DNA from: Macrostomum lignano
Lineage: Eukaryota
Direction: 5' to 3'
DNA: 64,000 nucleotides
Assembly (NCBI GenBank): GCA_002269645.1
Contig: NIVC01000283.1
Coordinates: 558,001 to 622,000, forward strand
Part shown: piece after piece, positions 1 through 64,000 of the stretch
Layout: every line of letters begins with the position of its first letter
Numbering within the stretch: the stretch's first letter is position 1
The notes under the pieces: generated by a model
The model's database searches: none
What the model was told of the DNA's origin: nothing
What the model saw: only the letters and a program-made list of their open reading frames with translations
Made by a program: the position numbers and the translations under genes

Positions 1-1319
1 GGCCTCTCACTGTAGCTGGCGCTGAATGTACACCTTATAAATTTGAATGCTTTAAAGCAGGAATTTTCAATCGTTGTTTGTGCTTCGAATTTTTTTTCAG
101 AAGAGAGCCTTGTATTGCTGAAAAGAGCTAGAAACACTGAGTTCGGGAATATAATTTTTTGCTGAGATTTGAAAAATTAAAAGCACAGCATTAAAAAGAA
201 GATTTCCATGCATTTTACTTTATATACTCATTGTACGCTCTCCCATATCGAAAAACCCTTCTGTGACGAATTTAGGATGACTATTTACGAAGTAGTGAAC
301 GATGTCGATGTTGCGTCGGATGTCGAGAGTTTATTTTAATCAATTCACAATTGATAATAACCTAGTTCGTCTGATACTATAGATAGCGATGAGCGTTGGT
401 AGTACTAGTAGTATTGTAATGAAACGGTGTGGAGGAAGGCATGAGCGAGAGGAAGAAAAATATTTGAATAAGTTTTATATACTGCTAACTATTTCTATGA
501 ATTATACGGTATTACAAAAATACGTCAACGCTAATAAATTAAATAAGTAGGTTGAATTTAAGTGTAATGTACATGTAAAAAGAGATTATATACTGTATGT
601 TTTACAGGTACGACGCAGAATAGGAAAGAAGTATGAAAGTGACATCGTCACACTCGCCTCTTTTCCAAAAAGAGGTTTAGCTCGTAGCTACACTACTTAC
701 AAGTAGAAGGCTGTGTGCATACTAATTATTGAAAGAATATCGAACGTCCTAGAGTGAACATGTGTCTTTAAAAAGCATATTGTTGAGTTATTTTGAGTAT
801 AGTTTCATTAATAGGAAAGCTTCAGAGCAAAACATCAAATCGAAGATTGTACGAGCTACTATTAAGACAAGGCAAAAAGCGAATCAATAATTGCTGAAAA
901 TTATCGAATTAAAGTAAATAATGCATCAATATTTGAAGTGTAAATTAAAAACAAACAAATGCAATATCAAAGAATTTCAACCTATGTAGAGTAAGAATAA
1001 TAAGTAATATGCAGATGGGTCAATGAAAAAACCAGCAGAATTAAGCACACTGGAAGACGCCGCCGATGCGACGGAGTTGAGAAGGCGAAAACGATGCAGA
1101 ATGCATCCGCTGCAGAGTGCAGCCAGCCGACAGACGGCTCACCAGCTGGGCCGGTTTCGGTGGACCGCACGGGCGCGCCCCCGATGGGACGCAGAAGCCG
1201 CCCAGACTCGCGCACAGTGGCGCAGAAAAAACAGGCACATAGAAAAGAAAGAACGCTGAAAAACGCCTATGGCGTCCGGCTTTCGAGGGCCGGTACCGCA
1301 ACAAATAGAATGTTTCACA

Positions 1320-1960
1320 CGCTCAAATTGCTGAGATGTCAAGGCTTGTAGGGGGGATTGCTGAGATGTTAAGGCTTAAGAGGGAATTGCTGATGTGTCA
1401 AGTCTTGCTGAGGGAAATTGCTGAGAGGCCAAGGCTTAAGAGGGAATTGCTCGGATGTCAAGGTTTGGGGGGAATGTTTGAGCAAATAAAAAGTAAAAAT
1501 AATGTAAAATAAGAATAAAAATAATAGCCTTAAAAATAGTAATTGGTGAAATATCAGGGCTTAAGATAGAATTGCTGAGATGTCAAGGCTCAAGAGGAAA
1601 TTGCTGAGATATCAAGGAATAAGATGAAATTTCTGATAGGTCAAGGCTTGAAGATTGGAAATGCTGAGATTTCAACGCTTAAGGCGGATCTCTGAAATGT
1701 CAAGTCTTGGGAGGAAAATTACTGAGATGTCAAGGCTTGAGGTGAATCGGTGAGAGGTCAAGGCTTTGGACGGGGAGAAATTTCTAAGATGTCAAGACTT
1801 AGTGGAGGAATTACTGAGATGTCAAGGCTTTGGACGTGGAGAATTTGGTAAGATTCCAAAACTTGCGCCGGAATCGCTGAGATGTCAATGCTTGGGGGGA
1901 ATTTCTGAGGTGTCAAGGCTTAGGGAATTGCTGAGATGTTTAAGGTCTTGGGGGGAATTC
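1320..1960. repeat. Degenerate minisatellite, about 40-bp unit with core TTGCTGAGATGTCAAGGCTT followed by a G-rich linker
   Basis: Core recurs at about 1328, 1358, 1571, 1600, 1721, 1812 and 1876 with scattered mismatches; the same family occurs at 5370-6560. Confidence 0.8.
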
Positions 1961-2340
1961 TATGGATTGGGGATTCTTTGGATGAGGGAGGGGTGCTTCT
2001 AATGGAAATCTTTGGATATGTGATTCATTGGGGAATTCCTTCGATGGGGGATTTTTACGATGGAGGGTGCTTTGAATGGGGGATTCTTTAGATGAAGGAT
2101 TCTTTCGATAAAGGGATCCTTTAGATATAGGAAATTGGATGGGGATTCTTTGGATGGGGGTTATTTGGACGGGGGTTCTTTAGATAACGGGATTCTTTGG
2201 CCAATTATTTTTTGATGGGGGTTTATTTGGATAAGAGATCTATGGATTATTTGGATGTGAATTTTTTGTACGGGGATTTTTTGGATGGGGGATTCTTTGC
2301 ATATGAGATTCTTTGCATTTGGGATTTTATGGAGGGGGAA
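1960..2340. repeat. Low-complexity tandem repeat of GGGGATTCTTT(G/A)GAT-like units
   Basis: Repeated ggggattcttt/ggat motifs throughout the interval. Confidence 0.7.
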
Positions 2341-2460
2341 AACTGTGGTTGGAGTTTAAACGGAAAGCCCTAACGAGGGTTGGAATTGGCTATCAGATAT
2401 ATTAAATAAAAATAAAATCTAAATCTAAATCTTTCTTCTTCTAATCCAACTCCATTCAAA

Positions 2461-3260
2461 TCCACCTATACTAAATCTCTAAAGTCTGTCTGTCTGTCTG
2501 TCTGTCTGTGGAATTTCACTCTACAGATTGAATGCCTCAACCATTTTTAATCGCGTTTTCTGAAAGCATTGCAAATTTTTCGGTCATTGTACCGATAAAT
2601 TTTTTTTTCTGCTTCAATGATAAAGGTATTAAATATTCAAATCCATCCATCCAACTATGCTAAATCTCTAAGATATCTGTCTGTCTGTCTGTCTTCCTGT
2701 CTGTCTGTCCATCTGAAACGCTCTAAAGATTGCAATTCTTGACCAATTAGATCGCGTTTTCGCCAAAAGATTTGTAATTATCTGGAAAGAAGACAGTAAA
2801 AATTCCTTGTATCTGCTTCAATGCTAAAGGGATTAAATATTCGAAAAACATGCTTTTCTACAAAGTTCAAGCAGACTTTTCGACTTAAAATTCATTGTAA
2901 GACTCATTGATTGATTGAGATAAAAAACTGACTGGCTGAATTCTGATTCTGATAAAGATTGCATCACAACAAGTTGAAAACACTGTGCCAAGTTGAAAGA
3001 CAGAAATTGCGTAAACATATTGCTAACTTTATTTGAGACTGATGCTGACTGCCTGAGTATTTGATTGTCATAGCTGCTTCGTGTGACTTTCACTCGAAGA
3101 GAATTTGTGTTAGTATTCGTGTAACGCTCTAGAGATCGAATCGATTGACCAATTTTAATCACGTTTTTGCCAAAAGATTTGTAATTATCTGGAAAGAAGA
3201 CAGTTAAAATTTCTTTAATCGGCTTTAATGCTAAAGGTATTAAATATTCGAAAAACGAGT
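2461..3260 (+). mobile_element. Non-autonomous, microsatellite-bearing dispersed repeat (Helitron-like), internally duplicated
   Basis: CTATACTAAAT start followed by (GTCT)n, repeated at about 2655-2710. Block 2745-2845 recurs at 3145-3255. Block ATGCTAAAGGGATTAAATATTCGAAAAACATGCTTTT is shared with 34619 onward. The Helitron assignment is inferred from architecture only. Confidence 0.45.
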
Positions 3261-3466
3261 TTTCCCAATGCTTTCAATGGGAGGGCAAACTTTGTTTGAA
3301 TTCTTGACTGGCTGAATTCCAATTCCAATTATGATTGCGCCATAACTTTTCTCTCTACTGTGTAAGCTTCAATACTGGTTGCAGTGTGCAAGGAGAAAAA
3401 TGCTCAGTGGCTGCGTGTGTACATTCTGACCCTGGCTCTGACTGGCGGACTCCATAGAAAATTGCT

Positions 3467-4670
3467 ATTTATAGATTTCACTCAATCAACTGTGCATTGG
3501 CTCCGCCTGCACGCCTACACACTGAGCAGCCTATCACTGCTATGTATTTTAACTGCAGTTCTGAAGCATATATGGCTGATTTTGTTGTCCTCCCATCCAT
3601 AGGCGGAGTAGCCGCACTGTAGGCACTTAGGACTAGGTTTAGGCTAGGCGTAAGGTCAAAGGTTCGAGTCTGCCTCTCCGGTGGATAATTAAAATTAAAA
3701 TAATTTAATAATTCATAGCTTTTGCCTCGACTAATTGAAACATTTTTCATTAACTCGCAATTCATTTTTTGCTACTCGGCACAAGCCACTAATCAAATTT
3801 GATTTGTTTAAACTGCTTCGAGTATAACTGATCCTATCAAAGGGTATTGTCTATCTCCATAAAAGTACGAAATTACTAAACTGCAAACAATGCTGCTAAA
3901 TTGCTTAAAGGTATTGCTAAATGCAGAGCTTTTCGAGACTGCCGATATGTATCGAAAATTGATCAGTGAGCCGTACAATTCTGAGCAAATTGCAGTTTTC
4001 TGCGGGGACTGAGGTGCCGGCCAGAGAAGAACTGCAGACTGTGAATTAGTTCCTCCAGACTTAAATCTAATTTATAGATTTCACCTAACTGCGCATTGGC
4101 TCTGCCTGCATACAACCCGTGCACTAAGCAGCCTATCACTGCTGTGTATTTGACTGCACTGCCAAAGCATATATGGGTGATTTTGTCGCCCTCCGATCAA
4201 TAGGCGGAGTAGCCGCACTGTAGGCACTAGGACAAGGTTTAGGGTAGACGTAAGGTCCCAGGTTCGAGTCTGCCTAGCAGCGGACAATTAAAATTGAACT
4301 TGTTATTTCATTTTAGCTTGTGCTTTGACTAATTGGAACTATTATGCTCAATTAACAAGGCACACTTGATGAACTATTTTTGCTATTTGGCACAAGTCGC
4401 TAAGCAAATTTGATTTGTAAAAACTGCTTCGAGTACATGCATTACGAGCGTACTGATCCCATCAATGGGTATATTGCCTAGCTCCATAAAAGTATAAACT
4501 TGCTAAACAGCAGACGATTCTGAAAAAAAACTGCTGAAAGTATTGCTAAATGCTCAGTTTTGCAAGACTGCCGATATGTATCGAAAATTTATTAGTGAGC
4601 CGTAAAATGCTGAGCAAATTGCAGTTTGCAGAGGAGACTGAGGAGCCGGCGGAGAGGAGAACTGCAGGCT
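3467..4670. repeat. Diverged tandem duplication of about 600 bp (about 3467-4030 and 4071-4670)
   Basis: Collinear shared blocks: ATTTATAGATTTCAC, TAGGCGGAGTAGCCGCACTGTAGGCACT, GGTTCGAGTCTGCCT, GACTGCCGATATGTATCGAAAATT. Confidence 0.8.
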
Positions 4671-5369
4671 GCTGAGACGATGAATGAAAATTGTTAATGG
4701 AACAGTTTTAGACTGCAAATGGAATGACTGCAGACTGCTGACGTAACTGCAGATTGTCGAAGGGATCATTGCAGATTGCAGAGGGGAAAAACTGCATACT
4801 GTTGAGGTAGTTCCTCCAGACGTATGAGCGTATAGCTGCAGACTGCTGAGAGGGAAAACTGCCGACTAATTGGGGGATAATGGCAGACTTCTGAGGGTAA
4901 CAAAAAACTATTGAGTTTTAACTGTGGAAGATTAAGTACAAGTTGTTGAGGGGGTTACCGCGAGCTGCTAAGTGAAATATTTTTGCTTCGGGGACAATTA
5001 TATGCCGCTGAGGGTATACATGCTTCATTTTAATAAAATTTGTAGAATGCAAAGTGGATGATAAATGCCGGCTGCTAAGAAATGACTGCAGTCTTTTTGC
5101 AGGATTAGATGCAGGGATAATTTAAGGTTGTTGTGGGGATAAATGCCGATTTATGGGAGTTAGGTTTAAATATGGAGATAAGTGGCCATCTGTTCGCAGA
5201 TTTTGCGGAAAGTGCTGGTGAACCATTGCTAAAGTGATGGTGAACCACTGTAATTTTTTAATAAATTCTACTTTGAACAGAAGAAAACTCAACGCAAGAA
5301 AAAGCGAAAAAGAATCACCATGTCAACCATAAAAGAAGCGGTCTGACGAGCATAAAAGACTCAATCGGA

Positions 5370-6560
5370 ATTGCTAAGATGTGAGGGCTGGCATGGGAAA
5401 TTGCTTTGATGTCAAGACTCATGGAAAAATTTCTAAGATCCAAGGCCTAGGGGGCAATTGCTATAATGATGTAATTCTCGGGAGAATTGCTTTGATTTCA
5501 AGTTTCATTTGTGACATTGCTATGTTATAAAGGCTAATTGGAAAATTGCTTTGCTGTCAAAGCTCATGGGGATAATTACTGGAATGCTTTGGCTGTTGGA
5601 GAATTGCCGAGATTGTTAGAGTAAGGTAAGGGTTAAACCATAAATTAAATTGGCCTGTCAAACATTAAAGACTTCATTGGGGAATACCAAAGCTCATGGG
5701 GGGTATCTGGATTATACTGTGGCTCAGGGCAACTGCTGTGTTTGCAAGACTTGGGGATATTGCCTAAATTTTGTGGCTCAATTAGGAGTTTCTGAGATAT
5801 TTCTGAGATATCAATGCTCATTATGGAATCACTGGAATTTCAACGCTCACGGGGGATCCCTGTAATGCTGTAGACTGTGGCTATTTGGGTATTGCTGAGA
5901 TGCTAAGGTTCACATGAGACTGGCTGAGATGTCAAAGACTCATTGGGAATAGCTGAAATTCAAGAATTGTCAAGGGTAATTGTTGAAATACTACGGTTCA
6001 TGGTGGGACTTACTGAAACGCTGTGACTTGGCAGGCTTAGGGTTAGTTTTCAACCATGACTCATGTGGAATTGCCAAGATAGGTTGGTCGCTAAATTTTA
6101 AGGCTCATTGGGAAAATTTTTAGATTTCAAAAGCTCATGGTCGAATTGCTGAAATTCTTAGGCTGAGAGGGAGTTGCTGAAATGCTGTGACTCGTCTTCA
6201 GGTTAGGGTTATGGTTAGGGTTTGGGTTCAATTATAGAACAATCGTCTTGTCAGACATAGCTCTTCGGGGAATTGCTGACAGGTCAAAGCTTTCGGCGAA
6301 AGATAGATTTCAAGGCTAATGAGGCTTATGAGGCTTATGATGAGATGTCAAGGCTTACTGGGGGAATATCTGAGATGCCAAGGCCTACTGGGTGAATTGC
6401 TGAGATGCCAAAGCTTACTGGGGGAATCGCTGAGATATCAAGGCTTACTGGGCGGGAAGAATTGCGCAGCTGTCAAGGCTCGAGTTTAATTGCTGCAATG
6501 TCGATGCTTACTGAGGGAATTTCTGAGTTGTTAAGGCCTACTATGGGAATTGTTGAGATA
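5370..6560. repeat. Second, more diverged array of the TTGCTGAGATGTCAAGGCT minisatellite family
   Basis: Best-preserved units at 6340-6460 (ctgagatgccaaggcctactggg...). Confidence 0.75.
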
Positions 6561-6792
6561 TGAAGGCTCATGGGGGATGGCGGAATTTTTCGGGGGAGGC
6601 ACTGGCTTTACAGCCATCCTGGGGCTGTCGGACGCCTGGATGAGGCGTTATCCACACAGCGCATTAATTGCATGCGCTGCATGGTTCGAGAAATTTACTT
6701 TGTTGCTTCTTTCGCATTCTGTTCTGTATTAACGTCAATCCGCACACCTATATGAATGTCAGGTACGTCCCTCCTATCACACCTACAGAAGC

Positions 6793-8692
6793 ATGCCAAA
6801 GCGTAGGAACATGCACAGTCCTAGTCGCATAATTGACGGCTGTTCCGAGGCGGTGCACCTCAAAGCGCGGGGTCGCCGACCTAAGAACCTGCCACACAGT
6901 GTGTCACGCCTGAAACCACCGTCAAAGCTGCCAAGACGTGGTTCGATTGGCTCCGCAACTGCATCAGCAAGTGCCCAAACTGCTGAGCCAGCCACTGTTG
7001 AGGAGCCACTATATCAGACAGCCGTGGAGCCGGCCACCTCCATCCCCGAGCGTCACACCGCTGCTTCCATGCAAGCCATTCCAGTCTGGACAGGTGCGTG
7101 TCAATTGACTGCTCAGGTTCATTGACGCATAGTCACAAAAGCCGAGCCTCTTACATACTGAGGTTGAGCCATTCTACCTCACAGACTTTCAGACAGGGTC
7201 ACCTGTACTACATCTGGACCCCCAAGCTGCTGCTGCATCCACCGTCCCGAAGCCCATCGCCTCCACCTCCGCCACCCCTGCTGGTAAGCAGGCTGCCGCT
7301 GCTAAGCATGCTGCCGCTGTCGCCGCTGCTGGTAAGGAGGCTGCCGCTGTCGCCGCTGCTCCTAATAGGCAGGCTGCCGCCACAGCTACTGCTTCCATGC
7401 AAGCCACTTCAGTCGAGACAGGTGCGTCTCAATTGATTGCTCAGATGCATTGACGAAGAGGGTTTCACTAGCGGTATCACGTTTTGCTGCAATGGGCTAA
7501 GAAGCCGAACCAGAAGCAATGTGCACAGGACTGTCCTTTTATGGGGCCAGCACCTAAACGGTAATCACGAGTTCGCCAAAAATTGTTCCGAAGTCTGCCA
7601 AAATCCCGAATTTTCAGTGTCACTTGATTGCACGCAGTGCCATGTGCGCGACGCGGAGCTGCAGAGTGTGCGGCACACAATGAAATGTTTACAAATTGAG
7701 CATCAGCAGCTCAAGGAGGATTGCGCCGCGAAGGACCTAGTCAACGCCAGGCTGCAGCAGGAGAGCACTGCAATGCGCCTCCGTATTTCAGGCCTGGAGA
7801 AGGAGCTGGACAAGCTACAAGCGGAGTTGGTCCAGGTTGGCAACACGGGGCCCAAATTTATATTCGCGCATGCTATTGTAGAAATTTCAAGGTTGTACAG
7901 TCAATTCTTTACTCCTTCTATTACTAAGGTACAGCATGACAGTTCCTCTTCAAAGGCCGCATTCAGGGCGCAATTTCTCCGCATCGCCCATTTTGCTGAT
8001 GCCATTAAAGACGCAGCCAGCAGCAATGCACCAGCAGCACAGCCAGTCACAGACACGGGCGATTTTGCGTCTGGAATGCTAGCTGAGCTGATGGGCATTC
8101 CATTGGACGCGCCACATACAGCTGCGGCCACTGTGTCAGTTGCCGCTACTGCATTCCCGCTGCCCGTTGCCGATGTTGCCGCCACTGCTGATGCCGACAC
8201 CAGCGGCACCGGTGCCGTGACCGATATGCCAGATATGGTCTCCCTGATTCCAGGGCACCCATACAAGGTATATTTCTTTCTGATGATTATCACGGTGATG
8301 AACATTTGACGATTACTTCCAACACACAGTAGACTTGTCCAAATCCTTGCTTCCACTTGTAGGTCAAGGCAAGAAGCTACTCGGAGGTAGTGTCCGCAAC
8401 TGAAGAAAACAAGCGGATGCGGTCCAGCCACACGCAGCTTCTGCTTGTGCGGGCTCTACTGCGCGCGGTTTTCTCAGAAGAGGACATCGCGACAAAATCT
8501 TTGACCGGTCCGACTCGCAACCAGGGCACCCGCGAACTGGTGCCATCTAGTTTCCTGGACGTTGTGCAGTCATACCTGGTGCGAGTCACAGGAGCTGCAG
8601 TGACGTCTGCGGAAATTCAGCTAGTGTTCCGACGCTTGCGCAGTGAGCAGAGGCGCCGTGCAAAAAAGTCCGACGAGGTGACTGCTGATTAA
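6793..8692 (+). CDS. Multi-exon gene: low-complexity N-terminus, coiled coil, C-terminal BEN-like DNA-binding domain
   Basis: GT-AG introns predicted at 7836-7928 (joins ELVQ|VQHD) and 8268-8362 (joins HPYK|VKARSY in phase 0). The last exon LLRAVFSEEDIATKSLTG...LVFRRLRSEQRR resembles the BEN-domain consensus. 5' exons are less certain. Confidence 0.55.
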
Positions 8693-8974
8693 AACTGTAA
8701 ACTGAGAGCATTAGAAGGCAAGAAGTTATACGAGCTAAGTTAACTTATAAGTTAAGCAAGACCAAAAACACATGAAGTAGCTAAAGGCTAAAACCACGTG
8801 CAACGATTTATATATTTGCAATGTACATCAGTGTACATCGACACATGTACATCGCGATTATTTGCAGATGAATACCTCCACCCTAACAACCACACAACAG
8901 CGAAAACATTCACGCCTCATAGAGCTAATGGGCATGGGCATTTTGTTAAGCCTTTTATGCTATTTGTTATATTT

Positions 8975-9215
8975 TTGTTACTTTTGTCGAGTCTTTTGTT
9001 ACTTTTGTCAAGTTTTTTGGTTACTTTTGTCAAGTCTTTTGTTACTTTTGTCAAATTTTTTGGTTACTTTTGTCAAGTCTTTTCTTACTTTTGTCAAGTT
9101 TTTTGGCTACTTTTGTCAAGTGTTTTGTTACTTTTGTCAAATTTTTTGGTTACTTTTGTCAAGTTTTTTGGCTACTTTTGTCAAAGTTTTTTTTGTTACG
9201 TTTGTCAAGTTTTTG
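8975..9215. repeat. Minisatellite, about 20-21-bp unit TTACTTTTGTCAAGTTTTTTGG, about 11-12 copies
   Basis: Directly visible tandem units. Confidence 0.9.
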
Positions 9216-10129
9216 TAATAAAATATAGGGTTAGGCGAAAAACGCTTTTATGTTTAGTTCTAGGAAAATTATTGTCTATAATTTATATACTCCTCTATTA
9301 TTTTGGTTACCTTTTTGCAGATAGTATTAGAGGTTAAGTGGGTCATTTTTGGCGCGGTTTTAAGTGCGGGTGTTTTGAGTCCAGTGCTATCCGATAATAC
9401 AATATTTTCCCTATATGCCATATACACGTAGAGCTAATCCAAACCGAATTTAAACATTAGACTTAGTAAATTAACTGCCGCCAAGATTGTGCCCTAGTAA
9501 TTTTAATATAATTAATATTATTTTAGACTCAGGAGCATCTTATTGTGTTCAAATTGATATGTACTACAATCAAATAAATCTGGAATAATAATTAAATAAA
9601 GTGCATATCACCCTAAATAAATTTAGTAGTTAAATTGAGTTACAATTTTTTTTTATTATTCGAACTGCACTGAGTGCTCTGCTACAGTTCTTGTAGCGAT
9701 TCCTTTCTACAAAATATGGTACTATAAGGACTACGAGAAGCAGAAGAGAATCGGAAATGCTTCAAATATTAAAAACTTCTCAAATTACAACTCCGAGTCA
9801 AAAGCGCGTCAACAACGCGTCAGATACGCTTCAGCGATAGCTCTATTCAAACGATTTAAGTGCGAGTCAAAGCGATTCAGTAACGCCGCTAAAACGCGTC
9901 ACCTGAATCGTTTTTGACGCGTTTCCACAAAACGCTTCAAAGTTATTCAGAAACAAAGTTATTCAGAAACGCGCGTCTTTTACGTGTACCGTGACATCTC
10001 GTCGGTTTTGAATCACACAGTACCCTCCTATCCCCCAGTGCAACTCCAAAACGCTTCAAAAGCGATTCAAATACGATGCAAACGCTTTATTTACGATTCT
10101 AGACCACAGTCACGTTTTCATCGGGTGGG

Positions 10130-10620
10130 ACTGCCAATGCTGACGGCCGAACAGATGGCCATCTACGAGGCTGTGACTGCGGATCTTGTCGTTGGCTCGG
10201 GCGGCCTACATTCCCTTGACGCTCCTGTCGGCGTTTGTGCGGAGTCGAGGGGAAATCGCCCTGGCTGTTGCGTCGTCTGGAAACGCAGCCACTCTGCTGC
10301 CAGGAGGACAGACTGCAAATTCGCTGCCGGCCAGTTCACTGGAGATGAGATCCTGCTGCCGAGGATTCCGCTTGAGCCCAACAATGCTGACCTGCCAGTC
10401 TGCTTCAAGCGGCTGCAGTTCCTAGTCAAGCCGAGTTCTGCCTGACGATTCACAAGTCGCAGGGCCAGTCGCTCGACACCGTGGGCATCGACCTGGCTGT
10501 CGGCTGCTTTGCTCACGGCCAGCTGTACGGCGCTTTCTCGGGCCAAGAGCGTACAGCGTGCGCGTCCGAATCTTCGGTGAGAGAACAAAGAATTTCGTGT
10601 ACCCTGAGGTGCTGACTGAC
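10130..10620 (+). mobile_element. Internally deleted Helitron Pif1-helicase remnant
   Basis: LTAEQMAIYEAV; ALAVASSGNAATLLPGGQTA; ILLPRIPL..FKRLQFLVKP; TIHKSQGQSLDTVGIDL..HGQLY. N- and C-terminal helicase motifs are joined with the middle missing; frameshifted. Confidence 0.85.
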
Positions 10621-12229
10621 TGAATCTGGGAATGCCAAAGCCGTCACAAGTACAGCCAACTGATATGTAAATGGTGTTCAACACCAAGGGCCCACGGAAG
10701 GCATATCAGTTTAAATCATACTACTGTGGCACTAAAAGCATTGAAAACTTGGAAAGCACCATAGTTTGAACAGTTTTAGACCGATTATTGCCAGCCAATA
10801 GCTAAAGCAGATATAAACAAGCAGCTTTAGTATGAATATATTAAGATAAAAAAGTAATAATGCGCTCTATAGTTAAATTCAGGCACAAACAGCAGCTGTA
10901 TTCCTTAAGGCTAATAAGAGCTGAACACATTGTTGCTACACTTGCAAGTAGTGGCTTGATTAAAATAAATATTTTCTACTTCAAATAATCAATTTTGTGC
11001 TCAGCGAACAAACTAAACTATAAACTGAAGCAATTCAGCTGTAAACTGTTAAGCTAAAACAGTTCAGCAGTGGGTCAAACTTAATTGGCAGGAACGATAG
11101 CAGATGGTGCTGTAGGGCAACCAGCCATTCTATGTTTTATCTCAGAGATATTCTCCGTTTCGCAGCTATAAGCCCACCTGTCCCACCTTTGCTGTAGACC
11201 ACAGACTAATAGTATACTAATACCCATGCTTCAAGGGCGTTAATGGAACATCAGCGGGCCTTAATGAAGTCTATGGCAATGCTGGGAACAATTATTGGTC
11301 TGCTGGGCAAAAAGGTCGTGGTACAATATCATGTCAAATTCATATCTTCTCTTGGGCTCACACCTCAGGCTTAGACCATGTCAGCCCCATACGCTTTTAA
11401 ACCGAGATATAGACTCACGTTTGAAATTCTTAAAATTGTTCACTGAGCACAGATTTGAAGTCAAAATAATTTACCGAACGAAAGTGTAGGACTGCCAATT
11501 TTTGTGCCACTGTAGTGAGAGCAGGTTGGTTGTATAGTGTTGGCCCTGAAGAAGCAGCTGAAAATTACATGTTCGCTACTTTCATGATTCATACTTTCTT
11601 CTGCCTCAACCAGAAGAGACTATGCAGCCATGGTCTGAAGTAGCCTCAGCAGAGCTGAAGGCTCCTTGTGACGCTTAATTGTTCCCTGAACAGCAGTTCC
11701 CCAGCTGAGTATGCTGAGTGCACTGATTAGCCCCAATAAATGTCTCCCATGCGGAGTTGAAGCCAGCAAGCAGGAAGACTGACACCTGAATAGATCCATT
11801 GGATCAAACTGTGCAGGGTTTCTGTCTTGCTGGTGGCAATTTCTGCAGAAGCATCTCCCTAACTTACATATTCTGTTTGGTTCCTTGCGAGGAGAAAACT
11901 TTTGAAAATTAATTAGGATATTCTAATAGAAATAGAATGTGCTGATTTTTTTTCGGAGTTGAAAAGGATATTAACTATGAAGTTCTTTATTCCACTTCCA
12001 AGAAAGTGCACTCACAAATAATAGTGCGAATGATAATATACTTTAAATTTAAGCTCATGATTTCAAAGTTCAAACAAAGTTCAAAGTTCGAAAGATCAAA
12101 AGTTCAGACGTCTAGAAGCATTTCGTCGTCATCCTGAACCGGCTGGACAGGCTGCTGCTGCTGCGGAGCCGGCTGCTTTTTCTTCTTCTTCTGCCAGCGC
12201 GCCCTTAGCGCTGCGGCGCTAAAACGGGC

Positions 12230-13660
12230 GGGGGCCAGCGCCCCATCCCACGGAGCAAGGCGAGAATTCTACCGGCGGGCCCGTCCAGCCGGTCGCCGCC
12301 GCCGAACAGCCGGAGGCGCAGAGAGTCGCCCCGGGGGCAGCGGCGAAGGACGTGGTCGACCGTGTCGAGCGCGCCGCAGTCAGGGCAGGAGGCGTCTTCG
12401 TTCGTTGATGCCGAGGCGGAGGCGGGAGGCCCCGCACAGGGGGCTGACGCCAGCTCTGAGCTGATTTATGGCGACGTGCTCGCGGCGGTTACGGGAATGC
12501 ATGGGCCGGAGGGGAGAGCCCAGAATGCGGGCATCCAAGGCGCGGCGGTCGCGGCGGATGGCCGCACGGGCTGACGCAAGGCTAATAGGCACGTCGACCT
12601 GGGGCAGCCCGGCAGCCTCGGCGGCGGCGCGGTCAGCAGCGGTATTGCTGGCAATGTCAGCGTGGCCCGGGACCCAGCAGAACAGAAAGTCGGAGCGCCC
12701 GGCGGACTCGGTGATGGTCTGCCAGCAGGCCGCAACGGTGGCGTTCGTCTGGCCGGCGGGTCCCTGCTCCAGAGCGGTCAGAGCACTGAGGCTGTCGGTC
12801 AGGACCGCTATGCTGGGAGGAGGGGCTGGGCGCTCGCGGATGCAGTGGGCCAGGGTGGCGTGGATCGCGGCAAGCTCGGCCTGGAAGCTGCTGCACAGGC
12901 GGCCGGCCGCGACGCGGATGGTAGAGGTGGAGTTATCGCTGAAGGTGATGACGGCTGCGCCGCCGCCGTTGGCCGTGCCGCTTTCGGCGGAGCCGTCGGT
13001 CCAGGCAATGGCGTGAAACTCTTCGGCGCGCGCGATGCCCGCAGCTGCGGCTGCGGCCCGGAGAGTGGCGGGGGCGTCTCTGCGAACACTGCAAGCCTGG
13101 AGGTCGAAACCGACGTGTCCCTCGCTGTAGTCAAGCCAGGGAGCGAGGCGGGGGCTGCGCTCGCGGTCGGAGGTATGCAGCGTGGTGGCGCAGATCGGAA
13201 GCCCTTGCGCGGCGTGACGCCAACATCCGCGGAAAGGGCGTGACCGATCAAGTTCGAAGCGAGTGTCGTCGATTGCTCCAGCAACGGCGGCGTCGTCCTC
13301 GAAACTCCGGCACTTGAGGCGTGGGCGAATAGCACGCATGGCGGTGAGGTACGCTGGGCAATCGTGCGGGAGCCTGGCGATCCGCTCGAACAGGTTAACG
13401 GCGTGCTTGATGGCGACGGTGCTGATCGGTGGGGGGTCGGCGAGACGGAGAGACAAGTGGTTGGGCGTCGTGCTGCAGCAGCCGGTGATGAGCCGCGCAC
13501 AGATCGCCTGTTGGCTCTCAATGCTGCGCCGGGTGCTCGGGGAGGCACCGTTGATCCATACGGCACCGCCGTAGTCAGCGCAGGCCCGAATGGTGCTGCG
13601 GTGGGCCAGGGCGCTGAGGGGCGCTGCGGCGTTGGGCCATCCGACGGCGCACCTCGGTTC
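12230..13660 (-). mobile_element. 3' fragment of a non-LTR retrotransposon (I/ingi-like): RT thumb, RNase H and C-terminal CCHC-like motif
   Basis: ORF 12380-13456: AWTDGS, SSFQAELAAI, VLTDSLSAL, WVPGHADIASNTAAD (RNase H D-E-D-D). Upstream thumb-like RACADYGGAVW...QAICARLITG; downstream CPDCGALDTVDHVLRRC. Confidence 0.85.
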
Positions 13661-14520
13661 CGTGCTGGGCGAAGGTCAGCTGGCCGTCCAGAGTGACCCT
13701 TTGTTGCTGCAGCTGCTGCTGCGGAACCGACTGGTGCTGATTCTGCTGCTGCCGCTAATGATGCTGCTGCTGCCGCTGCGCAGTCAGCGCCGGGCAACGC
13801 CGGACCGGATGCGGCCCGGCACAAAGGTAGCAGATAACTGTTGAATGAGAGAGAATTAACGTAACTATGAGTACATGAAACAAATAAGCTTGCGGCTCAT
13901 TAAAAAATAGGAAAAGGAAATTAAACTTATTATTGTTCCTTGGCCGGCGCCCTCATCCACGGCGCTGCCCTGAGTTTGAGTTCGTGGTGTAGTTGTTCAC
14001 TATCTTATACTCGTATTTGCTGGCCGGTGCTGTTGCTCAGGTGATGTAAGTATTAATGACGAAGAAAACAAATACAAGCGTAATCTCAGAGCTCTTGCCT
14101 CATTGCGATCTTTTATAGGGGCGCACGAGCGCAGAATTGAGCCAGTGGGCCGGTATTTTTTGTTCTATTTGGTAATTACTTTAATTAGTCTTTAATGACT
14201 ATTCGCTGAAATTCGCTACCACCTTGCCAAAGATTCCAATCTGACAGAATGGTTTGAAGAGGCGGTGTCCAGCCAGCAACTCTTTGAGTCGGTCCGTGCG
14301 GCCTAAGCAACAGAGCATGCGAGCCAATCTGGACATGATGAAATTGTGTTGCAGTGCTCCGACCAAATGTTTGCAGGCTACGAGAACATAAATAAAATTC
14401 GAGTGCGCTGTGGAGACAAAGAAGTATTTTTTCCATATCAAATGTTATATCTTATATCTTACGAGCTACTGTCAACTAATAATTGATTAAAAGTAGAATT
14501 AAGAAGGTGAGCGATATCAT

Positions 14521-14565
14521 TTTATGCGACTTGTTTCGCCTCGCGTCAGCCATCGTCAGGCTATT
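14521..14565 (-). ncRNA. Degenerate minimal type I hammerhead ribozyme at the Penelope 3' end
   Basis: Minus strand reads TAGC-CTGACGA-TGGCTGACGCGAGGC-GAAA-CAAGTC-GC. Both core boxes and a GUC site are present, but stems I and II are imperfect. Confidence 0.45.
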
Positions 14566-15283
14566 AAAATTAGTAACGATTTATTTGTTCATTTATATTC
14601 AACATTAAGACTAAAAACGGGTCGATAAAAGTCAGAAATGTATATAAATTAACAGTAGATTGTACAGTCCGACGGAGCGCTCACAGAGTTGCAATGAGGG
14701 CTTCAAGTACTTTTAGTCTGTACTCATTTGAGCATGTATGGATGGTGGAAAACTTTTTATCTATTTGGCTGTCACAGCATTCTTTGCATATCATCAGGTG
14801 GTCGTGCACGGCCGACATCTTTTGCCTATGTTCTCTACTTCTCATGTACAGGTGTCGGGTAGTTTCACCTATGTAGGTGATACTCTGGTCACCAGAGCAT
14901 TGAAATTGGTAAACGACACCTGCCCGTAAGGAGCTGGGAACGCGGCATTTCAAATTCCTAACAAATTGACCGATTTTCTCGCAACGGAAAGTGACCATGA
15001 GCTTCACATTTAAATACTTATTAAACGCTTTGATGAGGTTCTTTTTAAAATGAACAGAAGCAGGCCCATAGAAAAGAATGGAAATATGGGTGTAATCAGT
15101 CGTCAGGTCTTTCTGTTCTTCATTATTCTGTATATTGTTCGGATTCCTGACTTTACCATCAATGAATTTCCTAATTTGGTAATCGAGGAACCGTTTCGGG
15201 TAGTTTTTTTTGGAAAAATAGGTGCTAATCGAGCAAATTTCTTCGTGGAAACTAGTCCAGGTGCTACAGATTTCGTGGAGCAT
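14521..15283 (-). mobile_element. Penelope-like element, 3' part (end of RT thumb, GIY-YIG endonuclease, 3' UTR)
   Basis: GVVYQFQCSG..TYIGETTRHLYMRSREH..SAVHDHL..KVLEALI in ORF 14681-15382; truncated at the Polinton TSD. Confidence 0.9.
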
Positions 15284-15629
15284 AGTAGTAGGTAAAAAGA
15301 CGCTTCTAGACCCAGAACCCCTATTTAACATGCTGATTTGAAGGGCTAGTGGGGGGACACGAGGGGGTACTAAAAAACACATCTAAATACCCTTTACCCC
15401 CCTTAAACACACTACCTCCCACTACCTCCCATTAACACCACCAACTCACACAAATCACACAATATTCACCCATATTCCCAATAACACACCCTATCACAAC
15501 CAAACAATCCCCTCGCGTCCCCCCATTAATAGCCCTTCAAATCATCATTTTCAATAGGTCTGATCTAGAAGCGTCTTTTTACCTACTACTACTTTATAAC
15601 CCCAGGCCGCGCCGCAGGCGCGTAGGGTC
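15284..15629 (+). repeat. Left terminal inverted repeat (346 bp)
   Basis: Reverse complement of 33495-33840; the only differences I found are two homopolymer lengths. Confidence 0.97.
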
Positions 15630-15646
15630 TTTTTCTGTTACTAAAA

Positions 15647-15961
15647 ATGAACCGCGTTTACACCTTTTCAGTTAGTGATACTTTTGAGACTGTTGCTAAA
15701 AATTCAGAGATAATAAAACAACATATTCTGAATGGAATAATTGATGAAGTTTATTTAAAATATGATGACAAAACAGAACTAAAACTTTATCCGCTAGATT
15801 TGGATGGGATGTATGATCTAGAACAAGAGGGTGAGTTAATATTTCAACTTGGAGATTATTTAAATTCAGACGATTGGGAGGTTCGTTCAGACGATTCCAA
15901 CTCAACAAATAGCTCATATGAAACTAGTGATTCAGAGAGCAAAATTGAAATTTTTATGTAA
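15647..15961 (+). CDS. Polinton hypothetical protein (104 aa), paralog of the next ORF
   Basis: ORF with TAAAAATG start; shares the IIDEVY..(K/I)(L/I)YPL motif with 15965-16195. Confidence 0.7.
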   Translation: MNRVYTFSVSDTFETVAKNSEIIKQHILNGIIDEVYLKYDDKTELKLYPLDLDGMYDLEQEGELIFQLGDYLNSDDWEVRSDDSNSTNSSYETSDSESKIEIFM

Positions 15962-15964
15962 AAA

Positions 15965-16195
15965 ATGAAATTAGATAACAGACCCTTCTTTTCAATAACT
16001 GAATCAACCCAAACAATATTCAACGCACTTGATTCAATAAAAAAATTAATAAAGTATAAAATAATCGATGAAGTATATATATATCCAGATATAAAGATAT
16101 ATCCGCTTGAAATTGGAGAATTAGATTATATTTGGGATAAGGGGGAGCAAAGTCTTCTTTTAGCACAATGTTTAAATTGCGAAAAAAATAGTTAA
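15965..16195 (+). CDS. Polinton hypothetical protein (76 aa)
   Basis: Stop-start junction TAAAAAATG with the previous ORF; paralogous motif. Confidence 0.7.
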   Translation: MKLDNRPFFSITESTQTIFNALDSIKKLIKYKIIDEVYIYPDIKIYPLEIGELDYIWDKGEQSLLLAQCLNCEKNS

Positions 16196-16198
16196 AAA

Positions 16199-16423
16199 AT
16201 GAACTATTATTCTGTAACAGAAACAACAATTATTGTTAAAAATATATTTAAAAAAATGAAGGTAAATTATTCCTATATCGGAAATGTGCCAATTAATGAA
16301 CTTAATGATAATTTAAGTTTGATAACTGTTGAACAAATGTCAATAATAATATTAGTAACTATAATAGTAATAATATTGTTTTTATTTGTTATAAAAAATT
16401 TACTACCTTGTTGCCTTAAGTAA
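16199..16423 (+). CDS. Small protein with a C-terminal transmembrane helix (74 aa)
   Basis: Hydrophobic IIILVTIIVIILFLFVI followed by K..PCC; N-terminus YYSVTET resembles the two preceding ORFs. Confidence 0.6.
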   Translation: MNYYSVTETTIIVKNIFKKMKVNYSYIGNVPINELNDNLSLITVEQMSIIILVTIIVIILFLFVIKNLLPCCLK

Positions 16424-18011
16424 CGGATTGAAATGAAACCGGCATTAGCTGGTTTTCATAAAATGAGCCCAATATTTCTTCACCATCCTTATCAGCAATG
16501 ATATAGGTTGTGGGATTTGTATTTAAAACTTTACTGATAGTAAATTTCTCACTTATTTTCCAATATCCTTTTCTTCCCTTTTCAAACTTATCTTTCCATT
16601 TATAGATATAAACAGAATCACCAACTTTAAAACCTTTAGTTTTCTTTTTTTCAAAATCTCCAAAAGTAACCTTAACATTTTCAGGATTGTTATAAGCTTG
16701 TTGAGGAGTCATCTTTATAGCTGAATGATATGAATTGTTATAATCTTTTACGACGTCTGGTAATATTTTTACCCACTTTTGGTTACCATTAAGACTAAAC
16801 TGAAACCATAATTTCTTACCTAAAGTTCTATTAAATCTTTCTATTAATGCGTTTTTACTCTCTCCATAAATAGAATAAATTTTATTAATATACTCCCCAT
16901 TCGCGTCCTTTTTCCTTTCTTGTCCTTTTTCAAAATGATACAATTTATACATGTGAGGATTGTAAAATTCTTTTCCTTCGTCAACACACAACCGTTCGCT
17001 TTTTTCTCCAAGACTTCTAAAAGCAGCAGCAACCACCTCTCCCTTTTTGGATTTTAAAGGAATAGCCCACGCGTAGCGAGTAAAACCATCTAATATTGTT
17101 AAAATATATTTATATCCTTTATCATTTGGCATCGACATTAAATCAGCATACCAAATTTCATTCTTTTTGAAGTTCATGATTTTTCTATAAAATTTAGGTT
17201 TTCGGTATTCTTTATGAAGAACCTTAGCCTTATCATAACTTAGCCCACTACCACTTAATAACAAACATTCGACACAATTATTACCATGTTGGTTGTAATT
17301 AATTCCTAAACCAAATTTAACTTTAGATTGTAGAATTTTTTTAACCATCCACCTAGTTAATCTCTGGCCTACTGATAAGCCTTGTAAGTTATCTAATCCT
17401 TGAATCATTTTTTGATCGGCTTCATGTTTTAATCTTAACGCTTCTTCGGGAGGGTTCTTGTCAGCATCTCTATATGCTAAGTCGTGATAGTATGCTAACC
17501 AATCAATCCCATTTATTGGAATTGAATCAGATTTTGGAGTATTGTCAGGATTTAATCTTAAATCCAGTCTAGTCCCAGGTAGTTTACCCTCAATCTTTCG
17601 AATGAGGCTGGAGCACACCTTAAGCGGCGATGATTACCGCCCATCTCCGTCTGCTCTCTGAACCTTCTCCTTATATTTAAAATACTTAGGAGCTTGGCTG
17701 CGCATTGCCACCATGTCTTCAAGCTTTTTACCATTGGGAACAGGAGTTACCTGTGTTCCTTCAGAAGATTTCTCAACTGAAGTGGTACTTGAAGTTGTAT
17801 GACGGGTTTCACGCAATTTGGAGATGTTGCCACTAATAGTGACTAGCAGTAGCTTTGCTTCTACCACTCAGGCCACGGGATAACCTGCAAACGAGTACCC
17901 TGGAATGTGTAATTCATTTGTATACCTACCAGTAGTAAAGATTGGCGGTAAGCTTGTTAATCCTTTTTGAATATCCAACAAGCCTCCTTCAAACACTAAT
18001 TGATTGCTCAT
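16416..18011 (-). CDS. INT: Parvovirus-type phospholipase A2 domain fused to a retroviral-type DDE integrase; two exons (18011-17883, 17579-16416), 430 aa after splicing
   Basis: Spliced product reads ..ELHIPGYSFAG|PGTRLDLRL..PINGIDWLAYYHDLAY (YxxxGPG calcium loop and HDxxY). Integrase motifs: WYADL, CVDEGKEF, IERFNRTL. Confidence 0.93.
17580..17882 (-). ncRNA. Group I self-splicing intron (IC1-like, 303 nt, no internal homing endonuclease ORF)
   Basis: P1 CAGGU/GCCUG with U.G at the 5' splice site; P3 CAUCUCC/GGAGAUG; P4 UGCGUG/UGCGCA; P5abc with A-rich bulge and GAAA L5b; P6/P6a; P7 GAGAGCA/UGCUCC; P8; J8/7 GCUUAAGGUG; P9 with GAAA loop; P10 with the 3' exon. Removal restores the ORF and the GPG motif. 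Confidence 0.93.
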
Positions 18012-18496
18012 TTTTAATCTTTAAAAAACACGTTTCTATCAGTTTAGTAATTTCCAAATATTGATCACCATATAAAAAATTTAAAGCAAAATCCCCAGTT
18101 AACAATGTAACTCCATTATCAAATACCTTTTGTACGGGGGGCTTTAGTAGTATTATTAATGCAAATATAATATAACTCAAATTCAGGATTAACATTTTTA
18201 AATTCTAATAACTTTTGAATATTTCTAAATCGACTCGATGAATTATCTGTGTTATCAGAAGATTTTAACTCTAACGCAATTTTTCTTTCAGTATGAATTA
18301 AATCAATTTTCTTAATTTTTTCAAAACCAAAATGTTCAATAGCTAATAATTCATAAAGATATCCTAGCCTCATTTGAATTGTTTTAATACGGTTTGCAAT
18401 TATTAAATCATCTTGAAATATCTTATTTAGTATTCTGTCAGAACCTACCTTATCATAAATAGGTTTACAAAGACATTCATTTATCGTATTATCCAT
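17989..18496 (-). CDS. Restriction-endonuclease-like PD-(D/E)xK nuclease (about 168 aa), with one +1 frameshift near 18143
   Basis: GYLYE...IDLIHTERKIALELKSSDNTDNSSS. ORFs 18119-18496 and 17989-18195 join at ACTAAAGCCCCCC. Confidence 0.65.
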
Positions 18497-18517
18497 TTTT
18501 ATAAAAAATAAATTTAA

Positions 18518-19186
18518 TTAAACACCCGTATGTCCAGCAGCTTTCGCGGCAGCTAAAACAAGTTTTCGCGGAGTTTTAAATCCTTCACCAACAGCCGGCT
18601 TGTTATTTATAGAATCAACAATCCTTTTATACAAGTTGGTATTTTTAACAGCTCCTACTCCTAAATCATCATAAAAAATTTTAGCACTTACTAATTCATC
18701 CCTAGTATAAAAATCAGGGTTAAACTTAACCCTAGGGTTAGTAATAATTCTATATGCTCCGCCCAATTCTCTATATAAATCATTTCGATTTTTATTAACT
18801 CGACCAATTCGGTAATTATCATTATCTAACTCCTCTATTGCAATGCTTCGTGGGACATTCGTAAATTGTTCAACTCCATCCCTTTCTGCACGCCTAATCT
18901 CTGCAAGTCTCAATAGCACTTGATCAACATCATAAGTAGGCGGCTCATCTAAAATTTCATCCTCTTTTGGCTCGGTATTCTTAGCAATTTTTTCAAGAAG
19001 GTCTTTATCTGTTTTTTCTAGTTCACTAAGTTTGCCCGTAATAGGATTAACAAAAGGGGCAGCAAATCTTTCGCCAGCGAGTTGTATTCCTAACTTTCTT
19101 TTTTGTAAATTTCTAACAAAATCAGAATATTTTTGCTTTTCTTTATAAATTGCTAACTCTCCATCAACGTCCATAAATTGACTCAT
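18518..19186 (-). CDS. Conserved Polinton structural-module protein (PZ-like), 222 aa
   Basis: FVNPITGKL near the N-terminus and C-terminal GEG..LVLAAAKAAGHTGV resemble a recurrent Polinton ORF; assignment from memory. Confidence 0.5.
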   Translation of the reverse strand: MSQFMDVDGELAIYKEKQKYSDFVRNLQKRKLGIQLAGERFAAPFVNPITGKLSELEKTDKDLLEKIAKNTEPKEDEILDEPPTYDVDQVLLRLAEIRRAERDGVEQFTNVPRSIAIEELDNDNYRIGRVNKNRNDLYRELGGAYRIITNPRVKFNPDFYTRDELVSAKIFYDDLGVGAVKNTNLYKRIVDSINNKPAVGEGFKTPRKLVLAAAKAAGHTGV

Positions 19187-19220
19187 TTTTTAACATAAAA
19201 AACTTTTTTAACTTAAAAAA

Positions 19221-20702
19221 ATGGCTGAAACAAAAACCATATGGAGTGATAAATTTCATTTTAAAAAGCACCGGCAGTATATTAATGAGATCAGGGCAAG
19301 AGATTTAAATTATACCCTACCAACAAGTGATAATTCAAACAATTTTACTACGGGAACGGTAACTTTTGACGTTGGGGCAAGCGACAGCGTTTTAGATATG
19401 AAAAACGCGTTTTTCCGCGTTAGATGGTTGTATACCAGAAACGATGGAACTGCTCTTGCAGCCGGTGATATCCCAGATCGTTCTGGAATTATTATAGAAA
19501 ATGATTGGTTTTATAAATGTTTTTCCCAAGCTCAACTAACTGTTAATGGAGCCGAGGTTGAGACATCAACAAACCCAGCAGAGATTAATGGAGTTTTGAA
19601 ACATTTAAATTATACTTATTTATCAAAACAAGTTGGTGATAGTGTTGGGTGGATGCCTGATAAGGGTAATGGACAAGCAGTAGTTTTCCCTAATGTACAA
19701 AATGCAGCCGGCGCAGATACCGCAGCCCTTATAGCTTATCTTAATACCAATATAGTTCCAGTTGTAACCACCATGACTAACACAAAAGATATTAATACCG
19801 GTTTTATAGATCGTCAGAATAAATTCCCAGTAGCGGTTTTAACCACAGCAAGCGCATATGAGCAAGACTTTTCAATCTTTCCACTATTTGGGTTCTTCTC
19901 ACCAAATCGGGTATGGAAAGGATTAAAATTTGGGGTACAGTTGCAAATATCTGGTGGATATCAGCCTAGGATACTTTATGGAACCTCAATTTCAACCGAT
20001 ATCGCAATTCGTATAGCATCAATTCAATTAGTCGTACCAAAACTAGAGCTAACGGCGCCTCTTTTAGCACATGTTAATAAGCAGATAATGGTTGATCAAG
20101 AAATATTTTATTTGAATCGGCGCCACTTTATGCGAACCATTAACAACAATCAGGATTCATTTCAGTGGCAGATAACGATATCAAAACGTCGGGTGAGATA
20201 TATTTTTGTTTGGTTTAAAATAACAAATAGAAGGAGTAAAAGAGCAAACGGGGATTTATATTGGCTTCAATCAGAGGATGTAGCAGCTCAGGCAGCCACT
20301 GCAACCGACAACGCGGTTTCAGCTATTAACGAGTTTAATGTTCAGAATATCCGCCTGCAGGTTGATGATCAATATTATCCTGTTAAAGAGCCCTTAAATC
20401 TAAACATAGCAAATAATAATGTTAATGATTTTATAAAATATTATCAAGATTATACCAAAAATGAAGCGTATGCTGTTCCTCAGTACACACCCACGGAGTT
20501 TCTAAACATTCACCCAGTAGTTGTTTTTGATCTAACTGCACAGAAAGAAAATGTAGCCAATGTTGGTTTGAATTATATGTTAGAGATTAATAAAACCGGT
20601 AATCAGGCACTAGACGCCCACGTATTGTTTCTAGAGGAATATATATCAATTGCTAAAGCCGACGGAACCGTTGTTCGGGATGCGCCCGTAGATAAAGATT
20701 AG
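19221..20702 (+). CDS. PY: Double jelly-roll major capsid protein (493 aa)
   Basis: Size and motifs: FSQAQLTVNGAEVE, RYIFVWF, NIRLQVDDQYYP, EFLNIHPVVVFDL; adjacent to the ATPase and penton genes. Confidence 0.88.
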   Translation: MAETKTIWSDKFHFKKHRQYINEIRARDLNYTLPTSDNSNNFTTGTVTFDVGASDSVLDMKNAFFRVRWLYTRNDGTALAAGDIPDRSGIIIENDWFYKCFSQAQLTVNGAEVETSTNPAEINGVLKHLNYTYLSKQVGDSVGWMPDKGNGQAVVFPNVQNAAGADTAALIAYLNTNIVPVVTTMTNTKDINTGFIDRQNKFPVAVLTTASAYEQDFSIFPLFGFFSPNRVWKGLKFGVQLQISGGYQPRILYGTSISTDIAIRIASIQLVVPKLELTAPLLAHVNKQIMVDQEIFYLNRRHFMRTINNNQDSFQWQITISKRRVRYIFVWFKITNRRSKRANGDLYWLQSEDVAAQAATATDNAVSAINEFNVQNIRLQVDDQYYPVKEPLNLNIANNNVNDFIKYYQDYTKNEAYAVPQYTPTEFLNIHPVVVFDLTAQKENVANVGLNYMLEINKTGNQALDAHVLFLEEYISIAKADGTVVRDAPVDKD

Positions 20703-20722
20703 TTAAATTATTTACTTAAAAA

Positions 20723-21484
20723 ATGGTAAAAGCAAAACATTATAAAATATTTCCAAATGATCCTTTTCTTTGTTTAGTAATTGGTGGATCGGGCAAAGGA
20801 AAAACCCACTTTGTTTATGACTTGTTAACAACCGATGGAATGTTAGACTATAATAATTTAATAATTTATACTAACAAACCTAGAATAAAATATTATGAAT
20901 TTCTTAAACACGGATTAAAAAACAAATTAAAAAAAGATATCTTATTTAGAATGTTAAGAGCATATGAGCAATATGAGGACGATGATGAACCAAGATTTAA
21001 ACTAACAGACATTGAGGATTTATGTAAAAAAACGGCAGAAGATCCAGAAAATATAGACAACAATTCTCCAACAATTACAATATCAAACAGATTAACTTAT
21101 GACAAAATTCCTAAATATGATAAAACACTAATTATTTTTGACGATTGTATTAATGACGGAGATCAAGAATTGCAAAAAGAAATTTTTGTTAGTGGTAGAG
21201 GAGATGGAATTGGAGCTTTTTATCTTACTCAATCCTTTAGAGAATTAGAATCGATTATAAAAAAGAATGCTAGCTGTTGTGTAATGTTTGATTTAGATGA
21301 CTATGATTTACAAAATATACACGCTAGATTTAATCCGGGGTTGGATACAAAACCATTTAAAAGTATGTGTAAAAAAATTTGGGATGATAGTCAATACAAA
21401 CACATATATGTCAACCCTAGGTTAGAAAGAAGAAATCGAATCTTAACAAATTTGATAAAAGAAGATAATGAGGACGAGGAGTAA
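20723..21484 (+). CDS. ATP: A32/FtsK-like DNA packaging ATPase (253 aa)
   Basis: Walker A GGSGKGKT, Walker B LIIFDD, downstream GR..YLTQS. Confidence 0.93.
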   Translation: MVKAKHYKIFPNDPFLCLVIGGSGKGKTHFVYDLLTTDGMLDYNNLIIYTNKPRIKYYEFLKHGLKNKLKKDILFRMLRAYEQYEDDDEPRFKLTDIEDLCKKTAEDPENIDNNSPTITISNRLTYDKIPKYDKTLIIFDDCINDGDQELQKEIFVSGRGDGIGAFYLTQSFRELESIIKKNASCCVMFDLDDYDLQNIHARFNPGLDTKPFKSMCKKIWDDSQYKHIYVNPRLERRNRILTNLIKEDNEDEE

Positions 21485-21538
21485 AATCTCAAATCTTTGG
21501 TTCTCTTGCCGCCGATGCTATTATTCCCCACTATAAAA

Positions 21539-22324
21539 ATGGCAACAAATTTAGACACTATAAAACAATTGGTAGATCGAACTAATTCAAAATTTAGCAC
21601 AACCTTACAGTTTATAATGACAAGCAGCGAGCAACGGATTCAATTGCGCGATCCGTTACAACTAGATCAAAGCCTAAGTTATCAAATAGGTTTGATACTA
21701 TTTTCGGTTTTTAACATGCCTCAATTAATTAATGCAACAAATAATCAATTTAGATATTCTAAAGATTCCGGAGCCAATTGGACAACTTTTAGCGTTAATC
21801 CAGGGGCGTATAGCTATACCGATTTGAATGCTTACATAGAAGGAGAATTAACGGATAATGGTGATTGGGTAGCTGGTGCGATTGTTATAGGTGTTGATTT
21901 ACCGTCGGGAAGATTCACCCTATCACTAGGATCAGGATATCAGGTTGATTTCACAATTGCAAACTCACTCAGAACCATACTTGGATTTAATTCCCGAATA
22001 GTTACCGCATCAAGCACCGGTGATACCGTGGGAAACATTGAGGGCGGAGTCAATACAATTAATATAACAACCGACATATCAAACGGCGGTTATATAACAG
22101 ATAATAATGGGGTTTTGGTTCAACGTGGAATTATTTATTCAATCCCGTTTCTTGCTGTTCCAATTGGAGAGAAAATGATTGTTGCACCCCAAACCCCAAT
22201 ATATTATCCTTTAAATCAATATAGCGTTCAATCAATTTATATTAGGATCGTAGATGAAAGCGATAGATTAATAAGTTTTGGTGGTCAATCAATAACAGTA
22301 ATTTTACGTATAAAACAGGTTTAA
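21539..22324 (+). CDS. PX: Minor capsid protein (penton, single jelly roll)
   Basis: PLQLD..YQIGL, INATNNQFRY, LRTILGF, PQTPIYYPL, IRIVDESDRLISFGG; ATG chosen at TATAAAAATG. Confidence 0.85.
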   Translation: MATNLDTIKQLVDRTNSKFSTTLQFIMTSSEQRIQLRDPLQLDQSLSYQIGLILFSVFNMPQLINATNNQFRYSKDSGANWTTFSVNPGAYSYTDLNAYIEGELTDNGDWVAGAIVIGVDLPSGRFTLSLGSGYQVDFTIANSLRTILGFNSRIVTASSTGDTVGNIEGGVNTINITTDISNGGYITDNNGVLVQRGIIYSIPFLAVPIGEKMIVAPQTPIYYPLNQYSVQSIYIRIVDESDRLISFGGQSITVILRIKQV

Positions 22325-22334
22325 TATAGTAAAA

Positions 22335-33494: not shown

Positions 33495-33840
33495 GACCCT
33501 ACGCGCCTGCGGCGCGGCCTGGGGTTATAAAGTAGTAGTAGGTAAAAAGACGCTTCTAGATCAGACCTATTGAAAATGATGATTTGAAGGGCTATTAATG
33601 GGGGACGCGAGGGGATTGTTTGGTTGTGATAGGGTGTGTTATTGGGAATATGGGTGAATATTGTGTGATTTGTGTGAGTTGGTGGTGTTAATGGGAGGTA
33701 GTGGGAGGTAGTGTGTTTAAGGGGGGTAAAGGGTATTTAGATGTGTTTTTTTAGTACCCCCTCGTGTCCCCCCACTAGCCCTTCAAATCAGCATGTTAAA
33801 TAGGGGTTCTGGGTCTAGAAGCGTCTTTTTACCTACTACT
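33495..33840 (-). repeat. Right terminal inverted repeat (346 bp)
   Basis: Mirror of 15284-15629; followed by TSD GAGCAT. Confidence 0.97.
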
Positions 33841-34240
33841 GAGCATACAACGCAGCAGGCCCACTTTCCACTAGGTTGGGCAGAGAGCATTGAAGTTAAG
33901 CAGAAGACCAGTGTAGGTGGGTTTACGATAAACTTTGGTGGACACAATCGTTTTCAACATTAATCTGAATGTCTAGAAAAGGTATAGATTTCCCATCTCC
34001 TTCAGCAGTGAATTTTATGTTCGGATGAGTGCTGTTGAAAATGTCTAAGAATCGGCTATAGTCAGTCCCTTCGTTGAAAACCAAAAGTGTCATCAACATA
34101 TCTCTTATAGAATTTGGGGCCGCATCACTCTTCATCAATTCCTCTTCCCAATGAGCCAGACAAAGATTGGGAAGGTGGGGGCTAAAGGGCTCCCCATGGC
34201 ACAGCCGTCAATCTGCCGGTGAAGAATTTGAGTTGGATCT
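33841..34240 (-). mobile_element. Penelope-like element, RT part (5'-truncated, degenerate), continuing into 14521-15283
   Basis: QIDGCAMGSPLAP, FNSTHPNIKFTAE..IPFLD, VYRKPTYTG. Removing the Polinton and one TSD copy gives LLRCML-HEICSTWTSFHEE in frame. Confidence 0.9.
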
Positions 34241-34439
34241 ATCTATTCGGTTGAAGCACCCGTCTCACTGCATCTAGGCCAGTGACTGATACGGAAAAGC
34301 ATTTAATCTATTACTCGTATATTACCGTTCTGTTCTTAAGTATTAAAGGGGGTTACATCACATTACTGTATGCCCCCAGAAGACGGGGGCTTTAAATAGC
34401 TAGTCATATACTAAAAATGAAAACTATATCCATCCAATT

Positions 34440-34900
34440 TACTAAAAATCAAAACTTTTTTTTTCCATATACTAAAAATGGTCTGTCGGTATGTGTGTGT
34501 GTGTGTGTGTGTGATCGATTTTAGCAAAAATGGCTCAACCGATTTTCTTCGAACTTGCACCATTCGATCAGAAATTTTTCCGTGACGGTACATGCATCGT
34601 AGCTAAGAAATTTCTCGATGCTAAAGGGATTAAATATTCGAAAAACATGCTTTTTTGCAAAGGTAAAGCATCGAAATGCATTGTAAGAATGCTAGCAGAA
34701 AAACTGACTGGTTGAATTCTGATTCTAAAATAGATTGCATCACAATACACAAGACACTCAATTGAATTGCGTCACAGCGTTGAGTGTGAAAGCATAGCAC
34801 AGTACTCAATTTATATTGCGTAACCATATTGTTAACTTTTATAGAGACTGGTACTGACTTGCCTAAGAAATTGATTATGTCATAACTGCTTCGTGACTTT
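34440..34900 (+). mobile_element. Second copy of the 2461-3260 dispersed repeat family, with a (GT)n tract
   Basis: Shared blocks such as AAAAAACTGACTGG.TGAATTCTGATTCT and CATAACTGCTTCGTG. Confidence 0.55.
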
Positions 34901-35030
34901 TTACTCTACCTGACTTTGTGTGAGTGTTGAATTATATAAGTGGTACAAATTCACTGATAACTTCGATGAGAGCTAGCCTAGAGCTGAACAGACCAGACTG
35001 CTTTTTTTATTAAAAGCTAAATAAAAACAC

Positions 35031-35800
35031 TTAGATTACTGCACTCCATAAGCCAAGGATTATTGCTCTTAATAAACCAAGGATTACTGCACTCAAGAAG
35101 CCAAGGATTATTGCTATTGATAAACCAAGGATTACTGCACTCGATAAGCCAAGGATTATTGCTATTACTAAACCAAGGATTACTGCACTTGATAAGCCAA
35201 GGATTATTGCTATTAATAAACCAAGGATCACTGCACTCGATAAGCCAAGGATTATTGCTATTAATAAACCAAGGATTATTGCTGTCAATAAACCAAGGAT
35301 TATTGCTCTTAATAAGCTAAGGACTATTGCACTTGGCAAACCAAAGCTTTTTTATTGAGAGCTCTTATTGAAAGACTAATTAAAATCACTTAGATTACTG
35401 CGCTTGATAAGCCAAGGATTACTGCACTTGATAAGCCAAGGATTACTGCACTTGATAAACCAAGGATTGCTGCGCTTGATAAGCCAAGGATTACTGCACT
35501 TGATAAACCAAGGATTACTGCACTTGATAAACCAAGGATTACTGCACTTGATAAACCAAGGATTACTGCGCTTGATAAACCAAGGATTATCGCTCTAAAT
35601 AAGCTAAGTACTATTGCACTTGGCAAACTAATAAGGATTATTGCACTTGATAAACCAAGGATTATTGCTCTTAATAAGCTAAGGACTATTGCACTTGGCA
35701 AACCAATAAGGATTATTGCACTTAATAAACCAAGGATTATTGCTCTTAATAAGCTAAGGATTATTGCACTTGGCAAACCAAGGATTATTGCACTTGATAA
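35031..35800. repeat. Minisatellite, 24-bp unit TAA(G/A)CCAAGGATTA(C/T)TGCACTTGA, in two sub-arrays (35031-35340 and 35390-35800)
   Basis: Directly visible. Both sub-arrays are preceded by a similar header (AAAG.CTAA.TAAAA.CACTTAGATTACTGC). Confidence 0.92.
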
Positions 35801-37879
35801 TTCGCTATTAAAATTACAGTGCAGAGTTTCCTTGTTCTTTGTCTGAGTACGCAGAGAAAAGGACTGGTATCTTACTACACCCCTAATTTAGGAAAAGTTA
35901 CGCGTGTGAAGTTCAAGCAGGAAAGTTTACTGTAAATTTATTGTCAGCCATTCGGATATTTTGGTTAGTTAGATTACTTTAAGTGTACATGTTAGTGCGA
36001 GTGATCAATATAGTACTTGCATGTTGCAGTGTTTTGTTTTAAGTACATGCAGTAAGTTTAATTTGTTCTATTTTAGTTCTATGGTTTCAGAGATTAGTTG
36101 TAGAGAAAGTTGGTACTGGTAGTAGTAGTAGTAGTATTTGTTGTTGTTAAATTAATTTATAAAAAGTTTGATTAATTGTTAAATAATAGCAAATGATTAA
36201 TTGATTAAATGAAGATTATAGTTCTATACTCGTAGTGCAAAACCAAAACCAAAATTAGTTAAACGAACAAAATTAATTAAACCAAAGTAGTAGTAGTTGT
36301 TAAATTTATTTAGTAGTAGTGCGATAGTGCGAATTCGTTAGTGTTAGATAGACGGGAGTCTTAGAGTCTTAGAGCTGCTTTTTTTGCTGCTGTTGCTGAC
36401 TTTCTTGCTGCGATGGTTGCTCCTCCGTTTCCCGTGGTTGCTCCTGCTGGTTCTGTTGCTGTTGCTGCTGCTGTTCTTGCTGGTGTTGGTAGTACTCTTT
36501 AATTGCGTCGCAGCGGGCCACCCGATGCGGGCCACCGCAGAAGTAGCATTTTATGGCTGTGAAAGAAGAAAGGTATGGTGATACTGACAGTTTTTTTTAT
36601 AAATGTACATGTTTTCATGTATGTTTTGTACGTAAGTACGTAATTAAACTCAGAATCGGTTCCTTGAAACAATTCATAAGATTGGTCAAGAGGAAGAAAG
36701 AAAGCAAGTTCTAGGAGGTTGGTGATTAGATGACAATATATGGAAGTAGTAACCAACAGTGTATGCAATACTTACGTTTTCGGGGATGGCGCGGGCGGCG
36801 CTGCTGCCCTTTTTCGATTATGGTTACTTTCATGTTAATATATAAAGATTGTTTTATCCGAATATTCTAAATCTTAATTTACTATATTTTTTGGATATCT
36901 TAAGTTGGCGTAGAGTAAGAATCTACAATATATATATATTTGTTCTTTATATATATATATATATATATATATAGCAAAACTTTCTGGGGTGGGTTGGTGC
37001 TGGCCCAACCCGATTAGCTCTGTCGTGTGGGGATTAGCCACTCAGGGCTGAGGTGGACAAATGAAGCTAAGCAAGAGTGACGGCAGTGGCTAGACGGGTT
37101 GGGGCTAAGCCATGCACGGCTGAGGGGTGAAGCTCACACTGACAGAGAGAAGAGGTGAGAGCACAGTTTTGGTTGGGTGACTTAAGCCAAGCTGGGCCTG
37201 GGGAGATTGAATCAAAACCAGTTTGAAGCGGTAAACAACACAGAATACCCTGAACTTTTTAATTGTTGCTACTTTCTTAGTCATTGCAATGACTTAGGTG
37301 TAAACTCCAAGGTTAGGGTTGATTGCAAGTAAGAATTAGGAGGGGTGGTGGAGATAGGCGCGAGATTATAGAGCTAATGAGACGGCGAGTATAAACAGAG
37401 AAAAGAATAAGAAGACTAAATTAGATAGAGAAGGGTGAGAAAATGGAGTAAGCACAGACAAGTTCAGATGAACTGGATAAATGACTAAGAAAGTTTATGC
37501 TGCTTTTCATGAGTGTGAAAAACGATAAGTCGCAGACAACGAGGGGTTGGTCGTGGGAGTTCAATTAGCGTCGTGTGATCACGCCACAAGGTCCAGAGTC
37601 CACCAACCCCAGCCGATTTAGTCTGGAAACGAAGAGATTGCACAGGGAGGGAGGGTTATCTGTGTTCTGATTGGCTGTTTAGTTGTGTGGGGTTGGGGTT
37701 GACTGCTGGTGATTGGGGTGTGGGCTTGACTATTTAAATCGAAATGTATTGCAAACTGTGAGTTTAACCTGCTATTTCTACTGAAGTATTTTGCACTGCA
37801 ACATTTCTAGAAGCTCTTTCTATTTTCTAAGTTTTGTTTCTACTTTGTTAAAACTGTTAAACTGAACAACTAAGCTACA

Positions 37880-38269
37880 ATGGCGTCTACAATCACCAAG
37901 AAGATTAAGGCAAATATCTCTGGCCTGAAACTGGGCTACATGAATGCGGCGGTTACTGGCCTTGTAACCGATTTGAAGGAGATCAGGTCCTACATGAAGA
38001 ACGACGTCCGAAGCGAAGTTTTTTCATTCGTCTTGGTAGACGACTTGGCTGAGATGAGAGTCAGCGTTTTCGGCAAGGACCTGCGGTCTATTTGGGAAGT
38101 TTGCAATACTTCCGATGCTGTTCGGATAGCCGGCGGAATGGTAAAGACTTTGGATCCGAGATACAACAGCACGAATAATCCTATGGAGGTGTCTCTTTCT
38201 GTTGACTCCAAGGGATCAATATTTCGAAGCAATGAAGTTCCGACTGTTAGTGAACGGGCGTGTAACTAA
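37880..38269 (+). CDS. RPA70-like OB-fold ssDNA-binding domain fragment, Helitron-associated
   Basis: VTGLVTDLKEIRSY..VFSFVLVD..EMRVSVFG..VRIAGGMVK..YN pattern; lies just upstream of Helitron Rep. Confidence 0.65.
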   Translation: MASTITKKIKANISGLKLGYMNAAVTGLVTDLKEIRSYMKNDVRSEVFSFVLVDDLAEMRVSVFGKDLRSIWEVCNTSDAVRIAGGMVKTLDPRYNSTNNPMEVSLSVDSKGSIFRSNEVPTVSERACN

Positions 38270-38770
38270 ACGCGAATAAGCGACCTTCAAAACGTACGCC
38301 TGCAAGAGTGAGTTGCATTGTATCTATACTTGAATTTATTGTATAGACACAGTATACAATATTATTATATGTAAAATAGACATAATAGTATAGAATATTG
38401 AAAAATAGAGAATTCTATAGGCAATTGTGTAGCACTGTAGTGTATGTTCGGCTTTTATAAATTATTTTGACTAGATTAGCAATCTATTGTATGCCTTCAT
38501 TCCTTGATGTTGGCTAGACTAGCAGTCCATTATATTCATTCGTCTATTGATGTAGGTAGGAATAGGATTCAAATGAATTTCAAAAGGCGTTTTTGTTAAA
38601 AGACTTTTAAAACTGTCCCCTCTGTATTGCCTTTTATTAGAAATGGCGATTTTCGACTGCAGAGGAGGCTGCTAATGCATTCGACAAGATAGTGAAAGGG
38701 GTGTCCACTTCTGAATGGCACCACTGCTTTGTCACCTGGTTTGAGAGAATAAGGCTCTGCATCCAGGCAG

Positions 38771-40190
38771 GTGGAGAATATTGAAAATTTCAGTTTCATA
38801 GCTGCTTGTTTAGATGTAGCTAAAAACTTTCGTAGTGCCCTCGTAGGTCTTCCCCACGTGGACGCACTGCTTTGGTTGGCTGTCAAGCTGAAGCCGGATA
38901 AGTATGACGCCATCATCAGTGCAGAACTCCCGGACCCCGTTGCCGACGCGGACCTGCACAAGCTTGTCGCTGAGAATCTCCTGCATGGTCTCTGTGGAAT
39001 GCAGCTGAATCCAGCCGCGTCATGCATGGAGAATGGCGCATGCAGCAAGCGCTATCCGAGAGAATTCCAGGCAGTGACGATGATTCAAGAGGACGGCTAC
39101 CCGCACTATCGTCGCAGATCAACCGAGATGGGCGGCTTATCGGTGAAGAAGGTGGCAAAGTTGCGTGGCGGTCACAAGGCGAATTTCACCTTTGACAACC
39201 GCTGGGTGGTGCCGTACTGCCCTGCGCTGCTGCGCGAGTTTAGGTGTCACCTGAACGTCGAGATCTGCGCGACAGACAAGGCGATAAAGTATGTCGTCAA
39301 GTACATAACTAAGGGCAGCGACATGGCGACATTCTAAGTCCGGAAGGCTTTTTTTCTCAGAGTCGCCGCATTCCGACTGCCTGCCGACACCGCAAGAAGC
39401 CGCTGAGCTCCACGCGGAAGTCGAGGCCCAGATCGACATGCTTACTGAAGAGCAGCGAGTCATTTTTGAGGCCGTGCAGGCCAATCTGGAGACCGGCGGA
39501 GGTGGACTGCATTTTATCGATGCCCCCGGCGGAACAGGAAAGACGTTCTTGCTGACGTTGCTGCTAATGTGCGTTCGAGCAAGGCGTCAGATCGCTGTTG
39601 CCGTGGCGTCGTTTCGAATTGCGGCAACCATTCGTCCCGGGGGAAGGACCGCACACTCCATGTGACTTGTCTTTAAACTGTTTACTAAGAAATTAAAATG
39701 TCAAAATAACTTAGATTAATGACATCAAATATTTTTACAGGATAAGCCATTTTCTGTATTTTTCATTGAAGATATGACTTCAATATAAACAAGCTTACAT
39801 GTTTGTACACGCAGTACTTCTGCAAATTGTATTACGAGTATTTTCTCTGCATATAAAATGCTGTCTCAACCTGCCCAGGTTCAAGATCCCCGTCAGCGCG
39901 GTGCGTCTCGACAATACTTTCTGTTCCATCGGCCGACGGAGCAAGCTGGCTGAGATGCTGCGGCATACGCAGCTCATTGTTTGGGACGAAGCGCCGATGA
40001 CGCATCGCAAGGAACTGGAGATGGTCGAGCGGTCTCTGTGGGATCTGCTGCGCAACGACCGGCCGTTCGGAGGAGCGCTGCTGGTGCTGGCTGGCGACTT
40101 TCGCCAGCTGCTGGCTGTGGTGCCCGGAGAAACGCATCCCAACACCATCAAGGTTTGTTTGGCCGCACTTCCGAAGGCACCAGCTGACAA
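38771..40190 (+). mobile_element. Helitron Rep-helicase remnant
   Basis: GLPHVDALLWL (degenerate HUH), CSKRYP..GYPHYRRR, DNRWVVPY..HLNVE..KYVVKYITKG; DAPGGTGKTF; IVWDEAPM..PFGG..LAGDFRQ. Confidence 0.92.
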
Positions 40191-42149
40191 AAAATCTGCG
40201 GTTGGAGATTGGTTCTGCTTTCCAGGGCTACGCAGATTTTCTCATGTCAATGACTTGACTCAAGTGAGCTGATAGCAGACTCCTGCTGGCTCCCTTTTTC
40301 TGCTGGCTTTTCTTTTCTCTCTCTTTGCTCTTCTTGATGGCGCGGATTACTTTCTAGCGGTTAATTTCTTGCTTTTTCTTGTCATCGCTGACGATCCTGT
40401 GTCCTCGATGATATGCTGGAATTTTTCCCTCCTGCAGAGCTTCGACGGTGCCGCACTGGTCGCATGCCAACCAGCATGAGACCAGACAGTTCTCATTCTC
40501 GTGGTGTCTTGGCGACACGCCTCCAAGCAGGCACACTTCGCAGCTTATACAGGCCTCATAGAGGTCTCTATGACAACTTTAAAAAGTTTTCATTTTGAAA
40601 GAGTTGTTTTTTAGAAGTAGTAAGGTTTTTAAAAATCCTTTTATACAATTTGTTTATGACTGTTTGTTTATTTGTACTTGCGTGGCTGCTTATATAGTAA
40701 TTTTTACATGCATGCCCTCTCCTTATCATTTCGTATATGAACATCCAGCCATGCTCAGGTAATAATTACTTTACCGTTATAGAGGCCACCGGCTGTAATT
40801 AGTGTGTTCCCCCGTACCCTTATCCAGGTAAGCAACACCAGCCGTCCACTGTGCAGTTGTAAAACTTTTTAACCTTACCCTAACACAGAGCACAGAGATT
40901 GGCCACCCCTCGTATCTCTGCAATGTTTAGCCGTCCCCAATGCACAGAGATAGGGCTCATTTCTCCGCAGTGTATTTTTCCCTATACATTTGCATTGCCG
41001 CCTATCTCGCCAGTGCTAGTGCGGCAGTATCATAATTCGCCCTACTACTACCGCAGCCAACCGGTTCTGAAGATAAGAAAGTGGACAAAGGGATTTATAA
41101 TGTCTAAGCGGGTGGTCGCCGTAAACCATGGCGTAGTTAGACCAGACACAGACAGTTTAAAAGAAAGTACTTATAATCTATACTGTATAACTTTAAAAAA
41201 TTGTAATTGTATAAATTAGAACTGATTTTATTTATACTTATTAGGTCTAATGTTAATTCATACTCTAAATTTCATCCATATATAAATTTATTGTGCCAAA
41301 ACTGTAATCTATAAACAAGATATGATGAGCCGCAAAAGAAAGGACGCCAAGCCTAAGTTAAAAACAAAAAAACACTGTCGCAAAAAGCCATTGCGAAATC
41401 GAAGAAGGCCGCATCGCCTGGTGAAAATCGTCAGTCTGCTCGCAAATCCGTCGACACCGAGTCCAAAAAAGTGAGTTTTGTTTGATGATCTCAAAGTAGC
41501 TAGCTGCAAGGCCTGCAACTCAATTGCCGTAGAGAAGCTGGTCCAACTAACCTACAGACACAACAGCGCTCTAGCAATGAAAATGTTTTCTTTTGTTAAA
41601 CTAAACGGGACGAGCTTTTTTCATTGGCCTTGTCGTCGAAGCATTGGTCAGCTGCCATTGGATGAGGAGATGCGAACTCAGATGTCCTCTAAGGTGCACG
41701 GAGTCTCTTTCTTCACTTCCCGTAAACAGTAACCACCTTAATGGAAAATAGGACGTGGAAAATTCCCAGAAAGCAGACAAAGCAATCTGTCTAGTATAAA
41801 CCGGTTTGAACCGGTTTGAAAGCTCGATCTCTAACTCTGCAGTCTGCAGTCTCTTCAGTCTAAAACACGTCAGTCTTCAGTTCTAACTCCAGCTCAATTT
41901 CCTTCCTACTCTCTTACTCAATAATTTTCTTACAAACTTTCTACTTCAACTCTTTCACTATTTTTCTACACTTTCTAATTTCATTACAAATTTTCGAGTG
42001 ACGCAGAAGGTAAGTATCATTATAGTTCCTTGCTTGTTTCAGTTTGCTTGTAGCACTAACTTAGGCGTCGGCAAAACTTTTACTTCAAGCCGTCAAGGGC
42101 CAGATTGATAACTTAGCGCATGACTGCGGGCCAGAGTAGGGAGTAGGGA

Positions 42150-42315
42150 GAGAGGAGAGAAGGAAGAGGAAAGATAAGGAGGGGGAAGTAGAGAGGAGAT
42201 GTGTGGAGAGAGTAGAGAGGTGAGGTGAGGTGAGGAGAGGAGAGTAGAGTAGAAGGGGAGAGGAGAGGATAAAGTAGAGAGGAGAGCTGAGGAGAGTAGA
42301 GTGGAGTAGAGCTAA
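42150..42315. repeat. Purine-rich low-complexity tract (GAGAG/GTAGA)
   Basis: Directly visible. Confidence 0.8.
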
Positions 42316-43116
42316 AATAAAAGTTGATAGAATATTAGCACAAGCTATGCGTGCAGATTCGATTTTAGAAATGAGAAGACAAAGCAGTTGCCGAAAAAAT
42401 GTATGGTTTATTTTAGCATTGAGTTAAGCTAAAGTTTAGCATTGAACTAGCAAGTTAAAGTTTGTGATTGTTTAAAGTATAAATGTGTATAAATTTATAA
42501 AATTAGTCACTGGAGCTGTCACTGCTGCTAATGCGAGGGCGCTTCGACGCTGGACCTCGACAGCCCGCCTCTCGCTACTGACGGCCAGCCGCTAGCTGCC
42601 GATGGCCTTGCGCTGCAACAGCTTGCTGTTGAATGCCCTCCTGTCCCGCCGCTCCAGCTTCCCTAGGCTCGAGCGTATGGCGGGGCCTTGCGGCCTGCCT
42701 CTGCGACGTGCTTCAGAAGGTCTTTCAGCGTCTTCTTTACATCGTACTCGGAAGGCCGCCTGGCCTCCTCTAGGTACAACGCGATGATGGCCTCTGAGGA
42801 ATCAAAAGGGAGATTGGATTTTTGGATGTACAGTGAATAACTGGAATAGCAGGCTTAATTTCCTTCAACTATTTTCTCACCCCTCTGCATTTATTCGCAC
42901 GTTCTGAACGCTCTGCAGTTTTGTGCTTAAGAATCTTATCAGATGTGATCGGGACTACTGCTATAAGTAAGATAGTAAGATATGCACATGTTGAAAACTT
43001 TACAATAAAAATTGTGTTCACCGAAGATTTAGAATTTTTTTGCGCTTGTGAAATTTGTGAAATTTAGCGCTTGTGACGCGACCCCGATTTTTCGTGAATT
43101 CATCCCTTTCACACTC

Positions 43117-44799
43117 TCAATTACAACCCCTTGAAACACTCCCAAAGGTATGCATGGCATGATATTGAGCAGGAAAAAATTCACCTAGGAAGACGTCCAG
43201 CGCATTTCTGAAAGCCAAGAAGGCGTCCGTCACTTGGAAATCTGGGTGCTCATCCAGAAGCCGTCTGGCCATGTTCCTACCGGACCAGTTCACGAGGCAT
43301 TGTAGTTCCGGCGACAGGCATTTGTTTAGCAAGCGCTTGACAGTGTCATGCGTACTAGCAGCCCGGCATCCGAGTAGACTTGGAGCCTGTTTTGTGGGAA
43401 ATTCATTTGGAAATAATATCACAGAACTCTCGATATTTGCGATATGGTGCATTAGCCATGTTTACTGTGTTCTTACCAAGTTGCTTCGCTCCGCTCGTGA
43501 AGTGATGAAGCGAATGTAATCCGGCCAGGAATTGATCGGGCGAAAGTTGTCGCGCCTAGTCGAATCTGCCACGGCTGCCCCGTGTTGCGGCTGTGCCTGC
43601 ATTCGTCGATTGAGTACAGCCACTTGAACGGACAGAGCCTCAATGATGGTGGATAACTCCCTCTGCAGCGTTTTATGGCCTCGTGCGTCTCGCAAGCTCT
43701 GCGAGTAGCCAGAGTGGCTAGGTATGCGACGCTGCACATGGACTCCGGATCAAGTCCCAGGCCCATCAGCTGCGCTGGAATGTCCCGCAACGCTGTGGGG
43801 TGGAACCCGAGGCCGCTCGAAGCTGCTCCGCCCTCAGGCCGGTCCTGCTCTGTGCTCTTGGGGACGGTACTTGGAGGCTCATAAGCACCGTGACCGCTTC
43901 CAGAAGCTTCAGAGACTGCTCTGGACTCATTTGACACAAGCTGCCGAAACGGCCGCTGCATCAGTGTTGGCATTGACGACAGTGTCGGTCCCATCCCACT
44001 TGGTGTGCTGAGGGGTGTGGAACGAAGTGTCGACATCGGCAGTGACGGCAGTGTCGGTCGCAGCGCACTTGGTGTGTCGAGGGGTGTCGAAGAAGTAAGG
44101 GTGCAGTCGCCTTCCTGATCCTTCTCGCTTTCCTCAGACGTTGGCATGTTCTGTGAATTAATACATTTAGAAGATACATTCAAATTCTGAGATAATGTCC
44201 GTAGCAAATATCCTAATGAAACTGTCGTTCAGCGTCGCCTCATCCTTCTGGCGCGTTCCACCCCATACAGCAGGGCTGCTCACCTCTATCCTCACCGCAT
44301 CGCACTCTCAGTCTCGTCTGCTCTCACTCTCACCCTCACATATACTATGCACTAATAGGAAAGGTAGACTCACATCGATCAGCGGGATTCGATTCCGCTG
44401 ACCGCAATTAACTCGCCGAATCGCTTTGAGAAGAGAGTCCAGCGTCTTCTTCTTCTCGAAGCGCATTCTGCGGAGATGATGAATGGTTGGCGCGCTGTCT
44501 GTCTCTGGGTCCAGCACCACTTGCAGTATGATGGCTGAATACCACTCATCACCGTACTCTGCCCGCACCTCCATTCGCGTTGGCTCGTACATTAGTGCCT
44601 CGTCCATTGCTCGCCAGTCAACGGACGTGAAGCCTTGGTAGTGGCCGAGTGTCAGTTCCTCCTCGGACTTCTCCAGAATTTGGCCGTCGTCCATGAAGAA
44701 AACAATAAAGCGAATGCCCGCCCTTGACGACATGTTGCAAATGTAATGTAATGCTCGAAATATAATGCCGACTGTGGAGATATAGAATTTTGCAGTCAC
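43117..44799 (-). pseudogene. Spliced accessory gene of a CMC/EnSpm-type transposon (DUF4806-like C-terminus)
   Basis: FRPINSWPDYIRF, TVKRLLNKCLSPELQCLVNWSGR; arranged divergently from the transposase. Confidence 0.55.
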
Positions 44800-45103
44800 A
44801 GTGGGAAATGCAGTTTTTTACTGTTTGCAGGATAATTTTACTGCATAAAAGTTCAGCCTTGCCCAGTTGCCCCTCTCTCAACCCCACCACCCTCCACATT
44901 CAAGACCTCCCGACCCATCCCATCCCTCCACTCCACCCGCCCAGCCCCAATCAATTTCTCCATCCCGCCTCCTACCTTACTCCGACCCTTTACGGACGAA
45001 TCAATTTGTATATCCCATGTTCAATACCTACCAGATAACTCTACTCTAGTATGCATTTTTTATTTTCTATTGTACTCTGTACCGTATTCAATAGTCTTGA
45101 AAA

Positions 45104-47336
45104 ATGCCACCTAAGAGAAGGCGCACTGAAGGAGACAGTAATATGTCCCGTCTATTCAAAAATTGGCTTACTGAAAATTTGAGCGCTTAACAGACTGTTC
45201 AAGCTCCACATGTGACAGTTTCTGCTCCATTTGAGGCTCCATCCGTACCGGATGAGAGTGTGGATACACCCACACTGGACCCTTCCTCCGACTCCGAGCT
45301 CCGGCAGGTAAGCGTAACATCTCAGTCTGCATGTGCATGTTTGATAACTTCTCACTTTGCCTCTCACTCAACCTCGCTCTACTTCTCACCCTGCTTCTTT
45401 ACAGGGCGCAATGTGCGACCATGTTCACTTTGAAGAAAATGGAGTCGAGGACGACATGGACTACCCAGAGAGTGAAGATGACGACGATCAGGCGAATCTG
45501 AGGCCCAGTATGGAGAGTCTGAACGAGGAGCTTCTGATGTTTTTCGTCCGATTCAACATATCACATCGAGCCATGCAATTTTTGCTCAATGCGCTGTACA
45601 GCCGTGGGATGCCCGTCGTCAAAACCCTGCACCGACTGACGCATGCGACAGTCGGTGGATCAGAGAGCAGAGTAGGCAAAATCATGAAGTACAGCATGGG
45701 AATGGGCAACTTCGCCTACCTTGGCATCCAGAGTAACCTTGCCTTTCTGCTGCAGACGGGCAAGCTGAAGTTTACAAAGCCGACGTCGATAACTACCGCA
45801 GATGGGAGGACTGGTTACGAGATCGACGTTCATTTTGGCATCGACGGAATGCCGATATACTATTTAGCGGAATTCGCCAAGGAGTTGGATGCCTTCATGA
45901 CTGATTTCATCACCGTAGAATCCGTTCCAATCCGCATCAGACGAGTTACTTTCGTCTGTGACTCGCCGGCTCGATCGTACATCATGTCTACCATGTCTCA
46001 CAACGCTTTCCATGGGTGTCCGTACTGCAGGGCCGTTGCGAAAACGGTGGACCGTCGGATTGTGTACCCCACTGTGACCGGAGAAAGTCGGAGTGCCGAG
46101 GTCTACCGGGAAAACAGGTAAGAAGTCAGTATCTACTCTACCCACCTCTACTCTGCCTCAATCAACATCGAATTCTAACCCCTCAGTCTCTCTCACTCTA
46201 CCTCTAACTCCTCACTCACCCCTCACTCAACCTCTACCCCTGCCCCTAACTCCTCACTCTACTTATTATTCTGCCTATCACTCTACCTTTAATTCTATCC
46301 TTCCCTCTACCCTTCCCTCTACCTAACTCCTCACTCTACCTATCACTCTAATTCTCCCACCTACCTTTCCACAGAGAGTCCAACCAGAAGGCAGTGCCAA
46401 GCCCTCTGCTCTCACTGCCAAACTTGACGATGTTGGACGCCTTCCCTCCGGAAACAATGCACCTTCTCTTCTTGGGTATAGCTCGTCGGTTATTTCATTT
46501 CCTGTTCGCAGAAGACAACGGGCGGCGCTGTAAACTCTGTCCCGATGCAATCGCCACTCTATCTGATAAGATTGAGTCACATGCGTCTTACATGCCGTCG
46601 AACTTTCAGCGACGCCCGCGAAGAATTGACAGAGAATTGGGACATTTCAAGGCCACTGAGTTTCGCACGTTTGTTCTCTATGTGGGCCCGTACTTCTTTA
46701 TGAAATTCCTACTAGAAATTTTGTACAAGCATTTTCTGCTATTCCACTTTGCCTGCTATATATTCTGCTCTGATCTCGCCCCTGACTCACCTTCTGTCCC
46801 TCGCTGAGGCTGCTATGCGCCTTTTTGTGTTCGACGCCGCCGAATTGTATGGCGACACCATAATGACCTTTAATACTCATGTGTTGCTTCACCTGGCTGA
46901 TGCTGCTAGGCTACGTGGCAATGTATTTGGATTCTCCGCCTTTCCATTTGAAAACTACTTGTCGCATCTGAAAAGGCGCTTACGCAATACAAGGTTTGTG
47001 TCGTCTCATTTGCTTAATCAAATGCTTTCTCTTCGCGATTTGCTCACTAGTAATCCTATTATTTCTGTTGAATATTCGGTAAGGACTCCTAACAATTGCT
47101 GTATAATTGACAGTAAAGTTGTACGCATTACATGCATCTCTGGCTCTATCGTTTCAGGTGTCGTTTTAATTTTTAACAAAGAATTGAACAACACTCCTTA
47201 CACTTCATCCCTACTCGGTATTGGTTTTTTATCAAGAAATTCGCTCTGTAATTTCTGGTTTTCCGTAAAAAAGTGTTTCCTTTTTCCTCGTAATGGAAAC
47301 ATCTGGCTTGTTATCCCATTAACCGAAACGGAGTGA
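45104..47336 (+). mobile_element. CMC/EnSpm(CACTA)-type transposase gene with introns and a frameshift
   Basis: FVCDSPARSY..SHNAFHGCPYC; ETMHLLFLG; FQRRPRRI..FKATEFRTF; NTHVLLHL..FSAFPFENY. GT-AG introns near 45308-45403 and 46118-46373. Confidence 0.85.
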
Positions 47337-48682
47337 GCGTGTAATCCCTCTCTGTCTCTTACCATTAGTCTTCTTAACTCGCTTGTCAAACTCTGGTGTT
47401 TCAATGAAACAATGAAAGTGTTTCTTACCATGCCATTTCCTCTTGTCATGCGCTTTTTGATCGGGTCATATGTAATATGCTGCATATAGTTTTATTGATC
47501 TATATCACAAATCTATTTCATTGCGTATGTTATCTGCTATGCCAGTTCTATCATCGCTTTATGTTCTATATTATTTTTTGTAACGCGCTCTGTTCCCGTG
47601 TGCCTATCTGTGGTGCCAAATAGGGAAAACCAGATGCCCCAAAAAAGAAAGCAAAACTTTTGGCTTCCAGTCCAGGTGCTTAGAATTTCTTGACAGCCCA
47701 CGAAGTGACTAGAAAACAAGGAATAAATATAGGCTCCCGGTTTCTACTGTGCGCTCGTAAACACAGCAACGATATGCGAGTATTTTGTTTTTTTGTCTAA
47801 AGTTTGACTCCGCTTTATTGGGATTGGGGTTTGTCATAGGCCTAGGCTCCGTTCTGTTCATTTTCAATCTGTTCCAAACCCAGAAGGTATGTGAATTTAG
47901 AGCAACTGGTAAAAATGCCCTTTCAAGCGGAAGCAATGCAAAATAGCAAACAGGATAATAACCTAATTAGATCCCCGGCCACCTGGCACTGCAGGCACTC
48001 AGTCCAGGGAATTCTCCTGACAAGTCCCATTGATGCTGAGTGCCCACCACAGACCACGAAGTAAGACTAGACTGCACATGGAGAGTAAAAATTTTGTGCC
48101 TCTTTCCCAGTTATAAAAATGGCACCCCAGTCAACCCCTCCTCTGCGTTCGATAGTGGGTGAAGAATGTCCTTTCCTAAGCCACTCCCACTCGACACTCG
48201 TCTGCTTTTCGGTTCCTACAGGGCACAGTGACAATTACAAATAAAAATATGGTAATTAATTGCAGCTTCTAAAACTGTCTTTTACGTATTTTTTTCTAGA
48301 AATTTTTTCTACAGATTTTTTGACTTATTTTAAAGCTTGTCTGTAAAAAAACTTGTGGAAAGGCAGAAGGGTTCATCTAAGGCATTCATCTAAAAATGCC
48401 TTTCGCATTTTTCAAGATAAATAAATTCACTGCATCATAAGCGCCCGATGCGTCTCTGCGTTCCCATGACAGTTTTATTGTCAATCGGTCCTTCCATCCT
48501 CTTGAATTCCAAGTCAGTGGAAACTGCAGCTGGGCACCAACATCAGCCCGCTTGAATTCTTACCACATTGTTTGCGGTCGTACAGGTCCATGCGTCTATG
48601 AACTGGTTTTCACTGACTGACTGAAAAAAATAGACTTCTGGACAAAAAATTCTCAATCACCGCTTTAATCATTTTTATCGTG

Positions 48683-48770
48683 CAGGGGTTGGCAAACTTT
48701 GAACGCGGGCTTCTCTATCTGGTCCTCGGGTCCTTTGAAACTTCAAAATAGCAATTCGGCCCGCTCAAGT
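48683..48770 (+). mobile_element. Isolated hAT-like terminus
   Basis: CAGGGGTTGGCAAACTT...CGGCCCGC resembles hAT/Charlie MITE ends; no partner end found. Confidence 0.35.
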
Positions 48771-48822
48771 TCTGTCTCTTCTTAGCTCTCTTTCTCTTTC
48801 CCCCCTTCTCTTCTTTCTCCCC

Positions 48823-49086
48823 TTGTTGCGTGACCTGCTCCATGCTGACCTTCCAAGCCAGAAATACTCAAATAAGAAACCTAACAATTGCTGCGTCATT
48901 GAAGGCCACATTTTGCGTGTAACTCGTGTTTGCGGCGGCATAGTGACCGGAGTAGAGCTAGTTTTTACTGGCAGCCTCTACAAATATCCGTATGAGTCCT
49001 CCCTCCTCCGAATCGGCTTCTACGACGAAGGCCGCGCAATTTTTTTCTGGAGTGCCAGACAGGAAGTGTTTCATGCTCGCCTATAA
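48823..49086 (+). pseudogene. Second fragment of the CMC transposase C-terminus
   Basis: KKPNNCCVIEGHILRVTRV..YPYESSLLRIGFY aligns with RTPNNCCIIDSKVVRITCI..TPYTSSLLGIGFL at about 47080-47230. Confidence 0.7.
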
Positions 49087-49459
49087 TGATTCTTGGATTG
49101 TTATTTTATTGACTAGTTCGGAGTGATTCGCTAATGATTTAATTATTTTCGTTCTTGTGAAGCAAGCAAATATCTAAGTTACCTGGCAAATATAGATAAA
49201 TCAATGACTGCTTATTATAATGCCGACATTCCTTGTGTTTAGTGCCGACCCGTTTGAATTTATCTATCCACACCTCTCTGTATGGTCGTATGGAATTGTC
49301 CAAGAATTGATGTGGCTAAATGTAGAAAAACGGACAGTATAACCTGACTTGCTAGAGATTGCTAGTTAGAAGCTAAGAATCAGAAATTGAGCCAATTCCC
49401 CAAATCACCGGACGTGCCAGAAAAGATCAGTAAACTTTTCGAAGCCATGAAAATCGATA

Positions 49460-51600
49460 ACGAATAATTGACAATTACCGAAGGCGGAAAAACCAAAGTA
49501 GTTTTGCCCCCATTCCTAGACAAAACAGTCTTTACTGACTTACACTGCAGCCCCCTTGCAGGACATCTTAAGACGCTCCAGAGAATAAGAGAAAGATTTT
49601 GGCGACCCGGACTGAGCACTTCAGTTGAGCAGTTGATTGCTGAATGCATCCCCTGTCTAGAGAGTAAGAAAGACCACTTTGTGCAAGCACTATTCAATCG
49701 TTCCCCATTGGCGAAGCTTTCAGCCGCCTGCACATAGATCGTAAGAAAGCAAACGAGGTCATAAATATATTTTAACAGTTGTTGACAGCACAACTAGATA
49801 CCCCTTCGCTTTCCCTATTAGAAACCAAAAGTCAGATACAGTCATTAAAAATACTACTCGAACGAATAGTAGCAGAGTATGGATAGCCCTGCTGGATTCA
49901 TTCAGACAATGGAAAAACCTTTGCCAGCAAACAGTTTAAGGCATTCTGTGAACTATTGAAGCGGCTTGCGTGCGGCGAGATGAAGACCGCTTGTCTTTTA
50001 ATAAAGTGCTGCGGCTGGGCCTTTTACGGCTCGAGTTTATTTGGGCCATAGACAGTTTGAGCAGCAGTGGCTGGCTCTGTCAAAAGTACATGTGTCCGCT
50101 ACACAACTCCCCCCAGAGCCAGACGATGTTGCTCTTGCATTGTGCTCGTCGGGAGCTCAGCTGCTGTGGCAACGGCTGGGTCGGCTGCGATTACTTTGCC
50201 CCTAACGCAATGGAAACGACTGGGTTAGAAAAGGGTCACCGGCAGTGGATGACCGGGTTGGGGCGTCTAAATTGGTCATGTGAAACTGTTAGTAGCACAG
50301 AAATCGAAAGCGTGCAGAGGCTGGCTCGATGGCGGGTGTTCAGGGACTGTCCAAAAGTGTGAGCACTTTGCTTCTGATAGATCGAGCTGCGAGCCGGTGG
50401 CGTTGTGGGCCAGTTGAGGTCATAGACACCAGCATCCTCGAGGCCGAGGGCAGCGGCAGCAGTGGATGGTTGAGCTGATGATGATGCTGCTGGTACGTAT
50501 GCCATTGTGGTGATCCGTCGGTAGCGTGGTGGGGCCTGCAGCGCAGAAAAGTGCACCGATGCTTCGTCCGACGTGTCCGCCTGTGCTGCTGGGACAAGGC
50601 GTTGCCGAGGTGAGCCGCATCGACGTCACAGCGTCGGGTGGGGCATTGCAAGCAAACTTTGGCAGGCGAGAGCCCCTTACCCGGAGTGCACTGCTCACCT
50701 ACTGCATAACCGCAGTGACCAGGAATCGGTCATGGTCACTTTGATGCGGCTCCAGTCAGAAGCGCTGAGCCGGATTTAGGGATCGAGGTGGCCGATGGCT
50801 TTGGCTGGACTCGGAAGACCTGGTGGCCGAAACTGTGACGAGGCAGCGGGCGAAAAGCTTGAAATACTCAGCTACGGCTGAGTATAGTCGGGCTCACCAC
50901 TGAAGCGGCTTGCGTGCGGCGAGATGAAGACCGCTTGTCTTTTAATAAAGTGCTGCGGCTGGGCCTTTTACGGCTCGAGTTTATTTGGGCCATAGACAGT
51001 TTGAGCAGCAGTGGCTGGCTCTGTCAGAAGTACGTGTCCGCTACACTATATAATATTCGCCACACCTTCACCACCCCTTATCATGCCCAATCTAACGGAC
51101 TAGTAGAGCGATTTAACAAACAAGTGAAATCAATCATCACTGCCTGATCAATAAGGATCATGGTGATTTGGATTTATTAATATCCGCAGCCCTAGTAGCA
51201 GTTCGCACCAGCCCCAATGTAACAACAGGTTTTTCCCCTCATTCTTATTATTTGGCGGAGAAGCCACCTTACCTCTAGACACTCAGATTAGAAGTGCAGC
51301 TGAACATGCTGATTATCCCGCCTACATTACTAAGCATGCCGAAAGATTAGAAGCTCATAAGATAGTAAAGAAGTTGGAAAAAGTGGTTGAGAAAAGGCAG
51401 ACCGCCGCAGAAACTAATAAACTTCCCCCCAAGTCCCCATAGGCTGCCTTGTCCTAATTAATAACCCTTAGTTAGATAGCGAAGAATCCCACAAGTTTCA
51501 CCAAAAGAAGAGATCCGCCTTTAGAGTTTTAGCCCAACTATCAGAAGTAGTCTTCAAAGTTCAGAAAGAAGGAGAATTAGTAGGAAAAGAAATGCTCGTA
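49460..51600 (+). mobile_element. Decayed Ty3/Gypsy integrase interrupted by a mini LTR element
   Basis: HCSPLAGH..RERFWRPG..CIPC zinc finger; IHSDNGKTF; TTPYHAQSNGLVERFN. Confidence 0.88.
49957..51045 (-). mobile_element. TRIM-like / internally deleted LTR retroelement (1,089 bp)
   Basis: TG...CA LTRs at 49957-50103 and 50901-51045; 4-bp TSD CTAT; minus-strand PBS-like TGGTGAGCCCG and PPT GGGGGGAG. Excision restores the host frame AFCEL-YNIRHTFTTPYH. Confidence 0.92.
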
Positions 51601-52329
51601 CATCGAGACAACTCAACCCCAGTCCCTAACTCAGCCGCAGAATAAATCACTAAGGAAGGCCAGCAAGATGCCCGTATTCAGTCCCCGCCCCTGATTCCGC
51701 CCCTAATTCCGCTCCCGTTCCCATTCCCACTCCCGCTCCAATTCTCGCCTTAACTAAACCTAAGAGACAACCTGTAATTAAGGAAGGTCAACCCCGGCGG
51801 AAATCCCTAGAACTAAACTCTGTTGAATCTGAATAATCATCCGATGAAGAAGGAATTAATTGGAGATGCCAAATTAGAGAAGCAGAGAATGAAGAGGTAG
51901 AAGACGAAGACAATGAAGCTCAGCCAGAAGAATGGAGTGAAGCCCATTGTGTCTCACCTTCCCGAGGTGGCAAGCGGACAGGATGTGGTCACGCATCCTG
52001 GCAAAGAAGACGCAGAGGGAATCCGGCACGGAGCCCAGCCCACGACGCAAGTCGGAACTGTGCAACCGGCCCTTTTCAGCAACGGCAGGTAGCCATGGCC
52101 GACCTAGCTGCCGCACAACACCAGGACAACCACAGTCGAGACGGGGATGAGAAGAGAAAGAGAACAAGCAGAACCAACATCAAGAAGAAGAAGAGACACC
52201 TTGCAGAAATAATAAGAATGAGACTAAGAACTATTGAAAAAAATCCGGGACCGAGAGCACAGGAAGCACCTAAAAAACAAACAAAAACGAATAAAAACGA
52301 GCGCAAACCAAAAAAAAGACAAGTATTTC

Positions 52330-54780
52330 TTTGGTGGCTAATCATGGGAGACCTTAATGCTAGACACAGCTTTTTGGGGGCAAAAGTCGCAACAACAGAG
52401 CCGGAAAGCAGCTCCATGATTGGCTCTGCGGCGATCCATCCCACCGCCCCACCGTTCTCAATCAACCAGGCCAGTTCACTAGAATAGCCCACCGACAAGG
52501 CGTTGTGTCCCGGAATGTGCTTGATCTCGGGTTAGCCTCCGGCGACCTCGACTCATATGTTTAAGACTTTAAAGTGGGATCTGACCTAGACAGTGACCAT
52601 CTTCCAATCATACTCACACTAGCGAGTAACTCCCCAGACTGGCAAGGGCCAGAGAAGGCTCGAAACTTCGCCAAAGCTAACTGGGAAGAGTTCTAAAATT
52701 CCTTGATGGAAAAACTGATACATGCGTGGCCTCCAGACCTTAGTACTAGGCAGCAAATTGATGCGAAAGTCGACGTCATCACGAACGCGATCCAGAAAAC
52801 CATTGAGGAAAATGTCCCGATCAGAAGAGGCCGTAGAGCCCTCCCCCAAAGGATCATTGCGATGATCAAGGAGAGGAGGAAGCTCCGGCGTCTGTATCAC
52901 AGTACCAGGGACGATAATTTTAGGCTGCTCGCGAATAGAAAGGCGAAGGAAATAAAAAGCGCTATTCATTCGTTTGAGCAAGGCCAGTTTATTTAAATAG
53001 TTGAATAAGAAGAAAATAGTTGAAAATAGTCAATGCCGGAATATCAAGGACTTCTGGCAGGACACAAAACAATTGATGGGGCGCAAAAAGGGCACCACTA
53101 TTCCGTCCTTGAACGATGGCGCCACCCTCGCACACACTGACTCCGACAAAGCGGACATGCTGGCGAGTGTGCTAGATGCCAAAATGCGCCCGATCCAATC
53201 AACTGATGAAGATCTGAAGAAACGGGTTGAGCAGGCTATGAAGCTCCCCCTCTTTAGACCTGTCCCACCGGGCGCAGAACCATACATGGGCCATCCCCTG
53301 GAGGCTCCCTTCTCTGTCACAGACACCCTCTGGGAGCTGGACCACCTAAAAGTAGACAGTGCTCCGGGCCTGGACAAAGTTCCTAACTGCGTCCTTAAGC
53401 ATGGCCTAGAGCCCATTGCGGTTACCCGCATTACCAAACTCTTCAACGATTGTTATCGTACGGGCATCTTTAAATAGCAGTGGAAAAAAGCGGTGGTGAC
53501 GATGATCCCCAAACCGGATAAACCGCCTGAGTCCGCGGGATCCTACCGGCCTATCAGCCTGACCTCCTGCCTCGGCAAGGTGTTCGAGAAGTTATTGGTG
53601 AGGAGGCTGATGAAACATCTTGAGGAACAAGGTATCCTCGGTAAGGACCAGTGCGCCTACAGGGAAGGTCCACTCGACCCACGACAATCTTGTCAGCCTC
53701 GTTCAGGACGTCCAGGTGGGCAAGGCTAAACTAAAAAGATTGCTGGCTATTCTCCTCGACGTACAAGCGGCGTTTGACTCGGTGTGGTACGACTACCTGA
53801 GGTTCAGGATGTACGAAGTCAACTAACCGGACGCCCTCGTCAGGATCTGCTCTGACTATCTAGCAGACAGGCTAATGCAGGTGAAGGTAAACGGGGCGCT
53901 CAGCAAGCCGTACGAGTTGCAGGCGGGCGTCCCTCAGGGTGGCATCTTAAGCCCCTTCCTTTACCTGCTCTTCATCAGCACCATGCTTCGGCCGCAATAA
54001 CCAAACCCTAAGCGAAGCCAATTCGCCGACGACATGGCCATCTGGGCCTCGGCGGATACTTTTGCCGGCCTCAAGATACTCCTGCAACCCTACCTCGACC
54101 GCGTGTGGAAATGGTGTGGGGGGCAGGGGATCAAGATCAACGCCGGTAAAAGTCAGGTTATCGCGTTTAACTACAAGCCAACCCAGCGGCTCGACCTCTG
54201 CCCCAAGATGATACTTGGTGGCACGAGCCTTGAATACCAAGACGAAGTCCGGTTCCTTGGAATGAACCTGGACTACAGGCTGACTCTTAACTCGCATGTT
54301 GAAAGAGTAGTCAGTCATGGCCGGGCTCTTGCGCTTTCCATCAACCGCATTGCTAAACTGACCCGACTAAGCAGTAACACCCTAAAAATGCTCTACAGGG
54401 CTTATGTTGAGAGTGCGCTGACCTACGGTTCCCCGGTGCTGAAAATTATAGCACCCAGTAACCTCAATAAACTCCAAAAATCCAAAATCCAGCTCTCAGG
54501 ATCTGCTATGGTGCCCCCAGTTACACCCAGGTAGCCTACTTACATGAGCTGGCAGCCATGCCTATGATGGCGGACAGAATTCGTGCCCTGGGCGTGGGCT
54601 GGCTCACCAAAGTGAAGGCTGCTGGGCACCATGACTTCCACATAGAACCGGAACTCCCTAGAGCTGCCCGAAATCGCCCCTTAGTGTTGAACCTGCTTTG
54701 GGACAGCCTTAAAAGGAGGCAGGCAAATAGACAAGCAGCTGCAAATGCGGTGGCCTGTGCGGCCCGGAACCCGCCCTAGA
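52330..54780 (+). mobile_element. Degenerate non-LTR retrotransposon ORF2 (APE C-terminus plus RT), Jockey/I-like
   Basis: MGDLNARH, DSDHLPI, NFAKANW, SAPGLDKV, YRPISLTSCLGKVFEK, DVQAAFDSVW, GVPQGGILSP, FADD; several stops and frameshifts. Confidence 0.92.
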
Positions 54781-55126
54781 CTTGCTAGGTCAGCTGCCCC
54801 AAGAACCTAGTGCGCCCCCAGACAGTGGCTAGCCCTTCTTTCTCTTCCCTTGGGACCAGTCGTCTGCCAGCGCACAAATTAACAGACCTAATTATTTAAT
54901 AGGCGTAGAATAAAATCGGCGAGTGCTGGACCAGGTGGTAGTGCCTATGACCCAGTTACAATACAGAATAAGAAGCTGTGCTTACCTGAATGCTGTGATC
55001 CGCCATCATCTTTTTTCCGTATTCCGCCTGTTTCAACCTCCTTCTTTTTACAATCCAACCGTTTTAAATTGCAACTGCTATTTTTACATCTGGCTTTTGC
55101 CCTGTTTTTACTCAATACACAAATAA

Positions 55127-56270
55127 TTTCTTTTACTCTATATAGTAACAGTAACAGTAATAAGTATTCGGCGCCTCAGCCATTGATCAGGCTCTAACGC
55201 CACTAGATATAAATGGATTCCAGGTTGGGAGTGTACTGATGTACACTGAGATCCTAATTGGAGCTAAGAGGACTGTACAAAGGGCAAATGTCAGATAAAA
55301 AACCTCCCCGGGGGACAGTGACAGCGGAACGACATACCAGTCACGAAGCCCGTGCCCAAAAAACCAAGTTGGATAGACCCTTGCCTATAAGGGATGGCCC
55401 GAAGGCCGAGAGCCGTGGCTACCATGCTGGGGCCGACCGCCCACCACCCCCGGGTACTCAAGCCAAATGTACATAAACCTCCCCGGGGCCAGAGGGGGTA
55501 GAGTGAACCATTCAGGGAAGCCCGTGCCTTCTCCTGGGTTAGATAAGCCACAAAAAACCGGTCATATGACCGCCCCCACGGCCGTGGCGACCCGAAGGAG
55601 CCTGCCCCCAACTAAACCCCGGGTACTCTTGCCAGACAGTCTCTTATCTTTGAAGCGGCAGGAGGGCTAATCGCCGGGACTATTTCACCCTTTGCTTCGC
55701 CAACCCGCCATTTCTATAGTGACCGTGCCAACGGTCTCGTCCTGCTCAGACTCAGTCCTGGTTCTGGCACACTCCAGCTTTAATAGGGTCGCTGGCTGTT
55801 CGCTCAGAGGGCACTTGAGGGAGACCGTCAAAGCACCAACTGGAACAGGTATAGGCCTGCCTTCCTATACAGCTACCCACAGCCCTTCCCGATCCACTAT
55901 TACCCTCCAACCCAGCCTACTCACTCATTACAAGCTTTCAGCCAGGCAGAGACAAGTTTCACAGGAGTACTGCGGTTAGGCGCCTCTATGCGAGACAAAA
56001 CCATTTTTTCTTTTACTCTATATAGTAACAGTAACAGTAATAAGTATTCGGCGCCTCAGCCATTGATCAGGCTCTTACGCCACTAGTGAAAACTAAGATT
56101 CCAAATAGGGAGTGTACTTATGTACACAAAAAGCCAGATTAGACTATAAAGGACTGTACAAAGGGCAATATCACAAAAACCAAACCTCCCCGGGGGACAG
56201 TGACAGCGGAACGACATACCAGTAAGAAAGCCCGTGCCCAAAATCCAGGTTAGAGACCCATTGCCTCTAA
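55127..56270. repeat. Pair of about 260-bp direct repeats 880 bp apart (55127-55390 and 56007-56270)
   Basis: TTTCTTTTACTCTATATAGTAACAGTAACAGTAATAAGTATTCGGCGCCTCAGCCATTGATCAGGCTCT and CCTCCCCGGGGGACAGTGACAGCGGAACGACATACCAGT occur in both copies. Confidence 0.85.
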
Positions 56271-56589
56271 ATACAAATTTATTTTACTCTGTATACAAAT
56301 AAATATTTATATATACAGTATCTTAACCACATGAGCCAACTGGGCCATCCCAATTTACTACGTGCAGGGACTGCTACTCGTAGTAGTTCCTGCCGCTTTG
56401 CCATTATATTTTTCTTCCTATTAACAAATATTTTCTCTTATATACTGTTGCTCCAAACTTCGCGCTGATCCCCAAACGGTCCAGTTTATATTTGTGGGGA
56501 CCAGCCCCAATTTTCATAGATTCTTCCCCCTATTATCAGTCGCGACTAAGTAGAATGCATGAGGGGCCTTCTGGGACAAAATTTTTCAC

Positions 56590-56900
56590 GTCCTCCATAA
56601 TCCCATTAAAACCATCTATATTATCCCCGACAGAATCAGAAAAAATGGGGGTCGCACTTGCTCCAAAAACGTCCTGCATAATCCCATTAAATCCATCCAT
56701 ATTATCCCCGACAGAATCAGAGCATAACAGATGTCCTACTCGGTCACAAAATGTCATCTATAATCCACCTAAATCCATCCATATTATTTCTGAATCAGAA
56801 AAAAAGAGGGTCGAACTTGCTCCGAAAACGTCATCCATAATCCTAACCTATCCTCCTTCCTCCACGACAGAATCAGAGCATAACAGGTGTCCTACATAAT
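56590..56900. repeat. Degenerate tandem repeats (TCCATAATCCCATTAAA..ATATTATCCCCGACAGAATCAGA)
   Basis: About 4 copies with variable spacing. Confidence 0.7.
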
Positions 56901-58584
56901 CCACTAACATCTACCCATAACATCTTCGAAACAATCAGAAAATAATCTGCATTTTTCTCCCCACATTTGATTCGCAACGCGAAGCGGCGAAACCAGATCC
57001 CAAAGACTTTAAATCATCAGCGCAGGGTCCTTACCCATTGAAAAAAATTAAATTCTCAATATAAATGTTTCCAGTTGTCTCTTCAGGTTCTTATTATACT
57101 CAGCCTAATCCATTGTACAAATCCAAGTACCGATGCAAACTTGAATGCAGCGAGTACATGAGAAAATATTGGCCCGACGTTCATATCAATGTCCCTAATA
57201 TTAATCTAGCTCTCCAAAGACACTGGTTTCATAATTATGGAGTAACCTATGTAAAAGATTACGACAGCTACTATAACTTTGCAGAAATCATTAGGCAATT
57301 GTAGTTGCCAACTACAAAGTTGTACCTTGTAGAGTGTAGACGTAAGTTCTAAAAATAAAACCCATGCCATGCGTTCCACACATGCTTTCATTTCTCTTTC
57401 CGCTTTGGAAACCCCAATCAACCATTAATAGAAAATCCTGCCTATAAATAGAAGATTTGCTGGTTTCCCTTCTAGAATTCGAATTCTAAAAAATTCTAGA
57501 ATAAAAAGAGAATCCATGGATTCCCGAGCCCACACCAAGGGTGTATAAACAGCCGATTCACACCCCACCTCGTCTCACATCGCCCCGCCTGACTCGCCCC
57601 GCCTCGCCTAGCCTAACCTTGGTCTCTTCTGTCATGAATTCGAAAGCGAAACAGCAGCCGACAAAAATTATCGATACAATTAAAAGTATCAGTAGCAAAG
57701 ACACCGCAAGCACGGCTGTCGTGATTGCCGCCATTAACGAAGAGGAGCAGGCCTCACTGTTTGAATGCTTGCAAAAAACCGATCGTGAATCGTTGAAAAA
57801 AGAGAAATCCGACGAGTCCAAGCGCTCCAGTAATTACAAGGAGCGCCGAGAAGCACGCTTCATAGCGCGTCTAAAAGAGAGTCTCAAAAAATTAAAAATG
57901 AGCAGATTGACATTAAGACGCGGTAAGTTTTTTTTTGCTTATTCTATTATTTGCAATCCTTGACTTGGTTTAAACGTGATTTAAATTACTTAAGCCTTTT
58001 ATGATTTTTAGAAAGTTAAACATATTTTACATTATGATTCCATGTTATTGCTTTTTTTTAGTTTCTACAACGCTAAAGCGTTATGCTTGGCCGATGTTCA
58101 AACGGATGTGGACGGAACGTTAACGCAGTTCGCCAGTTTAGAGTCCTTCATTGGGGACTTGGAGGTGCTCACCTGTCGCGCGAGAAAAAAGCAGGCGGAG
58201 ATCCTCGCGTCTATTAAGACCCAAGGTCTCTCAACAGGAGCCGCGGAGCGACTGGACATCGACCCCAAGTTCGCCGAACGATTGTACACCTTCCATGGGT
58301 TCATCACGAAGTACCCAAATTTAGTCTTCTCCGGGTACTCGTTCGAGTCGCTGCTCACATACAAAAGAGCGATCGAGAAAGAGGCGGAGCAGGACGACAA
58401 CTTCTGCTGCAAGTTGGAGACCGATATTACCATCGTGTTTCAAGGAGAGGACGAGGACGCCTTGCTAGAGGAGACTACGATGGAGTTGGAGACTGCATCA
58501 GTCGACTAAGCCAAGGATGAATAAACTAGGCAAATTGTAACGTAAAAAATCATCTTGTTATTTTACCTTGAAAACTAGTTTACA

Positions 58585-58800
58585 TCGATAAAATCCTGGA
58601 AAAAAATCCTGGAGATCCAGAAAGTGTTTAGAAGACTACTATGAGTGGCTTACATTGATAAAATCCTGGAAAAAATCCTGGAAAAAAATCCTGAAGATCC
58701 AGGAAAGTGTTTAGAAGACTACTATGAGTAGCTTACATTGATAAAATCCTTAAAAAAATCCTAGAAAAAAGTCCTGGAAATCCAGGAAAGTGTTTAGAAT
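58585..58800. repeat. Tandem repeat of about 70-80 bp (GATAAAATCCTGGAAAAAAATCCTG..AGTGTTTAGAAGACTACTATGAGT), 3 copies
   Basis: Directly visible. Confidence 0.8.
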
Positions 58801-59129
58801 TTTTTCGAAGCTAAGCCTACTCATATTAGTTTTCAATTTAATAATAACTGAATGAATTAACTAAGCAAATTATTATATGCAACTTTGAACAACTTTGTAT
58901 TAATGTTTTTTGTTTATTAACATAAAATAAAATATTTAACCAAGCTCTTCACTTAATAAAATTTAATATCGATGCCTTTTTTCAATCCTTCCCGACTTAA
59001 GCGTCTCTCTCTACCCCCATATCTTTCAAAAATCTTCCCAATTGCTTGTTAGGAGCGCACAAAATAAACCCTGCTCCCATGCGTCCGCCCTCTCTCCCCA
59101 TGCACCCACCCTCACTCCCTGTGCACCCA

Positions 59130-59299
59130 CCCTCGGCGTCAACCCCCAACCCCAACTTTGCCTTACCAAAAATAACAGCTTTAACTAGCTTCCGAGCGAT
59201 CGATTCCCTCCACGCGCTTGCCTCCGCACTGTTATAGAGCAACTGAACAATGAAGTCACACGCATGACTGGATTGAAACCGTCCCATGCAACTAAACAA
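59130..59299 (-). pseudogene. Remnant of the Polinton PLA2-domain C-terminal helices
   Basis: AWRESIARKLVKAVIFGKAKLGLGV parallels GQRLTRWMVKKILQSKVKFGLGI in the intact element. Confidence 0.55.
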
Positions 59300-59630
59300 G
59301 AAACTGTCGAACTTAAGTCATCTCATAGAACAGACACCTCGAACTACCCTAAGCTTCCAGGAGTTGAATTACCATACATACTGACAAACTCTGAGTTTCT
59401 ACGCTTTTTATATCTACCTGGAGAGCTAGAGAAGGACACCAAAAGAAGAGCTACAGATCCATACTTCAGCCTTGATGTACATAAAATAGACAGACATTTT
59501 ACCTCCGACTCTGGTGACTATTACTTTTTTCTCAGGCCTTTAACCCTAAATCCCCCACGCGGTCATTCACTAGAGCTGAACTCCCAGGGATACCAGCTGA
59601 CACAGAAATTAATTAAAATATTTAAATAAA

Positions 59631-60084
59631 ATGACAAAGATTGAAACCAGAACCATCAATAAACTCAATAAAATCATTGAATCAAAGAAACCAGGTCTTA
59701 TATCAATTAAAGGTGCTAAAGTAAAAATCGATCCCACACAGCATAGTTCAGTGTAATGAGCAAAGACACAGCATCACAGATGAAAAGTCAGGAGGAATCC
59801 TACCATTAGCAGCTCTTATCCCAATCATTGCAGGCGCTGTAAGTGCCGCAGGTTGTGTAGCTGGAGGTGTAGCAACTGCTGTTAAGGCTGGTAATGATAG
59901 AGCCCACCAGCTTGAATTGCAAAAGATTGCAAGAGTCAAAGGTATAACAATTAAGGCAGGAGATGGGTGCCCTGATTGTGATGATCGTGATGATTGTGAG
60001 CATGAAGATTCCGTAAGCAAGTCTGACATTGTCAAAGCCATCATGACACTGCACAATGCTGGGTTTACAATAATAAGGATTTGA
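59631..60084 (+). pseudogene. Core precursor homolog of 31260-32219, disrupted
   Basis: KSGGILPLAALIPIIAGAVSAAGCVAGGVATAVKAG, downstream of stops. Confidence 0.75.
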
Positions 60085-60217
60085 ATGTGAACGTGATGAG
60101 GTTTAAAACCCCACTTTATCAAGCTTCATAAACCTAATACTACTGATAGGATGTAGAAACAGTTCAACTTTTATATCAGGGTGCCCAGCCTCAATTTTTT
60201 TTATTTTAGAGAAAAAA

Positions 60218-63200
60218 ATGTTAAAAGCCAATCCAGCAAAAGATTTGGTCAACAAATATTTTTCAAAAGGCGTCTCATTTCAAGACAAAAGTAATTTACT
60301 AAAAGAAGCATGTAAACAAAAGTTTAACACTGACCCTGGTCACCTTGGAAGCTATGAAAAACAGTTGGAAATCATCAATCAATTAGAAGCCAACCAGTAT
60401 GCGCCTATAAAAAATCCTGCAGAGGAACACCAAATGAGGAGTCGAAACTTAGTTAACAAATCGAAACTCTCACTGGTGAAAAAGCAAAGTACCCACAAAA
60501 TAAGCAGGAACAAAGAAATTAGAGCAATTAATCCATTTAAAAGAGTCGGAGCTTGCCATTGAAGAGATTAATTTTGCACAGAGGAAGTTTACATAACATT
60601 ACATAGAGTACACAATCCCAATAAACGACACCACCGCAAACATCTACGACTATAAAGACAGCATCCAATCAGTTGTTGATCACACACTCAAAACACGCAA
60701 GACCTTTAAACTACAGATATCATTCAAGATTGCGTTTTATATGCCTGCGAAACCCACTGAGCATCTCGAGTATTACATAACAACAAAGGCGAAACCATTC
60801 ACCCCTACAGACACACTGGATCCTTTCCTTCAAGATGTCACTAAGAAAATTAAAGCGTTTACATTCAGAGGTTCCGGATGGGTCGTGGGAGGGATTCAAA
60901 GAGCGACTGTCATGGTCATGAAATATGACCCACTTAAAGCCTCCTCTTATATACAGCTCCCACACAAGCTAGCCGGCAAAAAAGCTTGCATAAATGTTAA
61001 AAATAAAGACAATTGCTGTGCTTTATGGGCAGTTCTTTCTGCACTTCTTCATGATAGTGTCCCTCACCACCCCGAAAGAACCTCAAATTATCAAAATTAT
61101 TTCAACTACTATCTCATCGAATGCGAAAAGAAGGGAATCAGGTTTGACAAATGAGGCTTGGCGATCTCTCAGATCCCAAAGCTAGAAGAAGTGTTTAATA
61201 ACAAAATTAGAATCAGTCTTTGAGTGGAGTGAAAAAAGCCGAGAAAGTTCAACCGGTCAGATGTAGCAAAGACGTTTTAGATCCTGAGGGGAAAAGGCGG
61301 ACTGAAGTGGATCTTCTAGTGATTGGTAATTTACTAGAGGAGGCTCACTATGTTTGGATTAAAGATCTTTCAAGACTCATTCACAAGCAGTTGAATAATC
61401 ATCACGAGGCTGTTGCCATCTGCCGCTTGTGCCTTAAGCATTACAGTGGACCTGAACGCTTTGAAAAACTAGCAGAGCATGAATTATCATGTGAGGATCA
61501 CCCGACCAACTGCTCTCTTCCTTCAGCTGAAGAGAAGTATGCTCAATCGTGCAAGAAACTCAAAAACAAACTCAAACTCAAAAACATATCCCCAATTCAG
61601 TAGCATATGCCTATATTAATACAAAAGGACTTGTTGAGTATAATTACTTCTTTGGAGAGCAGTGTGAGGAGCAGTTTATTGCCAGAATGTTAGAGTTGCA
61701 AAAAGTTATTAGCACTCTTCAACCTGTTCCAATAATGATGACTAAGGAGGATGAAAGCAATTTCCTATCAGCAACTCATTGCTACATCTGCAGGAAACAG
61801 TTAACTTGCACTGATATTAAAAACCCCACCGTTGGGGACCACTGCCATTATACTGGGAAATTTAGAGGTGCAGCGCATAACACTTGTAATTTAAAGCTAA
61901 AATCAAACATTCATGATCTATCGATATTTTGTCACAACGCAAAGAACTATGACATGCATTTAATAATTGAAAAAATTGGCATGATTCCAGACATACACCT
62001 TGATTGCATCGCAGAGAACAAGGAGAAGTTTGTGTTGATATTAAACAGGATAATTCGGGTAAAGGTGAAGGTTCGAGTGAAGGTAAGATAAGACTGAAGG
62101 ATTCATATCAATTTCTAGCTGCCAGTCTAGACGAACTAAGCAAGAATCTGAAAGATGAACAATGTACATATACAAAGATGTTTGCAAGTAAAATTAACAA
62201 CAGTGATGAATCATTTAAAATTTTAAGGAAAAAAGGCTTCTACCCCTATGAGAATATTACTGGGTATCACGTATTTAAAGAAGGTTTACCAACACAGGAG
62301 AAGTTCTTTTTAAAGCTAACAGACTCTGGAATCTCTGCCAAAGACTATGAGCACGCGAAGCATGTCTATATTTACTTTAATTGCCAAAACTTCTTCCAGT
62401 ATCACCTGCTTTACCTCTTCACAGACGTTTTTCTGCTGGCTGATGTGTTGGAACCTTCAGATACACCTGGTACACAGCATATGGCGTCGATCAAGTACAT
62501 TGTGTCTCTCCCTACAACTAGCTGGGAATCTTTGCTTAAAATGAAATGGGATCAAGATCCAGATTGGTACATTGAACTTCTTACAGACATTGACATGTAC
62601 AATTTTGTCGAATCGTCAAAACGAGAAGGAATCTCAATTTGCGTTAACAGGTATACAAAAGCAAACAATCCCTATATTGAATCTTCCACCTTCCAAATTC
62701 CACCAGAGCTTCACGACTATTTCTCTGACTTTCCACCCTTCCCAGAGAACATCAAGTGCCCGAAAATAATCGAAACTCCTAATGGAACTTGTCACCTGTC
62801 AGGAACAGAAAAAGAACATACAGAGAAACTAACACAGAATCTAAACAACAAAACACGTTACAAAATCCATTACAAACTGCTTCAGTATTTTATCTCACTT
62901 GGTTGCAGGGTCACCAAAGTTCACAGGGCTCTTACATTTACAGAGGAAGCGTGGATGAAACCCTACATTGATAAGAACACCCAGTTTAGGACCAAAGCAA
63001 CCAACGTCTTTGACAAGAACCTCTTTAAGTTGGCCAACAACTCTGTCTATGGCAAGACTCTTGAGAATGAGCGGAAAATAACAAACCTGAAACTTGTTAC
63101 CTCATCAGAGCCTGCTGTTATTCAGGCAAATATGTCAAAGCCAACATTCAAAGAACTCCATATCTTTAATAGCTCATAATTCATTGGTTCATCATAATCA

Positions 63201-63505
63201 TCATAGCATCATAATTCATTGGGTTGAGAGCAAAGTCCTATTTTGTAAAATGTGAGTCGACAGACCCAATCAAAAAATCAAAGGGAATTCCGAAACGTGT
63301 GGTTAGGAAGGAAATTAATGAAGCTGAATACAGAGGCGCCTTGAATTGCAAAAAAAGACATCTAATGAGTTCTCAAAGCTACAATCTAAAAACCATATTA
63401 TTCACACAATTCAGCAGAAGAAGATTGGACTGTCAGGTGCAGATAACAAGAGATTCATTTTTGATGACAATATTAACAGTCTACCGTTCGGGCATTGGAG
63501 ATTAG
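60218..63505 (+). pseudogene. POLB: Fragmented protein-primed PolB
   Basis: RGSGW..SSYIQLP..INVKN; DHCHYTGKFRGAAH..HNAKNYDMH; KGFYPYE; FKLANNSVYGKTLEN; RAKSY. Many frameshifts; the DxNxLY and YxDTDS blocks were not found. Confidence 0.9.
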
Positions 63506-63620
63506 GCTTAGGAGGTGGAGGTTAGGTTCGGGAACTGGAGGTTAGATTCGGGCACTGGAGATTAGGAGATTAGGAGATTGGGTTTAGGTTTAAGAGAAAG
63601 TTTAATAAACCTCATAAAAA

Positions 63621-64000
63621 ATGACGACAAATAACTTTGTTGAAGATTTGGCTAACGAACTGGAAATCCCAAACTTTAGAAGAATATTTATGAGGGACAC
63701 TGCCTGATTTTTCTCTAAGAAAAGAATCATGAACTTTGACACCACCGATAAACCAGGATCTCAGTGGGTTTGCTGGGTGATTGATTCCGATCGCAAGCAC
63801 AAGTGTTATTACTTTGATAGCTATGGGACGGCAGTACCAGAAGAGCTAAGAATTTATATGAAGGGGAAAAAGAATAAAAACATTTATCGCTCAGACTTTA
63901 TTCTCCAAGGTCTTAGCAGTGATATTTGCGGTGAGCTGTGCATGACTGTTTTGTATGCAATGACCAAAACACGAAAGACCTACAAGGAAATTATTCTTAC
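63621..64000 (+). pseudogene. PRO: Adenain-like protease, disrupted and partial
   Basis: FMRDTA*..NFDTTDKPGSQWV..YFDSYG..Q..SDICG; in-frame stop, and Gln in place of the catalytic His. Confidence 0.85.

Follow-up and report, generated by a model that had tools for sequence, protein, structure and literature searches.

A group I intron in the PLA2-integrase gene of an animal Polinton may shield the element from a captured restriction endonuclease

The Polinton and its interrupted integrase gene

We analysed a stretch of 64,000 nucleotides of genomic DNA (the window), which contains an integrated Polinton whose PLA2-integrase gene is split by an insert. The features of the locus are, in window coordinates:

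15278-15283 and 33841-33846: 6-bp target duplication
15284..33840: Polinton, 18,557 bp, with no GGNCC on either strand
15284..15629, plus strand: left terminal inverted repeat, beginning AGTAGT
16416..17579, minus strand: exon 2, 387 codons, remainder of the PLA2-like domain and rve integrase
17580..17882, minus strand: IC1-like group I intron, 303 nt, ORF-less, final base (17580) A
17883..18011, minus strand: exon 1 of the PLA2-integrase gene, 43 codons, its last base the U of the P1 U.G pair
18119..18496, minus strand: free-standing Eco47II-family PD-(D/E)xK nuclease ORF, with a frameshift close to its 3' end
19221..22983, plus strand: probable capsid, penton and protease genes, labelled from position and similarity to related elements, with no family match
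20723..21484, plus strand: A32-like packaging ATPase
27212..30436, minus strand: protein-primed-type family B DNA polymerase with an inserted endonuclease VII-like domain
33495..33840, minus strand: right terminal inverted repeat

The original prediction had placed the insert in an endogenous Polinton of an animal nuclear genome, and both parts of this assignment were borne out. The element combines terminal inverted repeats of about 350 bp, termini starting with AG and a 6-bp target-site duplication with a protein-primed family B polymerase, an A32 ATPase and an rve integrase; its polymerase is 37-40% identical to the polymerases of IMG/VR integrase loci and carries a YADTDS motif. The Prospero domain is not known outside bilaterians, and the 764-Mb assembly contains Prospero domains together with 86 Wnt exon matches; four copies of the intron lie on Wnt-bearing contigs, one of them 23 kb from a Wnt gene. 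The host is an animal, probably a bilaterian. Host genes occur at two to four near-identical places in this assembly, and the counts given below are therefore counts of places and not of independent insertions. The published introns of Polinton-like viruses all come from protists, which would fit elements belonging to a protist or fungal contaminant or symbiont rather than to animal chromosomes. This highly improbable reading is largely refuted by the copies found at more than 150 places, including those on the Wnt contigs, by the target duplication and 45 kb of flanks of the window copy, and by the 20 sequencing runs (7 studies) that contain the stretch and bear a single organism label.

On the minus strand, exon 1 of the PLA2-integrase gene runs from an ATG at 18011 to 17883 and ends in ...GYSFAG, the insert occupies 17882-17580, and exon 2 (17579-16416) opens with PGT... 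and contains the match to the rve integrase. The insert splits a GGNCC, as GGT/CC (the slash marks the insertion point), where the Gly codon of the PLA2 calcium loop meets the Pro codon. Read without splicing, the frame ends at a stop 4 codons inside the insert; once the exons are joined, it encodes a PLA2-integrase of 430 aa (43+387). The coordinates and exon anatomy first proposed were thus correct, early stop included, and full-length PLA2-integrase does require removal of the insert. That PLA2 domains might naturally carry an insertion between G and PG had been named as grounds for rejecting the intron. In homologous proteins, however, G-PG is uninterrupted (GPG stands at the loop in 38 of 120, among the matches listed), and the search for intronless alleles in related Polintons, also suggested at that time, found 22 intronless junctions in the same assembly, so an insertion naturally belonging to the protein is ruled out. 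Its removal restores a conserved gene of which intronless alleles exist, a feature expected of a member of the group I introns.

Fold, distribution and splicing of the intron

The covariance-model search put forward with the original prediction gave a match to RF00028 at 17589-17892 (71.3 bits, E 4e-16, against a gathering threshold of 50), the sole Rfam match within the window. The helices lie where they had been predicted, including the internal guide sequence at 17873-17869 and P3 at 17826-17820 with 17648-17642. The parts of the intron, all on the minus strand, are:

17869..17873: internal guide sequence, pairing as P1 with exon positions 17887-17883
17880-17877: P10, able to pair with exon 2 positions 17576-17573
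17829..17867: P2 (17867-17861/17852-17846) and P2.1 (17843-17839/17833-17829)
within 17642..17826: P3 (17826-17820/17648-17642), P4 (17816-17811/17703-17698) and P5
17794-17717: P5abc (P5a, P5b and P5c), with A-rich bulge and GAAA loop
within 17642..17826: P6/P6a, with a motif resembling the 11-nt receptor
17610..17658: P7 (17658-17652/17615-17610), with an intact G-C guanosine-binding pair, and P8 (17641-17626)
17581..17609: P9.0 (17609-17608/17582-17581) and P9 with a GAAA loop

IC1 introns are recognized by P5abc and P2/P2.1 and by the lack of P7.1/P7.2. The intron had been called a full IC1 ribozyme; it has P5abc and P2/P2.1 and lacks P7.1/P7.2, but its compact 3' domain is limited to P9.0 and P9: the 8 nt beyond P9 leave no room for P9.1/P9.2, and we describe it as IC1-like.

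We assessed the fold by aligning 32 distinct copies, taken from this genome plus a single unrelated viral contig, on a structure drawn from the window-type sequence; P8, which aligns poorly, and one copy (L030) were omitted. Pairing is kept in 97.3% of cells. Two-sided changes occur in 35 of 81 pairs, compared with 3-11 in slid controls, which retain the relatedness of the copies, and 12.8 in shuffles, a comparison that overstates significance in related copies. Double changes were found in P2, P3, P5b, P5c, P7 and P9, so that the core helices with their P3/P7 pseudoknot are present and supported by covariation (P8 being located and uncounted). The U.G of P1 at the 5' splice site is conserved in all 28 aligned copies that have a 5' end, and the G-C guanosine-binding pair of P7 in 31 of 32. 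The folding energy of the intron by itself is modest (z -2.58). By sequence and covariation, the insert is a group I intron. Removal by the spliceosome might be suspected from a GT that precedes the 5' boundary by one base and from the CAG ends of some copies, yet no nearby GT-AG pair restores the frame; this origin, or a degenerate insertion without a working ribozyme, is most improbable given a catalytic core and compensatory changes retained in four intron types.

In the assembly, at least 151 junctions carry an intron, of one of three types, and 22 (3 of family A and 19 of family B) are intronless. Type A, that of the window, is about 300 nt long and ORF-less; among its 103 3' ends, 81 are A, 22 are G and none is C or T (in one of the 3'-end searches, 96 of the 100 matches listed, out of 107, were Polinton ends). 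Type B, about 880 nt long, occupies the identical insertion site in a second Polinton family, and its 24 ends are all G; the Rfam intron matches examined (20 of 28) were all of this type, with no rDNA intron among them. Type C, with 24 copies, has the 5' site, P2 and P5abc in common with the others and a different core. Outside the assembly, the IMG/VR viral contig L104 carries at the same GGT/CC site a fourth type, a group-I-like intron of 302 nt that ends in G and went undetected by RF00028 even at E<=1, and 14 proteins from other datasets, all of them predictions, either have PGT at or very close to their first residue or continue across the 3' end of an intron. At gathering level, Rfam returned nothing in 8 of 10 giant-virus nuclease loci and nothing in 15 of 29 viral integrase loci. 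A custom intron model run over 49 sources found known types only (window-type introns and L104 match it by construction), two intron-motif scans of viral contigs gave no match, a viral scan with a single protein gave no relatives, and the PLA2 part, scanned against metagenomes, retrieved a single relative, degraded and intronless.

The last base of a group I intron is near-universally G, which the canonical second splicing step requires. The window copy ends instead in A; a terminal G is present at 22 of the 103 ends in family A and at all 24 in family B. The original prediction had mentioned neither this terminal A nor the associated nuclease and the element-wide absence of a motif described below. 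In its accessible text, a study of coral mitochondrial introns calls the terminal G essential and reports that the coral ND5-717 intron, which lacks it, yields ligated exons in vivo at low efficiency, with more than 70% unspliced (PMC6545197). Given such published exceptions, a terminal A lowers the odds of activity and not those of family membership; without the G, the second step of the window copy may be slow or dependent on a helper. For the commonest terminal-A haplotype, we considered alternative 3' splice sites at a nearby G, and none is in frame while sparing both P9 and the loop.

We then compared the exons of terminal-A and terminal-G copies (36 copies, with 8 distinct terminal-A and 7 distinct terminal-G copies for exon 2; this test and the trees exclude 20 duplicate loci and L029, L030, L046 and L076, which have a stop or indel near the junction). 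Codons 1-40 of exon 2, which precede the first internal Met, have a pN/pS of 0.05 in both groups, and exon 1 has about 0.3 in both. The P-G-T codons are retained at 103 of 103 family-A 3' ends, in several synonymous haplotypes. P9.0 is perfect in every terminal-A copy and imperfect in 11 of the 22 terminal-G copies. Set beside the exclusive use of A or G at the 3' ends and the matching inverted repeats and target duplication of the window element, these observations argue against terminal-A copies being splicing-defective parasites that keep only the protective role proposed below, with PLA2-integrase provided in trans, from terminal-G or intronless copies, or integrase alone translated from the internal Met. 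Such parasitism is less likely than not, but several observations favour it: apart from the demand of the second step for G, the ORF from the internal Met (330 aa) covers the entire integrase, the neighbouring nuclease is frameshifted in the window, and the 24 type-C copies and the 5'-truncated ones also seem incapable of the normal loop. Moreover, A and G ends are interleaved on the intron tree and on the exon tree, with 6 changes each, so the selected exons could come by recombination from terminal-G copies. A splicing defect would be compatible with the nuclease model below and bears on its sixth step. On these sequence comparisons, we regard splicing of the intron family as very probable; the window's terminal-A allele probably splices as well, less efficiently, and we hold this with fair but lesser confidence. 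Assembled contigs of four sequencing runs showed no joint across the intron, and the runs recorded as containing the stretch included no RNA, which weighs on neither side.

Loss of GGNCC and an Eco47II-family nuclease

Every Gly-Pro codon pair is a GGNCC. The Polinton contains no GGNCC in 18,557 bp, where 18.2-18.6 are expected, and this is the most depleted of 48 motifs, whereas the host flanks have 102 against 122 expected. Its proteins contain no Gly-Pro in 5,031 residues (9.0 expected) and 8 Pro-Gly, and in the other reading frames GGNCC is absent against 5.6 expected given the proteins and their codon use. CCNGG is partly depleted too in this element (11 versus 28). The same loss is seen elsewhere: there is 1 GGNCC in 106 kb of family-A loci (which are redundant), none in 7.8 kb of a family-B copy (8.3 expected), none in the viral contig L104 (5.8 expected), and 1 in 5.2 kb of an intronless copy, namely the junction itself. 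Among the 60 closest homologues of PLA2-integrase, which are not independent, Gly-Pro occurs outside the loop 3 times versus 44 expected. As a control, 29 IMG/VR integrase loci taken together are not depleted (291 GGNCC, 328 expected), and Gly-Pro in loci L105-L119 is at 63 versus 70; Gly-Pro is low in L120-L132 (33 versus 69), and GGNCC is low, with no nuclease in view, in L104 (0/5.8), L113 (3/11.2), L121 (2/15.4), L122 (0/3.2) and L125 (2/11.1). Nine of ten giant-virus loci are without clear depletion, at low expected counts.

Just upstream of exon 1, the window carries the nuclease ORF, beyond whose frameshift the homologous coding sequence continues to about 17,990; the gene is open in other family-A copies. 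It is 69% identical to the nuclease encoded within the family-B intron by an ORF of 228 codons that begins in the P2.1 loop and continues through the core. The family-B protein matches PF09553 (RE_Eco47II) at 31.1 bits (cut-off 25.9), the window fragment scores 22 bits, under the cut-off, and 13 of 13 aligned homologues match at E<0.01. An AF2 model of the nuclease (pLDDT 92.9) has EcoO109I as its best fold match (Z 9.7, rmsd 3.8, 161 residues aligned; next Z 6.0), and the catalytic motif reads D...ELK. No match came from PDB sequence searches, from NCBIfam, from PADLOC with the Polinton nuclease or from tblastn of plasmids. EcoO109I cleaves RG^GNCCY (PMC3089450, accessible portion), and Eco47II homologues have been assigned GGNCC, 'without certainty' in the part of that source available (PMC10305163). 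Membership of this family together with the GGNCC depletion points to a short recognition site rather than a long one of 14-40 bp. Since 20 of the 22 intronless alleles survive with GGCCC, in flanks that would escape a GGWCC or RGGNCCY specificity, the enzyme may recognize fewer sequences than the depletion implies.

The gene sits in or beside an intron that destroys its site (as assigned by family), as the gene of a homing endonuclease does. Of the 151 intron junctions, 57 have a nuclease at most 1.5 kb away, against 0 of the 22 intronless ones, a contrast inflated by the 24 family-B copies, which are linked by construction, and by related copies and duplicated contigs, and in which only 3 intronless alleles belong to family A. 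Only 33 of 127 family-A and family-C junctions have the nuclease, and most of their upstream slots hold another ORF, HNH-like by eye and with no Pfam match. Among close nuclease homologues from other datasets, 10 of 17 have tails that translate a group I core, in two frames. More distant relatives stand in giant-virus loci, 9 of 10 of which have a C5 methylase adjoining the nuclease homologue; the two best plasmid relatives of this methylase, the two inspected, are both beside annotated Eco47II-family nucleases. In the Polinton, no methylase was matched among the 18 ORFs of at least 90 aa; lacking a cognate methyltransferase, the element is not classed as a type II restriction-modification system. 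The original prediction had called the ribozyme rDNA-type; judged by its nuclease partner, giant viruses are the more likely source. Midpoint rooting of a 37-protein tree places the free-standing copies as the sister group of type B, within a clade formed by 12 intron-linked proteins (95/90), a nesting which suggests that the nuclease gene moved out of the intron.

These data could also be read as ordinary homing, in which the nuclease has come to recognize a long, rare site around the junction, the intron is plainly selfish and hides one site only incidentally, and the loss of GGNCC is a relic or the work of an outside enzyme, such as a giant-virus restriction-modification system encountered in co-infection. 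This would avoid the problem of toxicity to the host; complete nuclease/methylase pairs are carried by giant viruses, several nuclease-less viral loci avoid GGNCC too, synonymous variation around the junction is high, as expected of escape from a long-site enzyme, and long sites are known for PD-(D/E)xK homing endonucleases (PMC3424549, accessible text). We nonetheless consider ordinary homing unlikely: the nuclease has about 160 residues and no extra DNA-binding domain and aligns over its full length with EcoO109I, the motif loss is complete rather than partial in both families, and intron-occupied junctions have many different flanking codons.

Proposed mechanism and relation to known systems

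The interpretation we favour, as reasonably likely, is that a mobile group I intron shields the one unavoidable GGNCC of the element from a captured restriction endonuclease that has no methylase. Firstly, the intron is inserted at GGT/CC, where it parts the Gly codon of the calcium loop from the Pro codon. Secondly, an Eco47II-family nuclease is encoded inside the intron (family B) or right upstream of exon 1 (family A). Thirdly, every other GGNCC, and hence every Gly-Pro dipeptide, has been purged from the element. Fourthly, the nuclease would cleave GGNCC or a near variant, and the element would survive with the protein-forced site split in DNA and restored solely in RNA, by splicing. Fifthly, where several Polintons share a cell, the nuclease would cut intronless relatives exactly at this junction, and the cut competitor would be removed or else repaired from an intron-bearing copy, that is, by homing; ORF-less introns such as that of the window would depend on the nuclease of their neighbours. 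Sixthly, in family B, translation of unspliced RNA would re-initiate beyond the short ORF of exon 1 and give the nuclease, and spliced RNA would give PLA2-integrase.

L104, in which a different intron occupies the same site and GGNCC is absent, counts as an independent case for the shield. Against it, host DNA has 2.2 GGNCC per kb, so the nuclease must be silent or confined while the element is integrated; silencing during integration, or use of the nuclease only in a lytic phase, are our guesses as to how the host tolerates it. Also against it, the 22 intronless alleles persist with the site intact. Further points against it are the low GGNCC and Gly-Pro counts of viral loci with no nuclease in view, the partial depletion of CCNGG in the window element, the lack of a nuclease at most family-A and family-C junctions, and the giant-virus loci without clear depletion. 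More broadly, we lean slightly towards the view that this clade of animal Polintons practises restriction without modification: a GGNCC enzyme would have come from the restriction-modification pairs of giant viruses, its methylase would have been lost and its site purged, with self-splicing introns shielding a single Gly-Pro, and the enzyme would both drive homing and attack the DNA of rival viruses or of the host, by which hundreds of catalytic introns, most of them ending in A, would be kept in a bilaterian nuclear genome.

With at least 151 copies delivered by a virus into a protein gene on animal chromosomes, it becomes directly testable whether a ribozyme splices an animal mRNA of nuclear origin, and the naturally occurring alleles of a single intron, ending in A or in G, offer a system for studying splicing without terminal G. 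If the 5-bp site is true, homing here would operate by a short site and genome-wide avoidance, the opposite of the textbook long and rare site; the intron would gain a protective role for its host virus, selection would be able to strip one dipeptide from a proteome, and DNA damage is predicted upon reactivation of the element. If the shield is true, the virus would have a new way of distinguishing its own DNA from that of a rival, without methylation.

In the literature searched, mostly the main texts of open-access papers, we found no animal Polinton intron and no combination of restriction enzyme and intron shield. The accessible portions of the adintovirus paper (PMC8502044), of PMC11296320, of 10.1101/2023.08.22.554363 and of 10.64898/2026.10.13.758929 describe no such intron, and the last suggests restriction-modification systems in these viruses. 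A 2025 database, in its accessible part, confines animal group I introns to placozoans, corals and sponges, mostly in mitochondria (PMC11835236; also PMC8146996). A group I intron with a nuclease is an already known kind; the protection scheme has no counterpart that we found, if cleavage at a short site is confirmed.

Among the closest systems are integrated protist elements. According to the available text of PMC12220804, protein genes of the Polinton-like viruses of Rhodomonas lacustris, Paulinella and Desmodesmus carry RF00028 introns, about 300-380 nt in length; the interrupted gene is a short one that precedes the capsid gene, and no nuclease is identified there. A Polinton-borne intron alone is therefore not new; this case differs in the animal host, the PLA2-integrase gene, the intron-borne or adjacent restriction-type nuclease and the element-wide site loss; of these differences, the host and the link with a nuclease seem to be new. 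Nuclear group I introns are described, in the portion of PMC3679873 concerned, as confined to the rRNA genes of microbial eukaryotes, with His-Cys enzymes recognizing 15-20-bp sites. The IC1 introns of nuclear rDNA resemble ours in the A-rich bulge of P5abc, P2/P2.1, the GAAA loop and its receptor, the nuclear location and a nuclease in a peripheral loop; ours differs in its mRNA host, the lack of P9.1/P9.2 and a PD-(D/E)xK enzyme from a family with 5-bp sites.

The restriction-enzyme fold is also used by group I introns in I-Ssp6803I and I-Bth0305I, which, in the accessible text of PMC3424549, are bacterial or phage enzymes of other Pfam families with long targets (17 bp for I-Ssp6803I), whereas the enzyme here is of the Eco47II family and has viral relatives still paired with a methylase. 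With Eco47II-family type II systems and EcoO109I, it shares sequence family, fold and the D...ELK motif; unlike them, the element has no methylase, and protection is apparently by site loss and the intron. The layout of family A, a free-standing nuclease by an ORF-less intron, is that of collaborative homing at cyanophage psbA (as cited in PMC11296320); both layouts occur here in one genome, and the free-standing nucleases are nested among intron-encoded ones under midpoint rooting, opposite to the order proposed there. For the polr2a and polr2b introns of Bodo saltans virus, masking of the target in competition between related viruses has been proposed (PMC5871332, accessible portion), and they too are viral mRNA introns with nuclease-bearing and ORF-less copies; that virus is a cytoplasmic giant virus of a protist with HNH and GIY-YIG enzymes, and genome-wide elimination of a short site does not figure in that portion. 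Finally, A replaces the terminal G in the hexacoral mitochondrial ND5-717 intron as well (PMC6545197; PMC8146996), which is described in the available passages as fixed and obligatory, whereas A and G segregate among the viral copies here.

Intron variants at the PLA2 calcium-loop junction

Compared with types B (~880 nt, with an internal nuclease ORF) and C, the ORF-less type-A intron of the window (~300 nt) has an unusual P7 (window 17656-17611), in which two pairs are swapped relative to the consensus. A change in J8/7 is linked to the swapped pairs, and the terminal-A allele, in which the last intron base is A rather than G, is restricted to this background. In addition, related short hairpin insertions of 17-45 nt recur in the P5, P5c/P5a and P6b loops (introns of L005, L015, L018 and L064); these insertions are mobile between type A and type B. 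Further introns or remnants were found:

L081:309-634, also L085: type-C intron, at 24 assembly places, which are not independent insertions
L087:430-645: intron remnant with a truncated 5' end, fused downstream of another short ORF, exon 1 absent
L104:3280-3581: group-I-like intron of 302 nt, same junction, unrelated viral contig

Type C scores 41-43 bits with RF00028. It shares its 5' site with type A and its P2 and P5abc are almost identical, whereas the catalytic core differs; this mosaic suggests domain swapping between introns. With the best-supported 3' site, the protein would lose two loop residues. The L104 intron gave no Rfam match, even at E<=1. Surveys based on Rfam will miss some of these introns and undercount them.

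The gene slot upstream of exon 1

The gene immediately 5' of exon 1 is variable (L026-L079, L082, L083). Some copies carry an Eco47II-like nuclease; most carry an ORF that is HNH-like by eye and without a match in a Pfam search, as do both intronless family-A copies read. In L104, the slot is occupied by a GIY-YIG gene.

Other genes and motifs of the window

27212-30436: polymerase, in which residues 236-296 form an endonuclease VII-like (HNH-type) domain
23141-23533: tandem-repeat ORF
23653-25038: F5/8 type C (discoidin) domain ORF
12380-13339: RNase H ORF, Polinton flank
46815-47336: DUF4218 ORF, Polinton flank

The two flanking ORFs are remnants of other transposons. A 44-nt inverted pair (23322/25828) encloses the tandem-repeat and F5/8 type C ORFs. 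Within the Polinton (15284-33840), CCNGG, CANTG and CTNAG are under-represented too, but GGNCC, the site assigned to Eco47II-family nucleases, more completely.

Relatives in another dataset and in giant viruses

Another dataset holds about 30 copies each of an intron-tailed nuclease and a PLA2-integrase (protein clusters P0126 and P0007). Some of these PLA2-integrases have their predicted start one codon ahead of PGT, while others are contiguous; in these predicted proteins the pattern implies the same polymorphism in another organism. In giant viruses (L092-L101), the Eco47II-family nuclease is paired with a C5 methylase at 9 of 10 loci, and GGNCC is strongly depleted in L101 (36 observed, 130 expected).

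Follow-up and report, generated by a model that had tools for sequence, protein, structure and literature searches.

The window analysed here, i.e. a whole stretch of 64,000 nt from Macrostomum lignano (contig NIVC01000283.1, positions 558,001 to 622,000 of the forward strand), contains a Polinton in which a gene for a restriction-type nuclease runs into the start of a PLA2 gene that is itself interrupted by a group I intron (Table 1). The locus thus raises the question of whether nuclease and intron form a collaborative homing pair that spreads between Polinton copies, as the original prediction had it, and, if so, how an element with such an enzyme is spared by it.

A Polinton with a nuclease gene beside a group I intron

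The element is bounded by perfect terminal inverted repeats (TIRs) and shows the Polinton hallmarks, i.e. TIRs, pPolB, RVE integrase and A32 ATPase. The integrase and the ATPase have Pfam matches; the genes that we take to be pPolB, protease and capsid were labelled from motifs and position, without a profile match. Several ORFs stayed without annotation after the Pfam and NCBIfam scans, and the gene upstream of the nuclease (18518-19186, minus strand) had no Pfam, PHROG or NCBIfam match. An ORF at 23653-25038 (plus strand) encodes an F5/8 type C (discoidin) domain after a repeat-rich stretch and is possibly a fibre or receptor-binding protein. No methyltransferase was detected among 19 ORFs compared with Pfam and 16 compared with NCBIfam (ORFs of at least 100 aa), in line with the earlier failure to recognise one; a methylase might still be provided in trans. 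PLA2 and the RVE integrase form a single in-frame fusion (16416-18011, minus strand), an arrangement also present in the two other lineages described below (family B and contig L211), so that splicing of the intron would gate expression of the full-length PLA2-integrase. Since one class of animal adintoviruses is characterised by PLA2 genes, according to the accessible text of 10.1101/697771, the element was treated as a possible animal provirus.

Table 1. Coordinates in the window of the Polinton and of the features around the nuclease gene and the intron
Feature	Position	Strand	Remarks
Complete Polinton/Maverick	15284..33840	.	18,557 bp; TIRs 15284-15629 and 33495-33840
PLA2 exon 2, in frame with RVE integrase	16416..17588	-	CC of the split site at 17579-17578
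ORF-less group I intron, about 294 nt	17589..17882	-	Rfam RF00028
PLA2 exon 1	17883..18011	-	Ends ...GCAGGT; GGT is the first three bases of the split GGNCC
Nuclease C-terminal part, other frame	17989..18132	-	Overlaps the PLA2 start codon
Eco47II-like PD-(D/E)xK nuclease, N-terminal 125 codons	18119..18496	-	All catalytic residues; frame-broken here
Conserved upstream gene, function not assigned	18518..19186	-	One border of the exchangeable endonuclease slot

The PD-(D/E)xK motifs that had been noticed in the nuclease ORF are borne out by comparison with its relatives: the 125-aa ORF (18496-18119, minus strand) carries E49, D65, E76-L-K78 and NTDNSSS, all of them invariant or almost so across 20 homologs, and in a family alignment of 124 rows D65 is found in 122, E76 in 119 and K78 in 123. 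At about codon 120-125 the frame is interrupted, with the remainder in another frame, which overlaps the PLA2 ATG at 18011 and ends at 17989, i.e. 107 nt from the 5' splice site (17883|17882), just as the original prediction had placed it. Judging from its paralogs, the gene appears to be functional in its family although the window copy is broken: an unbroken ORF of 168 aa is found in a natural copy at another place in the genome (L003/L018; 98 % identity), 26 of the 37 free-standing paralogs among the loci listed are intact ORFs of at least 160 aa with continuous N- and C-terminal parts, and dN/dS is 0.22 among 15 distinct intact free-standing copies.

The intron scores 71.3 bits against Rfam RF00028 (17892-17589, minus strand), has a group I catalytic core and a P1 helix with a U.G pair at the 5' splice site, and contains no endonuclease ORF, as had been stated. 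P1 folds, this short hairpin not being significant against shuffles. A regular-expression survey for P7 returned no matches; in the Rfam alignments the P7 strands read GAGCA/UGCUC in the window, GACUU/AAGUC in locus L093 and GACUA/UAGUC in L211, and these compensatory changes suggest that the ribozyme is under selection. It is in itself unusual for a nuclear-integrated element to have a group I intron within one of its protein genes.

The position of the window intron, fixed by the intronless alleles L166, L174 and L175, lies between the Gly and Pro codons of the PLA2 motif (GGT|CC). Because Gly-Pro codons (GGN CCN) always spell GGNCC, an intron between them destroys this site; indeed GGNCC stands at the junction in all ten intronless alleles read and is missing there from intron-bearing alleles. 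The ancestral 3' junction of the window intron is at 17580, where the window copy has an A. Within the window's own family (family A), 74 of 99 introns end in A at this junction and every one of the 74 has an in-frame G nine bases upstream; these nine bases always read Gly-Lys-Leu in the A-ending copies, while 14 of the 25 G-ending copies deviate. A-ending copies would likely be spliced at this G (17589 in the window), and the shift of the 3' splice site suggests that three residues are added to a PLA2 loop. Four sets of contigs compared with the locus gave no join across the intron, a result that says nothing either way on splicing.

Predicted target of the nuclease and erasure of GGNCC

The window ORF matches PF09553 (Eco47II) with E=1.3e-4 and 22 bits, short of the gathering score of 25.9, and 33 of 42 relatives scanned (from 150 listed) match the same family at E<=1e-3, many of them above gathering. 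The family includes giant-virus members, and two of the 42 relatives are fused to C5 methyltransferases. In ESM space the nuclease has the Eco47II and EcoO109I clusters as neighbours (0.91-0.93). The structural model of the intact paralog L003 (pLDDT 89) is a single domain of 168 aa without an extra DNA-binding domain, and its best PDB match was EcoO109I both in Foldseek (E=1.1e-4) and in VIA-align (Z 9.6 with 165 of 168 residues aligned; next Z 6.5), at 12-15 % sequence identity. A PDB sequence search gave nothing meaningful and a BFVD fold search no match under E=1e-3. As modelled, the nuclease therefore is a restriction-type PD-(D/E)xK fold with its catalytic residues in place, and the fold check called for earlier came out in favour of a nuclease.

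The original prediction had pointed to I-Ssp6803I, a PD-(D/E)xK homing endonuclease that recognises a long site as a tetramer, as the precedent. Homing endonuclease sites are generally about 14-40 bp long. Neither PDB fold search listed I-Ssp6803I among its hits, and in contrast to the long site of that enzyme the one predicted here is short. In Pfam family, predicted fold and catalytic E-D-ExK residues, the nuclease resembles the Type IIP enzymes Eco47II (GGNCC) and EcoO109I (RGGNCCY); unlike them, it comes without a detected cognate methyltransferase, has 168 rather than 264 aa and is encoded, in a eukaryotic element, within a group I intron or next to one. The accessible parts of two reports give GGNCC as the target of an Eco47II homolog (PMC10305163) and RG^GNCCY as that of EcoO109I (PMC3089450). 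Distant homology and the site avoidance described below together predict that the nuclease cuts GGNCC. RGGNCCY was rejected as the target, as GGNCC sites outside this longer word are likewise absent (13 expected).

An enzyme cutting GGNCC in an element without a methylase would oblige that element to avoid GGNCC, and avoidance is complete in the window Polinton: its 18,557 bp contain no GGNCC where 12.1-17.9 are expected, which makes this the most depleted of the 256 words of the 2N2 type. The host flanks have 102 sites in 45 kb (97-122 expected), and sites resume 18 bp beyond the right TIR. The proteins of the element likewise contain no Gly-Pro in 4,767 residues (8.7 expected), and zero GGNCC was reached by none of 2000 codon-order shuffles and by 11 of 2000 synonymous shuffles. 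Next in depletion within 15284-33840 comes CCNGG (11 vs 19-28 expected).

The same picture extends to other copies. The 37 loci with a free-standing nuclease have no GGNCC in 90.7 kb (116 expected), and family-A loci without an Eco47II-like nuclease have seven in 234 kb (256 expected), all in two loci. Since the latter are just as free of sites, avoidance is a property of the lineage and is not specific to copies with the free-standing gene. In eight long family-A spans there are four sites in 64 kb, two of them at the junction; L216, L219 and L220, with extra sites within apparent insertions, were left out of this count. In family B, a related family described below, intron loci have eight sites in 66.6 kb (98 expected), the stretch L232 has none in 10 kb (10 expected), and two other stretches have GGNCC only outside the parts that align to L232. 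Two intronless elements have one extra site each, so the predicted cut would not always be unique. As controls, another pPolB region in the window has three sites (4.9 expected), the viral PLA2 element L356 has nine (17 expected), and 39 viral loci show a median observed/expected ratio of 0.71, with one locus at zero. Two side observations concern sequences outside these families: remnants of a second, distant Polinton lineage at 60700-64000 of the window (pPolB about 34 % identical, and a protease-like ORF) keep their GGNCC sites, and L294, a viral contig of 20 kb, combines a group I intron motif with the absence of GGNCC (12.5 expected), without a nuclease match in the part examined.

Erasure this complete implies strong selection and suggests that these Polintons are active viruses that replicate and encounter one another. 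It also bears on the nature of the enzyme. A conventional long-site homing endonuclease on a restriction fold would spare host DNA, and the absence of GGNCC could then have another cause, e.g. an enzyme or methylase of a helper virus, which would suit the giant-virus members and methyltransferase fusions of the family and the avoidance seen in copies without the nuclease. On the other hand, the absent word is exactly the known target of the family, its absence is complete rather than partial, and the single-domain model offers no additional DNA-binding domain, so that we consider a long target quite improbable. The avoidance data point to a short, restriction-type site of 5 bp with specificity provided by genome-wide erasure, and an enzyme resembling I-Ssp6803I is accordingly not what they favour. 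A short, frequent site unrelated to the exon junction had been named as evidence against homing; the predicted site is short, but GGNCC is exactly the exon junction.

Distribution of nuclease and intron among Polinton copies

Copies were collected by searches of the species' own 764-Mb assembly, taking the best 40-150 candidates of each and reading stretches of sequence, which gave at least 189 de-duplicated loci; 17 of the 189, fragments or loci missing one exon, were left out of the counts. Among the loci listed, family A comprises 37 copies with a free-standing nuclease and an ORF-less intron, 97 with the intron but without an Eco47II-like nuclease and 3 (of 137) without the intron. Family B, with a PLA2 about 60 % identical, comprises 28 listed copies in which a nuclease of the same family lies inside an intron at the same site, its ORF reading into the ribozyme core, and 7 intronless copies, all of which carry GGNCC at the junction. 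Family-B intron copies were found mostly via the nuclease, and ORF-less introns could therefore be under-sampled there. The arrangement recurs in L211, an independent metagenomic contig with the nuclease inside an intron at the same PLA2 site, and in five of eight database homologs the protein runs out into translated intron core. The nuclease is thus encoded in the very element that interrupts its predicted target (28 family-B loci and L211) or beside it (37 family-A loci, among those listed).

None of the 65 listed nuclease-bearing loci with both exons is intronless. A junction-spanning search returned the three family-A alleles and about 31 further, family-B, intronless matches, and none of these 34 lies on a contig with a listed nuclease match when the two lists are compared by inspection. 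Pooled over families, nuclease and intron are associated (p=0.014), a result driven by family B, where the linkage is physical. Within family A the intron accompanies 37 of 37 nuclease copies and 97 of 100 copies without the gene among the loci listed, so that no significant association is seen (Fisher p=0.56). The proposed collaborative pair is hence upheld in part: the predicted target coincides with the exon junction and sister elements carry the nuclease inside the same-site intron, but joint spread of the free-standing gene and the intron is not borne out, 97 of the 134 listed intron copies of family A being without the nuclease and most of these having another gene in its place.

This other gene occupies the same slot between the upstream gene and PLA2. 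In family-A copies without the Eco47II-like gene, 89 of 93 slot ORFs belong to one family (about 90 loci, e.g. L166:1525-2094 and L174:1525-2094), with a PHROG match to endonuclease VII (E=4e-9; Endo VII/HNH-like), and both kinds of slot gene share the start context and overlap the PLA2 ATG. In L159 (G000:C1429) the slot holds a third, unrelated, acidic ORF of 155 aa. Given its predominance, and considering that F-CphI uses an Endo VII motif according to the accessible text of PMC6083498, the HNH-like gene might be the real collaborative partner of the family-A intron, with the Eco47II-like gene as an escaped passenger competing for the slot. However, the HNH-like gene is present in all three intronless family-A alleles, protection against it therefore does not require the intron, and the erasure of GGNCC would be left without an explanation; of the readings weighed here, we find this the hardest to credit.

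The slot changed state 13 times on the FastTree tree of the downstream gene, 21 times on that of the upstream gene and 18 times on that of the intron, and such frequent switching, which would fit biased gene conversion into empty alleles, may equally be general recombination. In the best trees of the nuclease (20 rows; outgroup of six relatives whose context is not known) the free-standing clade is nested among intron-encoded proteins, and a single intron-encoded clade is not rejected by the AU test (p=0.104); an escape of the nuclease from the intron to the free-standing state is a lead only. Among viral contigs, a scan with the nuclease alignment gave 177 pattern matches of which none was confirmed, a scan for the intron motif gave 122 loci, none with the nuclease or a window-type PLA2 (positive controls worked), and a PLA2 scan gave one locus.

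Proposed mechanism and comparison with known systems

Taken together, we think it probable that the nuclease cuts short sites, that erasure has left it almost a single target on these elements, and that the intron provides immunity at the remaining site, with homing as the consequence. The restriction-type nuclease would cut GGNCC although its Polinton lacks a detectable methyltransferase, and site erasure together with the intron, which is predicted to destroy the target if this is indeed GGNCC, would protect the owner element from its own enzyme. An intronless sister element would offer one site, or nearly one, precisely at the intron insertion point, and the intron would be transferred when the cut is repaired from a copy that has it. 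The gene inside the intron would then travel along in family B, as in a classical mobile intron, and in family A co-conversion would carry the free-standing gene, which lies 107 nt away. There it occupies the slot shared with the Endo VII/HNH-like gene, and would be viable in it because almost every copy already has the intron. The persistence of about 31 intronless family-B matches is a counterpoint to homing.

Homing by itself also gives no explanation for the fact that host DNA is full of GGNCC, so that expression in the nucleus should be toxic. As avoidance leaves host DNA unprotected, expression would have to be limited in time or place, or would itself be the weapon. The same enzyme might then serve mainly against the DNA of the host, a helper virus or rival Polintons, with erasure and intron as self-protection and homing as incidental. 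GGNCC is abundant in the host flanks and in another Polinton lineage, giant-virus restriction enzymes have been proposed to exclude competitors or recycle host DNA (in the accessible part of PMC7253447), and purifying selection persists in family A, where 3 of 137 listed copies are intronless targets. Yet family B and L211 have the gene within the intron, with its ORF reading into the ribozyme core as in homing endonucleases, and it is optional, most family-A copies being without it. A mainly offensive role is thus unlikely in our view, but an attack on host or competitor DNA, which the original prediction had offered as its alternative, may accompany homing.

Both functions could be combined. 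We regard it as an even question whether the whole constitutes a methylase-free restriction system, i.e. a 5-bp cutter, erasure of every site and of Gly-Pro, and an intron as antidote at the catalytic Gly-Pro, that homes among kin and shreds host or rival DNA. Long targets are commonly regarded as a requirement of homing endonucleases, and a methylase as one of type II restriction enzymes. In these Polintons, the composition of the genome appears to stand in for both, and the ribozyme for the methylase at the last site. If so, an ordinary restriction enzyme would act as a single-site homing endonuclease among kin and as a shredder of host or rival DNA.

Returning to homing through erasure and intron immunity as the favoured reading, the closest precedent is the collaborative homing of F-CphI and the psbA intron of cyanophage S-PM2, as described in the accessible parts of PMC6083498 and PMC3984707. 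[quoted passage not shown] Unlike F-CphI (Endo VII) as portrayed in those parts, the present nuclease belongs to a eukaryotic Polinton, has an Eco47II/EcoO109I-like PD-(D/E)xK fold and a predicted 5-bp target made rare by erasure, and shares its slot with a second, unrelated nuclease. The locus would represent a novel form of collaborative homing that likely combines a restriction enzyme of short target with erasure throughout the genome. If true, this would extend collaborative homing from phages to Polintons and be a natural case of a restriction enzyme that has become a homing endonuclease.

PacI is a rare-cutting HNH enzyme with an 8-bp site. Like this solitary restriction enzyme, which lacks a methyltransferase and relies on site absence for self-protection (accessible text of PMC3488263), the Polinton would be protected through missing sites; in contrast to PacI, the predicted site is 5 bp long and the last one is split by a ribozyme. 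The restriction-modification systems of chloroviruses and marseilleviruses similarly place a bacteria-derived restriction enzyme in a eukaryotic virus, possibly against competitors, but protect their owners by methylation, according to the accessible text of PMC7253447.

Searches of full-text literature, largely from outside subscription journals, found no Eco47II-like intron nuclease, Polinton PLA2 intron or GGNCC erasure. Collaborative homing was raised as a speculation for elements of entomopoxviruses (accessible part of PMC11296320), and the consulted portion of a preprint on nematode Polintons mentions only HNH and VSR domains, in pPolB. Protist Polinton-like viruses, in the accessible text of PMC12220804, have RF00028 introns of similar length (about 300-380 nt), together with GIY-YIG and HNH genes; these introns were placed in a short gene that lies upstream of MCP and is left unannotated, and no endonuclease was assigned to them. 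The same text describes no Eco47II-like enzyme, PLA2 site or site avoidance, and its supplementary tables S11-S12 may list related introns.

Finally, L018, L130, L011, L169 and family-B introns share a short palindrome, about 30 nt long (…GTTCGCGAACC…-like), that is inserted at variable spots beside the slot and within introns.
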